DNA from: Mustelus asterias
Lineage: Eukaryota
DNA length: 64,000 bases
NCBI RefSeq assembly: GCF_964213995.1
Contig: NW_027590119.1
Coordinates: forward strand, 2,418,001 to 2,482,000
Reading direction: 5' to 3'
The translations under genes were made by a program, and so were the position numbers. The notes under the pieces are model-generated. The model worked only from the letters and a program-made list of their open reading frames with translations, had not been told where the DNA came from and did not search any database. This document shows positions 1 to 64,000 of the stretch, piece by piece; within the stretch, counting starts at the first letter, position 1; every line of letters begins with the position of its first letter.

Positions 1-502
1 CAGCCAGGGAGAGATTTAAAAACAATGATCAGCATTTTAAAATTGAGGTGCTGCTGAACCAGGAGTCAGAGTGGGTCAGAGGGCAGAGGGGACGATAGGT
101 GGGTCGGGCTTGGTGAGAGAGAGGACAGAAGCAGCAGAGTTTTAGATTATTTTATGAAGGGTAGAACTTGTAAAGCCAGCCTGGAGTGTGTTAAAATAAT
201 CAAATTTATATATAGTTTCAGAAGTAGATGAGCCAAGGCATGGATAAAGTCAGGCGATGTTACTGAGGTGGAAATAGTGATGGTGCAGATTAGTGATGAT
301 GCAGATATAAAGTCAGAAGAAACTCATCTTCTGGCTTCAGGCTTTCCAATATTTAAGTGGAGGAAATTTCTGATCACCGAATACTGGATTTCAGACAAAT
401 CAGAATGTTGTACGAGCTGGAGAGGAACTTGGGGGTAATGGGTTTCATCAACTGCTACCCTGTCCTTCTCATTGGTGGTGGGTGAGGGCTTTGAGAGACT
501 CT

Positions 503-1690
503 GGGCCCGATTTTACCATTTTCATTCTAAGTGCTGAATCTGGGCGCAATTCAGATCCGACTTGGCAACCTGTTCTCAGAGGCCCCCTTACACACTCAGC
601 CTGAAAAAAACCCGCGAGTCTGAATCGCACTGTGGGCAGGGCTTATCGCGCCAGATTCGCTGCAGCTCCAATCGGAGCTTTGAACTGCGCATGCGCAGTG
701 AGAAAAAAAAATTGAAAAACACGTCTCTGTCACATCCCTCCTGGGCTGCAAAAAGCGGATAAAGCAGCCTGGAAGCGATGGCCTCCACAGACATCGCCCC
801 ACTCCCACAACATAACTGTCCCCCTTATCCACCCAGCCCCCCCCACTACCCAGACTGATCGTGACCCTCTGCCTCCCTTCCACCCCCACCGATCGCCTGC
901 AGAGTGACAGCGGTCCCCCCCCCCCCCCCACCCCACCAGAGAGTGATTGGGCCTCCCTCCACCCCAGAGAATGATCGGGCCTCCCTCCTCCCTCCACCCC
1001 CCCCCTCCCCCCCCATATCCCTCAAGACAACGATCGGGCCTCCCTCTCCACACCCCCCTTCCCCACCAGACAACAATCTGACCTCCTTTCCTCCCCCCCG
1101 CCCCCCCCCCACCCCTCCCCCTCCCCTCCACCACCACCACCACTACCAGAGAATGATCTGGCCTCCCTTCCCCCCACCCACCTTCACCCCCACCTCCCCC
1201 CGCCCCCCCTCCAGACAACGATCTGTCCCTCCCCACCAGAGAATGATCTGGCCTCCCTCTCGTCCCCCCCCCCAACCCCCTTCCCAGAGAATGATCTGGC
1301 CCGCCTTCCTTCCCCCACCCCGCCATCGATCTGAGTCAGAGAGCCATTGGAAGCTCTGAATTTACCTCTTCAGAAGCTGGAGCGCCCGAAACAGACCTTT
1401 GCTGAGCACGTCTGTTTCGCGCCAAATCTGGACATGCAAACGTGACGGTAAAGGGGGAAATGCTGGTAAAGTTGGGGCGCAGCACATTAATTCAATTTAA
1501 ATGCATGCAAATGCATTTAAATCGCCGTTGTGCCCGTTTTGGGCGCAATTCAGATCGCAGCCATTTTTGGGCCTTGGTAAAGTGGGCATCTGCGTGGACG
1601 CGAGCGCGGATCATGTTAATAGCCTCACGTCCGACTTTATCAAGTTTCCGTGCCCGTTTTCGGGCACGACGAAATGGTAAAATCAGTCTT
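503..1690. mobile_element. Non-autonomous DNA transposon (possibly Harbinger-like) with C-rich internal tandem repeats
   Basis: Terminal inverted repeats: GATTTTACCATTT at 509-521 and AAATGGTAAAATC at 1672-1684. The interior repeats CCACCAGAGAATGATC(T/G)GGCCTCCCT separated by poly-C. No transposase. The superfamily is inferred only from the GGGC-type end. Confidence 0.6.
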
Positions 1691-2229
1691 GTAAATATCT
1701 AAAATCTGCCTCCTTCACCCAACTTCTCCCACTTCTCTGTCCTTGTCCTATAGAAGCCAGTTTCTTGTATTGACACAGATCAGGTTCCCTTCTTTGAAAG
1801 ACATTAGTGAACCAGTCAGATTTTTAAGACAATCCAGTTTTCGTGGTCACTTTTTCCTTTACCCCACGCACTCTCTCTCCCTCAGCTCTCATAGAAGCCA
1901 GAGACATGTGTAGACCCAGACTGGATGGGCAGATTCCTTCCCTGAAGGACATTAGTGAACCAGTTGGGTTTTTATGACAATCGATCAGTTTTCTTGGCCT
2001 CTTTTCCCCAGTGCCGGCCCCACAAATTACCAGATTCATTCAGCTCAATTTCACAACCTGCCTTTGTGTTTGTGTGGGTTCTCTCTCACTCCCTTTTGCC
2101 TGTTTCAAATCAATTTCACAGGGACTGGAGTGGGACAATTTGCAGTCCGGGAACTGAAAACAAACATCATATCAGGAGCTGACGGAGTCACCCAATTTAT
2201 CATAACCTGAATATCAGTGGATTTTGATC

Positions 2230-2913
2230 ATGGAAGGAAAAAGCACCGTTCACAGTGGAGAGACACCATACACGTGTTCTGTGTGTGGACGAGGTTTCAG
2301 CCGATCAACTGGCCTGTCAAAACATAAGTGCAGTCACTCCATAGAGAAACTGTGGAAATGTGTGGACTGTGGGAAGGAATTTAATTACCCATCCCAGCTG
2401 GAAACTCATCAGCGCAGTCACACTGGGGAGAGGCCGTTCACCTGCTCTGAGTGTGGGAAGGGATTCACTCTGTCATCCCACCTACTTACTCATCAACGAC
2501 TTCACACCGGGGAGAGACCTTTTAAATGCTCAGACTGTGGGAAATGTCATAAAAGTTCCTGGGAATTGATGTCCCATCAACATGTTCACACTGACGAGAG
2601 ACCATACAGATGCTGTCACTGTGGGACTGGGTTCAGGCAATCGTATAGCCGTACTGCACATCAGCGAATTCACACCGGGGAGAGGCCGTTCACCTGCTCT
2701 GAGTGTGGGAAGGGATTCACTCGGTCATCCCACCTGCTGAGACATCAACGTACTCACACTGGGGAGAGGCCATTCAACTGCTCCAAATGTGGGAAGGGAT
2801 TCAGACAGTCATCTGAACTGTTGACACACGAACGCATTCACACGGGGGAGAGGCCACGTAAGTGGATTCATTCAATCATCCCATTTGCTGATACATCAGC
2901 GAGTTCACAGTGA
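2230..2913 (+). pseudogene. Tandem C2H2 (Kruppel-type) zinc-finger gene exon: 7 in-frame fingers, then frameshifted and truncated
   Basis: Seven CxxC...HxxxH fingers with TGERP linkers. Splice acceptor ...aatttcacAG at 2120-2121 and ATG at 2230. After the last TGERP a deletion shifts frame. The out-of-frame remnant [31 protein letters not shown] continues to about 2980, where a CR1 LINE begins. Confidence 0.85.
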
Positions 2914-2980
2914 TAAAAAACCTTTTAAATGCTCAGACTGTGGGAAATGCTTCAAAATGTCCCATCCATGTGTTCATAGT

Positions 2981-3376
2981 GAGGCTGAGGGGTGACCTTA
3001 TAGAGGTCAAAAAAATAATGAGGGGCATATACAAGGTAGATAGTCAATATCTTTTCCCACAGGTAGGGGAGTCTAAAACTCAAGGGCATAGGTTTAAGGT
3101 GGGAGGGGAGAGATACAAAAGTGTCCAGAGGAGCAATTATTTCGCACAGAGGGTGGTGAGTGACTGGAACAAGCTGCCAGAGGTAGTAGTAGAGGCGGGT
3201 ACAATTTTATCTTTTAAAAAGCATTTAAATAGTTATATGGGTACGATGGGTATAGAGGGATATGGGCCAAATGCAGGCAATTGGGATTAGCTTAGGAGTT
3301 TAAAAAAAAATAAGGGCGGCATGGACAAGTTGGGCCGAAGGGCCTGTTTCCATGCTGTAAACCTCTATGACTCTAT
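2981..3376 (+). mobile_element. CR1-type LINE 3' fragment
   Basis: ORF2 C-terminal motif [15 protein letters not shown]...FAQRVVSDWNKLP, followed by a 3' UTR and a ctctatgactctat tail. Confidence 0.85.
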
Positions 3377-3873
3377 CTCCCTTTCCTCTCTAAAGTCCTT
3401 GAACGTTTTACCTTCCACATATTGTAAATTGTTTTACCTTTCTGACCTTGTATAGGAAAGTTTATTTTTATTCAGTATCTGTGGAATCTTGTGCCTTATT
3501 CACTTGTTACATATCTTGAATCTCCACCTTTATCTATTTTATACAAACTCACTCAAATCTAAAAGCAGTTTAGTGGGAATTGGGAAAACAGAAGGTGGGT
3601 TTCCTGGACAGGATGAGCTGCTAAGAGGAGATGGAGAGCGTCACAATCCCAGCTGGTGTTACTACTGGACAGGAAGGTTCCAGAATAAGACGCTGGCTCA
3701 ATTGACCATAACATTTACCTTTTTGTTTTAGAAATGTGGATGAACAGAGTCACAGGATGGCCCATTAGCTTTTAACAAAAACATCTTTTAAACATGAAAA
3801 GATTGACAGTAACACAAGATTCCTTCATTCCGCCCACCTCCTGCTGCAGTGAACACACAGACACAGTGAGGGA

Positions 3874-3888
3874 GCTCCCTCTAGTGGC
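3874..3888 (-). promoter_or_regulatory. CTCF-like motif downstream of the IgM gene
   Basis: Minus strand reads GCCACTAGAGGGAGC, close to the CTCF core CCAC/GC/TAGA/GGGGCGC. Motif match only. Confidence 0.45.
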
Positions 3889-4596
3889 GATGGGTGGTAA
3901 ATGGCCTCTGCCTGGGAGATCACTGAATCCTCAGACTACTGAAGGATCTTATTCAAACTTAGAAACGTTGGAGGATTGTGCTGCTGTATTTTTATTGTTC
4001 CTATTATTTTTATATTAACGCAGTCGAACCTATTTAGAGAATTGAAACCAATCTCAGAAACAGCTATAGGCGAACTCACAGATACACAAACACATTCACA
4101 GATATACACTCTCAGAGAGACACAGACAAACTCACACACACAGACATGTGGACAAAAAAACACTCTGACTTACACAAATATACACACACACTATCACACC
4201 CACTCTCACAAACACAGAGACAGATTGAGACCACGAAAGGTTGATGTCAATTTCAGTCCAAATAATTTGCTGGGCACTAAAATAATAACAGAAGCAAATC
4301 TGAGGCTCGGTGTGTGGGTTTTAATGTGAAATTAGAAAATGTATAAATTTATCCCATAGCTCCGTGTGGGAGTGGAATTGATGATTTGTCTGCTGTCTAT
4401 CTCCCTGAATATTAAATTGGAGAGATTATAAAATTTGAATTGTAATATCTAATGGTATAAAGTGTCTGAAAGCAGGGTGGATGTGATAAAGGCTGGAATA
4501 ATGACTGGGGGAATGAGGCTGAAAGTGCTGTGCAGAGTGAATGGTTCTTATTGTCGGGAGGGATGGATAGAGGGAGGGATGAATGAATGGCGGTGA

Positions 4597-5018
4597 ATGC
4601 GAGAAGCTGAAGACCGCAAGAAACTACAAAAGTTTGTGAATGTAGCCCAATCCATCACTCAAACCATTGACTCTGTCTACACTTCCCGCTGCCTTGGCAA
4701 AGCAGCCAGCATAATTAAGGACTCCACGCACCCCAGACATTCTCTCTTCCACCTTCTTCCGTCGGGAAAAGGATACAAAAGTCTGAGGTCACATACCAAC
4801 TGACTCAAAAACAGCTTCTTCTCTGCTGCTGTCAGACTTTTGAATGAACTTACCTTGCATTAAGTTGATCTTTGTCTACACCCTAGCTATGACTAACCCT
4901 ACATTCTACACTCTCTCATTTCCTTCTCTATGAATGACATGCTTTGTCTGTATAGCGTGCAAGAAACAATACTTTTCATTGTATACTAATACATGTGACA
5001 ATAATAAATCAAATCAAA
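4597..5018 (+). mobile_element. Rex1/Babar-type LINE 3' fragment
   Basis: Translation DRKKLQKFVNVAQSITQ...IIKDSTHPRHSLFHLLPSGKGYKSLRSHTN matches the C-terminus typical of this clade. Ends in an aataaatcaaatcaaa tail. A related copy lies at about 33415-33720. Confidence 0.7.
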
Positions 5019-5117
5019 AACATTTATATTTGAAGAGGTTCCCAGTCTGTGCAGCAGAACTGGGGAAGCCTTTGGGCAGAGACTGTGCTGCTGTTTACCC
5101 TTCTGATCGATGGTAGT

Positions 5118-5188
5118 CATGATGTGGAGATGCCGGCGTTGGACTGGGGTAAACACAGTAAGAAGTTTAACAACACCAGGTTAAAGTC
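5118..5188 (-). mobile_element. Truncated end of Penelope-like element family A
   Basis: Near-identical to the family A terminus at 26477-26548 (reverse complement of gatgtggagatgccggcgttggactgggg...). Confidence 0.6.
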
Positions 5189-5915
5189 TGTTGTTCTGTT
5201 TTTTGTTTTAAATAAATGTTCCGTCCTTACACAGAGATATCTGCCACGTGAGTTTTATATTGTCTGTAATTAAATTATATTGTTTTATATTGTCTGTAGT
5301 CAAATGATCCCATAGCACTCGCCTTAATTTGGAAATTTGTAATCTATTATGTGCTTATGTGAAATGCACCTCAGTCTCTTGGTTTCACCTCATGGTTTGC
5401 ACCTCTGCTCTGTATGTGTTCTCTATCTAGCTTGTGGCATGTCTGCCTTGTAAGTATTTCATCGGACGAAATATAGAGAGATTCACACGCTGCAGCGACA
5501 CTGATAGTTTTTTTAAGGGGCAGTGTAAAGGAAACTATCTTCTGCCACACACTGTCCTGCATCGGCCTCTGATGAAACAGAGCCTTTGCTTTTTAGAATT
5601 AACTGAAACTCGGTCAGTGACAGACCAGTTTATGAGTGAAATCACCGAGGTTCTCCTCATTCTTCACTCGTTCTGTCTCTGGATTTTATCATAAAAAGGC
5701 AGAGATGAAGGTGTCTTTATACGGATGGGCCACTGGGTGGCGCAGTGACTCTTTCACTGAACGGCCTTGAGTTCAAACACATCCCACACAGGACTGGGGA
5801 ACAGACATGTCTGGGAAAGAGGGGAAACCGTATAATATGGAATATGGGGCGGAGTTGATGGGCTTTGGAAAACGGAATTAAGCCAAGCCAGAGATGGTTA
5901 AATTTTCATTCAATA

Positions 5916-5921
5916 TTTATT
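5916..5921 (-). terminator. Candidate poly(A) signal for membrane-form IgM mRNA
   Basis: AATAAA on the minus strand about 450 nt after the TM2 stop codon. Confidence 0.45.
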
Positions 5922-6368
5922 TTAAAAAGTCAGAATATTTTACAGCGACATTATTTTTTAAAGTTAGAAAAGTGAATTTAACGATCGAGCTTCACATTGA
6001 GAACACAACACATGCACAGGGAATCCGTCAATATTTGTACATCTGTTACATACACCAGAAAGAGAAAACAGGACCTTAATAGAAAGAGGAATTAACAAAT
6101 ATGGATAAGGAATGAGAAAAGTTTCTTATTTATACATGATATTTAAACTATGGGGAAATTGTTAACCACAATTACATTATAACAAAAAATGCCTCGTACT
6201 TTTCACTCTGAAAAAAATACCGTCTATGATTGTCTCAGTTACAGATTCAGAATGATAAACTGAGAGAATTTTACTGATAGAGTCACCAAGGGCAGATATT
6301 GTATTTGTGTCATACGGAGATCATAATAATCAGCTGAGGGAAATCTGCAGCATCCAAAATTCAACCCA

Positions 6369-6377
6369 TCACTTGAT
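6369..6377 (-). CDS. IGHM: IgM TM2 exon (Ile-Lys-stop)
   Basis: Acceptor tctttcttttacAG followed by ATC AAG TGA. Intron from TM1 is 136 nt. Gives a cytoplasmic tail KIK. Confidence 0.85.
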   Translation of the reverse strand: MK

Positions 6378-6513
6378 CTGTAAAAGAAAGATACAATAAT
6401 GAAGCAGATGTTTATGATGCAGGACATTAAAGTTAGAGTTTTTAATGGAACATTGAGAGATTTTTCAAATCCATTCTGTCAGTTTGATATGTGAGTGCAT
6501 TCAATCATCTCAC

Positions 6514-6641
6514 CTTCACCAGAGTGACCGCAGTGCTGTAGAAAATGCTCAGGAAGAACAGGACAATGAATGTGGAAGCCGTTGTCCAGATGTTACTGTT
6601 ATCATCCTCATTGTCTTCAATCCAGATGCGGTCGGTTGAGT
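6514..6641 (-). CDS. IGHM: IgM TM1 exon
   Basis: 128-nt exon with AG/GT ends encoding (D)[42 protein letters not shown], which contains the conserved antigen-receptor transmembrane (CART) motif. Confidence 0.95.
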
Positions 6642-7513
6642 CTAGGGGATGGAGACCAGGATATGAAATTAGATTACTTTATTTATCCAGCTAATGTTAT
6701 TGTTATTTTTCTTTTCCCAGTTCTCCTTTTTAAACTGATCATTTATTCTTGAACTTAATTTTCAATGTATACCTCCTCTTAAGCTCAGGACACTCAGTAA
6801 CCGATCTCCGTAACTATTTTCACACCTGATCTTTATTGACATTCCTTGGACAGTCCATGTCAGAAAGCACTGAAGATGTTTAATTGAAAATCAGTTGATT
6901 TTTTGACAATTCGGAACTATCCCTTATTGAAGAATATTATCACTGATATCGAGGAACGTTCACTAATCAATGATTATTTTCACAGATGGTTACTGATCTG
7001 TAAACTGTGAATGTTGTTGTTTAAGAGTTGGGATGTAATTTCCGATCTGTGCTTCTTTATGGTGGAAATGTTTAGTAGATCGTGAGCTTAATTCAGTTTC
7101 TCAACGTGTTTATCTGTTCATTGGACATTGGGATAATAAATCTGTGGATATCTCCATTAAAAAGTCACGTTTAAATTTTACTTTCATCATTTGCCTACCG
7201 TTTGTATTGAAGATTTTGCATTTGTGTGCGTGTGCATGAGCATCTCGTGCTCTGCATTAATCTTTGGCTCTGAGTTAATATGTGATTATGAGTGTTAATG
7301 TGCGCCTACATTTGCCAGTGATTGTTGATTGTGTAGTTGTGTGTCTGCATCTGTGCGCATATTTTATTCTTTTGTCATTGTGTATATATGACTATTATTG
7401 TGTGAAGTCTATGAATATATATTAATGCCACTATTAATGCGTGCACATGTGTTTATGCCTATTGCTATGTGTTAATTTCTGTCACTTTAATAATGTTTGT
7501 TTCCCTTTCTGTG

Positions 7514-7638
7514 GAGTTGCCGGCGTTGGACTGGGGTCGGCACAGTAAGTACTCTCACAGCACCAGGTTAAAGTCCAACAGATTTATTTGGTTGCACGAG
7601 CTTTCGGAGCATTGCCCCTTCATCAGGTGACTACTTAC
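7514..7638 (-). mobile_element. Short Penelope-like insertion with target-site duplication
   Basis: Family A terminus flanked by the direct repeat TGTTTCCCTTTCTGTG at 7498-7513 and 7639-7654. Confidence 0.7.
7595..7629 (-). ncRNA. Minimal type I hammerhead ribozyme motif
   Basis: Minus strand reads CAC-CTGATGA-A-GGGGC-AAT-GCTCC-GAAA-GC-TC-GTG: core boxes, a paired stem II, stem I CAC/GTG, and palindromic AGCT in place of stem III. Confidence 0.65.
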
Positions 7639-7649
7639 TGTTTCCCTTT

Positions 7650-8238
7650 CTGTGTGCGTCTGTTTCTCCATGTGTCTGTGTGCACGCCTGTTGACATGTC
7701 AGTGTATGTATACACGTGTTGAAATTCTTTATAACGGTGCGTTGATGTATATTTGTGTTTCGATGTGTAGTCATGTGTGCTATGGTGTTTTGTTCTGTGA
7801 GCATGTTAATGTTTGCGTCTACATGTTTGTGTGTAAATGTTTTGCTGTCCGTTCTTCTGTATGCAGTCTGGTGATTTGTTTATATGTATTTCCATATATG
7901 TTTGTGAATGTGTATAACATTGTGTGTCTTTATATCTATATTCCTATCAGCGTGAACGTGTGCTAATATATGTATTTATTTGAGTCTAAGTATGTGCTTG
8001 TGTATTTATGTGGGTCTGCATGCGTGTGTATCTGTCTATTGTGTCTATGCATGTATGTGTTTGTGTTTGGGTCTGTACCTACTCACGTATGTGTATGTAC
8101 TTGTGTGTTTCATGTGTACATGTGTGCGTTTGTACATATTTGATTATGTGTGTGTGTGTTGTTGTTTTAGTGTCTGTTTGTACAAGAGCGCGTGTCTATG
8201 TGTTCGTATGTGTGTGTGTGTGTATGTGTGCGTGTGTA

Positions 8239-8271
<33 letters not shown>

Positions 8272-8750
8272 ATGGGTGTGTCCCTATGTATATTTGTGTA
8301 CGGATGTGTTTGTGTATGGGTGTATTTTTGTGTGGGTGTATTTGTGTAAGTGTGTATTTCTGTTTGTGCATGTGTTGCCCATGAATGCATTTGTGTGTGC
8401 ATTCTTGTTTCTCTGCATGTGTGTTCGTCTGTGCAAGTATTGAGTGTACCTATGGTGTGTGAAAGTGTATCTGTTGTGTATTTGTGTGTTTCTGTGTCTG
8501 TATTTGAATGTGCCTATCCCTATTTCTGTATATGGATGTGTGTGGGGGTATGTGCATGCGTTTGTGTGTGTATATTTACATGTGTCTTTCTGTATTTGTG
8601 TGCATATGTGTGAGTATGTGCATTTGTGTGTGCAGTTGTGCATTTGTGTCGATGTGTGTGTATGTGTGTGAGTGTGAGTGTGTGTGTGTGCGCTTATGTG
8701 TGTATTTATAATTGTGACAGTTTTGTGGAGTATTGTCAGTGTGTGTATTT
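7650..8750. repeat. Degenerate (GT)n/(GTAT)n low-complexity tract with a (GA)n run
   Basis: Seen directly. It accounts for the C/V-rich and H/T-rich spurious ORFs here. Confidence 0.9.
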
Positions 8751-9799
8751 TTTAGCTGTTGCTCCAAGTTTCACCGCAATCATTAACTAAAAATGATCCA
8801 AACAATACGAATAATGGAGCATATTTTCAATATTTTGCTGTATGAATGTAGTTTATGTGAGTGGCACGGTGATATCAGGAGAAAGAATGAAATCATTCAT
8901 TGATGCATCTCAGAAACATCAGGGACAGAACAGTAAAAACCGGGGAAGATTCAATCATTTGTTTCAATTTGCATTATGGGAAATCAATGCCAGGACATGA
9001 TTAACAGGAATAAGAGTACAGAAACATTTTAAAATTATGTTGCATAAGTATATATGCATCACATTGATTAAGATAATGATACTTCAAACTCTGCAGCAAA
9101 TAAACCAGAAGCTAATTTATACTGTTGGCAACTGGGTTCTTTGAGTAGAGAGCTGGTCCCTTCCAAACACGTTACTTGCGAAGAGGGAGGGAGTGAGCTC
9201 ATAATTTCCCTCACTCTACCCGGTGCCTGATGGTTCTAACCGCTGACGAGGTGGAGGTGAGTGGATTAAATAATGACATTCCTCCTCTTTTCATTAAGGA
9301 AGTGGTGGTACATGGGTTAGCTACTGCTCTCCCCTCTCTTTGTTGGGTGAGTAGGAATCCGGTATGTTAACAATTTCACTCTCCCCTCTCTCTGATGGGG
9401 GGATTGTTGCTCCATGTTTCTGTGTGACCCTCACTTCAGTTCCCAGTGGGTGTGGTGCAGCAGCTTAAAGCTGACATCAATGGTAAAGGCATGGACAACG
9501 AGAGAAGCAGGAACACCGAGATCTAAATTGTGTTTGTCAGAAATGTTGAAATTGTCGGAGTTTTCCTCAGGGAGGAAAGTCGGTGAAGATATTTTGCAGA
9601 ATCCTGTAATGAATGTGCTCTACTCTGTCTCTAACACAGGGTGTATCTGAGCTGGGTGCACTGGTTCAACAAGGCTTGGGCCCGAGACATGAAAATACCT
9701 GACTCAAATCAAAGATACATAGTGGAAGTAAAATTGAAAACCAATCAATTAAGCGTTTGGATATTTCATTTGTCGTTAGAGGAAAATGATTTTATTATT

Positions 9800-9805
9800 T
9801 TTATT
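9800..9805 (-). terminator. Poly(A) signal for secreted IgM mRNA
   Basis: AATAAA 27 nt after the secretory stop codon, with a second copy at 9791-9796. Confidence 0.75.
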
Positions 9806-9832
9806 GAAGTTTTTAATGTAACCGAGTGATTC

Positions 9833-10224
9833 TCATTGACATGAATTAACGGTGTCCATCAGTGCAAGGGAAATGTTCACAAAACTGGGTTTACCGCTGG
9901 ATTTGTCAACTGTTCTGTTGATGATCTTCAAGGGGATGGCTTCATGTCCCACCACACAGGAGTAAGAAGCACCGCTGGACCATTCCTCTGCTGCAATGGA
10001 TAACAGGCTGTACATGAAGAAGGAGCTATTCCCGCTCTCCGCGACCACCTCGGTGTTCTTATAGTTCCCAGGATTCACCGGCTTGTCGTTGACGGTCCAC
10101 TTGACGAAGATCTCTCGAGGGGAGAAACGTCTCACTAAGCAGCTGAGGGAGACGAATCTCTGAGCGGAGACTTCTTCTGCCGAGGGCAGGAGGACAGAGA
10201 CGAACGGTTCCCGCGGATTTGGAT
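9833..10224 (-). CDS. IGHM: IgM CH4 plus secretory tailpiece
   Basis: (D)[42 protein letters not shown]...[43 protein letters not shown]. The tail has an NIS sequon and a penultimate Cys. Internal donor G|GTAAA at 9895/9894 is in phase with TM1. Confidence 0.97.
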
Positions 10225-10726
10225 CTGCAGAAAATGTACAATAAATGTCAATAAACTGGAGAATTCCGGAGAGAATGTAACCACTGGCGAGATATCAGAA
10301 AAATGTGCTTCGCTTTCGATTTTAAATGTTTCCATTTTTGACTTCCAGTTTGGAGCAGAGGTGAACACAATTATTTTCTCAAATAACTCAGGGGGCTGGA
10401 CTGGGAAGTTTCAGAAATTTTACAGCACTGAATCAGGCTATTCGGCCCAACTGATCGGCTTTAATTTTGGTTTTCTGGTTTTTATGCTCCACATCAGGCT
10501 CCTCCCTCGTTATTCAATCTAAACCCAATAACATCGCCTTCAGTTCACTTTTCATTCATCAACACATCAAATTTCCCTGTTAAAATATCTACAACCCCCA
10601 GTTTTTAGTTAGTGGAGTTTCCACTCAGGGGAGACCATTAATGCACTGAATACTGAATATTGACCAGTACACTGACACTGGAAATAGACACAGTGACGCA
10701 TTTATTGCTTCAATCTCTCAGCTCAC

Positions 10727-11035
10727 CTGTTTCCTTGTGGATGGATTTTCTTAAAGGAGTCGGCAGATCCTGATGGCTCACCACGCAGTCAAACACAGCC
10801 GCACTCAGCCAGGCTTGTGTCGAGATGTTTAAGTTGCTGACCACGCTGTCAGGATCCGCTCCAGGCTTTTCGGCAATCTCTGATTTCAAATACTTCCTGT
10901 CTCGGATCCAGGACACGTTGACTCCATAAGGAGCATTAGAAATGATGCAGGTTAAGGTCACGGTCGCCTCCAGTAAGACCTGTTCTATTGGTGGTGGCTG
11001 TATCGTCACTGTGGTATCAGGGCACTGGGGAGGAT
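10727..11035 (-). CDS. IGHM: IgM CH3 exon
   Basis: 309 nt, phase 1/1, AG/GT ends. Encodes (D)[29 protein letters not shown]...W...[22 protein letters not shown]. Confidence 0.96.
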
Positions 11036-11477
11036 CTGTGAATGAAAAATGAAAATCAACCCTAGTTCCCTCTTCAGAAGCAGGACAGCAGTGTTCAGCC
11101 TGAAGGAGACGAAGTTGCCTTCGATATATCAACCTCTAACTATCACCTTTCAACCTCTATGGAGGATGGAAAACCAGCCTGCTCTGTGAAATTATTCTCT
11201 TTTTGTTCAAGTATTTTAGCAGCGGTATCATTCTCATGAATCAACATTGCAGTATTCCCCAACAAATATACCATTCCTGAACTCAGGAACCAAGTACTGG
11301 CAGTTAGTTTATAAGTCGGGTGGATGCACTTCCCAATATTTTACCCCTATGCTGTGACCTGTGAAACAGTCCGACACCGACTGTCTCTCCAAATCTTACC
11401 AGCTGTCTCAGGAAAAAGCTGACATCAAGACCACCTCGCTTACTATATTACTTCAAAATGGAAGGGAACACTATTTC

Positions 11478-11790
11478 AAGGGGAGGCAGTGGCATGGTGG
11501 TGTTGCCAATGGTCTTGTAACCCAGGGCACGACTCTGGGGACACAGATTCGAATCTCACCACTGCAGATGGTGAAATTTGAATTTAGTAAAAATCTATCA
11601 TTAAAAGTCAAATGATCATCATGAAGCCATTGTTGTAAAAACCCACCTGGTTCACGAATGCCCTTTAGAAAAGTAAATCTGCTGTCTTTATCTGGCCTGG
11701 CATGCATGTGACTCCAGATCCACAGCAATGTGGTTGACACTTAAGTGCCCTCATGGATGGGAAATAAATGCACATCTCATGAAGGAATAA
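11478..11790 (+). mobile_element. SINE with Deu-like core (SacSINE-like)
   Basis: tRNA-like head plus the core ...aaatctgctgtctttatctggcctggcatgcatgtgactccagatccacagcaatgtggttgacacttaa. Related copies at about 24870-25215(-), 34135-34470(+), 36010-36360(-) and 48900-49210(-). Confidence 0.6.
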
Positions 11791-11955
11791 CAAAAATTGC
11801 TGTTGTGATGAAATTCTGAATGGGGCACTGTCCCAATGCAGCAAACCACATGACAGTAAATTAGAAGTTGTTCTATCTTTGTACTAACTTTAATAGATCC
11901 CTAATTTCGATTAACATCGAAATTATATATTTTATCGTCGGTTTGAGTCTCTTAC

Positions 11956-12267
11956 CCAGAGATCCGCTGATGTTCTGACTCTGGGTGAATCCTTGATGAG
12001 TGACCTGGCAGGTATAGACCGCTTTGCTGATCCATTCCTGAGCGGAGACTGTCAGCCGACTGCTGGCCGAGAAGTTCCCGTTCACTTCACAGGCGGGAGA
12101 GGTGACAATTCCTGAATCCATGGGTTGTCCATTCTTCAGCCACTTCACCGTCATTGACTTTGGCTGGAAATCGATGATTGAACAGACGATGGTTGCAAAT
12201 TTTCTGCTGGTGATTTCTTCACTGGAACTCACGGTGAGGATAACGGTTGCCGGGAGAACGGGTGAGC
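11956..12267 (-). CDS. IGHM: IgM CH2 exon
   Basis: 312 nt, phase 1/1. Encodes (C)[46 protein letters not shown]...[21 protein letters not shown]. Confidence 0.96.
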
Positions 12268-12334
12268 CTTCAACAAACAAATGTTCAGACGTTACTTGAA
12301 GATTCAATTGACACCAATTAAAATTAGTTCTTTT

Positions 12335-13098
12335 ATTTGAGCACCATAGCTGCCGATTTGAGAATTATATCCATGGTTTGGTTGAATTGGCAGGGAAATA
12401 GCGAATGGAATTCAACCGTCAAAAGTGCCATACAATGCATTTGGGGAGGGAAAACAAAGCAAGGCAATAAACTGGAATGTTCAGAGGGATTGAGGAAATG
12501 CAAAACCTTAGAGTGCATGTCCACAGGTCCTGGTAGATGGTAGGGCAGCTGGAAAAGTTGATCAAGAAAGCATATCGGATTAGTTCCTCTATTATGTGAG
12601 ATATTGAATACAAAAACAGTGATGCAATGATGGAGCTGCTTAAAACCGAGTTAGGCCACGTTTGGAGTTTGCTGTACAGTTCTGGTCACCACGTTGCAGG
12701 AATAACGTAATGACTCTGGAGAGAGATGAGGTTTACAAGAATGTTGCCAGGGACTGAAAATTCCCGCCATGAGGCGAGATTGGATAGGCAGGGTTTGTTC
12801 TCTTTAGGAAAAGAGGAGGCTGAGGCGTGACATAATTGTGGTTCACAAAATAATAAGGGACGTAGGCAGAAATAATTCATTCCCCAAGTGGAGGGCTCAA
12901 TTACCAGGGAGCATGGTCATTTAAAAGGCATCTGGGTCTGCATCTCAAGTGCTTTAAGCTGCAATGCTACGGAGCAAGGGCTGGAAAATAGGCTTACTTT
13001 GTCAGGCTAGTTTATTTGTTCTCCCTTTTGGCCAGCACAGACATGATGGGCTAAATGGCCTCATTCTGCACAGTAACATTTCTGTTGTTCTTTGGTTC
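12335..13098 (+). mobile_element. Degenerate CR1 LINE 3' fragment in the CH1-CH2 intron
   Basis: Recognisable CR1 ORF2 and 3' UTR phrases (cagttctggtcaccac, ggtttacaagaatgttgccaggg, gatgggctaaatggcctc) interrupted by stops. Confidence 0.7.
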
Positions 13099-13238
13099 TG
13101 AGCAACTTTTCAGTCAGGAGGCACTTACCTGGATTTTGCATAATTCAATTTTTCAGAGTGCTACATATCAGTTATAACTAAAGCCTTATACAGTTCAATC
13201 AGAGCGTTCCTGTCTTGCCCAAGTTCCACAACACTTAC

Positions 13239-13538
13239 ATTGCATTCCAATGCTCTTGACTGAGTCGCGGTGTCGAACCTCACACTTGATTTTGCTGCAC
13301 TCTCCCTCTGACTGGGTGATGGTTAACTGGCTGCTCAAGGTGTAAGTTCCCTTTGCGTTTCTCACTGATGGATAATTCTTAAATCCAGTGTCGATCAGCT
13401 GCCCATTTTTCTTCCAAGTCAGTTTGGAGACATCTGGAGAGTAGTCCATCGCCAAACAGCCGTAGGTGATGGAGCCAGCGGAGTTGTGTTGCTGACAGGA
13501 AGAGACGAGGCTGTAGAGAGTGGGCGGAGACGGTGTCG
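13239..13538 (-). CDS. IGHM: IgM CH1 exon
   Basis: 300 nt, phase 1/1. Encodes (A)[45 protein letters not shown]...[17 protein letters not shown]. The early Cys at the expected light-chain-bonding position is retained. Confidence 0.96.
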
Positions 13539-14044
13539 CTGGGAAAGAATAGTCGATTCAACAAGTTAGACTATTACCTGCGTTTATTAATTAATCAAAC
13601 ATATTTATACAAGTATGTTTCTATATTAGGTATAGCTCTTGGGGCTAAAGGGATCAGTGGATATGGGTAGTAGGCGGGGTCAGGATATTATTGAGCCATG
13701 ATCAAAGTGAATGGTGGAGCAGGGTCAAGGGGCCGAATGGCCTCCTCCTGCTTCTATTTTCTATGTTTCAACGTCACGATTTGACTAGAATTATGAACTT
13801 AAGTGAATATTTCCCGATTAAAACCTACGCACACCTTTGAGCTGCTGTTACTCCTATCAGTTGGGAATCGCCATTTTTGTAGAAACTCACATCACTGTCA
13901 CCACCTCTATCAGATTGGAAAGACAAAAACATTTTGATGTCATCGTAATGACATACCATTCATTGGATTAACAGAGAAGAGTAAAGACTTTCTCCATTAT
14001 TTCAGGCACTACCTATTTCTCAAACAACAGCACGTTGTGATGAC

Positions 14045-14277
14045 GTAGGTTCTTTACCCAGAGGGTGGTGAGGGATTGGAATGCCCTGCCAGCATCAGTT
14101 GTAAATGCGCCTAGTTTGGGGGCGTTTAAGAGATCCGTAGATAGGTTCATGGACGAAAAGAAATTGGTTTAGGTTGGAGGGTCACAGTTTTTTTTTTAAC
14201 TGGTCGGTGCAACATCGTGGGCCGAAGGGCCTGTTCTGCGCTGTAATGTTCTATGTTCTATGTTCTATGTTCTATGA
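14045..14277 (+). mobile_element. CR1 LINE 3' end with (GTTCTAT)n tail
   Basis: Encodes FFTQRVVRDWNALP; 3' UTR and tail resemble the copy at 62610-64000. Confidence 0.8.
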
Positions 14278-14747
14278 AGAAGTTGTCTCTTCATTCATAT
14301 CAGCCACTCACCTGATGAAAGAGCTCCAAAAGTTCGCAATTCCAAATAAGCGTGTTGGACTTTAACCTGGTGTTGTGAGACTCCTTACTGTGCCCACCCC
14401 AACCTAACGCCGGCATCTCCACATTGTAATTTTTGGATATTGCCTGTGTTCAAACTGACTGATGCCCCTTCCTCTCTCCAACTCACTGCCTCTCACTCCA
14501 CAAAACGAAGATTAGTGACTTTCCTTCAGAAATACCTTCGGAATGAATACTTACTGAATGACCAGGAAACTGGAAATGTGATTACAAATTCAAAAAATTG
14601 CAACATTGACTAATTTAAGGGTCGTACATTAATAGCAAGAGTTGACCATTCGGACCCTGAAGTCTCCTCCATAGTTCACTGAGATTACAGATGATCTGAT
14701 TGTGGTGATAGCTCTATTTTGCACCTCCTCACTCCGCCCGTCGATCA

Positions 14748-15318
14748 CCCACTCTCTGCCCATTTTCCCTGGCTCTCTGCCCTTTCCCCTGGCTCTCTGC
14801 CATTCCCTGTGGCTCCTTTCCCCTTTCACCCGGCTCTCTGCACTTCCACCTGGCTCTCGACACTTCCCTCCAGCTCTGTGCCCTCTCCCCCGGCTCTCTG
14901 CCCTTTCCCTCAGCACCCTACCCTTTCCCCCGGCTCTCTGTCCTCTGTCCCTGCTCACTATTCTCTTTCCCCTTTCCCATGGCTCTCTGTCCTTTCCCCC
15001 GGCTCTCTGCCCTTCCCCCCTGACTCTCTGTCTTTCCCCCTGACTCTCTGCCCTTTCCCCAGGGCTCTTTTGCACTTTTCGTCGGCTCTCTGTCCTTTCC
15101 CCGCCCTCCTTGCCCTTTATCCTGGCTCTCTCCTCTTTCCCTGATCTCTCTGCCATTTCCTCCATCTCGCTGCCTTTTCTCCTGTTTCTCTGCCCTTTCA
15201 CCTGGCTCCCTGCCCTTTCCATTGGCGCTCTTTCCCATTTCTCCTGGCTCTCTGCCCTTTCTCCTGGCTCTCTGCCCTTTCCCCCTGCTCTCGGCCCTTT
15301 CCCCAGACTCTGTGCCCT
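14748..15318 (-). repeat. About 21-nt polypurine tandem repeat, G-rich on the IgM sense strand
   Basis: Plus-strand unit approximately CCCCGGCTCTCTGCCCTTTCC, roughly 25 degenerate copies. Confidence 0.9.
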
Positions 15319-15519
15319 CCCCCCCCCCCCCCGCCCCCAGCTCTCCGCCCTTTACCACGCCTCCTGTTCTCCCCGGCTCTTTGCCATTGTCCTTGGCCCT
15401 GAGCCCCCAGGGATTCCCTCCAGCTCTCCACATTCCCAGGGCAGCTCCCACATTTGAAGACCAAACTGCTGCTTGAGATCTTTCTTCTCTCTCATCGCAG
15501 ACCTCCACACACAGGTTTA

Positions 15520-16643
15520 GCGAGTGTGAGTGAGAGAATGTGAGTGCGTGAGGGTGAGTGATTGAAGGAGTGAAAGTGGATGAGTGATGGTGTGTGAGTG
15601 ATGGAAGGTGGGTAAGTGAGGGTGAGTGATTGAGTGTGAGTGAGTAAGTCTGGGTGAGGGTGAGAGAACGTGAGTAAATGAGGGTGTGTGAGAGAGGGTG
15701 GGTGAGTGAAGGTGGCTGAATGTGTGAGTGAAGGTGGGTGAGTGAGTGTCGGTAAGAGAGAATGAATGAATGAGGGTGAGCGAGTGAGGATGCGTGAAGG
15801 TTACTGAAGGTGGGTGAGTGAGAGCGAGTGAATGAGGGTGAGGAGTGAATGTGACTTAGTAAGTGAGGGTGAGAGAGTGAGTGAGTCAGGGTGTGTTATT
15901 GAGGGTGGTGTGAGAGTGTGTGAGGGAGAATAAATGCGGATGGGTGGATGAGTGAGGGTGAGTGAGTGAAGGTGTTTGAGTGAGGATGAGTGATTGAGGA
16001 TCTGTGAGTTAGGGTGGGTGACCTTGAGTGATGGTGAATATGTGAGGGTGTGTGAGTGAATGTAGGTGCGTGAGTCTCAGTGAGTTTGAATGGGTCAGGT
16101 GGCGTACGTGAGAGAGAGAGGGTGATTGAGCTTGAGTGTGTGGGGGTGCGTCTGGGTGAGTGAGGGTCGGTAAGTGGGGAGAGTGAGTGAGGGTGAGTGA
16201 GAGTGATTGAGACTGGATAAGTGAGGGAGGGTAAATGCGGTGAGTGAGTGAGAGTGATTGAGACTGGATGAGTGAAGGTGCGTAACTGGGGTGAGTGAGG
16301 GTGAGTGAGAGTGAGTGAGACTGGATAAGTGAGGGTGGGTAAGTAGGGTGAGTGAGTGAGAGTGAGTGAGACTGGGTGAGTGAGGGTGGGTTAGTGGGAT
16401 GAGTGAATGAAGGTGACTATGAGTGTTGGTGAGTGACTGAGGCTCTGAGTGAGTGACTGAGGGTTAGTGAGTGAGGTTGAGTGAGTGATAGCACGTGATT
16501 GTGGGTGGCTGAGTGACAGTGAGTGAATGGGGATGAGTAAGTGAGGATGTGTGAGGGTGAGAGAGTGTGAGTGAGTGCTGGTGAGTGAATGAGGGTGTGA
16601 GTGTGAGTGAATGAGGGTGAGTGAGTGAATGCGAGTGAGTAAG
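15520..16643. repeat. Degenerate (GTGA)n/(GAGGGTGAGT)n tract
   Basis: Seen directly. Confidence 0.9.
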
Positions 16644-16662
16644 TGGGGGGGGCGGGGGGATG

Positions 16663-16972
16663 GTGGCACGGTGGCACAGTGATTAGCGCTGCTGCCTCAG
16701 AGTTGGATTCCCGACTTGGGTCACTGTCTGTGTGGAGTTTGCAAGTTCCCCCCATGTCTATTTGGGTTTCATTCGGGTGCTCCTGTTTCCTCCCACAGTC
16801 CAAAGATGTGCGGGTTCGGTGGATTAGCCGTGCTAAATTGCGCCTTAGTGTCAGGGTGACTAGTTAGGGTAAATACATGTGGTTATGGGGATCGGGATTG
16901 CTGTTGGTGCAGACTCGATGGGCTGAATGGCCTCCTTCTGCACTGTCGGATCCTATGATTCTATTCTATGAT
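16663..16972 (+). mobile_element. tRNA-derived shark SINE (HE1-like) with a LINE-type tail
   Basis: A-box head ggcacggtggcacagtgattagc, core gtctgtgtggagtttgca, tail attctattctatgat. Related copies at about 26765-27060(-), 31670-31870, 34490-34746(-), 39480-39805, 45365-45650, 49890-50172(-), 50900-51175 and 54910-55185. Confidence 0.75.
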
Positions 16973-16994
16973 GTCAAGGACAGACACTCTGACG

Positions 16995-18260
16995 TATGTG
17001 AGATGGAAAGTGTGTGAAAGGGTGTTTGGGTGTGTGTGTGTGAGAGAGAGAGAGAGAGTGAATGTGTGGGAGGGTGCCTGTGTGTGATTGACTACGTTTG
17101 CACGTGTGTAAGACAGTGGGCTGTGCGTGCAAGAGGGGAGAGTGTGTGTGCGAGAAAGGGTGTGTGAGATAATGTGTGTGTGTGAGAGAGCATGTGTTTG
17201 AAGAGTTATTCTTTGTGTGTGATAGTGTGTCTCACCTTGAAAGTGTGTGTGTGGAGGGGCGGGGAGAATGTATGAGAGAGTACTTCTGTGTGTGATTGAG
17301 TGTGTGTTTATGTGAAAAGAAGTGTGTCTATATGAGATACAGGGTGTCTGTGAAAGAGAGTGCGTGTGCTTGAGAAGGAGGGTCTGTGTGTGGGAGAGAG
17401 TGTTGTGTTCATGTGAAAGACAGTGTGTGCGAGAGGGAGTGCCTATTTGAAAGCAAAATAGTAGGTTCATGAGTGTGTGAAAGTGTGCATGGGATTGCGT
17501 GTGAGTGAGAAAGATGTGTACAATGTGTGTGGGTGATAGAAGCAATATTTTTGAGTGTGTGTGTGTGTGTGTGAGCGTGTGTGTCTGTGACAGAGAGAAA
17601 GAGTTTTTGTGTGTGAGAGAGAGGCGTTGTGTGTGGTTTATGTGGGTGAGAGTGTGTCAGACGCATGAGTGCTTTTGCACGTGTGTGAGACAGTGGTCTG
17701 TGTGTGCAAGAGGAGAGAGTGTGCGTGAGAGAAAGGATATGTGATATCGCGAATGTGTGTGTGTGTGAGAGAGAGTGTGTGTTTGAAGAGATATTCTTTA
17801 TGTGTGTGAGAGTGTCTCTGTTCTTCAAAGTGTGTGTGTGCGTGTGTGGAGGGGCGGGGAGAGTGTGAGCGAGAAAAAGTGTGAAAATTAGACAGAGTGG
17901 ATGTGTGAGTGTGTGTGAGTGAAATAACGATTGAGAGAAAACGTGTCTGTGATAGGTGGAGTGTTTCAGAGAGATACATTGTGTATACATGTGTGTTCGT
18001 GTGTGAGAGACGGAGAGAACTGTGGGCGTGTGAGAGAGAGTCTTTGTGAGAGACAGTGTTTGAGAGCAAGATTGTGCGTATGTGAGATAATGTGTAAGGG
18101 AGTAAGCGTGTGAAAGAGAGAGAAATATGTGCCTGCGTGAGAGAATGCGTGTGGAAGTGTTCGTATGAGAGAGGGAGCATGTGAATGAGTGTGAGACGAA
18201 GTGAGAGTACGGGAATGTGGGAGGGATAGTGCATGTGTGTGTGTGCGTGTGTGTGTGTGT
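16995..18260. repeat. Mixed (GT)n/(GA)n low-complexity tract with an internal duplication
   Basis: Seen directly; about 17095-17270 resembles about 17672-17862. Confidence 0.85.
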
Positions 18261-18334
18261 TTCCTGGCCCCAACACAGTGACCACGCGCACAGAAACAGA
18301 ACAGACATAAACGGTGCAACAATCGAGTGCCCAG

Positions 18335-21300
18335 CAGATAGATCTGTTCAATCTGTCAATTTCATTCAAACTGTTGGATTCTAATTGATCAATGGCCAAC
18401 TTACAACAACAGAAAATTAATAACCTATTTTAAATTAAACTGATATTCATTTCAAAACTCCTTTCGACTGTTAATTATTCCTCTGTCTCACTTCTCGAAA
18501 GCTATGTAAAAATGTAATTTCGCCGAAAATGAGCAATCAAAAATAACAGATTCAGGACAGTTCAATGTCCCTAACAGAGATGCGGTGACACAGCAAGAAG
18601 TAACCAAATCAAGAAACATTTAGATTGAAAATCATTACCTGATTAGATCTAATTTCTTAATTAAATGTACTCAACAAATTAATCAAAGCAAAGCACTTTA
18701 TCGAGTGAGCACAGCTGAGTAAAGTAATGTTTTGTTTCTGAATACATTTCCGATACAATTGAATATTCTCTAAAACGGATTGTATTTTGCACGCCTGTAC
18801 AATATTCAAGGTAGTTTGTTTTGAATTAATCAGCAGCATTATTATATTTTAAGTTATTGTTAATTACTAGTTAGTTCTCCTGTCAGCTCATTTGTACTCT
18901 GTAATAAAATGGGTTTTCAATCATTCAAAATGTGCTTCTGCCTCCAACATTGTTAAATAATTAGGTTACAATTAAATCTTAGACAATGTTAAATATAATT
19001 TCAAATTACTGAACAGAAACATTCAGACATCTGTCATTCATTTACTTAAATCTAATCACATTGTAATATTTTACTTTTTCACTTTTACTACAAGTGTCTT
19101 ATTATAACCTGCAAAAGTGTTAAAATTGCATACTGCTGAATATGTATAGACTGTAACGGCCTGGCAGTTTGAAGTCAATAATACTGCTTCCAAGATTTAG
19201 TAATTTAGAACATCCATATAACTTAATTACTGAACACATTGTTTAATTAAAGAAGATCTGAATTAAACAGTGCAAACACAAAGAGGACAATTGATTCAAA
19301 TCCTCTGTAACACTAAAACATGATGCAGAATGTAAGTCCAGACTTTTTCTTCATTATAATATTTAATATGAATTAAACATAAGGTTCAGATAGAATCAAT
19401 TCTTCTATTCTGTCATTTATTCTTCCCATAATTCTATCCTGTGTTCAGCAGTAATGGGAGACATGATGTTATTATCAAGTGCAGAGATAAGATTATTTTT
19501 ATAGTATTTATAATAGTATAATATTTTTATTTAAATTAATCTTTTTGAATTTCAAGCATTAACTTGTCCATCTCTAGCCAGTTTCTGTTGACACTTTACT
19601 ACAATTCAAACACAATTATGTGAACAATTGCATGAGTGTCAGCGAATTCCACCTGTCAGAAAACTCTGTTCGCTCTGTCAAATTTATTCAAACTGTTTGA
19701 TTCTAATTGATCTAAGGTCAAATTACAACTGCAAAAAAGTCAATAAAAAATTTAAATTAACCTGATGTTCATTTCAAAACTCCCTTCGCCTTTTAACTAT
19801 CTCTCCCTGTCTGTCTCAAATCATGAAAACTGGGCAAAAATGTATTTTTTCTGAAAATGAGCACCTCAAATATAACAGATTCAGGGTAGTGTAATCTCCC
19901 TAACAGAGATACAGTGTCTCTGTAAGAATTGTAATTCATGATTTATTTTAATATGTAAGCATCAGTTAACTTGAATAAAAGTCCAAACATCTAATTATTT
20001 TATTTTTCCGAAACCTTTTTCCTTTATCCCTGCAAGAATTTTCAAACGCAGTTTTATTTTCATTTAGCCAGAAAACGTGTAACCGCTCAGTTTCACAGAG
20101 TTGAAACAATACAGAAACAATTGAGAAACACCAAACCATTTCACAAATTTTGAGATGAGATTAGTAATTAATTATCTCGGTATCCAATTACAAATTACTT
20201 GGAAGGAATAATCTGATTGCGACTGCACAGAAAGAAAATGTAATAATCGGATACATAAATTGCCAAAAAGCAACGTCTTATTCTGCAAAACTCGTATTCC
20301 AGTGAATGCGAACTTAATCTGGGATATAACGACTAATGCAAAGTATCTTGTTGAATTGAGCGCTGCTATGGAAACAGCACGTTATCATTGAAATAGTTTC
20401 TGGAATTATCACAAAATATTTCCAGCCCAGAAACTTTTCTGGTCATTTTAATTGAACAGAACTATTAGAGGTGATTAATGAATAATGATATTAACATAAA
20501 AAAATCTTTGGTGAATATGGAGTTATATTGCCGATCAATAATTGTTTGATTTATCTTAATTTCATGATCAAATTGGTTAATGAGAAGTTTGTGATTGCAG
20601 CAATGACTTAGTGTCCAAGTGAACTTTGTAAGTCATGATTTATTTTAATATTTAAACATTAGTTAAAATTTATAAAAATGTTGTGATATCTTGATTTCAT
20701 TTTTTTCCAAAACCTGCCTGTTTTCTACTACAAGGACTTTCAAACTCAGAGATTCTTTGCATTCAACCAGAAAACGTGTAACCGCTCAGTGCCGCCGAGT
20801 TTAAACAATGCAGAAACAATGCGGAAACACCAAATCACTTCGCAAATTTTAAACTATCATAGAATCTCCTGAACATAAACACTCCAAAGCACATCACTGA
20901 GGGAATTATTCCGCTTCATGAAGAAGCAGCTCAATTATTCATTCAACATAATAAAATGTAACATTGCAAGAAAATCTCAATATCGAATCCAGCAAAACAG
21001 CTCTTCACCAAATGTATGAATTATTAAACAAAACAGAAATCTGGAATAATAGCAATAGCATTGTGAAGAGATAGAATATATCCAACACATTAATATGGAA
21101 ACTTTACCACATTTTATTCATATTGGATCATATTTCAAACATATTTAAACATTTGGATGGTAAAAGCTGCAGCAATCACTGAGATTTAACATTGCAGGTT
21201 AACCAAATAGTGAATGCAGTGGCAAACTATATTCTGAACAAACTGCGTAAACTGTGATTTAGTTTAACCTGCAATTATCAATTATGATTTTCAAAAATGC

Positions 21301-22060
21301 CAATGGAATAAAGCCTGCCTGATTTCAACATATAATCATGCGTCAAGCAGTTTCAGACGCGAAGACTGTTTGTATTCAATCACAAAGTGTGTAACAGCTG
21401 TGTCACCGAGATTAAATAATGCAGAATCGCCAAACCATTTCAAAAATTTTACTTATTCAAAGTCACCCAGACCCACAATCTCCTCAACAGAAAAAATATA
21501 TATCACTGAACCCCGCATAATGCAGAAGCAGCTCAATTCTACAAACGCTTTCAATAGAATCAAATGTAACATTGACAGCAAATCTCAAATTTAAATCCAG
21601 CCAATCCGCTCATCACCAAACTAATCAATTATTAAATTAACAGAAATATGTCAGAACCACACCGGCATTGCGAGTAAGCGGAATATGATCACTCAATTAA
21701 TACAGAATCTTTAACACATTTTTAAAATATTGGGTTAGATTTCAAATGCGTGTGCAGCAGATGGCACAACCCGCAGCCACTAGATGTCACCGAGTTTATA
21801 CACTGCAGAAACATCGAACTGTTTAACAGAAGTTAGACAGTAACTTTTAAAGTAACCCAGCCACACAATGTCCTCAGCAGATAAACACCAAAATACAACA
21901 ACCAAGGATTGAATCCCTCAGCATCGCCTTGTCAATTAACAGTATAATTTTATAACCCCCATTTTCAGCAGAATCACATGAAACATTGTTCAGATTTTTA
22001 GTACAGAATCCGCCAAACCACATTTCAGTGAACGAATGAATTAATAAAATCGATAAAAAA
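18335..22060. repeat. AT-rich J-C intron segment built from degenerate internal duplications
   Basis: 18335-18600 resembles 19657-19930; 19930-20155 resembles 20627-20855; 20920-21160 resembles 21523-21750. Confidence 0.75.
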
Positions 22061-22113
22061 TATAAAACAAAAGCTCAAGTAAAACAGTTACTAAATAATT
22101 GCATGGTTCTTAC

Positions 22114-22162
22114 CTGCAGTCACCGTCACCATGGTCCCTTGTCCCCAAGTAGTCAAAGTAGT
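22114..22162 (-). CDS. IGHJ: JH segment (49 nt; FR4 WGQGTMVTVTA) with a 1-nt insertion before the Trp codon
   Basis: ACTACTTTGACTAC-T-TGGGGACAAGGGACCATGGTGACGGTGACTGCAG followed by donor gtaaga. Confidence 0.95.
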
Positions 22163-22201
22163 CACAGTGTCACATTCGCTTGGCTGGATCATACAATAAC
22201 T
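22163..22201 (+). promoter_or_regulatory. JH 5' recombination signal sequence with 23-bp spacer
   Basis: Heptamer CACAGTG 22163-22169, spacer 22170-22192, nonamer ACAATAACT 22193-22201. Confidence 0.93.
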
Positions 22202-22527
22202 GGCTCTGCAAAAAATAGACAGAAAAGCCGCCATTATTTTAAATATTCACAAACCTGAGGAAAAGCAAAGTCAATTAATATTCATGAGATTATTATTGTA
22301 TTTGTGGATACCGTTCGCTCTACATAAATAACCCTTATGTTTTGTATTTCACCGGGTATAACATGAACATGTTATTGAAAACACCAAATGATAATTGAAT
22401 AGTTATCATAAATTTTCCATTTGATTCTCGCTGTTTGTACAGAGCTGGGCATAAATAATACAGCACTGCAAATAATTTTGGATTGCAAAACAGAGCACTG
22501 ACCCAGTCTCGGTCAATTAGTGCTGAG

Positions 22528-22555
22528 GGTTTTTGTATTGACAGTAACTGATGTG
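22528..22555 (-). promoter_or_regulatory. D 3' recombination signal sequence with 12-bp spacer
   Basis: Heptamer CACATCA 22555-22549, spacer GTTACTGTCAAT, perfect nonamer ACAAAAACC 22536-22528. Confidence 0.9.
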
Positions 22556-22868
22556 CCACCCCAGACTCTTGCACAGTAATAGATGGCGGTGTCTTCGGTC
22601 TTCAGCCTTGTCATCTCCAAAGAGAAGATATTGGTTGAAGTGTCTTTAGACGCAGTAAATCGATCCTTAATTGCTGGGGCGTAGCTGTTGCTGGATGAAG
22701 TACGGTAGTAAACCAGCCACTCCAGCCCCTGCCCGGGAACCTGTCGGATCCAGTACATGTAAGCGCTGCTAAGACTGAAGCCGCTGGTTTTACAGGTCAG
22801 TGTCAGGGAGCCTCCGGGACGCCCTGTCTCTGCCTCTGGCTGAGTCAACACAACCTGCGTCTGGACAC
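22556..22868 (-). CDS. IGHV: VH exon germline-joined to a D segment (VD)
   Basis: Open frame (G)[52 protein letters not shown]...[36 protein letters not shown]. There is no RSS after YYCAR; about 10 nt (TCTGGGGTGG) run directly into a 12-RSS. Confidence 0.95.
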
Positions 22869-23000
22869 CTGTAAAAATAGATCAAAAAACCCGAGGATTA
22901 ATCCTGGTGTAATGATTTTTGACTCTGGAATATTACACAGATGGACTAAAACTGAGACAGGAACTGTGGGAGACTTAGACAATGAAAAATAACTACTCAC

Positions 23001-23046
23001 CGGATAAGAAAGTCAGCAACAAACTGAGAGAAATCGCCGACCTCAT
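23001..23046 (-). CDS. IGHV: IgH leader exon
   Basis: ATG at 23046, encodes MRSAISLSLLLTFLS plus one G, donor gtgagt, 132-nt intron to the V exon. Confidence 0.93.
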
Positions 23047-23137
23047 CCTTCTGGTAAGTTGGGGGAAATGGTTGTGTCAGGAACTCAATGAACAAACCAA
23101 CTCCCGGACTGTTGGATTCCGGTCCCAGTGAGCGGCA

Positions 23138-23164
23138 TTTAAATACCCGGCAGAAGGGGGCGGC
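23138..23164 (-). promoter_or_regulatory. VH core promoter: TATA-like box and GC box
   Basis: TATTTAAA at 23145-23138, about 90 nt upstream of the ATG, and a GC box GGGGCGGC at 23157-23164. No ATGCAAAT octamer was seen nearby. Confidence 0.6.
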
Positions 23165-26104
23165 TTTCCAGGCACCGTCGGTTGATTCCCTGCTGGAGGC
23201 GGCGACTGGATCCAGGTCCCACCTTCCACACCCCCAACAGAATGGACTTCCAGATTTACAATAGGTTAATATTAAAATGGACATTTTGTCTGTGTCGGGA
23301 TATTTGTTTGGCTGAATATGTCCATTGTATTGTCTCCATTATTTCTGATGGTGATATTGCAGTTCATCATTTCTTTATTTAAAATAACGAATTCCATTGT
23401 AAATATGGTGATTTTATTACCACGCCCCCAAGAAGAACACAAATCTAAAAGTGATGAAATTACATTTTTGGAAAATAAAGAGACCGTCAGTCTATTTTGC
23501 AACAATTCCGGGTCTCTGTCATATTACAATAATAAAGCATCATTTATCAGAATAACTTTTACCGATTTCTGTAACTAAATGAGGGGGTATGAACAAAGTG
23601 ATTGCATTTACAGTGTGGATGGCTATCACTGTACAATTTGGGTTTGGAGATGAGAAGAAACTCTCACACAATACAATGTTTCTCCTTATATTTGTCAAAC
23701 TGCCCCAATCTCGAAGACAGCTATTTGAAAATAATAAGAATCCTGCCCTCCTGATAATTAAATAGTGAGTTGACAGAGAAACATAAAGTTCTCCTTCAGC
23801 ATCCAGATCATTGCAGGTCACTCTATCGGCCACCGGCTGTCTAACATTCGCTGGTATTGCGAACACAAGATATCAGGGCTTTGCGGCAGATTGCACAATA
23901 TCACAAGAATAAATGTTTTATCTTCCATTGAATCAGGTTATGAACTGATCATTTCTCCACTTATTGGCAGCTATGATTGGAACTCTTCAAGAACAGGAAT
24001 CAGATTATACTGTATAGTAGAATAGGGTGTTAATCAGGTACAAGAGACGCTGCTGTTTAAATGCGATACAGAACGTTCAGAATATTCCAGGAATTCCCGC
24101 TGTTCGTGTCAGTTTTATGATGTTCCCTTAATATGATTTCGATGCATTTTATGCCATTGCACTGATTTCAATTGACTGGGGAATTGGGACCATCAACATC
24201 TCTCTCTCGCATTTCATGAAGTGGTTAATAAACTGACTTTAATTTGTGGAATGGCATTTACTTGGAAGTTATACAAATGAAAAAGCATCTGGTCACTTTA
24301 TTGTTTTGCGATACTATTTACTCACATAATGAAGAGGCCATTGAATGAAAATATTTGATTAGAATGATTACGATTTAAAATGTGTCTTTCTTGTGGGAAT
24401 GAAACATTTATTGTTTAAATGGCTGAATCCCATTTTGTCCATTCAGGTTCACGCTAATCTGTCCCACACAGTATTTGGCAGCAATCCAGCCTTCTGCCAA
24501 ATGCTCAAAGTTATTGACAGGAAGCATCTGGGGGTGTTGCGCAGCAGAACAAAGATCTGTTTCCTCAGTACTGACCGCTTGGCTGCAAGCCAACTTAAAA
24601 CCCTTCACATTGTCAATGAGGCCTATTTATAAACAAATCTACCCAGCAACAGTACTGGAGGCACTTTAATTTTTAAAAGTTGTAAATCTAGATGTATTTT
24701 TCCCATCTCTAATGAAAGGAAAGTTATGCAGCTTCTCTGGCACCCTGTTAGCAACAATGATGATTTTTCCAACACATCAGGATATTGTGATAGATGGATA
24801 GAAAGAATTACAGGCAAACTGAGAAATGTCTCAGAGAGACGATACATGAACATGTTTGTTTGTATTTTCTTTCCCTTTATCTTTCCATGGGATGTTTGGT
24901 TGCAAAGACCGGCACTTTTTGTCTGTCCCAAATTCCCTTGAACTGACTGGTTTTCTAGGCCACTTCTGAAGATATTAAAGAGTCAGCTATTTTGCTGTCC
25001 ATCTGGAGTCACATCCTTGTGAGACCAGGTAGCGATGGCAGATTTCACTCATTGGGGAATCAGAGAGGGTCCGATGGTCGCCATTAGCATCTGTTCCATA
25101 TTTATTAATTGAATTCATATTCCACCAGCTGCAATGCTCCGATTTAAATCCCTGTCCCCACATCATTGTCCTGGGTCTCTGGATCACTGGGCCACTTCAA
25201 TTAATATTACGTCACCATCTGTGCAAACAATAAATGAATGACTGTGTTGATGAAGGAATGAATGACCGTTGAATGAATGATATGAATATCAGTTGGATGG
25301 CTGAATATTTTGATTGAGGAATCAGTGAACGGATTGATGGATGCATTGTTAAATGGTACTGAAAGATGCTGTTCCACATTCCCATATTTGTACTTGACTG
25401 GTTCATAAATTGAAACAGTTCCTTGTTTCCATTTCTGTCAGTCTAATAACTTCAATACTTCCAGAAGGTCTGGGTGAAATCAAACCCGATTTTCGAGGGA
25501 GTTAGCAAGCTGATCCTCACGAAAAGAAGAGGGGATTTTCCTGCCGCACGGATGGTTCATTTCTCTGCTGATGCTGAATATTCATATCCAAGATCGAAAG
25601 AGGGAACATGATTTGGCTGAGGAGGGAGGATTGTAATATTTGAAACATGTGCAGCAAATCACTCACCATGCCCTCACCCAAATTAGTGAAGGTAACAAGC
25701 TGTAAAATAAATAATGTGGCAACAGATATATAGTGAAACTCACTGGAACTACAAGTGTTACATTATTTCTCAAAACTGTGTAATAATGAATCGGGATTTA
25801 AAGATTCAGTAAAATCATATTTGGTGCAGGTGGTTTAATTAGTATGATTACTTTGGAAATCATCACACCAGTTATGATTCAGGAGTTTAAAGCGCAGAGT
25901 CTGCTGGGTCGCTACTCATGATCCTCGGTCTGTATTCATTCAATTTCCAACTGAATTCTGGGACAGATTTTATCCTTGGTGACAAAAAGGTGTCAATAAA
26001 TGTTAATATCAATAAATTATTCAAAGCAAAGTTGTATAGAAGGAAATACTGGAAACAAACAGAAAATGCTGGAAGATCTCAGCAGGTCTGACAGCATCTG
26101 TGGA

Positions 26105-26551
26105 CACAGTAAGAAGTTTAACAACACCAGGTTAAAGTCCAACAGGTTTATTTGGTAGCAAAAGCCACACAAGCTTTCGGAGCTCTTAGCCCCTTCTTCA
26201 GGTGAGTGGGAATTCTGTTCACAAACAGAGCTTATAAAGACACAGACTCAATTTACATGAATAATGGTTGGAATGCGAATACTTACAACTAATCAAGTCT
26301 TTAAGAAACGAAACAATGTGAGTGGAGAGAGCATCAAGACAGCCTAAAAAGATGTGTATTGTCTCCAGACAAGACAGCCAGTGAAAATCTGTTTGTGAAC
26401 AGAATTCCCACTCACCTGAAGAAGGGGCTAAGAGCTCCGAAAGCTTGTGTGGCTTTTGCTACCAAATAAACCTGTTGGACTTTAACCTGGTGTTGTTAAA
26501 CTTCTTACTGTGTTTACCCCAGTCCAACGCCGGCATCTCCACATCATGACT
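26105..26551. mobile_element. Penelope-like family A insertion with inverted terminal duplication, nested in a family B element
   Basis: 125-bp inverted arms at 26105-26229 and 26388-26512. Perfect 12-bp TSD AGCATCTGTGGA at 26093-26104 and 26552-26563. Confidence 0.8.
26413..26449 (+). ncRNA. Minimal hammerhead ribozyme motif (mirror copy on the minus strand at 26168-26204)
   Basis: CAC-CTGAAGA-A-GGGGC-TAAGA-GCTCC-GAAA-GC-TT-GTG. Confidence 0.65.
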
Positions 26552-28837
26552 AGCATCTGTGGAGACAGAATAGAGCCAACGTTTCGAGTCTGGATGACGC
26601 TTCGGCAGAGAATTCCTGATGCGTTGGAGAGATCATCATTGTTTGAGAATTGGTGAATGCATTTATTAAATTGCGAATGGATGGTCATTGGTGAAAATAA
26701 TTACTATCTTTCTGAACATTTATGACATTCTCCTTATTTGCTGGAAGATTTAAGGTTTGTAGTTCATTTATTAATGTCACAAGTAGGCTTACATTAACAC
26801 TGCAATGAAGTCACTGTAAAATCCCTGAGTCGCCACACTGTAGCTTCTGTTCGGGTCCACTGAGGGAGAATTTAGCCTGGCCAGTACACATTACCAGCAT
26901 GCCTTTTCGGACTGTGCAGGAAACTGGACCACCCAGAAGAAATCCACGCCTAAACGGGGAGAAAGTACAGACTCCGCACAGACACTGACCCAAGCCGGAA
27001 CCAAACCAGTGGCCCCGGCACTGTGAGGCAACAGAGCTAACCACTGTGCCACCATGGCACCCATCATTCCATAAGACAGGCATGATTCAAATTTATCACA
27101 CTTTTTGCAAAGTAAACCGATGGAAGAGACTATTACAACTACCAACATATCTCAGTCATAACATCACGGGTAAGATCTTTGCTGGGGTCACACTTGAAAT
27201 ACATCATCTACTTGCAGACCGGGTGTTCCTGATGTGCAGTGTAGTGACTGTGTTGGAACATTTACTCCAGCCAACAACTTCTCCATGTTCCATATGTGTC
27301 CATATCTTTAACGTACTTCGGCCAATCTCGCGAAGTCATTCAACACCGTCAGCAGGGCAAGGAATACAGGATTTTGGTGATAACTGGCTCTACACCAAAG
27401 CTCCTAATATCCATTCATGATACAAAAACGATAACACACAATGACGAATGGTAGCTTAATGGTAGCTTAATGGGCAGCACTTGTGGCAGAACTAACTTTT
27501 CAAAAATTGGCCTCCTCAATCATTAGAAAAGGTGACATATGTAAAGGAAGCCAATCTGAATTGGATGTGTTTATTGTGTGTCCATCATGTAGTGGAAATG
27601 GAAGGATGCAAGTGATCATTGTGGAATTAATTTGTATAAAACACGATGTATTTCACACAACACACGCACACCAAGATGGTCAATTTGGGAGCAATCAAGG
27701 AGCACTCGATTCCAGAAATGATTTGGAAAGAGTCCAAATTTGGATTAAAAAAAATAAATTAAAAAGGTGAATAGAGAGTGCCTGCCCTTGACACCGACGC
27801 AGCGTCTGACCGTTTGAGGCATCAAGGAGCCCGAGCGAAACTGCAGTCAATGGGAATCAGGGGGAACAGAGTCCACTGCCTGAGTCATACTGAGCACAAA
27901 GGATTGTTGATGGCCAATCATTGCAGCAGGAATTCTTCAGGTTGGTGACCAAGCCCCAAACTTCACCCTTTATCAAAGTTCAGAAGTGGGATTTTCACTG
28001 ATGATTGCACAAAGTTCAGCACCAGTCACGGCTCCTCAGATACTGAAACAGTCTGTGTCCATATGCAGTAAGACTTCGAAAACATTTAGTCTTTGGCTAA
28101 TGAATGACAAGGAACATTAATGCACCACAAGTGGCAGGCAATGACAGTCTCCAATGAGGGAGATTCCAAACCACTCCCCATGACATTAAATGGCATTACC
28201 CATCGCTGAATTCGCCCACTATCAACATCCTGGGAATTACAATTCGTGAAAATCTGAACGGAGACAGACGTTTAAATCATGTGGCCACAGGAGCAGGTCA
28301 GGCGCTCGGAGTTCTGCTGTGAACAACGCACCTCCTGAATTCCCAACTCCTATCCATCATCTACTAGGCAAAAGACAGGAGTATGAACAAATATCACAGA
28401 ACAGTCAAGCACGGGAACAGGCCCTTCGGCCCACCAAGTCTGTGCCGACACAGATGATTGACTATTCTCTACTTGCCTGACTTGTGCCACTCAAAAGCTC
28501 AATGTCATTCTGGAGAAAGTAGCTGGCTCGAAAACCACCCCACCCACCAGCTTCCCAAAGCTTGCCACCACATTCTCAAAAGAATTCATGATTTGGCAAC
28601 AAAAGCTGACTTTCCCAGTGACATCAAAATCACAACAATTTTAAACATACCATATCTTTGCCTATATTCAACTAGCTTCTGCCTCTGTCTATTCCAGTAG
28701 GCTGTGCCTGGGTCATATTCGAGGAGGTCATGTCTAAGCTATTTTCTGCACTTGGCTCAATAACAGGTGTTCGGAAATGAGAGACAGGCCCTGTTTTTAT
28801 TATAATTTCTAAGTTATGGCGGTACTGAGCCATGCTT

Positions 28838-29147
28838 CTGCTGTCTTGTCTGGAGACAATACACATCTTTTTAGCCTGTCTTAATGCTCTCTCCACTCAC
28901 ATTGTTTTGTTTCTTAAAGACTTGATTAGTTGTAAGCATTCGCATTCCAACCATTATTCATGTAAATTGAGTCTGTGTCTTTATAAGCTCTGTTTGTGAA
29001 CAGAATTCCCACTCACCTGAAGAAGGGGCTTAGAGCTCCGAAAGCTTGTGTGGCTTTTGCTACCAAATAAACCTGTTGGACTTTAACCTGGTGTTGTTAA
29101 ACTTCTTACTGTGTTCACCCCAGTCCAACGCCGGCATCTCCACATCA
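28838..29147 (+). mobile_element. Penelope-like family A fragment with a hammerhead motif at 29014-29050
   Basis: Near-identical to the 26105-26551 and 49513-49790 copies. Motif CTGAAGA-A-GGGGC-TTAGA-GCTCC-GAAA-GC-TT. Confidence 0.75.
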
Positions 29148-30214
29148 GTTTATATGCACAAGCTCCTATGTCCAGTAAAACCGCACTAGACACTGTCTCA
29201 GTTTTATTTTCCTCGACATTGTCATATATCTTTGAAATGTTTGTTTCATGGGATGTGGGTGTCACTGAAAAGATCAGCATTTGGCCTTTGAACATCCCCA
29301 CATGGCACTCGGAGCGAACCCATTTCTATTTTGCTGGATCAGGACCCCGTTTATGTTAAATTAGAGTCTGTCTCTGTTAATACACTGCTTGACTAGAAAT
29401 CAGTTTATATTGCACGAGCCACACTCTCTGGTTCAGTAATATTTGATCCTGACCCTGTACATATTTCACGAGACTGTGTCAGTGTCATGCCTGCACTTAA
29501 CTTTGCCTCGATTTGAATTATGTCTGCATTCCTCCGCGGTTCTACGAGAAGAAGAGATATTATGTTGGATGAAAAACAGTGGTCTCTGGCAGGATTCTGA
29601 AACAGGCAGTATTGGATCGACAGTATTTGGACGGTGTGGGCTTCCAGTGCTGAAGGACCTGTTCCTCTGCAGTAACTTTTCTTGTTCTTTGTTCTGTGTT
29701 GACAGTGCATGCGATACAGGTCTTAGTATCCATTTTCAATGCAGTCAGCAGAAGTAGATTTCAGATAACACTGCTTCTTTTCCAGTGCTCAAGACCTCAT
29801 AACATTCCATGTTCAGGAGGATGCCGAGAATTGTGTCCCCCTAAACACTTTCCTCATTACTGGCATTGTCCAGTGCAATAAAAACTGAGACCATGTCCAA
29901 TGCAATATAAACGTGGATAAGGTCAAGTGCAGGAATAAGACTCCATCTATTTTAATACAAACAGACAGGTCTAAATTCATACAAACTGACACAGCGTCTA
30001 GTTTGAAATAAACTGAAACATGGTGATGCATAATATAAACAAGGACAAGGTCTAATTTAGTATAGTCAGAGAAAGCATCTCGTTTAATATGTGTAGAGAT
30101 CGGGTCTAGTGCAACATTAACCGAGGCATGACCTTATATAATAGAAGCTGACGCAGGGTAAATTTACTGTCTAATAAAGAGACTGGTTCAACCCCCATGA
30201 AATTTGGAGAGACG

Positions 30215-30800
30215 GCCTACTGCCCCATCAAAAATTCACAGGACAGGAGTAACATGGGGTTAGCTGTAAAGTTCCCCCATGCATTGCCAAATTTAACACT
30301 CCCAAGGCAGGAATAGCATGATTTAGATACAAAGTGAACCTCCCTCTCACTATCAAAATCAAACATTCCTGGAAAAGGTAGATTGTCTAGAAACAGAGTG
30401 AAACTCCCTCTACAAAGTCTGCTCAAACACAATGAAGGCATACAGACCAGGGACTCTCTTCTCGGTAAAACCACTTCTGCATTTTTCCATCAGAGAATCG
30501 GGAGGCAAGTTTGAATTGGTGTTCGGTAGAGGGGGAAGATGCCTCGGCACAGTCCCATAAAATACACTCAGGTCAGGTACAGCAGAGATTAGATACGGAT
30601 TAAATATCCCTCTACAAGTAATATCAAACATTCAAAGGGCAGGTACGTGAGTTTAGATGCAGACTAAATATTCCTCTACACTGTCCAGTCAAACAGTCCA
30701 AGGGCAGGGATAAATACAGGGAAAATTTCTTTGGTACTGCCACATCGAATCCTTGTTGCGAGGTACAACACAGGTTAGATACAGAGGGAAATGTATAAAA
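30215..30800. repeat. Degenerate satellite-like repeat of about 65 bp
   Basis: Unit approximately ctccctctacactgtcccatcaaacactcccagggcaggtacagcacgggttagatacagagtaaa. A paralogous array lies at about 47185-47480. Confidence 0.65.
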
Positions 30801-31159
30801 TATCCCAAGATCATAGAATGCTCAAGAGATCTTTTAGAGTAAATCTCCCTCATGGATTCCAATTCATTGCGTTGCATTCCTTACTACTCTGTCTGAGAGA
30901 ATACATTGGGCAACATTGAATTCAGATTGTGGAGGGAAGACGATGAACTATCGTGAAGAGACAAGACTTAGAACCAGAAGGAGAAAGACAGAGAGAGAGA
31001 GATGAAACACAGGGAATTTCCATGAACACATTTGCCGTGTTATCACATTTCGGGATCAGAGGGATTCTTTGCTAATTCTTAACATAGATATTGTCATGAT
31101 ATTTTTTCTTCATATAATTGATGAATAACTAATGTATAAAACAATCATTTCTGGAATCC

Positions 31160-31590
31160 GTTGATCAATTTGCATGTTTGTCTCTATTTCTGTGCTGTGT
31201 TGGTGGGGAAATATTTGTTGTCTCTTTGTCAGTCAACAATCTAATCTGGGATTTCTATTTCTGTGTTTATTTACATAAATACCTCACTGTTTACAATGAA
31301 ATGTTCATGGCAGCAAAAACAGATAAACCGTCACTTATTCATTCGTTTCAACTCAAAATAGCGGTTATTTTAAGAATATTAACAGTTGGTTCAAAATGAA
31401 TAGAAACCTTTTTAACATACATTACAGCAGATGCTATTTAATTAAATGAATAAATACATTCTATATAAGAATTTGTTCTGAAAATTCTGATGTCACAATA
31501 AATAAAGTATCTGTGAACAGGCTGGTATTCCATTGAATGTTAATTTGATTGATGATCTAAATTGCTTCAACTAGACAAGCTAAAACAAAT
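31160..31590. promoter_or_regulatory. Conserved non-coding block with a perfect octamer (candidate distal enhancer)
   Basis: ATTTGCAT at 31168-31175 and TGATGTCA at 31488-31495. The paralogous block at about 47780-48205 keeps both motifs. Confidence 0.4.
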
Positions 31591-32863
31591 AGAACTGATG
31601 TGTGAAATATTCCTGTCATAATTAGTGATCAGACTCACACGAGGGAAGAATAAAAAATCCAGTGTGGTTATCACTAAGTGATACAAGTAGCATTGCAGCC
31701 TCACAGTGACAGGGAAGCGGGTTCGATTCCAACCTTGGGTGACTGTGTGTGGTTTTTCACATTCTACCATGTCCATGTGAGTTTCCTCCGGTGCTCCGGT
31801 TTCCTTCCACAGTCCAAGCATGTACAGGTTAGGTGGATTGGTACGATAAATTGCTCCTTTGAGTCCAAGGATGAGCAACGTAGAATCACAAAATCCCTAC
31901 AGTGCAGAAGGAGACCATCGCTTTATCAAGTCCGAACCAGCTGTCCAGCAGGGCATCATTCCCAGGCCCAAGGTGGATTGGCGATTCTAAATTGCCCCTT
32001 AGTGTGCAACGATGTGTAGGTTAGAGACATTAGCCTCTGAATATGTGAGGTTGTCGGGATAGGGTGAAGGCTGGGCCTGGATAGGATGCTCTGCTGGAGA
32101 GCAGCTGCAGACTTGATGGACCGAATGGCCTCCTGCTGCACTGCACTGGATTCTATGATTCTATGCTGCTATGATCAGCAGAGGAATGAATATATTCGCA
32201 TTAATCTCTCAGCACTTCCAACGTATTACAACTTTCATTTTGGTAGAGCTTACATTTATAGAACCCTTTACCCGACTTCATGTAGTCCCTAAGTTCTTAA
32301 AAGTCACTGATGTACCTTTGCTGAATTTAGTCACTGCTATCACGTTGCAAATACAACAGGTAATGTACGTACAACAAACTCCCACAAACCGAGATGTGAT
32401 AAATTGCCAGTAAATTTGTGATTTTGTTTGAAGAATCAGTATTAAGGTAGAATATTGGGGAGAACAGCCTTGCTCTTTAGAATTAAATCAATGAGATTTT
32501 GCATCCTGGCATCGATTTTAAATGTGAATCTGGTTCTCTATCTGCTGATGTACACTGACCTGCTGAGTAGCATTTGTGTTACTTTAGTTTTAGATTTCCA
32601 GAATCGGCAGCACTTTACACTGTTGTTATTGATCCTCTGGATGTGAGCATCACTGACAAAGCCAACATTTAGTTGTCCCTGCTGAGAAGGCTGTTGTGAA
32701 CCACCTTGTTGAAACCTGCCCTCTGGATGATTTTATTATTTGTTTTTCCATAGCAGCTTTGATACAACTGGATGGCCTGCCCGGCAATTTCAGTAGTGGC
32801 TAAGAGTCATTTTCATCATAGTGGAATTGGAGTCTAGGCAGAACAGACAGGGTAAAGATAGGA

Positions 32864-33384
32864 ATCTTCGGTTTTCAGTTATTTCCAAAGAGACGATGTC
32901 GTTTGAAGTATAAAAGCAAATTACTACGGATTCTGGAATTGAAACCAAAAGAGAAAATGCTGGAAAATCTCAGCAGGCCTGGCAATATCTGTGAGGAGAG
33001 AAAATAGCTGACATTTCGAATCCAGATGACCTTTTGACAAAGCTTTGACAAAAGGGTCATCTGGAATCGAAAAGTCAGCTCTTCTCTCTCCTTACAGATG
33101 CTGCCAGACTTGCTGAGATTTTCCAGCATTTTCTCTTGACGTTGTTTGAAGTGTCTTTGGGCGGAGTAAATTGATCCTGAATCCTGGGGCGGAGGAATTG
33201 TAGGTTGACCCAAGACTATCGTACTGAAGAAGACACTGTAAACACTGTTCAGGGACCTGTCGGACCCAGACCATCCAGTTTCTGCCAACATTGAATGCGT
33301 TGGCTTTGCAGGTCAGTCTCAAAGAGTTTCAGGGGCGCCCACTTTCTGCCTCTCGCTGGCTCAACACAACCTCCGATTCCACAC
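32864..33384 (-). pseudogene. IGHV: VH pseudogene, truncated in FR3, lacking leader and RSS
   Basis: EVVLSQREAESGRP*NSLRLTCKANAFNVGRNWMVWVRQVP... The acceptor AG is mutated to AA (33386-33385), there is a TGA at 33331-33329 and a frameshift in FR3. A 228-bp insertion follows; V resumes as IVSLEI..LKTED and then ends. Confidence 0.9.
32910..33137. mobile_element. Palindromic Penelope-like family B insertion inside the VH pseudogene
   Basis: Inverted arms over 32949-33137 centred on AAAGCTTT. 15-bp TSD GATGTCGTTTGAAGT (32895-32909) and GACGTTGTTTGAAGT (33138-33152). Confidence 0.75.
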
Positions 33385-33414
33385 TTGTAAAAATATCTAA
33401 GATCCTATGAAAAT

Positions 33415-33720
33415 AAAACTCCACGCACTCCAGACATACTCTTTCACCTTATTACATCGGGAACAAGATACAAAAGTCTGAGGACACGTATAAACCGACT
33501 GAAAAACAATTTATTTCCTGCTGCTATCAGACATTTGAATGGACCTACGTCGCATTAAGTTCATTTTTCTCTACACAACAGCTATGACTGCAAAATTACA
33601 TATTCACTCTCTCCCTTCCTTCCCTATATCCGTTATGCTCTGACTGTATAGTGCGCAAGAAACTATAATTTGCACTGTGTACTAATATATGCGATAATAA
33701 TAAGTCAAATGAAATCAAAT
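33415..33720 (+). mobile_element. Rex1/Babar LINE 3' fragment in the pseudogene leader intron
   Basis: Similar to 4720-5018. Intron-homologous sequence resumes at 33721. Confidence 0.7.
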
Positions 33721-36560
33721 AAAATATATCAAAAACACCAAGGACTATTCCCGGTGAATTGATTGCTGACACTGGAACATTCCAGAGACAGACTGACACC
33801 GAGGGAGTAACAGTGAAATCCATTGTCATGTCTCTGCTAGTCCAAGAGTGAAATTGCATTTGAGCATCTGTTAGAGAAAAGAAACAATTTCATTGTAAAT
33901 TAAGTGCCTTTATTTCGTCACCCCTTCACAAGGGAATGGACATACACAGATGACATTACCTTATCAGGGTAAAGATGTCAGTCTGATTTGCAATAATTCT
34001 GTGTCTCTAACACTTTACAGCGAAATATAATTCATTAGAAGAATTATTATCGATTTATGTAACTTAATGCTGGGATGATTGTGTTTCAGGTGTGGATAGC
34101 TATCATTGTAATTTGGGACTGGATATAAGAAGAAGGGAAGCAGTGGCCTCGCGTTTTTATCGCTGGACAATTAATCCACAAACTCAACTAATGTTCTCAG
34201 GACCCGGCTTCGAATCCCGGAACGGCAGATGGTGGAATTTAAATTCAGTAAAAACGTCTGGCATTAAGAATCTACTTATGACCATGATATCATTGTCGAT
34301 TGTGTAAAAACCTATCTGGTTCACTAATGTCCTTTCAAGCAGGAAATATGCCGTCCTTACCTCATCTGGCCGACATGTGATTACAGAGCCACAGCAATGT
34401 GTTTAGCTCTCAACTGCCCTCGACAATGAGTGGGCAATAAATATTGATCAGCCAGCGGCACCCATATCCATAGAATCCCTGCAGTGCATTAGGAGCATAT
34501 CGGGCCCACACCGACAACGCTCCCACCCAGGCCCTATTCCCATCCCTGCGAATTCACTTGATTCTATGGGACAATTCATCATCGCCAATCAACCTAATCG
34601 GCATATCTTTGGACAATGGGAATAAACAGGCAGACAATTGGAGAATGTGCAGACTACACACAGACAGTGACCCATTCCGGGAATTGAACCACGGTCCCTG
34701 ATGCTGTGAAGCAGCAATGGTAACCACTATGCCACCGTGCCGCCCACTAATAAATTAACAAAATAAACTCCGTATCTGATACAATGTTACACCATATATT
34801 TCCCCAACAGCTCCTAAACCCTGTGAAAATTAACGGTGAAAGAAAACTTCTTGACTTACAATTAAGCATTGAGTTGACAGAGAAACATAAAATTGACATT
34901 GACTTTTGACAAAGAAGCTAATGAATTAGAACGGACACGGCAATCAGGAAAGTTCTCCTTCAGCATCCAAATCATGACAGATCATTGTATTGGCGAGCAG
35001 CTGGTATTGGGAACACAGGATATCAGGACTTTGCGGCATAATGCACAATATCACAAGAATAAATATTTTATCTTTCACTGAAGCAGGTTATGAACTGGTC
35101 ATTTCTTCACTCATTGGCAGTTATGAGAGGGACTGTTAAATAATTGAAATCAGATTATGCTGGACAAAAGAACACGTTATACATCAGGTATAAGTTTTTA
35201 ATGAGGTGCAGAACATTGAGAATATTCCAGAAATCCCTGCTGTTCAAGGTAGATATATGATTTTCTTTTACTTTTAATTATTTTCATTTTTGTGCCTTTA
35301 CACTGATCTCATGGGACTGAGGGATTGGGGACATCAGCATACGTTGTTCATAAAGAGGCTTTAATTGTTAGAAGGACATTTCATTGGAAGCTATACAAAT
35401 GAAATAGCATCAAGTCAATTGACTAGTTTCCGATACTTTTTAATCACATAATGAAAAGTGCATTCATTTAAAATATTTGCTTCGAAGAAAAAACATTTAA
35501 AATGTGCCTTTCTTTTGGGAATAAGACATTTATTGTATAACTGACGAAGTCCCATGTTATCCTTACAGATTCACGTTAATCTGTCCTACGCAGTATTTGG
35601 CAACTGTCCAGCCTGCTGCCAAATACCCAAAAATATTTACAGGAAGCATCTGAGGGTGTTTGTTCAGTAAATCAAAAACCTGTTTCCTCAGTACTGAACA
35701 CTTGGCTGCAAGCCAACGTCAAACTCTCAGCATTGTCAATGGGGCCTATTTATAAACAAATCTACCCAGCAACAGTACTGGAGGCAATTTAATTATTTTT
35801 AAGTTGCAAACATCTATGAATGTTTCCCATTTCTTCTGAAAAGAAAGTATTCAGCTTCTCCGGCACCTTGTTAGCAACAATAATGATCTCTCCAACACAA
35901 CAAAACATTGATGGATGGATATTAAGAAAAATACAGGCAGATTATGAGAGTTGATTCAGAGAGGTGATATATTTTATACTAGATAAACATGTATGCTTGT
36001 GTTTTCTTTCACTTCATTCTTCCATGGGACGTGAGAATCTCTGGAAAGGCCAACATTTATTCCCTTTGCCTAATTTCTTTTGAACTGAGTGGTATGCTAG
36101 GGCATCTCAGAAGGCATTGCCCAGTTAGTTATATTGCTGTCCATCTGCAGTCACATCCTGATGAGACCAGGTAGGGATGGCAGATTTCCTTCATTGGGGA
36201 ATCAGAGAGGTTTATCTGGTCGCTGTCAGTATGTATTCCAGATTTATTGATTGAATTCAAATTCCACCAGCTGCCAGGGTGGGATTTAATCTCGTGTCTC
36301 CACATCATTGGCCTGGGCTTCTGGATTACTGGTACACTGGCATTAATATTACGCCACCATCGACCCAAAAATAAAGGAATGCTTGAGTTGATGCAGGGAT
36401 GAACGATAGTTGGATGCCTGAATGTTTTGATTGAGAAATCAGTGAGTGGACGGATGGATGTGATGATAGCTGGTCCTAAAATTTGCTGTTCGACAGTCGC
36501 ATATTTGTGATTTATTACTTCAAAAATCGAAGCAGGTCCTTTATTCCAAGTGTGTCAGTA

Positions 36561-38572
36561 TATAAGACCATAAGTCCATAAGACATAAGAAAGAGGAGCA
36601 GAATGAGGCCACTCGGTCCATCGAGTCTGCTCCCGCCATTCAATGATGGCTGACATTTTTCTCATCTATATTCTCTTGCCTTTTCCCCAGAACCACTGAT
36701 CCTCTTATTAATCACAAACCCATCTATCTCTGTCTTAAAAACACCCAATGACCTGGCCTCCAGCCTTCTGCGGCAAGAGATCCACAGATCCACCACACTC
36801 TGGCTGAAGAAATTCCTCCTCATCTCTGTTTCAAAGTATCGTCCCTTTAGTCTGAGGTTGTGCCCTCTGGTTCTAGCTTTTCCTACAAGTGGAAACATCC
36901 TCTCCACGCCCACTCTATCCAGGCCTCGCAGTATCCTGAAAGTTTCAATAAGATCTCCCCTCATCTTTCAAAACTCCAACGAATACAGATCCAGAGGACT
37001 CAACCGTTCCTCATACAGCAAGTCTTCATTCCAGGAATCATTCTTGTGAAACTCCACTGGACCTTTTCCATGGCCAGCACATCCTTCCTTAGATATGGGG
37101 CCCAAAACTGCTGACAATACTCCAATTGGGTCTGACCAGAGCCTTGTACAGCCTCAGAGGTACATCCCTGCTCTTGTATTCTAGCCCTCTCGACATGAAT
37201 GCTAACATTGCATTTGCCTTCCTGAACCTACACTTTAAACTTAAGAGAATCTTGAACAATGACTCCCAAGTCCCTTCGTATTTTTGATTTCCTCAGCATT
37301 TTCCCATTTAGAAAATAGTCTATGCCTCCATTCCTCCTTCCAAGCGCGTAACCTCACACTTTCCCAAATTGTATTCTAGCTGCCACATCTTTGCCGACTC
37401 TGCTAACCTGTCCAAGCCCTTCTGCAGCCCCCTGCATCCTCAATATTACCTGTCCCTCTACATATCTTTGTATCATCTGCAAACTTAGCAACAGTACCTT
37501 CAGTTCTTTCCTCCAAATCGCTAATGCATACTGTGAAAAGTTGTGGTCCCAGCACTGACCCCTGAGGCACACCACTAGTCACCGGCTGCCATCCTGAGAA
37601 AGACCCCTTTTTTCCCACTCTCTGCCTTCTGCCAATCAACCAATCCTCTATCCATGCCAGGATCTTACCCTTAACACCATGGGCATTTAACTTATTTAAC
37701 AGTCCCCTTTTCGGCACCTTGTCAAAGGCCTTCTGGAAATCTAAATAAATCATGTCCACTGGCTCTCATTTATCTAACTTCCTTGTTACCTCCTCCAAGA
37801 ACTCTAACAGATTTGTCAGATATTACCTCCCCTTCACAAAACTGTGCTGACTCATTCCTACTTTATCATGCCCTTCCATGTACTCTGCGGTCTCATCTTT
37901 GATAATGGAATTTAAAGTCTTGCCAATGACCGAAGTCAGGCTAACCGGCCTATAGTTTCTCGTCTGCTGCCTCCCTCCCTTCTTAAACAGTGGTGTTGCA
38001 TTCGCTACTTTCCAGTCCTCTGGTACATTCCCTGCCTCCAGTGATTTCTGAAAGACCACCACCAATGCCTCCACAATTTCCTCAGTTATCTCTTTTAGAA
38101 CCCTGCGGTGTAGTCCTTCCGGTCCAGGTGATTTATCCATCTTCAGACCTTTCAATTTACCCAGAATCTTCTCCTTAGTGATGGCCACTACAGTCACCTG
38201 TGCCCCTGGACTCTCCTGGAGCTCTGGCATTCCACTGGTGTCTTCCACCGTGAAGACTGATGCAAAGTAACTATTCAGTTCCTCTGCCATTGCTTTGTTT
38301 CCTGTTATTACTTCTCCAGTCTAATTTTCCAGTGGTCCAATGTCAATTTTTGCGTCTTTCTTACCTTTTATTATATTGAAAAGAACTCTCCATGTCTTAT
38401 TTTATATTACTAGCTGGCTGACACTCATATTTCATCTTCTCCCCCCTTATTGCTTTTTTACTTGTCCTCTCCTCGCTTTTAAATGCGTCCCAATCCTCTG
38501 GCTTCCCACTAATCTTTGCCGCTTTGTATGCTTTAGCTTTTGCTTTAATGCTGTGCTTGACCTTTATGCTGT
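36561..38572 (-). mobile_element. 5'-truncated, frameshifted CR1 LINE (reverse transcriptase region)
   Basis: ORF pieces include KSPGPEGLH...[25 protein letters not shown]...PQGSVLGP...KFADDTK and LRGDLIETFRIL. Tandem tail at about 36561-36590. Confidence 0.9.
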
Positions 38573-38684
38573 GCGACAACCTTTAGTCCTTCCAGATTTT
38601 CTCGGTGAATCCAATCCCCGAGATATCGGGAACAAATGAACTAAGAGCAGTCTGATTTTTTTTCCATCTGCTGATGGTGACTCG

Positions 38685-39255
38685 AGTCATAGAGTCATAG
38701 AGGTTGAGAGCATGGACACAAGCATTTCGGCCCTACTTGTCCATACCGCCCTTTTTATTAACCGTTAAGCTTGTCCCAATTTCCCGCGTTTGGCCCATAA
38801 CCCTCTGTACCCATCCTACCCATGTAACTGTCTAAACCCTTTTTAAAAGACAAAATTGTACCCGCCTCTACCACTACCTCTGCAGCCTGTTCCAGAAACT
38901 TGCCACACTCTGTGTGAAACAATATCCCCTCTGAACCATTTTGTATCTCTCCACTCTCATCTTAAACCTATGCCCTCTCGTTTTAGACTCCTCTACCATT
39001 GGGAAAATATATTGACTATCGAGCTGATCTATGCACCTCATTATTTTATAGACTTCTATAAGATCCGCTCAAGCCTCCTATGCTCCGGAGAAAAAGTCCC
39101 AGTCTATCCAGCCTCTCCCTACAATTCAAACCACCAAGGTCTCGTAGCATTCTAGTAAAACTTTTCTGCATTCTTTCTCGTTTAATAATATCCGTTCGAT
39201 AATAGGGTGACCAGAACTGTACACAGCATTCCAAGTGTAGCCTCGCCGATGTCTT
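38685..39255 (-). mobile_element. CR1 LINE 3' fragment
   Basis: Encodes RLHLECCVQFWSPYYR; tail gagtcatagagtcatag; same subfamily as 2981-3376. Confidence 0.8.
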
Positions 39256-42179
39256 CAAAATCTTCAAATCCAAGATGGAAAGAGGGATTAGGTTGAGGGG
39301 GGAGGATTGTAATATTTGGAACATATGGCCCTTTCTAGTGCAACAAATCACTCAACATATCATCACCTAAGTTAGCGAAGGTAACAGGCTAAAAAAATAA
39401 TGAGGCAATTGAAATGTTGTGAAACTCACTGGACAGATCCAAGTGGTAAATGACTTTCCAGTACTGTGTCAGTGTGCAAGGGCGGCACGTTGTCATATTG
39501 GTTAGCCCTGCTGCCTCACAACGCCAGGGACCCGGGTTCAATTCCGTCCTCAGGTCACTGTCTTTGTGGAGTTTGCAGTTTCTCTCCTTGTCTGTGTGGA
39601 TTTCCTCCGGGTACTCTCGTATCCTCCTGCAGTCTGAACATATGCAGTTCAGGTTGATTGGCCATGCTGATTTAACCCTTGTGTCAGGGGTATTAGTGGG
39701 GTTAATATGAGGGGTCACTGGAATAGGGCCTGGGTAGGATTGAGGTCGCTCCAGACTCGATGGGCCCAATGGTCTCATTCTGCACTGTAGATTCTTTGTT
39801 CTATGAATAATTAATCTGGATCTTAAGATTCTATACCGTCACATTAGATATTATAAATTATATATAACATTAGATACACGTCCTTTCAGTTACACAGTCA
39901 CTTTCAAAATGGTTACACACTCCAGTTATATATCAGGGGTTCATGTGTGATAATGAGGTGATTACGTGTCAATAAAGCACAGAGGCTGCTGGGTAGCTGC
40001 TTATTATCCTCGGTCGGATTTAATTCAACTTCCCAGTGAATTCTGGGACAGATTTGATTCTTTGGTGACAGAAAGGCCAAAATGACCTCAATAAATTTGA
40101 ATCTCAATAAACTACAATAAATAAACTGCAATTATATTTGTACCAAACAAAATGCTGAAAATAATTTGTGAAATATTTATTTATTTTTGTGATTTGCAGA
40201 TTATTAGTAATATGAGCGCCAGGAAATGACCATCTCCAAAAAGAGAGAATCTACCCATTGCTCCTTGTCATTCAATTATATTACGATACTGAATCACCCA
40301 CTATGAACATCGTCGGGGTTACCATTGGCTAATCGCTGAATTAACTGGATGTTTAAATGCTCCGGCTGGAATATCAGGTCAGCTTGCTGTGAGTAACTCA
40401 CCTTCAGACTCCCCAAACCTGTCCACCACCTACAAAACAACAACTCAGGAGTGTAATAGAGTTATTTCCACTTGCTTGAATGAGTGCAGCTCAAACAACA
40501 TTCAAGAAGCTTTATAGCATTCAGGACAACGCAGGCGGCTTGACTGGCATAGCATTTGCAAATGCTCACTCCCTCCACCACCGACAAACAACAGCAGCAT
40601 TATACACCATCTACAAGTTTCACTTCAGGAACTCACCAAGACTCCTTAGGCAACACCTTCCAACCACAGGACTGTTACCATTTGGAAGAACAGGGGTAAG
40701 AGTTACCTGGGAATATCACCTGTAAATTCCACTCCAAGTCAGTCATATAACTGACTTGGAAAAATATCGCCTTTCCTTCACTGTTGCTCGATTGAAATCC
40801 TGGAACACCCTCTGTAACAGCACTGTGTGAGTACATACACCACAGGCTTCGCAGCAATTCACCAAGTTAGCTCACCACCAGCTTACTAAGGGCAATTAGG
40901 GATAGGCAACAAATGTTGACCGAGCCAGCAACGATCACATCCCTTAAATTAAAACGTAAATATATTAATGTTTATGAATGGTTGATAACTGGTGAACAAA
41001 TTTATGCAACTTTGTGAATGGATGGCAATTGGTGAAAATAAATACCAACTATGAACATTTATTACCTTCTCTTTCTTAATGGAAGATAGGATGCGCTCCA
41101 CCGGAGATGCATGATTCAAAAGCACAACACTACCGGGAAACAAAAGCCGGCAGAGGACACTGCAACAACTACAGATATATATACATCATTGCCAGTGACA
41201 CATCTGAAAACATTCATCTGTTTGAAGATCCGGATTATCATGAAGCACAATGTTGTGTTTTTAATGGAAGATTGACTCTGGAAAATATCTGCTTTATATG
41301 CCCTATGTACTTAGCTTTACCCTCGTCAACCTCATCAAGACATTTAACACCGGTAGCAGAGCAGGGACTACCATACTTGGGAAAAAGTCGCACTCCATCA
41401 AAACTCCTCGGTCTCATTCATGACACAGAAAACGACAACATTAAACCACAATTGGTAGCTTCATGGGCAGCACTTGTAACAGAGCCAACCTCTCAAAAAT
41501 TGTCCTTCTCAGTCATCAACAAAGGTGACATTTGAAAAAGAAACCATTCTGAAATTGATGTGTTTACTCTGCGTCTATTTTTTATTTTAAATGGAAGGAC
41601 GTCGGTTATCATTGTGAAATTGATTTGTAAACAATATGACGTTTTTCAGACAACGCACGCACACACACACAGACACACACATTTTCCTTCAACTTAAGAC
41701 TCCACCTTTGCTTCCTGGGGGGTTTAGGAGACAATTACCCCAACTATCTTTCAGATGGAATGAAGAACAAATACATTTTCCCCAGCACCATGTTTGCTGA
41801 GCTGAACATTAAAGGCCCCATTGTCTCCAACAGCGCCCTGGTCAGCATTCCTCCTTCTAACCAAAATGAACAAATATACATTACCATGGATTGAGGCATT
41901 ATGCTCTGATGCTGACCTGGCAACATAGGAACAGAGGAGCAGAATTTCCCCTCCAAGCCACTCATCATCCTGACTTGGAAATATGTCGCCGTTCCTTCAC
42001 AATCTCTGAGTCAAAATCCTTAAATTTCCTCCCTAACGGCATTGTGGATCTACCCACAGAACATGTACTGCATCGATTCAAGAAGGCAGCTCACCATCAC
42101 CTTCTCAAGGGCAACTTGCTCTGGGGAATAAATGCTGACCAGTCAGCGACGCCCATGTCCCAAGAATGAATACAAAAAG

Positions 42180-42880
42180 CAGATGCAAGTCATTCACCTT
42201 CTCGAACTCGCCCCCCATTCATAAGTTCATCGCTGATCTGTCGCCAAACTCTATGTACCTGCCCTTGTCCCATATCCCTTGGTATCCCTGTTCAATATAA
42301 AAATCGATCTCAGACATAAATTTAAGAATTGAACCAGCACCCACTGGCCTTTGCGGAAGAGAGTTCCTCAAGTCCACCACTCTCTGGGTGTAGAAATACT
42401 TTCTATCAACTCTCCTGAACGACTTGGCCCTGTTTTTTTTAAAATTATGGCCCTTTATTCTAGAGCCTTCAACTGGTGGAAAAAAAATTATCCGCCCTAT
42501 CCTACCCCGTAAATATTTTGTAGATTTTTGTCAGAACACCCCTCAACCTTCTGAATTCGAGAAAAAAAGTCCCAATTTGTCTAATTTCTCCTCGCAACGT
42601 AACCCCTGAAGGCCAGATATAATTCTTCTGAACCTGCGTTCAACTCCTTCCAAAGCCAAAATCTTTCCAAAGGTGTGGTGCCCAAATCTGTGCACAGTAC
42701 TCCAGGTGGACTCTAACCAGGATTTTGCATAATTGCAGCATAACATCTGCATCCCTATACTCCAGTCCTGTAGATACAAAGGCCAGAATTCCGTTGACCT
42801 GCTTGACTATTTTCTGCATCAGTTCGTGGCATTTTAAGAAGCTATTCACTTGAACACCCAAATCTCGCTGGGCATCCACT
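42180..42880 (-). mobile_element. CR1 LINE 3' fragment
   Basis: Encodes QRDLGVQV...LVRVHLEYCAQIWAPH. Confidence 0.8.
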
Positions 42881-43609
42881 AAATTTTACTTTCTGCCTTC
42901 TAAAAACTACCTTGATCTACCATTTGGATTATTTGACTTTTTATGGCATTATCTAAGCCGTTATGATTATTGTAAATAATTGAGACCTCAAGACAGATTC
43001 CTGCGGGACACAACTTAACCTGTATTATTCAGCAACGTACATCTAATCTATAATTCGTTGCACCTTAAATTTGGGCACTTTCCGCAGAAGGGGATGTGGT
43101 CTTACATTTATGAATGTGAATTCTTTGTATATTACTCGCATAAATCATACCTGACAGCGATATATTTACAGTAACTGTAATTGCAGAATTTTGCCAGCAG
43201 ATGGAATTGGCACCTTGATGGTTTACATTACATGAAGAAGGCACTGCCTCAATAAATACTACACTGGACCCTAACTTTGCAGTTCTGCCACATGCAGTCC
43301 TGAATGGTGATGGACATTTAAACAAGTAACTGCAGCAGGAGTCTCAAATGAAAGCCCCATTCTTAATGATGGGGGAGCTCTGCAAAAGGGAAAAGAAACA
43401 AGACTGAAACAATTGCTGCCATCTTCAGCCAGAAGATGTTCCATCTCGGCCTCTCCCGGTGCCCCGAACATCACAGATGCCAGTCTCCAAGGAGGTCAAC
43501 TCATTCAGCATGATAACATGGAGGATAGGAATAGGAGTAGACCATTCAGCTCCTGGAGCCCGCTCCGCCATGCAATATGATCATGATTGATCTGTGGCCT
43601 AACCCTGTG

Positions 43610-45130
43610 CTGAAAGCATTGGATACTGCAAAGATTATGGATCCTGACAATATTTCAGCAATAATAATAGCGATTTGTGCTCTGGAGCTAGCTGAGCCTT
43701 AGCCAATCTATTCAAGTATAGCTACATCACGGTCACATACACAACAGTGTGAGAATTGGCAGACATGACCTGTTCCAGAAGGTAGGACAAACCCAACCCG
43801 ACCAACTACCGCCCAATGCGTCCTCACTCGATCAACGTAATGGGAACTATGAAGGATCATCTAAAAAAGTAAGAATAATATAATAATAACAATGCTGCTA
43901 CAACTACAAATTCTGCTCAATGAGGCTCTGTTTGGGTCCCACTCGGAGCACTCAGTTCCAGAACTCACTGAAGCTTAGCCCAAATATAGTGGAAATAGCT
44001 GCTTTAATGAGGTGAGGTGAGAGTGCCGGCCCTCGGCATCAACGCAGCACTTGACCGATTGTGGCATCAAGAAGCCCGAGCAAAGCTGCAGTCAATGGGG
44101 ATCCGGGGAAAAAAAACATTCCACTGGCTTCAGTCATACCGAGCACAGAGTAAGATGGTTGTGGCAGTTGAAAGCCAATCATCTCAGTCACAGGGCATTT
44201 GCTGAAGGAACTCCTCAGGATAGTGCCCTCGGCCTAATATTCACGCTTCAATACAAGCTCAGAAGTGGGACGTTCACTGATGATTGCACGATGTTCAGCA
44301 CATTTACAACTTCTCAGATACTGAAGCTATCCGTGTCCGTGAGCAGAAAGACTTAGAGAACATTCAGGTTTTGGCTGTGAAGTGGCATGTGACATTCGCG
44401 CCACCCAAGTGACAGGCAATGACCCTTTCAGGTAAGGGAGATTGCAATCATCTCCGCTTGCCATTAATTGAATGACTACAGCCGAAACCCCGCTATCATC
44501 ATTCTGGGAATTGCCATTGATGGAAAGTTGAACTGGGACAGTCATGTAAATAATATTGCTACAAAAGCAGGTCAGATGCTGGGAATTGTGCGCTAAGTAA
44601 CTCACCTCCAGACTTCCCAAACCTATCCATCATATAAAGGCAAAAGTCAGGATTGTGATTGAATATTCTCCACTTGCCTGGCGTATGGTCCTGAACCAAC
44701 ACCCAAAAAGCTCGAAACCACCCAGTAAAAAGCAGGCGGCTGGATGAACACCCCACCAACCACTTTAAACATTCACTCTCTGCATCACAGATGTACAACT
44801 CTAGCCGTGTGAACCATATACAACTTGTATAGGAGCAAAATAATCCTTTGGTAGCAACTTCCAAACACATTAACTCTGACACTTAAAATGACAAGGGCAG
44901 CAGATGCATGAGAACACAATTATCTGCAAATGCCCATAAAACCCCCACACCGTCTTGACTGGGATCTATATCACTATTTTTTCAGTGTCAATGGATGAAA
45001 ATCTTGCAACTCCCTTCCCATCAGCACTGTAGGTGTACTTACTCATATGGAATGCAATGATTTAAGAAGAGGGCTCACAAGCACATTCTCAAAGGAAAAA
45101 ATAGAAGTGGCAACAAATCCTACTTTACCA
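43610..45130 (+). mobile_element. Old, degenerate LINE (CR1-group) fragment
   Basis: Decayed RT motifs (ccaactaccgccc = NYRP, cctcaggatagtgccctcggc, ttcactgatgattgc). The paralogous part lies at about 27750-28385. Confidence 0.6.
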
Positions 45131-48100
45131 GTGACAACAAAAGCTCATTAAATGATTTTGAACATGTCATATCTCTGCTTACGTTCAACTAGCCCCCACG
45201 TCTGTTTGTACTGCAACAGGCCATGTCCCAATCACATTACAGCATGTCCTGTCTCTGTTATTTCTCTACTCGGCTCATTATCAGTTGTTCATAAGTGAAG
45301 CCAAGGCCTGTTTTAACGATGGTTTCTGAATTATGACTGTGCTGAAATATGTTTCAGTTAATCAGGGCGGCACGGTGGCACAGTGCCAGGGACCCGGGTT
45401 CAATTCCCAACATGGGTGACTGTCTGTGTGGAGTCGGCACGTTATCCTTGTGTCTGCGTGGGTTTCCTCCGGGTGCTCCGATTCCCACTCACCGTCCGAA
45501 AGAGTTGCTGGTTTGGTGCATTTTGCCATGCTAAATTCTCCCTCAGTGTACTCAGACAGGCGCCGGAGTGTGACCACTCGGGGTTCTTCACAGTAACTTC
45601 ATTGCAGTGTGAATGAAAGCCGACTTATGACACCAATAAATAAGCTTTAAATCTTTAATGTGGGAAGAGACTGTGTCTCAATTCCTACTGCAACAGAACC
45701 TTTATCTGTGACTCCTATACTGGAGCAACATCCTTCTTGCGTTACAAAAGTTTCGGTCACTGTCATTACTCTAACGGTTCGTTAGATCTAGTAAACTCGA
45801 CACTGTTTTAGTTAATGCTGCACAAGTGCATGTATTTGTTTATTCAACACTGTGCCCTGCCTCTGGTATTATTGCATCATGTGATCCCTCTAATTTGCTG
45901 CATTGTCCATGTCTCAGTGTATTCCAGTCTAGATCACATATTAATAATTATTACCAATGCACTATCCTTTTTCTGAGTTCATATCAGTCTAAATATCGTA
46001 TCTCTAATCATTAACAATACACTAAGTTCTGTCTCAGTTTTTATCAGTCGAGGTACTGCATCAGTAATGACCATTAACACACTGGACTCTGTCTCAGTTT
46101 ATGTCAGTCCAGAATCTGTATCAGTAATTACTGCTAATGCGCTAAGCTCTGCCTCAGTTAATATCGGTTCAGGCCTGTATCAGTAATTGACACTATATGT
46201 CTGTTTATATCGCGCAAGTTCCTGCATTCGGTTAAATTGCACTAGACACCATCTCAGTTTTTCTTGTACTCGTTGATGTCATCCATATTTTTAAAATATT
46301 TATTTCATGGGATGTGGGTGTCTCTGGTAAGGCCAGTATTTTGCCTTTAACTTCCCACAAAGCACTCGGCACGACCTCATTTCTATTTCACTGCATCAGG
46401 CCTCTGTTTATATTAAAATAGATCCTGTCTCTGTTAATACTCCGCTTGACCAGAGCTCAGTTTATGATGCACTCGACCCAATCCCTGTTTATATGACATT
46501 TGACCCTGACTCTGTCTATATTTCGTGAGACCAGGTCACTGTTAATACTGCAGTATAGTATGCCTCTGTCTGAACTATGGCTCCATTAACATTACTCCAC
46601 GGTTCTGTGAGGTAGAGAGATAATATAATGCATAAATATGCTGGGCTAAAAAAATCTGAATTGAAACGGAAAGTATTGGATCGAGAGTGTATGCTGCGCA
46701 GGATTTGATATCGATTTTCAATGCAGTCAGTAGAATGAGCTTTCAAATATCACTTCTTCTTTTCCAGTTCCCAAGACTAGTCTCCATCCGTCAGAGTTGT
46801 ACCTTCAGGAGGATGCAGAGAATCATGTTCCCATAGCCACTTTTCACATTATTGCGCATTGTCCAGTGCAGTAATAACTGAGTCCGTGCCCAATATAAAA
46901 TGAACATGAACATGGTCAAGTGCAGAACTAAGACCGCATCCAGTTTAGTACAGAGACAGGTCTATATTAATTAAAGCAGAGTCATTGTCGATCTCCATAT
47001 GAACAGAGACATGGTGACGTGTAATATTAACAGAGACAGCATCTAGATTATTATAAACAGAAAGTACGTCTAGTGTAATGTGAACGGAGACAAAATCTTC
47101 TTTAATATAAACCGAAACAGGGATTAGTTAATTTAACATCAGCAGAGACAGGTCACAGATGAGTGCAATATAGAAACAGGGCCTAGTGTCCCATCAAACA
47201 TTCCAAGGTCAGGTGTAGCATGTGGTTAGGCTCCGAATGTAAAGCTCCCTCCACAGTGCAACATTAAACACTCCCAAGCAGGTGTAGCACGGGATAGATA
47301 AAAAGTGAAACTCCATCCACACTATCTCAATCAAGCATTTCCAGCAAATGAAGACTGTTTAGAAGCAGTAAAAACCTCTCTACACTGTCCATTGAAACAA
47401 TTGGACGCTGGGACAGAAAGGGTTAGATACAGGGAATGATCGAGATACATATCAGAGAAAAGCTCCCTCTATAGATTGAATTAAATCCATTTAGTTAGAG
47501 GCCTGAAAATAGGCCTGAGAGAATATATTAGCTGGAGTTTGACTTGAAGTTGTTGAGTAAAGACAATGACCCATCGTGGAGAGACAAAACAAGATACAGA
47601 ATCAGAGAGGAGAAAGACAAAGAGAGATAAAGCACAATAAATCGCCGCAAATACATTTGCCGTGTCCTTATATTTTGTGATTAGAGGGAATCTTTCCTAA
47701 TTTTGAACATTGATAATCATAGCTTGTTTTGCGCATATAACTGATGAAAAAATATGTCCAAAAAAAATCACGACTGGAATCCAATGATTGATTTGCATGT
47801 TTGTCTCTATTTCTGTGCTGTGTTGATGGGGAAATATTTGTTGTGTTTTTGTCAATCAATAAATCTAATCTGGGATTTCTATTTCTGTGTTTATTTACAT
47901 AAACACCTCACTGGTTACAATGAGATGTTCATGGCAGCAAAACCAGATAAACCGTCATTTATTCATTAGTTTCAATTCAAATTAGCGGTTTCTTTTAAGT
48001 ATATTGACAGCAGGTTCAAAATCAATAGAAGCTTCGTGAATACCCATTTGACCAGACGCTATTTAATTCACATAAAAAAATACCCTCTAATCAAGAATTT

Positions 48101-49512
48101 GTTCTGAAAGTTCTGATGTCAGAATAAATAAAACATGTTTGAAAAGGCTGGTATTCCACTGAATGTCAATGTGATTGATGATTTAATCTACTAAAACTAG
48201 ACATGTTAAAACATCAGGCAGAGGAGTGACGATAATCGCATTAATCACAGAGCTTTTAACATATCAATTCTTGCATTTTATAATAACATTTGGAAAGGCC
48301 TTGCATTTTTATAACGGTTTACCTGACCTTAGGTCGTCCCAAACCATTTAAAACTCACTGATATATTTTGCTGAAGTTACTCACTGCTGTAATGTTGGAC
48401 AGACAGCAAGTATTTGGTGCACAGCAAGCTCCCATAAAGCGAGATGTGATAAACGAACAGTCATTTTGTGATTTTAGTTGAATGAGTGGCCAGGACACAG
48501 GGCAGAACAGTCCTGTTATATTGAATTTTATCAATGAGATTTTACATTCTGTCATCGGCCTGAAATGAGAATCTGTTTCACCCACTGCTAATGCCCGCTG
48601 ACCTGCCTTTTTTGTTGTTTTACTTTTAGATTTCCGGAATTCGCAGTAGTTTGCACTGTTCGATTCATTCTCTGGATATGGGCATCACTGACAAAGTCAG
48701 CATTTATTGCCCATCCTGAGAAGGGGGTTGTGAACTACCTTTTTGAAATTATTGCCCTTGGTCGGTTTTATTTGTGTTTGACTTTCTGCAGCAGCTTTGA
48801 AACACCTGAATGGCTGTTTTGTCAATTTCAGAGGCACGTAAGGGTCAGCTTCATCACTGTGGAACTGGAGTCACATGTAGGACAGACAGGCTAAACATAG
48901 CTTTTTTTATTGATTCGTGGGACTTGCACATTACTGGCTGGCCAGCATTTGTTGCCCATCTCTAGTTGCCCGTGGAGAGCAGTTGAGAGTCAACCACATT
49001 GCTGTGACTCTGGAGTCACATGTAGGTCAAACAAGGTAAGAACGGCAGATTTCGTTCCCTAAAGAGACATGAGTAAACGAGATGGGTTTTTACAACTATC
49101 AACAATGATCTCATAGTCATCAATAGATTCTTAATTCCAGATAGTTTTTATTGATTTCAAGTTCCACCATCTGCCGTGGCGGGATTTGAACTCAGTTCCT
49201 CAGAACATTGACTGAACATTAGGTACATAGAAATTAGGAGCCGGAGGAGGCCAGTCGAGCCTGATCCACCAGTCTTCATGATTATGGATTATTTCCTATC
49301 TCAAGGCCACATTATTGGATCCTGCCCACACCCTCTGATACCATTAAAATCTCATCACAAATCGATTTATTTCTTGAATCTATTCAGTGGCATGACATCC
49401 AAAGCCTTCAGTGCTAGAGCACTCCGTATGTTCACTAGCCTCTGAAGTGAATGAATATTTCCTCATTTCTGTCCTAAATTGGCTACCCTATGTCTTGTGA
49501 CTGCATCCCTGG

Positions 49513-49790
49513 TTTTTTTAGCCTGTCTTGATGCTCTCTCCACTCCCATTGTTTTGTTTCTTAAAGACTGGATTAGTTGTAAGTATTCGCATTCCAACCA
49601 TTATTCATGTAAATTGAGTCTGTGTCTTTATAAGTTCTGTTTGTGAACAGAATTCCCACTCACCTGAAGAAGGGGCTCAGAGCCTCGAAAGCTTGTGTGG
49701 CTTTTGCTACCAAATAAACCTGTTGGACTTTAACCTGGTGTTGTTAAACTTCTTACTGTGTTTACCCCAGTCCAACGCCGGCATCTCCAC
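49513..49790 (+). mobile_element. Penelope-like family A fragment with a hammerhead motif at 49661-49697
   Basis: CAC-CTGAAGA-A-GGGGC-TCAGA-GCCTC-GAAA-GC-TT-GTG. Confidence 0.75.
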
Positions 49791-50209
49791 AACATTGAGA
49801 CTACCTAACCAGCGAAAACGTCCTTCCTTCATCTTGCCTGCCCAGCCCTGTTAGAATTCGTTTAATTATTCATAACTTCATTTATTATTAATGCACAAGT
49901 AGACATACACTGCAATGAAGTTACTTTGAAAAGGCCCTATGGCCACACTCCAGCGCCTGTTCAGGTACGCTGAGGGGAAATTTAGCATGGCCAATGCACC
50001 GAATCAGCACGTCTTTCTGACTGTGGGAGGAAAATGGAGCACCCGAAGGAAACCCACGCAGATAGGGGGAGAATGTGCAGTCTCTGCACAGACAGTGACC
50101 CAAGGTGGGAATCGAACCCAGGTCCCTGGCATTGAGAGGCAGCCGTGCTAGTCACTGTGCCACTGTACCGCCCTCGTTTTTTATGTTTTGAATGTTTCAA
50201 TCACAATTT

Positions 50210-52150
50210 TATGTATTTCAATCAGATATCTTCTCATCCTTCTAAACTCGAGTGAATACATGAGGTGGAGATGCCAGCGTTGCACTAGGGTGGGTACAGT
50301 AAGAAGTCTCGCAACGCCAGGTTAAAGTCCAACATGTTTATTTGGAATCACGAGCTTTCCGAGCGCTGCTCCTTCATCAGGTCAGTCAAGTGAATACAGG
50401 CCCGGTCGAATCAATTTCGCCTTATAGGACAGTCCCACCAATCCGCTATCAGCTGCACACGCCAGAGACCCTTTCTTAGAGAGAGAGATCAAATCTACAC
50501 GCATTACCCCAGATGTGGTCTTATGAAGACCGGCATTGCTGCAGTAAGACTTCCCTAATTCCGAACTCAAATCTTCTTGCAACGAAGGCCTTCCTAATTG
50601 CTTGCTGTACATACCTCTCCGATTTCATTGGTTGGTGTACAAGGATAGCCAGAGCCATTTGTACATCACACTTCCAAATATATATTGTTTTGTGCATTAC
50701 ACACGTATATAACTGTACATTGAACCACGTTGTACTGCAGCTGCCACATGGTCACCCATTCACACAACTTGTCCAGATCACATTGAAGCCCCCCTGCATC
50801 CTCCTCACAGCTCACAAGTCACTGCACCCTCCTCATAGCTCACAGTTATCTATCGCCAGCCGCTTAGGACATGTCACATTTGATTTCCTTATCCAGATCC
50901 CACGGTGGCACAGCGTCGGGGACCGGGTTCGGTTCCCGGCTTGGGTCATTTTCTGTACGGAGTCTGCACGTTCTCCCCGTGCTAACGTGGATTTCTTCTG
51001 GGTGCCCCGGTTTCCTCCAACAATCCGAAGGACGTGCAGCTTAGGGACATTGGCCATGCTAAACTCTCCCTCAGTGTACCCGAACAGGCGCTGGAGTGTG
51101 GTGACTCGGGGTTTTTCACAGTAACTTCATTGCAGTGTTAACGTAAACCTACATGTGACTAATAAATAAATAAAATAAGTCGGGATCCTGAAGTACCCCA
51201 TCACTCGCTGACTACCACTCGGAAAAAGACCCATGTATTTCCATTCTCTGTTTCTTATCTGTCACCGAATTCTACACCAATGTCAATACATTATTCCCGA
51301 TCCCACGTGCTTTAATTTGACCTACTAATATTGTACGAGGAACCGTCTCAAACGTCTTCTGAAAGTACAAATGCACCACATACCCTGGTTCCCTTCCCCC
51401 TCCCTATTCTATTATTTACAGCCTCAGAAAACGCAAGTATGTTTGTTACGAATTACATATCTTCCTTAAGCCCATGCTGGCTTCATCAAATTCCGTTAAT
51501 GCTTTCCAAATATTTTGCTATCATGTCTTTGATAACAGCCTCCAACATCTTCACTGATGCTAAAGTCAGGCTGTAATTCAACATTTTTACTCTCCCTTCC
51601 TTTGTACATGTTGGGATTTCATTTGTCACCCTCCAATCTATAGGAACTGATCCAGAGTGTATAGAATTTTAGAGGATGACACCAATGCACCCAATATTTT
51701 CAGGGCCATTTCCATTCATACTCTGGGATGTAGATTCTCAGGTCTTAGTGATTTATCAGCATTTCACCCCATTAATTCCCCCAGCATGATTTTGCTACTA
51801 ACACTGGTGTTCTTCAATGCCAACTAGCTCTTGGTTCCCTAACATTTCTGGGAGGATATTTGTGTCCCCTTTTGTGAAGATGGAGTCAAGCTTTGTGTTC
51901 TATTCATCCAACATTTCTTTGTTCCCCATTATAATTTCCCTGGATTCTGACTGTAAGCTACCTAATTTGTCTTAACTAATCTTTGTCTCTTCAGATATTC
52001 AGAGAAGTTTTTACAATTAGTTTCTCTGCTCCCTGCCATTTTCCTTTCATACTCTATTTCCCCCCTCGCACATTGTGTCTTCTTTTGTTGAATTTTAAAA
52101 CGTTCCAAACCCTCAGGCTTGTTCCTTCTTCTGGCAATTTTATATGTCTT
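50210..52150 (-). mobile_element. Degenerate CR1 LINE with nested Penelope-like (50261-50388) and SINE (50900-51175) insertions
   Basis: Decayed CR1 ORF2 phrases. The nested Penelope-like element has TSD AGTGAATACA at 50251-50260 and 50389-50398. Confidence 0.6.
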
Positions 52151-55100
52151 ACAAGTAAGAAGTAAAATTTCCTCTCCTAAAATACATCAGAGAAGAAGAT
52201 GAGCTTTGGCGAAATATGATTGTTATTAATTAGACAACGTTGTTTGATTCAGCTTAATCAATTAATCGAATTGAAATTCCCCAGTTTCTGGGGTGGAATT
52301 TGAACCCTTGCCCGCAGAGCATTACTTCAAGCTTCTGGAATACAAGCTTAACAATAATATTGCTATGCTACACCTTAGACTGAAATATCATCACATCCAA
52401 TAATGGAACAACTGAACATTCAGCACTTGGTCTCAGGTTGTATCATGAGCTCAGGTATCTGTTGTGGGAATTGAACACATTGCCATTTGACTCCAACATG
52501 ATGTTAATTCCACTGAGATAAGACTGTTAACCGATTACAGTTTGTGTTTTGACATGACATTGAGCTCAGTGTGTCTAAACTCTGAGATCTGTGTCCAATA
52601 TTGCACTGATGCATTTAATTGTCAGAAGCAAGTCTTTCCTTAGCCTTGAATCTTATTCTGACACGATGCCATTGATTAATGAGAATCCATGTGAAAGTTT
52701 CATCAATTCCGAAAATGACATCGGGAAACATGCGAGGCAGAAGGTGGTGTGGAACTTGACGTTCATCATGCATGAGCTGCACTATCAGAACAGCTGAACG
52801 CTGCGTTTGTTTCCTTTAGAACTGAGCAGTTTATGGGAGATTTAGTACAGAAGTTAAAAGTTATGAATGAGAATCTTTTGCTCATTAGGAAGAAAATGTT
52901 ATCCATTGGCAATAGGGCCAGTGTATAGAAGACACTGCTTTATTGGTTATTAATTAACTGACTCAACCCTCTGATTACATTACACCGGTCCATACTTCTA
53001 TTTATGTTGTACCAGACCCAGTCTTTAATGATACGGCAGCGGACCCTGTCTCTCTTTATCCTGCATTCGGTCGTTTTTCTTGTTATACTGCACTCAGCCA
53101 TCTCTCTGTTATGCTACATTAGGTCCTCTTAAATAGTCCTAGAGTGGACCACGGATGTGATTATAGTAAGTCGGATCCCATCTCTTTTATATTACACAGG
53201 ATTTGTCTCTTTACAATACATCAGAACCTGTCTCTGTTAATCCAGCATGGGAGCATGAATATGTTGCCTGTCGAGCTATTATCAATTACGATACATGTGG
53301 GCGTGCCCGTCCGATGCCAATCATTCTTGTTTGGAAGAGTAGGTTCATTTTTTGCTAATATCTATAAGTAGCTGTGAGAAACGTCTAATCACTCTGCTAT
53401 TGTGTGTGTAATATTTCGCGTGAACGTTATAACAATTTCTCAATGATTAACTGGCATTGAGGGACAGGTCAATATGAACAATGGTGCAGTGCTCTTTGCA
53501 ATATCTTCAGGCAACCTCTGTTCTGATCCATTTTATTAGTTGAATATTGTGTTGCACTATGCCAATTTGACACAGATTTGAGCGATAATGATTGTGTCGC
53601 CTGTCTTATTTTATTAATAGCATTCAACTGACACACTGACGGTACGAGACAGAATTGTGCACTCGCAATATCGCCGGATGGGCTCCCACAGGCTAATTTT
53701 CTAACTAATGATTAATTGCTCATCTGTTTCAGAGAGAAATAAAACGAAATGGCCACAGAACAAGTTATGTTTGAATAGAATTTAAAAATATAAATTTTCT
53801 GCATTTTCCATTCTTAACTTCAAAATTATTTTTCAGTTTGGGATGTGTTAATCTGCTTGGGCACTAAACTCTGTTATTCCCACCCTAAATGTCCTTATCT
53901 CCCTTTCCCCGTCTAAATCAATCCATAAAACCGCCCCTTTTTTGACCATCCTTTTAGTAATCAGTTCAAATATCTCGTTGCTCAAAAACAAGCTACTGCG
54001 GATGCATGGGATATGAAAAAGGAAATGCCAGAAACACTCAGCAGATCATTAAGCATAAATGGAGTGGTATTAGTGTACTTGTCCATCTCTCTCTCTCTCT
54101 CTCTCTGTCTTTCCTCAATCAACACTGCAGTTCATCATCTCGGATTCATAATATTAGATCATATACCGTTATTACTGAATTAGGTTATGATTCTGTGGAA
54201 TATACGAATGACCATTTTTAAAATTTCTTACTATAGTCCGACCATGTATATGCCTATATTTCACTATACATTGAGTTTAGTTTTATTACACTGCCCCTCC
54301 TTCCGCTATTACTGCATTTAACCATGTATTTTTTTTATTGCACAGGAGTGGTCTCAGTTATGACTGTACTACACCATATCTCGTTTTATCTTTCTTTCAG
54401 CACTGTATCTGTGTTTGTAAAGCAACCTGAAGTTTAATTTATTAATGCACAGGGCTTTGCTTCTGTATGTGCTACAATTAACCTTGTCTCAGTAACTTGA
54501 CACTGTTCACTGCAATAACACATTTAGTGCAGGCATGTACAGTAATGCACTGGGTCATGTCTCTTTATATACCGCATTTGTCTCATTTGAATCATTATTG
54601 CAATAGACCTTGTATCTGTTTACATTACATTACGTGCCGCTTCATTTATATTACACAAAGACATGCCGTGATATATGCTACAACAATAATCATTTCTGAG
54701 CTGTTGTTGCTTAATCAAGAGTCCACATATGTTACATTAGGCTCCATCTCAGATATTATTGTTCTAGGCTGTACGTCATGCATTACTGAGCACACCCGTA
54801 CCTCACGTTGCATTACATTGGGTCCTAATAATAAAGCAGGCACGGTCTCAGTTATTAATTTTCTATAAAATGCGTCTGATGGATGAGAAAAAAGCAAGAG
54901 CAAGCTAGCAGGATGGCGCAGTGATTAGCACTGCTGCCTCACAGTGCTAGGGTCCCGAGTTCGATTTCTGGCTTGGTCACTATATGTGTGGAGTTTGCAC
55001 GTTTTCCCTGTGTCTGTGTCGGTTTCCTTCCACAGTCCAAACTTGTGATAGTTAGGGGCATTGGAGATGTCAAATTCTCCCTCAGTGTACCCGAACAGGT

Positions 55101-58100
55101 GCCAGAGTGTGGCGACTGGGGGATTCTCACAGTAACTTCATTGCAGTGTTAATGCAAGCCTACATGTGATTAATAAATGAACTTTAAATAAATAGATAGA
55201 TACTATCTTAGGAAACGAAATGTATTCGTGTGGATGAAAGGGGTTGGAAGAATGCGTTACATCTTGTTAATAACTATTAGTTATTGCGCATCATATCTAC
55301 TTGCTCTCGTATTATGTGCAATAATTGGTTGAAAGCTTGGGATGAATCTTGTAACATCCTCTTGTTCAAAAAAGATTGAAGAACTCAATTAACGTATACC
55401 ACGTTGCACTGCAAATGGACACTCAGGGGCAATTCAGCATGACCACTCCTCCTAGCCCGCATATTTTTGGACTGCAGAAGGAAAGCCGTAAACTTGTCAG
55501 AAACCCACGCACATACGGGGCGAATGTGCAAACACAACACAGACAGTTACACAAGGCCGAAATGGAACCTGTGCCCGTAACAATGTGAGGTGCCAGTCCT
55601 AACCGCTATGTAAATAATTGCAATTACTTTTAAGCATGTTATGGTAATTTATTCAGTATTTAATTGCACATTCTATGCCTCAGTCAATACCTAAAGTTAA
55701 TGAACTGCTCTGAACGCTCTTGAATGTGATATACAGCAGGCCATTCCGCTGCCAAGGCAATGCATCTTTCAAATGACTCACTGAACTTCTCTCCTCTCTT
55801 TCTCTGTCTCAGATTGTACCTAAATCAGATAACCTCTCTTCTCTCTCTCAGTCTCCTTTAGCTCACTTACACAGGTACCCATGAGCCGGATCTGGCGACT
55901 AGTTCAAAAAAATGTTCAATTTTTATGCTTATGGCAACTTGTGACTGTAAAGATGAAGCACAACAATCTCAACAGAGGAAAATACAGTGCCGGAAACAGA
56001 CCAGTTCACTCACTTAAACTCTCTCCTCGATTTCTCTCACACAACACCTAACACACTTAAAGTTTATATTTTAGAACACCTCTACGGGAAAAAATGTTGC
56101 TTTAATTATTCCTCTTTTCTCTCAGTGATAATCTTTAGTCCATCTTCCTTTCAATTAACCTTTTTAAACCCCAAATATGATCATTTTCTTGATTCATCAA
56201 AATGGCAATGGAAGTGAATGTAATGCTGAGACCGGCAGCAATTCTGTGACTGTTCTTGATGCTTTCAGAGTGAGTTCACCCTCGCAGGCAGGAAGACTGT
56301 TCACGGTGATAACATCAAACTAGCCCCGTTTGTTTCATTCTCAGGTAATACAACTTCCCGATTCTTGCTGCCAGTTCCAAACCACACATCTCACTTCTGA
56401 GCAGAAAATAAATCCAGGGGCCACAATCTGCTGAGAACATCTGTCAGTGCGGCCTACATCTGTCCACAGTGTCGGGGCAGAGACACACAGATCACATTGC
56501 AGCGACATTTACAAATGAGTCTGTTGTGATCTGTTCAGAGTTTCCATTCCCGGACATAACTGGATGGTCAGTAGACCAGTCACTGAGCTCCCTCGGGTTC
56601 CGTGAAGGAAGGGAATGATGACTGTTATCTTTCATTGTTTGCCATTTTCTCTCCATCTGCTATTGATTTTTTGTTCCTCAGCTTTTATCTGTCAGCATCC
56701 CGTTTTTCTTTCTCCTAACTCTCCCGGTGTCTCTCTCTCTCTATCTCCTTGTGAGTCTTTTGAACACATTTATTAGTGTTCAAAATCATGAAGTTGTGAG
56801 TGGGGTAATTAAAGAGAGAATATTTCAACTCGAAGGACGGTCGGTAACCACTGGGCAAAGATTTATTTTATTGTGCAGGGCGACAGAAATTTAATTGATT
56901 ACTTTTACACAAGAGTTGTTATGAACTGGAATAAAGAGCTTGAAAGGACGATGGAACCAGATTTCACAGTAACTTTGGAAAATAAATTAGCATATCCTTC
57001 ATGGTGTTAAAATTTGAAGGATTTTCGAGAATAGGTCCATTTTAATGGATGTTATATATCATTGTTCGAGCATCGTTTCTGTGTCTCCCGCTGTCCTTCA
57101 TTGAGACTGAATCAAATGCAATATTTATACAGCTGTCGTCTTGTGCATATCTTATCTTTTGACAACACTTGTGTATATGTGTGTGTGTGTGTGTGTGTGC
57201 TGGGGTGCGGGGGTGGGGGGTGGTGGCGGATGGTGGGCGGTTAGGGGGGCGGTGGAGGTGGGGGGGGGGGGGGGTGGACATTTGCCAGGAACCAATCCGA
57301 AATTCAATTATTCAATTCTGTTTACAAGCCATCACTTTGAACAAATTAGCGTTGGATCGAACTTGTTTAGGAAAAGCACAATAATCCTTAACATTTATTG
57401 CACTGTTCTTTTTTGCTTCCGATGATGTTTTCATACTTCGTCTTTTCACTCTTCACATGTCCTAATTCTGTCTGTAAATGTGGAACTGTTTGTAAGAATG
57501 AGAAGGAACCTGTTATTTTCTGTTCCTCTGACAGATTCACCATTGTTACCTCAGACAATAGAAATATTTGGAGTCCACCATGATTGACCCCCATTGGGAA
57601 TAACAGCCCTTAGTCAGTTGGAGTCAGTCACTCTTGCGGCTGTCATCGGTTTCCAATCCATGTTTGCCAAACAAATCCCTGCATCAGTCGTAATGATGAA
57701 GAAACCTGCGCAAGGCCCTAGAAGTGATTCCTTCCCAGTCTGACTCCGGGCCCAGCTGTCTCTGTTCGTGATACACCGGGGAAGGGCATTCAAATTATAA
57801 TGTCCTCATTCTCTATGATTATTTTTGGAAACCGTAACCTAATCAGTTGTGAATTGGAACCTATATCTGGCTTTGTTACGTTTGACACCTGCCAGTTGTT
57901 ATTGGACAAATTACTTTTTTCCAGAATGATCACACGCAAAAAAACGTTTATTTAAATGTTATAACATGTTCTGTCTTTCTTATTCTATATATCCCATACA
58001 TTGGTTTGCATGACTCTCCCGGCCAGTTTATGTTATCATTGCGCCAGCATATCTGTCTATATATAAAATTGGTTTCTGTCTCTGTTGTTACCGCATAATT

Positions 58101-60469
58101 TTAAATCATTTATGGGATGTGGGCATCACTGGCATCTGTTGCCCTTCTCTAATTGCCCCTGACAAAGTGATGATGAGCTGCCATCTTGAACAGCTACTGT
58201 CCATGTTCACCAGGCAATATTACTGTTTATATCACACAAGGTCTGGCCAACCTTATGATACACCTGATCCTGATTCATCGTATTACCGAGATTGTACAAC
58301 CTATACACAGTAGAAAATATTTAGGGTGGAATTGGTGAATGTAACGGTCAAACGGAAATATTGCTCCTTCTCCGGAGAGCAGCAGATGTTTCAATCCTTT
58401 GCATCAATAGGAATAAGAAGTCTGGGAATTACAGGTGTAATTTCCTCCTGTCGGCTATATGTCCAGGGTCATTTTCGCCATCATTTTCACAAATCAGCAC
58501 ATAATCAGCACAATATATCAGGAATTTCAGTGAGACACTGAGAAGATCAATTTCCAGTAATCTCCTCGTCATTCGAGATGTGACTTATCCATTTTCCAAC
58601 AGGTCTCTAAAGACAGATAAGGAAACGCTGGGAACCAAGTAGTCAGACTGAAATCAGTTTGTGTGCAAGAGCACACAACAGAATGGTTGTCGATAAATAG
58701 CTACATATTAAACGTTCTGCAGTTGAAATATATGAATTGTTTGGTGTTTTCCTACACTCATGGAATGCAGAGATGGACTGAAGGCTATCACTGGGAAAAC
58801 TGAAGGGAAATTGCTAAAAGATATCATTTCTCCAAAGGGGGTAATTGGAAAAAAGACTACTTAAAATAAATAAGCACTCAACTGTCTAAGCACTGATATG
58901 ATATTTCTGAGACATAGAACCATAGAATCCCTACAGTTCAGAAAAAGACCATCTGGCCCACCGAGTCTGCATCCGACCCAAGCCCTCCCCTCTGCCCTAT
59001 CCCTGTTAGCCCCACACATTTACCATGGCTAATCCATATACCCTAAGGACAATAACTGGCAATTTTGCATGGCCAATCCATCTAATACGATCTGTTGTAA
59101 TATAAACGAGGGACGGGTTTTGTGCAGTAATACAGAGGCAGAGCCGAGTGCACCAATTATTCATACAGCACCTGCACTAATATGAATGCAGACTGGGTCC
59201 AGTTCAGTGTTTACTGAGAGCGGGTAGAGCGTAGTGCTAACCAGCGTGGTGTTTTCTCACATAGACAGAGACATGAAGTACGCAGCTGGAACAAAGTCAA
59301 GGTTTATTCCAATGTAAGCAGAGACAATGTGTACTATAATTTAAACTGGGATAGGTTCTAGTGCAATGTAAACTCACATCGACAGTATCAGAATATAGGG
59401 ATATGATTTAGTGTGATATAAACAGAGATGTGGTCCAGTGGAATAAAAAGCGAGGCAATGCCGAGTAAAGCAATAATTGAGAAGGGATAATGTGTAAAAT
59501 GAACAGTGGTATGGTTTGGTGCAGTGATAAAGGAGAGAGCATCTAGCGCAATAAAACGGCCACCGGGCCTAGTGTAATTTTGCCTGATTCTGGGCATTGT
59601 ATCATATAAAGTGAGACAAAGCTGATGCAATAATTTCAAACTAAGGCTTCAGATTGATATAAGCTTTGACAGGGGCATTGGAGCAATAAACGAGTCATGA
59701 AATAGAACAATAATTAGAGACAGCATATTATTCGGTATAAACAGGGAGGTGGACTGGTGCAGCAGTGATTGAGATATTGTCGATGTTCCTTTATACGTTG
59801 CAGGTTCCAGCAATGTAATATCAAATGAGGCTTGGTGCAGTATAGTAAGAACTAGGATTTTGCTGAGTACAGAATCAACTGAGAATTATTGTCATATAAT
59901 CAGAAATATGATTTTGTGTCATATAAACTAGGTCTAGTTTAGGATGGACAAAGACTGAATCTATTGCAGCAATAACTGAGACGATCTGTTTCGCATCGTG
60001 CCAAAGAGCACGATTTCACTGCCATCTCCTGGACGTCCTTTGCTATTGCAGATGTTGTGAAATGCTGATTTTAGTTGTTGTTCCATATTCTTTCATGGGC
60101 TGTATACGCAGCTGGCAAGGCCAGCATAATTTGGCAATCGCTAGTACTCTGAATCCATTGGTTTCCTAGATCATCACGGAAGGCATGCAAGCGCCAAACA
60201 CGTGTGGGCCTGGAGTCAGCTTTGGGCCAAACTGGGAAATGATGGATGGTTCCCTTTTCTGCTGGGCATTAGAGAATCTGTTATATTACTTGTATTGGCC
60301 GCAATTACGGAAACGAGGTTTAAATTCAAAATTGCAATTGCATTGTAAAACCCACTTTCTGTTGCAGTTGGATTTGAACATATATCTTGAGAAAATTGCT
60401 TCCCCTCAGAATTACTCTCCCAGTGATGTTGCCACTGTCCCCCCTTTCCACGTTGATAGAGTATTTACA

Positions 60470-62065
60470 GCAGAGAAGAAGGCCATTTTGAAGCGTCATG
60501 TATGTGCTGGTCCATTATAGGAGGAATTCATCCAATCACATTCTATACCCCACAGTCCAGCATTTTGTTCATTTTCAGACAACAATCCAATCCCATTTTG
60601 AAACCATCAATTAGCGCTGCTAGCACCAGACTCTCAAACAGCACATTCTAGATCTGAATCACTCACCGTCTGAAAATGTTTTTCGTTATGTCTCCATGCT
60701 CCTTTCACCAATTAACTTCAGCCCACACCCTCTGTTACAGAATCGATCTACGATTGAACAATTCCTCTCTATGGACTCTGTCAAGACCCCTCAGGATTTT
60801 GAAAGCCTCAATAGGATTACAGTAGTAACTTACTGTCAAGAAAATCAGTCCGAAGCTCTCCAATATATTTTCGTCACTGAAGTTTCTGATCTCTGGAATT
60901 ATTCTCGTGTTTTCCCCTGCATCCAGCCTGTTGGATTTACATTCTGTCTTACGTTGCGTGCACAGAATTGAACCCAATTGTTCAGTTGACTGTTTTCCAG
61001 TGCTTTCTACAAATATAGCACAACGTCCTTGCTTCTGTCTTCTTTTCCCCAACAGACAAAGACTATTAACTATTTTATTTACGGCTGTCTCAACTTGTCT
61101 TCCACCATGCATGATTTATGCACACATTCACTCAGGTCCCTCGGCGTCGACACTCACTTTCATAGCGTTTTCCTCATTTCCATTTGTCTCTTCACACTCT
61201 GCTTAACAAAACTAATCATGTAACTTCACTCCGCAATAAGTTAAATCTCCCAATTTCGCGCCCATCCACCAATTAGTTTTTTTTTTCGTTTTGAAGTTCT
61301 GCATGATCTACTGATGGTTGGTAATGTTTCCAAGGTTTGTATCATTCACAGATTTTGAAAGTCTGACCTCCATACCAAGCTCTCGGTCATTACTGTGTCA
61401 GGAAGATCAAGAGTCATATAACCTATTCCTGGCAACTTCACTACAAGCTTTGTTCCAGTCCGAAAAACAGCTACGAGTTGTTTCCTGGCAATCAGCCAAT
61501 TTCCTTTCCATTGTGCTCCTGTTCATTTTATTCTGTGAGCTCCATATTTACTCACAAGGCTGTGGTGCAGCACCGTATCACATGACTTTTGGACGCCCAT
61601 TAAGAGAAATACTCTCAGAAACCATCTCTGTTCCTCAGCATAAAACTCAAGCAAGTTAATTAAACACGTTTTGACCTGAACAAATGCATTCTGGCCGAAT
61701 TTCTCAAGAAACATTTGAGTGGGATGATTTCTGCAGTGACGAAGGGAGTGAAGATATGGATGCTAAATCTGCTGACGACACACAGATAGATCGGAAAATT
61801 GGGCATTGGCGAGTGCATTGGGCATATCTCGAATATTGTGTACATTACTTGTCTCCTTATCTTAAGAAACATGTTAATGCGTTAGAAAATGTTCAGAGGA
61901 GTTTTACTAAACTATTCCCAGCTATGAGCGGGTTATCGTACAAGGAAAGGATGGTGACGTCAGGTTTGTACCCACGCGAGTTTCGAAGAGTAAGAAGCAA
62001 CTTGACTAAAACCTTTAAACCCTACGGGGTGCTAACAGTGTGGACGTTGAGCGGATATTTCCTCT
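60470..62065. mobile_element. Degenerate CR1 fragments in both orientations
   Basis: Minus-strand pieces (IEAFKILRGLDRV; TCLINLLEFY) and a plus-strand piece (KSADDTQI...LEYCVHYLSPYLKK). Confidence 0.65.
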
Positions 62066-62301
62066 TGTGCAGTATTGTAGTGTACTGGATATGTCTCAGA
62101 GTGTATATATCTGGGCTCTTGGTTCTGCGCCTGTTTCCAATGCTGTTGTACTGTCCACGGGAGGCCGCTCTCTGATAACTTACCGAACAACGTGGCCTCC
62201 TTTTGCAGAAAGTGACTATTTGCCAATATGAAAATGGGCGGAGAATGGGCGGGATAGGGCCTGGGCGGGATTGTGGTCGGTGCAAACCCGATGGGCCGAA
62301 T

Positions 62302-62459
62302 CCAAAAGAGAAAACGCTGGAAAATCTCAACTTTGACAAAGGGTCATCTGGACTTGAAACGTGAGCGCTTTTCTCAGATGCCGCCAGACCTGCTGAGATT
62401 TTCCAGAATTTTCTCTTTTGGTTTCAGATTCCAATGTCCGCAGTAATTTGCTTTTATCA
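62302..62459. mobile_element. Penelope-like family B insertion with a short inverted arm, inside a SINE tail
   Basis: TSD ATGGGCCGAAT at 62291-62301 and 62460-62470. Similar to 32910-33137. Confidence 0.65.
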
Positions 62460-62609
62460 ATGGGCCGAATGGCCACCTTCTTCGCTGTAGGATTCTATGA
62501 TTCCACGAAGTTAAATCATGAAGACTTCGCACGCCCTGAATGAGAAATGTCCAACAGTGTTTTTGCCCGGTTTCGATATGGGGATCTTTTGCATGTGATG
62601 CGAACGTGA

Positions 62610-64000
62610 TAACATAGAACATAGAACATAGAACATTACAGCGCAGTACAGGCCCTTCGGCCCTCGATGTTGCGCCGACCAGTGGGACCAATCTAAAGCC
62701 CCTCTAATCTACACTATTCCAATATCATCCATATGTTTATCCAATAACCACTTGAACGCTCTCAACGTTGACGAGTCCACCACTGCTGCAGGCAGGGCAT
62801 TCCACGCCCTTACTACTCTCTGAGTAAAGAACCTACCTCTAACATCTGTCCTATATCTCTCACCCCTCAATTTAAAGCTATGTCCCCTCGTGCTAGCCAA
62901 CACCATCCGAGGAAAAAGGCTCTCACTATCCACCCTATCTAATCGTCTGATCATCTTGTGTGCCTCTATTAAGTCACCTCTTAACCTTCTTCTCTCGAAC
63001 GAAAACAACCTCAAGCCCCTCAGCCTTTCCTCATACGATATTCCCACCATACCAGGCAACATCCTGGTAAATCTTCTCTGCACCTCCACATCTTTCCTAT
63101 AATACGGCGACCAGAACTGTACGCAATACTCCAAATGCGGCCGCACCAGAGTTTTGTACAGTTGCAGCATGACCTCTTGGCTCCGAAACTCAATCCCTCT
63201 ACCAATAAAAGCTAACACACCGGACACCTTCTTAACAACCCTATCAACCTGGGTGCCAACTTTCAGGGATCTATGCACGTGGACACCCAGATCCCTCTGT
63301 TCATCCACACTACCAAGTATCTTACCATTAGCCCAGTACTCTGTATTCATGTTACTCCTTCCAAAGTGAATCACCTCACACTTTTCCGCATTAAACTCCA
63401 TTTGCCATCTCTCAGCCCAGCTCTGCAGCTTATCTATGTCCCTCTGTAACCTGCCACTTCCCTCCGCACTGTCTACAACTCCACCGACTTTAGTGTCATC
63501 CGCAAATTTACTAAACCATCCTTCCACGCCCTCATCCAAGTCATTAATAAAAATGACCAGCAGCAGTGGCCCCAAAACAGATCCTTGCGGTACACCACTA
63601 GTAACAGAACTCCAGGATGAATATTTCCCATCAACCACCACCCTTTGCTTTCTTACAGCTAGCCAATTCCTGATCCAAACCACAAATCACCCTCAATCCC
63701 ATGTGTCCGTATTTTCTGCACAAACTTACCATGGGGAACCTTATCAAACGCTTTGCTGAGATCCATATACACCAAATCAACCGCTTTACCCTCATCCACC
63801 TCTTTGGTCACCTTCTCAAAGAACTCAATAAGGTTTGTGAGGCACGACCTACCCTTCACAAAACCGTGCTGACTATCCCTAATCAAATTATTCCTTTCTA
63901 GGTGATTATAAATCCTATCTCTTAGAATCCTTTCCAATACTTTGCCCACAACAGAAGTAAGGCTCACCAGTCTATAATTACCAGGGTTGTCCCTACTCCC
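62610..64000 (-). mobile_element. Young CR1 LINE, ORF2 RT and C-terminal region (runs off the window edge)
   Basis: ORFs 63659-63967 and 62709-63683 are joined by one frameshift. Motifs [19 protein letters not shown] and FADD. 3' tail (GTTCTAT)n at about 62610-62636. Confidence 0.93.

Follow-up and report, generated by a model that had tools for sequence, protein, structure and literature searches.

Elasmobranch IgM clusters that are partly joined in the germline, with VD-J or VDD-J configurations, have been described previously (PMC4279169; PMC5192425; PMC2193156). The cluster analysed here lies on the minus strand of a 64,000-nt stretch of the Mustelus asterias genome (hereafter, the window). 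As far as the parts of those reports drawn on here characterise VD-J and VDD-J clusters, it resembles them in carrying a single set of V, D, J, and C-mu, in having its V already fused to a D with both ends trimmed, and in leaving one RAG step to be completed. It departs from them in its JH: the same parts of the reports describe joins only, whereas the JH in the window has a shifted 5' frame. The responsible base, an additional T, is independent of the join, since it also occurs in an unjoined cluster elsewhere in the assembly (C173). Neither does the cluster correspond to IgM1gj, a fully joined VDJ without C-mu2 (PMC4279169, in the part drawn on), as it retains C-mu2 and an unjoined J.

The JH shares its RSS layout, J-Trp, WGQG motif, FR4, and splice phase with ordinary shark IgM JH segments (YFDYWGQGTMVTVT; nurse shark AAU04505.1, AAU04506.1, AAU04509.1). 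Unlike these, it measures 49 rather than 48 nt and encodes T-T-L-T-T instead of Y-F-D-Y at its germline 5' end. A parallel is offered by the choice of D-segment reading frame in V(D)J recombination, where imprecise junctions leave it open in which frame the germline bases next to the junction are read. The same imprecision leaves the frame negotiable in the +T JH, with the difference that here an indel in J is rescued and that FR4 forces the frame, the new residues being fixed and not one of three alternatives. No published description of a frameshift-recoded JH was found in a search that covered part of the horn and nurse shark IgH literature. The recombination mechanism involved is ordinary V(D)J biology, and the locus is a curiosity that calls for no new mechanism. 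We consider it likely that the one-base insertion before the Trp codon of this open IgM cluster is inherited and harmless, and that about one third of the joins would still be productive and end in ...(T-T-)L-T-T-W instead of ...Y-F-D-Y-W.

The window carries one cartilaginous-fish IgM heavy-chain cluster (Table 1), with the organisation of an elasmobranch IgM cluster: V, D, and J lie within ~2 kb, and four C-mu exons, a secretory tail, and transmembrane exons come after them. All its exons have AG/GT borders and an open frame. Pfam recovered a V-set and four C1-set domains, and the top matches of the V in a protein search were shark VH at 70–81% identity. The cluster is partly joined, as its V has no RSS of its own and ends in a D2 remnant followed by a 12-RSS, while unjoined paralogues show V-23RSS, D1, and D2. 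Set against these paralogues, V is 2 nt and D2 4 nt shorter at the joint, a single base stands between them, and no D1 can be recognised. The identical joint was found at C71:12.52 Mb, a locus with different far flanks, which favours an inherited join over one made in a single lymphocyte; none of the contigs from public sequencing runs extended across the joint. The JH combines a consensus heptamer, a 23-nt spacer, and a nonamer with a J-Trp, a WGXG motif, a stop-free frame, and a phase-1 GT donor, J-Trp and W-G-X-G being the motif by which JH segments are recognised (PMC7555362). Its nonamer is identical, mismatches included, to that of most close relatives with a normal J.

Table 1. Features of the IgM heavy-chain cluster in the window (positions counted from the first nucleotide of the window).
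Feature	Position	Strand	Remarks
Leader exon (ATG at 23046)	23001..23046	-	Open, GT donor
VH exon with V-to-D2 coding joint, probably germline, ending C-A-R-V-W-G + 2 nt	22556..22868	-	Pfam V-set, E 7e-18
Joint inside VH exon	V to 22566; untemplated or D1-derived base 22565; D2 remnant 22564-22556	-	Paralogue comparison
D2 3' RSS, 12-nt spacer, variant heptamer CACATCA	22528..22555	-	Heptamer confined to the four +T clusters
JH RSS: heptamer 22163-22169 (consensus), 23-nt spacer, nonamer 22193-22201 (2 mismatches)	22163..22201	+	
JH, 49 nt, FR4 frame TTLTTWGQGTMVTVTA	22114..22162	-	GT donor at 22113 intact
C-mu1 exon	13239..13538	-	Open; Pfam C1-set
C-mu2 exon	11956..12267	-	Open; Pfam C1-set
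C-mu3 exon	10727..11035	-	Open; Pfam C1-set
C-mu4 and secretory tail ending ...DTVNSCQ-stop	9833..10224	-	Open; Pfam C1-set
Transmembrane exon 1	6514..6641	-	Open, AG/GT borders
Likely transmembrane exon 2 (I-K-stop)	6369..6377	-	Sequence reading

Three further elements were observed in the window. The J-C intron contains G-rich and GT/GA tandem arrays (14632-18430), a decayed second VH-like segment with an in-frame stop and 71% identity lies ~10 kb upstream of V (~33390-33140, minus strand), and an ORF for a C2H2 zinc-finger protein is located downstream of the cluster (2206-2910, plus strand).

The extra base is one of two T at 22147-22148 (minus strand), directly 5' of the G4 run of the Trp codon. 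The JH segments of five close paralogues are 48 nt long, read YFDYWGQGTMVTVTA, and align to the JH in the window with one gap; its FR4-frame reading, TTLTTWGQGTMVTVTA, i.e. TTLTT-WGQGTMVTVTA, is stop-free. This comparison confirmed what an earlier note on this DNA had stated, namely that the JH is 49 instead of 48 nt long and reads T-T-L-T-T without a stop. The G4 run beside the T has the same length in the +T and the normal forms, so that no change in homopolymer length is involved. With the extra T, the end of the heptamer and the 5' part of J form a perfect 9-nt tandem repeat (22147..22164, minus strand). Because the T completes this repeat, slippage on it is a plausible origin, and the T may have arisen once in this way.

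The exact +T JH pattern occurs exactly four times in the 3.68-Gb assembly: in the window (C87:2440147), C71 (C71:12520668), C91 (C91:2457372), and C173 (C173:688897). The exact FR4 pattern gave 50 matches, including these four. A looser pattern (heptamer, gap, WGQG) gave 65 matches genome-wide, reduced to 63 by removing two that were evidently not Ig; the Trp codon is preceded by 14 nt in 57 of the 63 and by 15 nt in four (all with the same insertion), and the remaining two are D-J joins, with the reservation that all locus counts may include haplotype duplicates. The four +T copies differ in V sequence, in flanks, and in D layout: unjoined V-D1-D2-J in C173, D1-D2 joined in C91, and V-D2 joined in C87 and C71. 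Leader, V, and C-mu1-4 exons are open in all four clusters, and the TM1 exon was found in each. The one-base insertion was thus observed in four copies, together with open exons, intact splice sites, and a J RSS.

The D2 heptamer CACATCA, ~400 nt from the T, was present at 4/4 +T loci and 0/40 normal-J loci (Fisher p 7e-6 for 4/0/0/40, a value inflated by relatedness and from a test picked after seeing the data, with 6/50 loci unscored). It has three mismatches to what we take to be the consensus heptamer, and CACAACA, the D2 heptamer of the nearest normal-J clusters, likewise has three.

In a tree of the J 3' intron (17 loci, +T site excluded), C87, C71, and C173 formed a 100/98 clade with C91 outside. 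A single clade of all four +T copies was rejected on this intron (p-AU 2.6e-5), with a p-AU of 0.107 on the D2-J spacer; a single origin of the T consequently requires exchange or loss. C71 and C91, possibly alleles, share 98.9–99.5% identity over ~41 kb upstream, C87 is ~96% identical to both over the same stretch, and the homology of C173 ends ~3.7 kb upstream of J, with unrelated sequence beyond. Judged by these comparisons, no fewer than three independent loci carry the T, because C71 and C91 may count as one while C87 and C173 stand apart.

Around J, three of the +T copies are only 0.1–0.4% apart. C91 shows 21 differences to the window in the first 500 intron bases, and differences within 80 nt of the T on both sides. 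Between C71 and the window no differences were found over 24046-22566 and four substitutions over 22052-13053, with six differing sites in the D2-J stretch, where C71 partly matches C91, and 96% identity in C-mu2. In outline, the ~11 kb from promoter to C-mu1 (window 24046-13053 against C71:12.51-12.52 Mb) are near-identical apart from a short divergent D2-J patch, and flanks and C-mu2 are several percent apart; the tract would reflect either gene conversion over a long distance or a chimera made in assembly. Exchange between clusters is suggested for the +T form by the mosaic nature of the copies, and duplication combined with patchy exchange is the simplest reading of its spread, by which the T would have come to occupy three or more loci. 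Possible alternatives are a chimeric assembly and recurrent slippage in C91. The +T allele may be useful as a marker of exchange between IgM clusters.

In shark IgM, trimming and the addition of N/P bases shape the junctions (PMC2435157), whereby the reading frame is fixed at joining. In the window, the one step left to RAG would connect J, flanked by a 23-RSS, with the V-D2 unit and its 12-RSS, and the FR4 frame would be selected by trimming and N addition. Joining was simulated in 200,000 draws with uniform, assumed trimming lengths (D trim 0-6, J trim 0-10) and N additions (0-8). In-frame and stop-free joins made up 31.5% with the +T J and 31.9% with the normal J. With the productive share unchanged and the rest of the cluster open, the proposal that the T recodes JH without inactivating it likely holds. 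Since V(D)J joining is imprecise and would reset the frame each time, the insertion would do no harm, and on balance it would add a further, nearly neutral type of JH.

A blunt join of the VD end in the window is out of frame and reaches a stop after nine residues, with the +T and the normal J alike. The TGA that had been predicted for a blunt VD-J join is therefore real, but the T is not its cause, since the normal JH also gives an out-of-frame join that stops at the same place. In simulated productive +T joins, Thr always preceded Trp (given the trim limit), Thr stood two before it in 93%, and Leu three before it in 70%. In the predicted products, Trp103 would be retained, as would a hydrophobic residue three positions before it (Leu for Phe); Asp101 and Tyr102 would be lost. 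It had been expected that F-D-Y would be lost unless trimming intervened, and this is supported: trimming would rarely remove the T or restore FDY, because the T adjoins the Trp codon, and all 13 nurse shark mu chains compared retain Tyr just before Trp. D2 and J have TGGGG in common and in frame; guided by this homology, a join could drop the whole 5' part of J and leave a CDR3 of three residues, presumably a rare event.

How unusual such a CDR-H3 base would be was judged from the other JH segments of the assembly and from cartilaginous-fish heavy chains. A hand count of the 57 normal-length JH gave FDY in 20, MGY in 22, MDY in 7, FGY in 4, FDD in 2, LDY in 1, and FAS in 1. Asp101 is thus absent in 27 of them, and Tyr precedes Trp in 54. 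Among the 13 nurse shark mu chains, five lack Asp101 and two have Leu three before Trp. V-query protein searches returned 42 heavy chains for examination, of which 29 could be parsed and 13 had no parsable junction (the set includes one pattern mis-parse and five genome gene models). In none of the 29 was Thr found before the J-Trp, and in three of these chains or models it was preceded by Glu, Phe, or His. A PDB search with the J peptide and its flank returned generic WGQGT matches, with no TTW heavy-chain base in the best five alignments.

Residue 102 differs among human JH genes. The kinked H3 base of human Fabs involves a salt bridge between Asp101 and Arg94 and a cap provided by a hydrogen bond of Trp103, yet a single H3 sequence took both kinked and extended stems (PMC4968113). 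Of the Asp101-Arg94 pair that marks the canonical kinked H3 base, the +T cluster encodes Arg94 (C-A-R), and position 101 is Thr in 93% of the simulated productive joins. The earlier note had taken F-D-Y as the conserved H3 base and, given the fixed VD, had anticipated a very atypical paratope. The first view is not supported by the JH count, and the second was overstated: Asp101 is often absent, Leu is normal three before Trp, and the change of Tyr102 to Thr is the sole oddity. Nor would the paratope be fixed or nearly so, because the D2-J junction still diversifies somatically. As read from the germline, the +T clusters would have a distinct CDR3 base; a very atypical paratope is unsupported. 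The clusters provide a built-in test of the importance of Asp101 and Tyr102 in shark IgM, since TTW tags the rearrangements of all four, so that selection on them could be followed in any repertoire of the animal.

Taken over the four shark IgM clusters, the frameshift by which the 5' end of JH is recoded is real, and probably inherited and tolerated. A less likely alternative is that the T is real and that the clusters are in effect unused or selected against, either because CACATCA recombines poorly or because L-T-T-W chains pair or fold badly, making them pseudogenes in the making. The Tyr before Trp in nearly all normal JH and in every nurse shark chain suggests a constraint in line with this, and the variant heptamer accompanies the T in 4/4 clusters. 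The copies are also too young to show decay, and open exons in very recent duplicates, as three of them are, say little on function when judged from sequence. On the other hand, the CACAACA of the closest normal clusters is equally far from the consensus, other residues than Tyr do occur before Trp in parsed chains or models, and leader, V, and C exons are free of stops and frameshifts in 4/4 clusters. If the insertion is a natural frameshift that recombination would absorb, annotation should neither call such a JH a pseudogene nor correct it.

It is improbable that the cluster represents a frameshift-born JH, expressed as functional IgM with Thr-Thr for Asp101-Tyr102 and spreading by germline gene conversion under positive selection, which would amount to a route to new J genes via junctional imprecision. 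The narrower proposal that the recoded JH is favoured, its Thr-rich CDR3 base being useful against some antigens and selection having spread it among clusters, appears very improbable. Four intact clusters with three D layouts, a stop-free shifted frame, and the crossing of the +T form between divergent backgrounds are consistent with it. However, the clusters are mosaic throughout, so that the spread of the T needs no selection, and a stop-free frame of five codons is common by chance. That the T was not seen in two of the organisms covered by public sequencing runs (organisms B and C) also speaks against it, weakly.

Six public runs, from three organisms (A, B, and C) and available as assembled Logan contigs, had cover at the JH; a seventh had none at the site. 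Every contig bridging the site was without the T. These contigs fail to confirm the T and do not refute it, because minority variants are lost from Logan contigs and, within its subfamily, the +T form would account for 4/14; the best-matching run, moreover, shares only 0.41 of words and may derive from another individual. The earlier note had named an assembly error beside the G4 run as the main alternative, which does not agree with an unchanged G4 run and with four copies that share both the T and the linked heptamer variant; a random or homopolymer error would not give such a pattern of copies and linkage. The least probable reading is therefore an assembly or polishing artefact, in which one wrong base or collapsed repeat was copied into several contigs: the bridging public contigs and the near-identity of the window and C71 over ~11 kb, as from a reused repeat path, are compatible with it, but the same T occurs at three or more loci that differ in V, D layout, and flanks, C91 differing from the window close to the T on both sides and C173 having another V and unjoined D segments, while seven close paralogues share the local context but not the T, the homopolymer length is unchanged, and the T is linked to a substitution ~400 nt away.

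The survey of JH loci yielded several additional observations. Among the 50 loci, 32 are unjoined, eight have one join, eight have V within ~450 nt of J (as in the window), one is a VDJ, and for one no V was visible; the joints take various forms. The fully joined VDJ is located at C166:443 kb, and two D2-J joins, with a frame that opens with a stop codon, at C143:782 kb and C971:53 kb. The +T cluster at C91:2457.3-2458.2 kb has a V-DD-J layout in which one D carries the 5' RSS of D1 and the 3' RSS of D2. In C150, a sister cluster with a normal J, a 2-nt deletion frameshifts the end of C-mu2, and the stretch examined gave no match to TM1. At C71:13.54 Mb, the C-mu2 acceptor is unlike that of the other clusters at the aligned position, possibly reflecting a shifted or lost splice site. 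Finally, two loci (L060 and L067) have a JH that encodes YIAY behind a variant heptamer.

What the first reader, a model, noticed from the sequence alone, without database searches (positions are those of the whole stretch)
22528..22581. Partially germline-joined VD-J IgM cluster needing only one RAG step
Seen: the VH frame runs TAT TAC TGT GCA AGA GTC TGG GGT GG straight into a 12-spacer RSS. There is no V-RSS, no separate D1 and no 5' D-RSS. A 23-spacer JH starts 393 nt later, and every C/TM exon is intact. Known: typical shark IgM clusters are V-D1-D2-J-C, and germline-joined variants exist in elasmobranchs, attributed to RAG activity in germ cells. Inference: V joined to the J-proximal D (direct V-to-D2, or with D1 trimmed away), fixing ARVWG as a hard-wired CDR3 start. 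Diversity would be limited to one junction, giving short, semi-invariant CDR3s. The gene class is known, but this allele may be undescribed.
Basis: partly seen in the sequence, partly recalled or inferred. Interest (0 to 1): 0.85.

Follow-up and report, generated by a model that had tools for sequence, protein, structure and literature searches.

The report
Germline VD-joined shark IgM cluster
This is a shark antibody (IgM) gene cluster whose V segment is already fused to a D segment in the assembled genome, so one more DNA-joining step would complete the gene; such clusters have been known in sharks since the 1980s.

Summary
On the minus strand an intact leader and VH exon run CAR + 11 nt straight into a 12-spacer RSS (CACATCA / 12 nt / ACAAAAACC, 22555-22528). 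A 23-spacer RSS and a JH follow 393 nt later. CH1-CH4, the secretory tail and TM1 are open with plausible splice sites.

Contigs of public runs laid on the locus show paralogues with an unjoined V (coding end, then a CACAGCG heptamer) and an unjoined 13-nt D with RSSs on both sides. Against these, the junction reads as V trimmed by 2 nt, one extra T, then D trimmed by 4 nt. That is a RAG-type coding joint, not a V with a native 12-RSS.

The paralogue D has a 12-spacer RSS on its 5' side too, so a direct V(23)-to-D(12) join is allowed.

Germline VD-J and VDD-J clusters are an established class in cartilaginous fish. Gene models from two other shark assemblies have tails compatible with the same layout. 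First-stage notes list another 'germline-joined VD' and many other joined states elsewhere in this genome.

Not shown: read-level support across the junction, presence in non-lymphoid DNA, and expression.

Verdict: a real feature, a new member of a known kind, of modest interest.

The parts
23001..23046 (-). Leader exon (ATG at 23046; 46 nt, ends in phase 1 before a gtgagt donor)
   Evidence: Read. The leader resembles those of shark VH models in alignment A1.
22869..23000 (-). Leader intron (gt...ag)
   Evidence: The frame is continuous from the leader into the V exon.
22566..22868 (-). VH-derived part of the V exon, ending ...TGT GCA AGA G
   Evidence: Pfam V-set E = 6.3e-18. 81% identity to a Scyliorhinus torazame model and 76% to HV01_HETFR. 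Paralogue contigs match rightwards from 22566 and diverge to its left (table 7).
22565..22565 (-). Single junction base T, not explained by the paralogue V end or the paralogue D (an N/P base, a D1 remnant or a later substitution)
   Evidence: Comparison of the window with the loose ends.
22556..22564 (-). D-derived 9 nt, CTGGGGTGG
   Evidence: Contigs in X1 (2) and X5 (2) match the window up to 22564 and then continue into 4 more D bases and a 5' heptamer (table 7).
22528..22555 (-). 12-spacer RSS 3' of the fused D: heptamer CACATCA (4/7 to consensus, CAC kept), 12-nt spacer, nonamer ACAAAAACC (9/9)
   Evidence: 1 match, 0.01 expected.
22202..22527 (-). D-J intervening sequence, with no further RSS or D
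   Evidence: scan. X1 contig record 5 covers 22322-22559 with 1 mismatch (table 8).
22163..22201 (-). 23-spacer RSS of JH (nonamer AGTTATTGT, 23 nt, heptamer CACTGTG)
22115..22162 (-). JH coding segment (48 nt; the WGQGTMVTVTA frame reads TTLTT upstream because of one extra T), followed by a gtaaga donor
13239..13538 (-). Cmu1 exon
   Evidence: C1-set E = 4.2e-13. Splice sites by eye.
11956..12294 (-). Cmu2 exon
   Evidence: C1-set E = 2e-20. Splice sites by eye.
10727..11035 (-). Cmu3 exon
   Evidence: C1-set E = 6.7e-09. Splice sites by eye.
9833..10224 (-). Cmu4 exon with secretory tail and stop codon
   Evidence: C1-set E = 2.7e-21. ORF.
6514..6641 (-). TM1 exon (acidic linker plus hydrophobic membrane span)
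   Evidence: Open frame; ag acceptor and gtgaga donor. No Pfam hit, so the assignment rests on the sequence pattern only.

Best explanation
This is a cartilaginous-fish IgM minilocus (leader-V...J...Cmu1-4, TM) in which V was joined to the J-proximal D by a RAG-type coding joint in the germ line of an ancestor. The V-D interval, and D1 if the ancestral cluster had one, were deleted. What remains is a VD exon carrying the D's own 3' 12-spacer RSS, about 0.4 kb upstream of a JH with a 23-spacer RSS. In a lymphocyte, one 12/23 recombination between these two RSSs would complete the VDJ exon. CDR3 would then start from the fixed C-A-R-V-W-G(G), and junctional diversity would arise only at the VD-J joint, with hypermutation afterwards. 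Shown here: the anatomy, the intact exons, and the trimming pattern relative to unjoined paralogues. Inferred: the germ-line origin, RAG as the agent, and that the cluster still rearranges and is expressed.
For: The anatomy was read directly. The 12-RSS is unique in the window (1 match, 0.01 expected). No other RSS lies between V and J. Paralogue contigs (table 7) fall into two groups. In the first, contigs that match V from 22566 rightwards are preceded by ...CTCGCTGTGGT (2 contigs in X1, 3 in X3, 1 in X4). That is two more coding bases, a CACAGCG heptamer and at least 21 nt with no nonamer at the 12-nt position. In the second, contigs match the RSS and D up to 22564 (2 in X1, 2 in X5) or 22561 (1 in X3). 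They then continue with 4-6 more D bases, a CACAGTG heptamer, 12 nt and ACAAA. This is a free D with RSSs on both sides, and its 3' flank is about 91% like this locus (X4 record 20: 189 letters, 14 mismatches, 3 gaps). The junction is therefore V minus 2 nt, plus T, plus D minus 4 nt, which is the signature of a coding joint. The leader-to-J span is 932 nt, against about 1.75 kb noted by first readers for unrearranged L-V-D1-D2-J cassettes in this genome (unchecked). That fits the loss of two intersegment gaps. All exons are open. [quoted passage not shown] Other sharks give the same picture. Of the 6 of 9 fetched models with more than 3 residues after YYC, the tails of P0001 (S. torazame) and P0004 (C. 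punctatum) can be back-translated to a 12-RSS 31 and 26 nt after the Cys codon. P0002 fits a 23-RSS 9 nt after it (an unjoined V). P0009 (whale shark) is a fully joined VDJ.
Against: No contig listed bridges the V-D junction with 31 or more letters on each side; 1061 pieces were not shown. The join therefore rests on the assembly alone. All runs laid were contigs of unknown tissue, so nothing here shows the join in non-lymphoid DNA. No run on record as RNA held the stretch, so expression and VD-to-J joining are untested. The heptamer CACATCA matches the consensus at only 4 of 7 positions. No perfect ATGCAAAT octamer lies near the promoter. The J has an extra T that removes the usual YFDY reading. 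Lee et al. [quoted passage not shown] Somatic VDD-J intermediates are frequent in nurse shark thymocytes (PMC2435157, passages), so the same structure can also arise somatically.
Confidence: 0.85

Rival explanations
1. The join is inherited, but the cluster is a silent relic. The weakened heptamer, the shifted J reading and the lack of an octamer would mean it rarely or never gives a productive heavy chain.
For: The heptamer matches at 4/7. The extra T in J is shown. No ATGCAAAT lies within the promoter region. No RNA holder was found. Expression of joined H genes was not detected in horned shark (PMC2193156, passage). A broken V lies 10 kb upstream, so decay does occur in this neighbourhood.
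Against: All ten coding pieces examined are open with consistent splice phases over 17 kb. CAC of the heptamer and 9/9 of the nonamer are kept. A non-consensus ending of this heptamer (positions 6-7 CA or CN) is also compatible with the S. torazame and C. punctatum models (back-translation only), so it may be the native form. In X1 most contig depth at 22147 keeps the extra T (414.9 of 1948.5 lacks it, table 4), so that J form is common among copies.
Confidence: 0.35
2. The join is a somatic VD(D)-J intermediate from a lymphocyte, or a chimeric assembly of two clusters, and is not the inherited state.
For: Somatic VDD-J intermediates are abundant in nurse shark thymus and occur in B cells (PMC2435157, passages). 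No bridging contig is listed. The gene family is highly repetitive: 373 contigs were laid in X1 alone, and 66 of them were under 90% alike.
Against: Each somatic junction is unique to a clone, so it should be outvoted in a consensus assembly (inference). The break sits exactly at the RSS-defined coding ends on both sides, which random chimerism would not give. The X1 contig over the D-J spacer and RSS has the same word depth (125.5) as the unique flanks (133.2 and 138.6, table 8). First-stage notes list many joined states elsewhere in this genome (unchecked). Models from two other shark assemblies are compatible with the same layout.
Confidence: 0.06
3. This V family natively carries a 12-spacer RSS and the 11 bases are simply a long V coding end. 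No D was ever joined.
For: Only that the V frame runs on without a stop.
Against: Nine of the 11 bases and the whole RSS with its 3' flank recur in contigs where they form a separate D with its own 5' RSS. Paralogue V ends carry a different heptamer and spacer directly after the coding end (table 7). P0002 is compatible with a 23-RSS 9 nt after Cys.
Confidence: 0.02

Closest known systems
Germline-joined VD-J / VDD-J IgM clusters of horned shark (Kokubu et al. 1988, known to me only through citing passages in PMC2193156 and PMC2193153, and from recall)
   Same: A cluster-type IgM gene with V fused to D in inherited DNA, a retained 3' D RSS, an unjoined J and a full Cmu gene. The origin is attributed to RAG activity in germ cells.
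   Different: The species differs: V is 76% identical to HV01_HETFR. The D-derived part is short (9 nt plus 1), so D1 is either absent or fully trimmed. I could not read the 1988 paper (not held), so the junctions could not be compared.
Somatic 2R 'VDD-J' intermediates of nurse shark IgH (Malecek et al. 2008, PMC2435157, passages read)
   Same: The same end product: V, D1 and D2 fused, the D2-J interval and both its RSSs intact, and one step from VDJ.
   Different: Those are clone-specific products in thymocytes and B cells. This one sits in a genome assembly with RAG-type trimming but almost no added bases.
Nurse shark IgM1gj (fully germline-joined VDJ expressed in neonates; reviews PMC5192425 and PMC4279169, passages read)
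   Same: A heavy-chain V region pre-assembled in the germ line. It is a candidate source of a restricted early repertoire.
   Different: IgM1gj is fully joined and lacks Cmu2. This cluster still needs one recombination and has four Cmu exons.
Gene models scyTo_0022151 (S. torazame, P0001) and chiPu_0018910 (C. punctatum, P0004)
   Same: V is followed by extra residues, and the tail can be back-translated to a 12-RSS. P0001 shares the run QLLSIQK with the other-frame reading of this RSS, which implies a nearly identical spacer and nonamer.
   Different: They have longer D-derived stretches (RSS 31 and 26 nt after Cys, against 17 here). Only protein sequences were seen, with no DNA or context.
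Partially germline-joined VH of the opossum (Wang and Miller 2012; seen only as a reference entry in PMC8355894)
   Same: A VD fusion in the germ line that still recombines with J.
   Different: It is a mammalian translocon locus, not a cluster. I did not read the paper.

Membership tests
Germline partly joined (VD-J) Ig heavy-chain cluster of cartilaginous fish | Cluster organisation: one V, one J and one set of Cmu exons on one strand within a short unit | tested here: met
   Leader at 23046 down to TM1 at 6514, all on the minus strand.
Germline partly joined (VD-J) Ig heavy-chain cluster of cartilaginous fish | V coding sequence continuous with D-derived bases; no V-RSS and no 5' D-RSS | tested here: met
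   Nine bases are identical to the 3' part of a free paralogue D.
Germline partly joined (VD-J) Ig heavy-chain cluster of cartilaginous fish | The junction looks like a coding joint relative to unjoined relatives (end trimming, few added bases) | tested here: met
   V minus 2 nt, plus T, D minus 4 nt, from the loose ends. The relatives are short contigs of coded runs, not full clusters.
Germline partly joined (VD-J) Ig heavy-chain cluster of cartilaginous fish | Remaining RSS pair compatible under the 12/23 rule | tested here: met
   A 12-RSS at 22528-22555 and a 23-RSS at 22163-22201.
Germline partly joined (VD-J) Ig heavy-chain cluster of cartilaginous fish | The join is present in non-lymphoid (inherited) DNA | tested here: inconclusive
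   One search listed no contig bridging 22556-22575. X1 record 5 stops at 22559. Tissue of the runs is unknown. Only the assembly itself shows the join.
Germline partly joined (VD-J) Ig heavy-chain cluster of cartilaginous fish | The cluster completes VD-to-J joining and is transcribed in lymphocytes | not testable with these tools
   No run on record as RNA held the stretch. The single searches of the look-up of sequencing runs and read laying are spent.
IgM (mu) heavy chain | Four C1-set constant domains, a secretory tail ending in Cys plus one residue, and a separate TM exon | tested here: met
   Four C1-set hits. The tail ends ...NSCQ. TM1 is open with a hydrophobic span.

The most novel reading that the evidence does not exclude
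The cluster arose by a direct one-step germ-line join of V (23-RSS) to a J-proximal D that carries 12-spacer RSSs on both sides. That is the RSS-swapped cluster type which Lewis and Wu describe for horned shark. The join deleted D1 outright. The resulting hard-wired C-A-R-V-W-G start is kept by selection as an innate-like, early-life IgM specificity, in the manner of nurse shark IgM1gj but with one tunable junction.
Probability: 0.1. Interest if true: 0.55.

Novelty: new member of a known kind. Interest (0 to 1): 0.25.

Why it matters
Germline-joined Ig genes are the standing evidence that RAG has acted in vertebrate germ cells. They are also candidates for pre-formed antibody specificities in newborn sharks. 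This cluster is a clean example: every exon is open, and the V and D ends can be assigned almost base by base against unjoined relatives. It adds one locus to a known list and does not change the picture. Its practical value is as a marker. CDR3s starting CARVW(G) with this V would show whether partly joined heavy-chain clusters are used at all, a point left open for horned shark in the passage of PMC2193156 that I read.

Tried and rejected
The reading of a native 12-RSS on V was rejected on the loose ends. A hybrid joint (V coding end fused to a swapped RSS, with no D) was also rejected. Nine D bases sit between V and the RSS, and the RSS with its 3' flank is collinear with a free D in paralogues.

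I looked for a hidden D2 between the two RSSs and found none (and reading).

In the V frame the D plus RSS reads [10 protein letters not shown], which resembles a J (W-G-G-T-x-V-T-V), so I asked whether this could be a disguised fully joined VDJ. I rejected that. One residue of the WGxG motif is missing, no splice donor follows, a stop comes 9 codons later, and the same bases form a D with its RSS in paralogues. The C. punctatum tail (P0004) is not J-like at this place.

The species was not identified. The best V hits are 81% (S. torazame), 80% (C. punctatum) and 76% (H. francisci). I ran no further search on it.

Whether the free paralogue D is D2 of a two-D cluster, the single D of a one-D cluster, or a trimmed D1-D2 fusion could not be settled from 30-letter loose ends.

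Searches for the D motif in papers (6 papers, none relevant) and for earlier findings by sequence (blank) led nowhere. Kokubu et al. 1988 is not held. PMC12227049 added nothing on this point. Figures S1 and S11 of PMC2435157, which hold nurse shark D1 and D2 germline sequences, might have helped to name the D.

Exons were searched one by one.

Full report
**What is there.** The finding lies on the minus strand.
- A 46-nt leader exon starts at 23046 and is followed by a 132-nt intron.
- The V exon starts at 22868 and stays in frame through ...[14 protein letters not shown].
- Directly after TGT GCA AGA GTC TGG GGT GG (last base 22556) come CACATCA, 12 nt and ACAAAAACC (22555-22528).
- The pattern CAC-N16-ACAAAAACC occurs once in the window. 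Shuffles give 0.01 on average, and 1 of 100 shuffles had a match.
- A scan for RSS-like sites listed 48 sites in the window under my relaxed rule. None lies between V and this RSS, and none between this RSS and the J RSS.
- The J RSS (22163-22201) has a perfect heptamer, a 23-nt spacer and a 7/9 nonamer. J coding runs 22162-22115 and ends at a gtaaga donor.

**The constant region.** Downstream (lower coordinates), four open exons each match Pfam C1-set. The fourth ends in a secretory tail and a stop codon. An open TM1 exon lies at 6641-6514. GT/AG sites in a consistent phase flank each exon by eye. TM2 was not located. I searched exons singly and built no spliced model. The window has no N run.

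**What the extra 11 bases are.** One run search gave 20 runs, all kept as contigs. None held half of the sampled words, and none was on record as RNA. I laid four runs on 21000-24000 at 85% likeness: X1, X3 and X4 (organism A, three samples) and X5 (organism B). Many contigs are 99% or more alike: 108 of 373 in X1, 69 of 255 in X3, 38 of 123 in X4 and 61 of 295 in X5. The same or a very close species is therefore present, together with many paralogues. Two groups of loose ends are informative.

- **Unjoined V.** Contigs that fit V from 22566 rightwards are preceded by ...CTCGCTGTGGT (2 contigs in X1, 3 in X3, 1 in X4; 2 more in X4 start at 22567 with a variant end). On the coding strand, the paralogue V runs two bases further (AC). 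Then come a CACAGCG heptamer and at least 21 nt with no nonamer at the 12-nt position. This is an ordinary unjoined V.
- **Free D.** Contigs that fit the RSS and D up to 22564 (2 in X1, 2 in X5) go on with TTATCACAGTGAGACAC. One in X3 fits to 22561 and goes on with AGTTATCACAGTGAGACACAGCATGACAAA. On the coding strand this is the end of a nonamer, a 12-nt spacer, CACTGTG, and then a 12-13 nt D whose last 9 bases, 3' RSS and 3' flank match the window. A contig of that geometry in X4 (record 20) is about 91% like 22376-22561.

The junction here therefore reads as V minus 2 nt, one T, then D minus 4 nt. That is what a coding joint looks like. It disposes of the alternative that V owns the 12-RSS.

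**Which D.** The free D in the paralogues carries a 12-spacer RSS on both sides.
- A commentary on horned shark clusters (PMC2193153, passages) says two V-D-D-J clusters differ by an inversion of the D1-D2 interval. It attributes this to a germ-line hybrid joint that swaps 12- and 23-spacer RSSs.
- If that cluster type exists here, the J-proximal D can be 12/12, and V (23) may join it directly and delete D1.
- The alternatives are a V-D1-D2 join with D1 trimmed to nothing, or descent from a cluster with a single or pre-fused D. First-stage notes list such 12/12 D clusters elsewhere in this genome (unchecked).
- Leader to J spans 932 nt here, against about 1.75 kb in the notes on unrearranged cassettes (unchecked). 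That fits the loss of two intersegment gaps.
- I cannot choose among these routes from 30-letter loose ends.

**Is the join inherited?** This is the weak point.
- No listed contig bridges the junction. X1 record 5 covers 22322-22559 with 1 mismatch and stops inside the D, which is expected where paralogue words converge. A further 1061 pieces were not shown.
- Somatic VDD-J intermediates do exist in sharks (PMC2435157, passages).
- Against a somatic or chimeric origin: clone-specific joints should not win a consensus assembly (inference); the break lies exactly at RSS-defined coding ends; and first-stage notes list another 'germline-joined VD' and VD-D-J, V-DD-J, V-D-DJ and VDJ clusters on other pieces of this genome (unchecked).
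- Other shark assemblies show the same thing at protein level. Of the nine best shark hits to the V exon, six have more than three residues after YYC. By back-translation, P0001 (S. torazame) fits a 12-RSS 31 nt after Cys with 1 mismatch. P0004 (C. punctatum) fits one 26 nt after Cys with 0 mismatches. P0002 fits a 23-RSS 9 nt after Cys with 1 mismatch. P0007 and P0008 fit neither within 2 mismatches.
- P0009 (whale shark) reads CARDWGGSLHYWGQETMVTVTA, a fully joined VDJ.
- P0001 shares the run QLLSIQK with the other-frame reading of this RSS.

**How it would work.** One 12/23 recombination between 22528-22555 and 22163-22201 would delete 393 nt and complete VDJ.
- The VD end carries two bases of an open codon, and the J reads in frame from its first base. 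Productive joints therefore need a net +1 nt (mod 3), the ordinary one-in-three odds.
- CDR3 would begin C-A-R-V-W-G(G), less any trimming, and vary only at that joint.
- Points against efficient use: a heptamer at 4/7 (CAC kept), no perfect octamer near the promoter (a TATA-like TATTTAAA lies about 100 nt before the ATG), and the extra T in J.
- No expression data could be obtained.

**Comparison with what is known.** Reviews and primary papers (passages read) state that cartilaginous-fish Ig clusters may be partly (VD-J, VD-DJ) or fully joined in the germ line. They add that VD and VDD joined H-chain genes occur in horned shark, and that RAG activity in germ cells is the accepted cause. The original 1988 paper was not available to me. 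This locus meets every sequence-level feature of that class. Presence in non-lymphoid DNA and use in lymphocytes are untested. It is a new member of a known kind. I found no print description of this allele, but my searches were not designed to exclude one, and the species is unidentified.

**Verdict.** It is a real feature of an established class. Interest 0.25.

Noticed in passing
window 22115-22162 (minus), extra base at 22147/22148: JH has one extra T, so the frame that gives WGQGTMVTVTA reads TTLTT upstream instead of YFDY. In laid contigs the base is missing in 414.9 of 1948.5 depth in X1, 7.02 of 86.6 in X3 and 48.9 of 55.8 in X5 (table 4). Both J forms therefore exist among copies or species. 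The same point is made in first-stage note s1-892433.
   Followed up: partly
window 22528-22566 (minus): Read in the V frame, the D plus its 12-RSS gives [10 protein letters not shown], which resembles a J region with one residue missing from WGxG. A stop follows 9 codons later and there is no splice donor. It is probably chance or lineage-specific, because the C. punctatum tail (P0004) is not J-like here.
   Followed up: partly
window 22528-22555 (minus) and protein P0001: The other-frame reading of this RSS ([12 protein letters not shown]) shares QLLSIQK with the tail of a Scyliorhinus torazame gene model. This implies that the 12-nt spacer and the nonamer of the J-proximal D are nearly unchanged between shark lineages. 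A non-consensus heptamer ending also seems shared.
   Followed up: partly
window 14752-15318 and 15522-16640: The J-Cmu1 intron holds a 20-nt tandem repeat (27.5 copies, G-rich on the coding strand) and a 14-nt GAGGGTGAGTGAGT array (79 copies, G-rich on the other strand). GC skew reaches 0.65 at 16-18 kb. First-stage note s1-892553 calls the first array switch-region-like. I did not test that.
   Followed up: partly
window 33090-33400 (minus): A second VH-like exon lies 10 kb upstream (71% DNA identity over 255 nt; 44% protein identity). It has a shifted frame and runs into unrelated, repeat-like sequence before the YYC end. It is a broken orphan V with no D, J or C of its own in the window.
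   Followed up: partly
window 2224-2913 (plus); 37823-38290 and 62709-63683 (minus): A multi-finger ORF with repeated C2H2-type zinc-finger motifs lies below the TM exons. ORFs that look like reverse-transcriptase fragments lie upstream of the cluster. Both were judged by eye only.
   Followed up: no
window 7600-8700: Long TG/CA-rich low-complexity sequence lies between the Cmu4 and TM1 exons. It gives many spurious Cys/Val- or His/Thr-rich ORFs on both strands.
   Followed up: no
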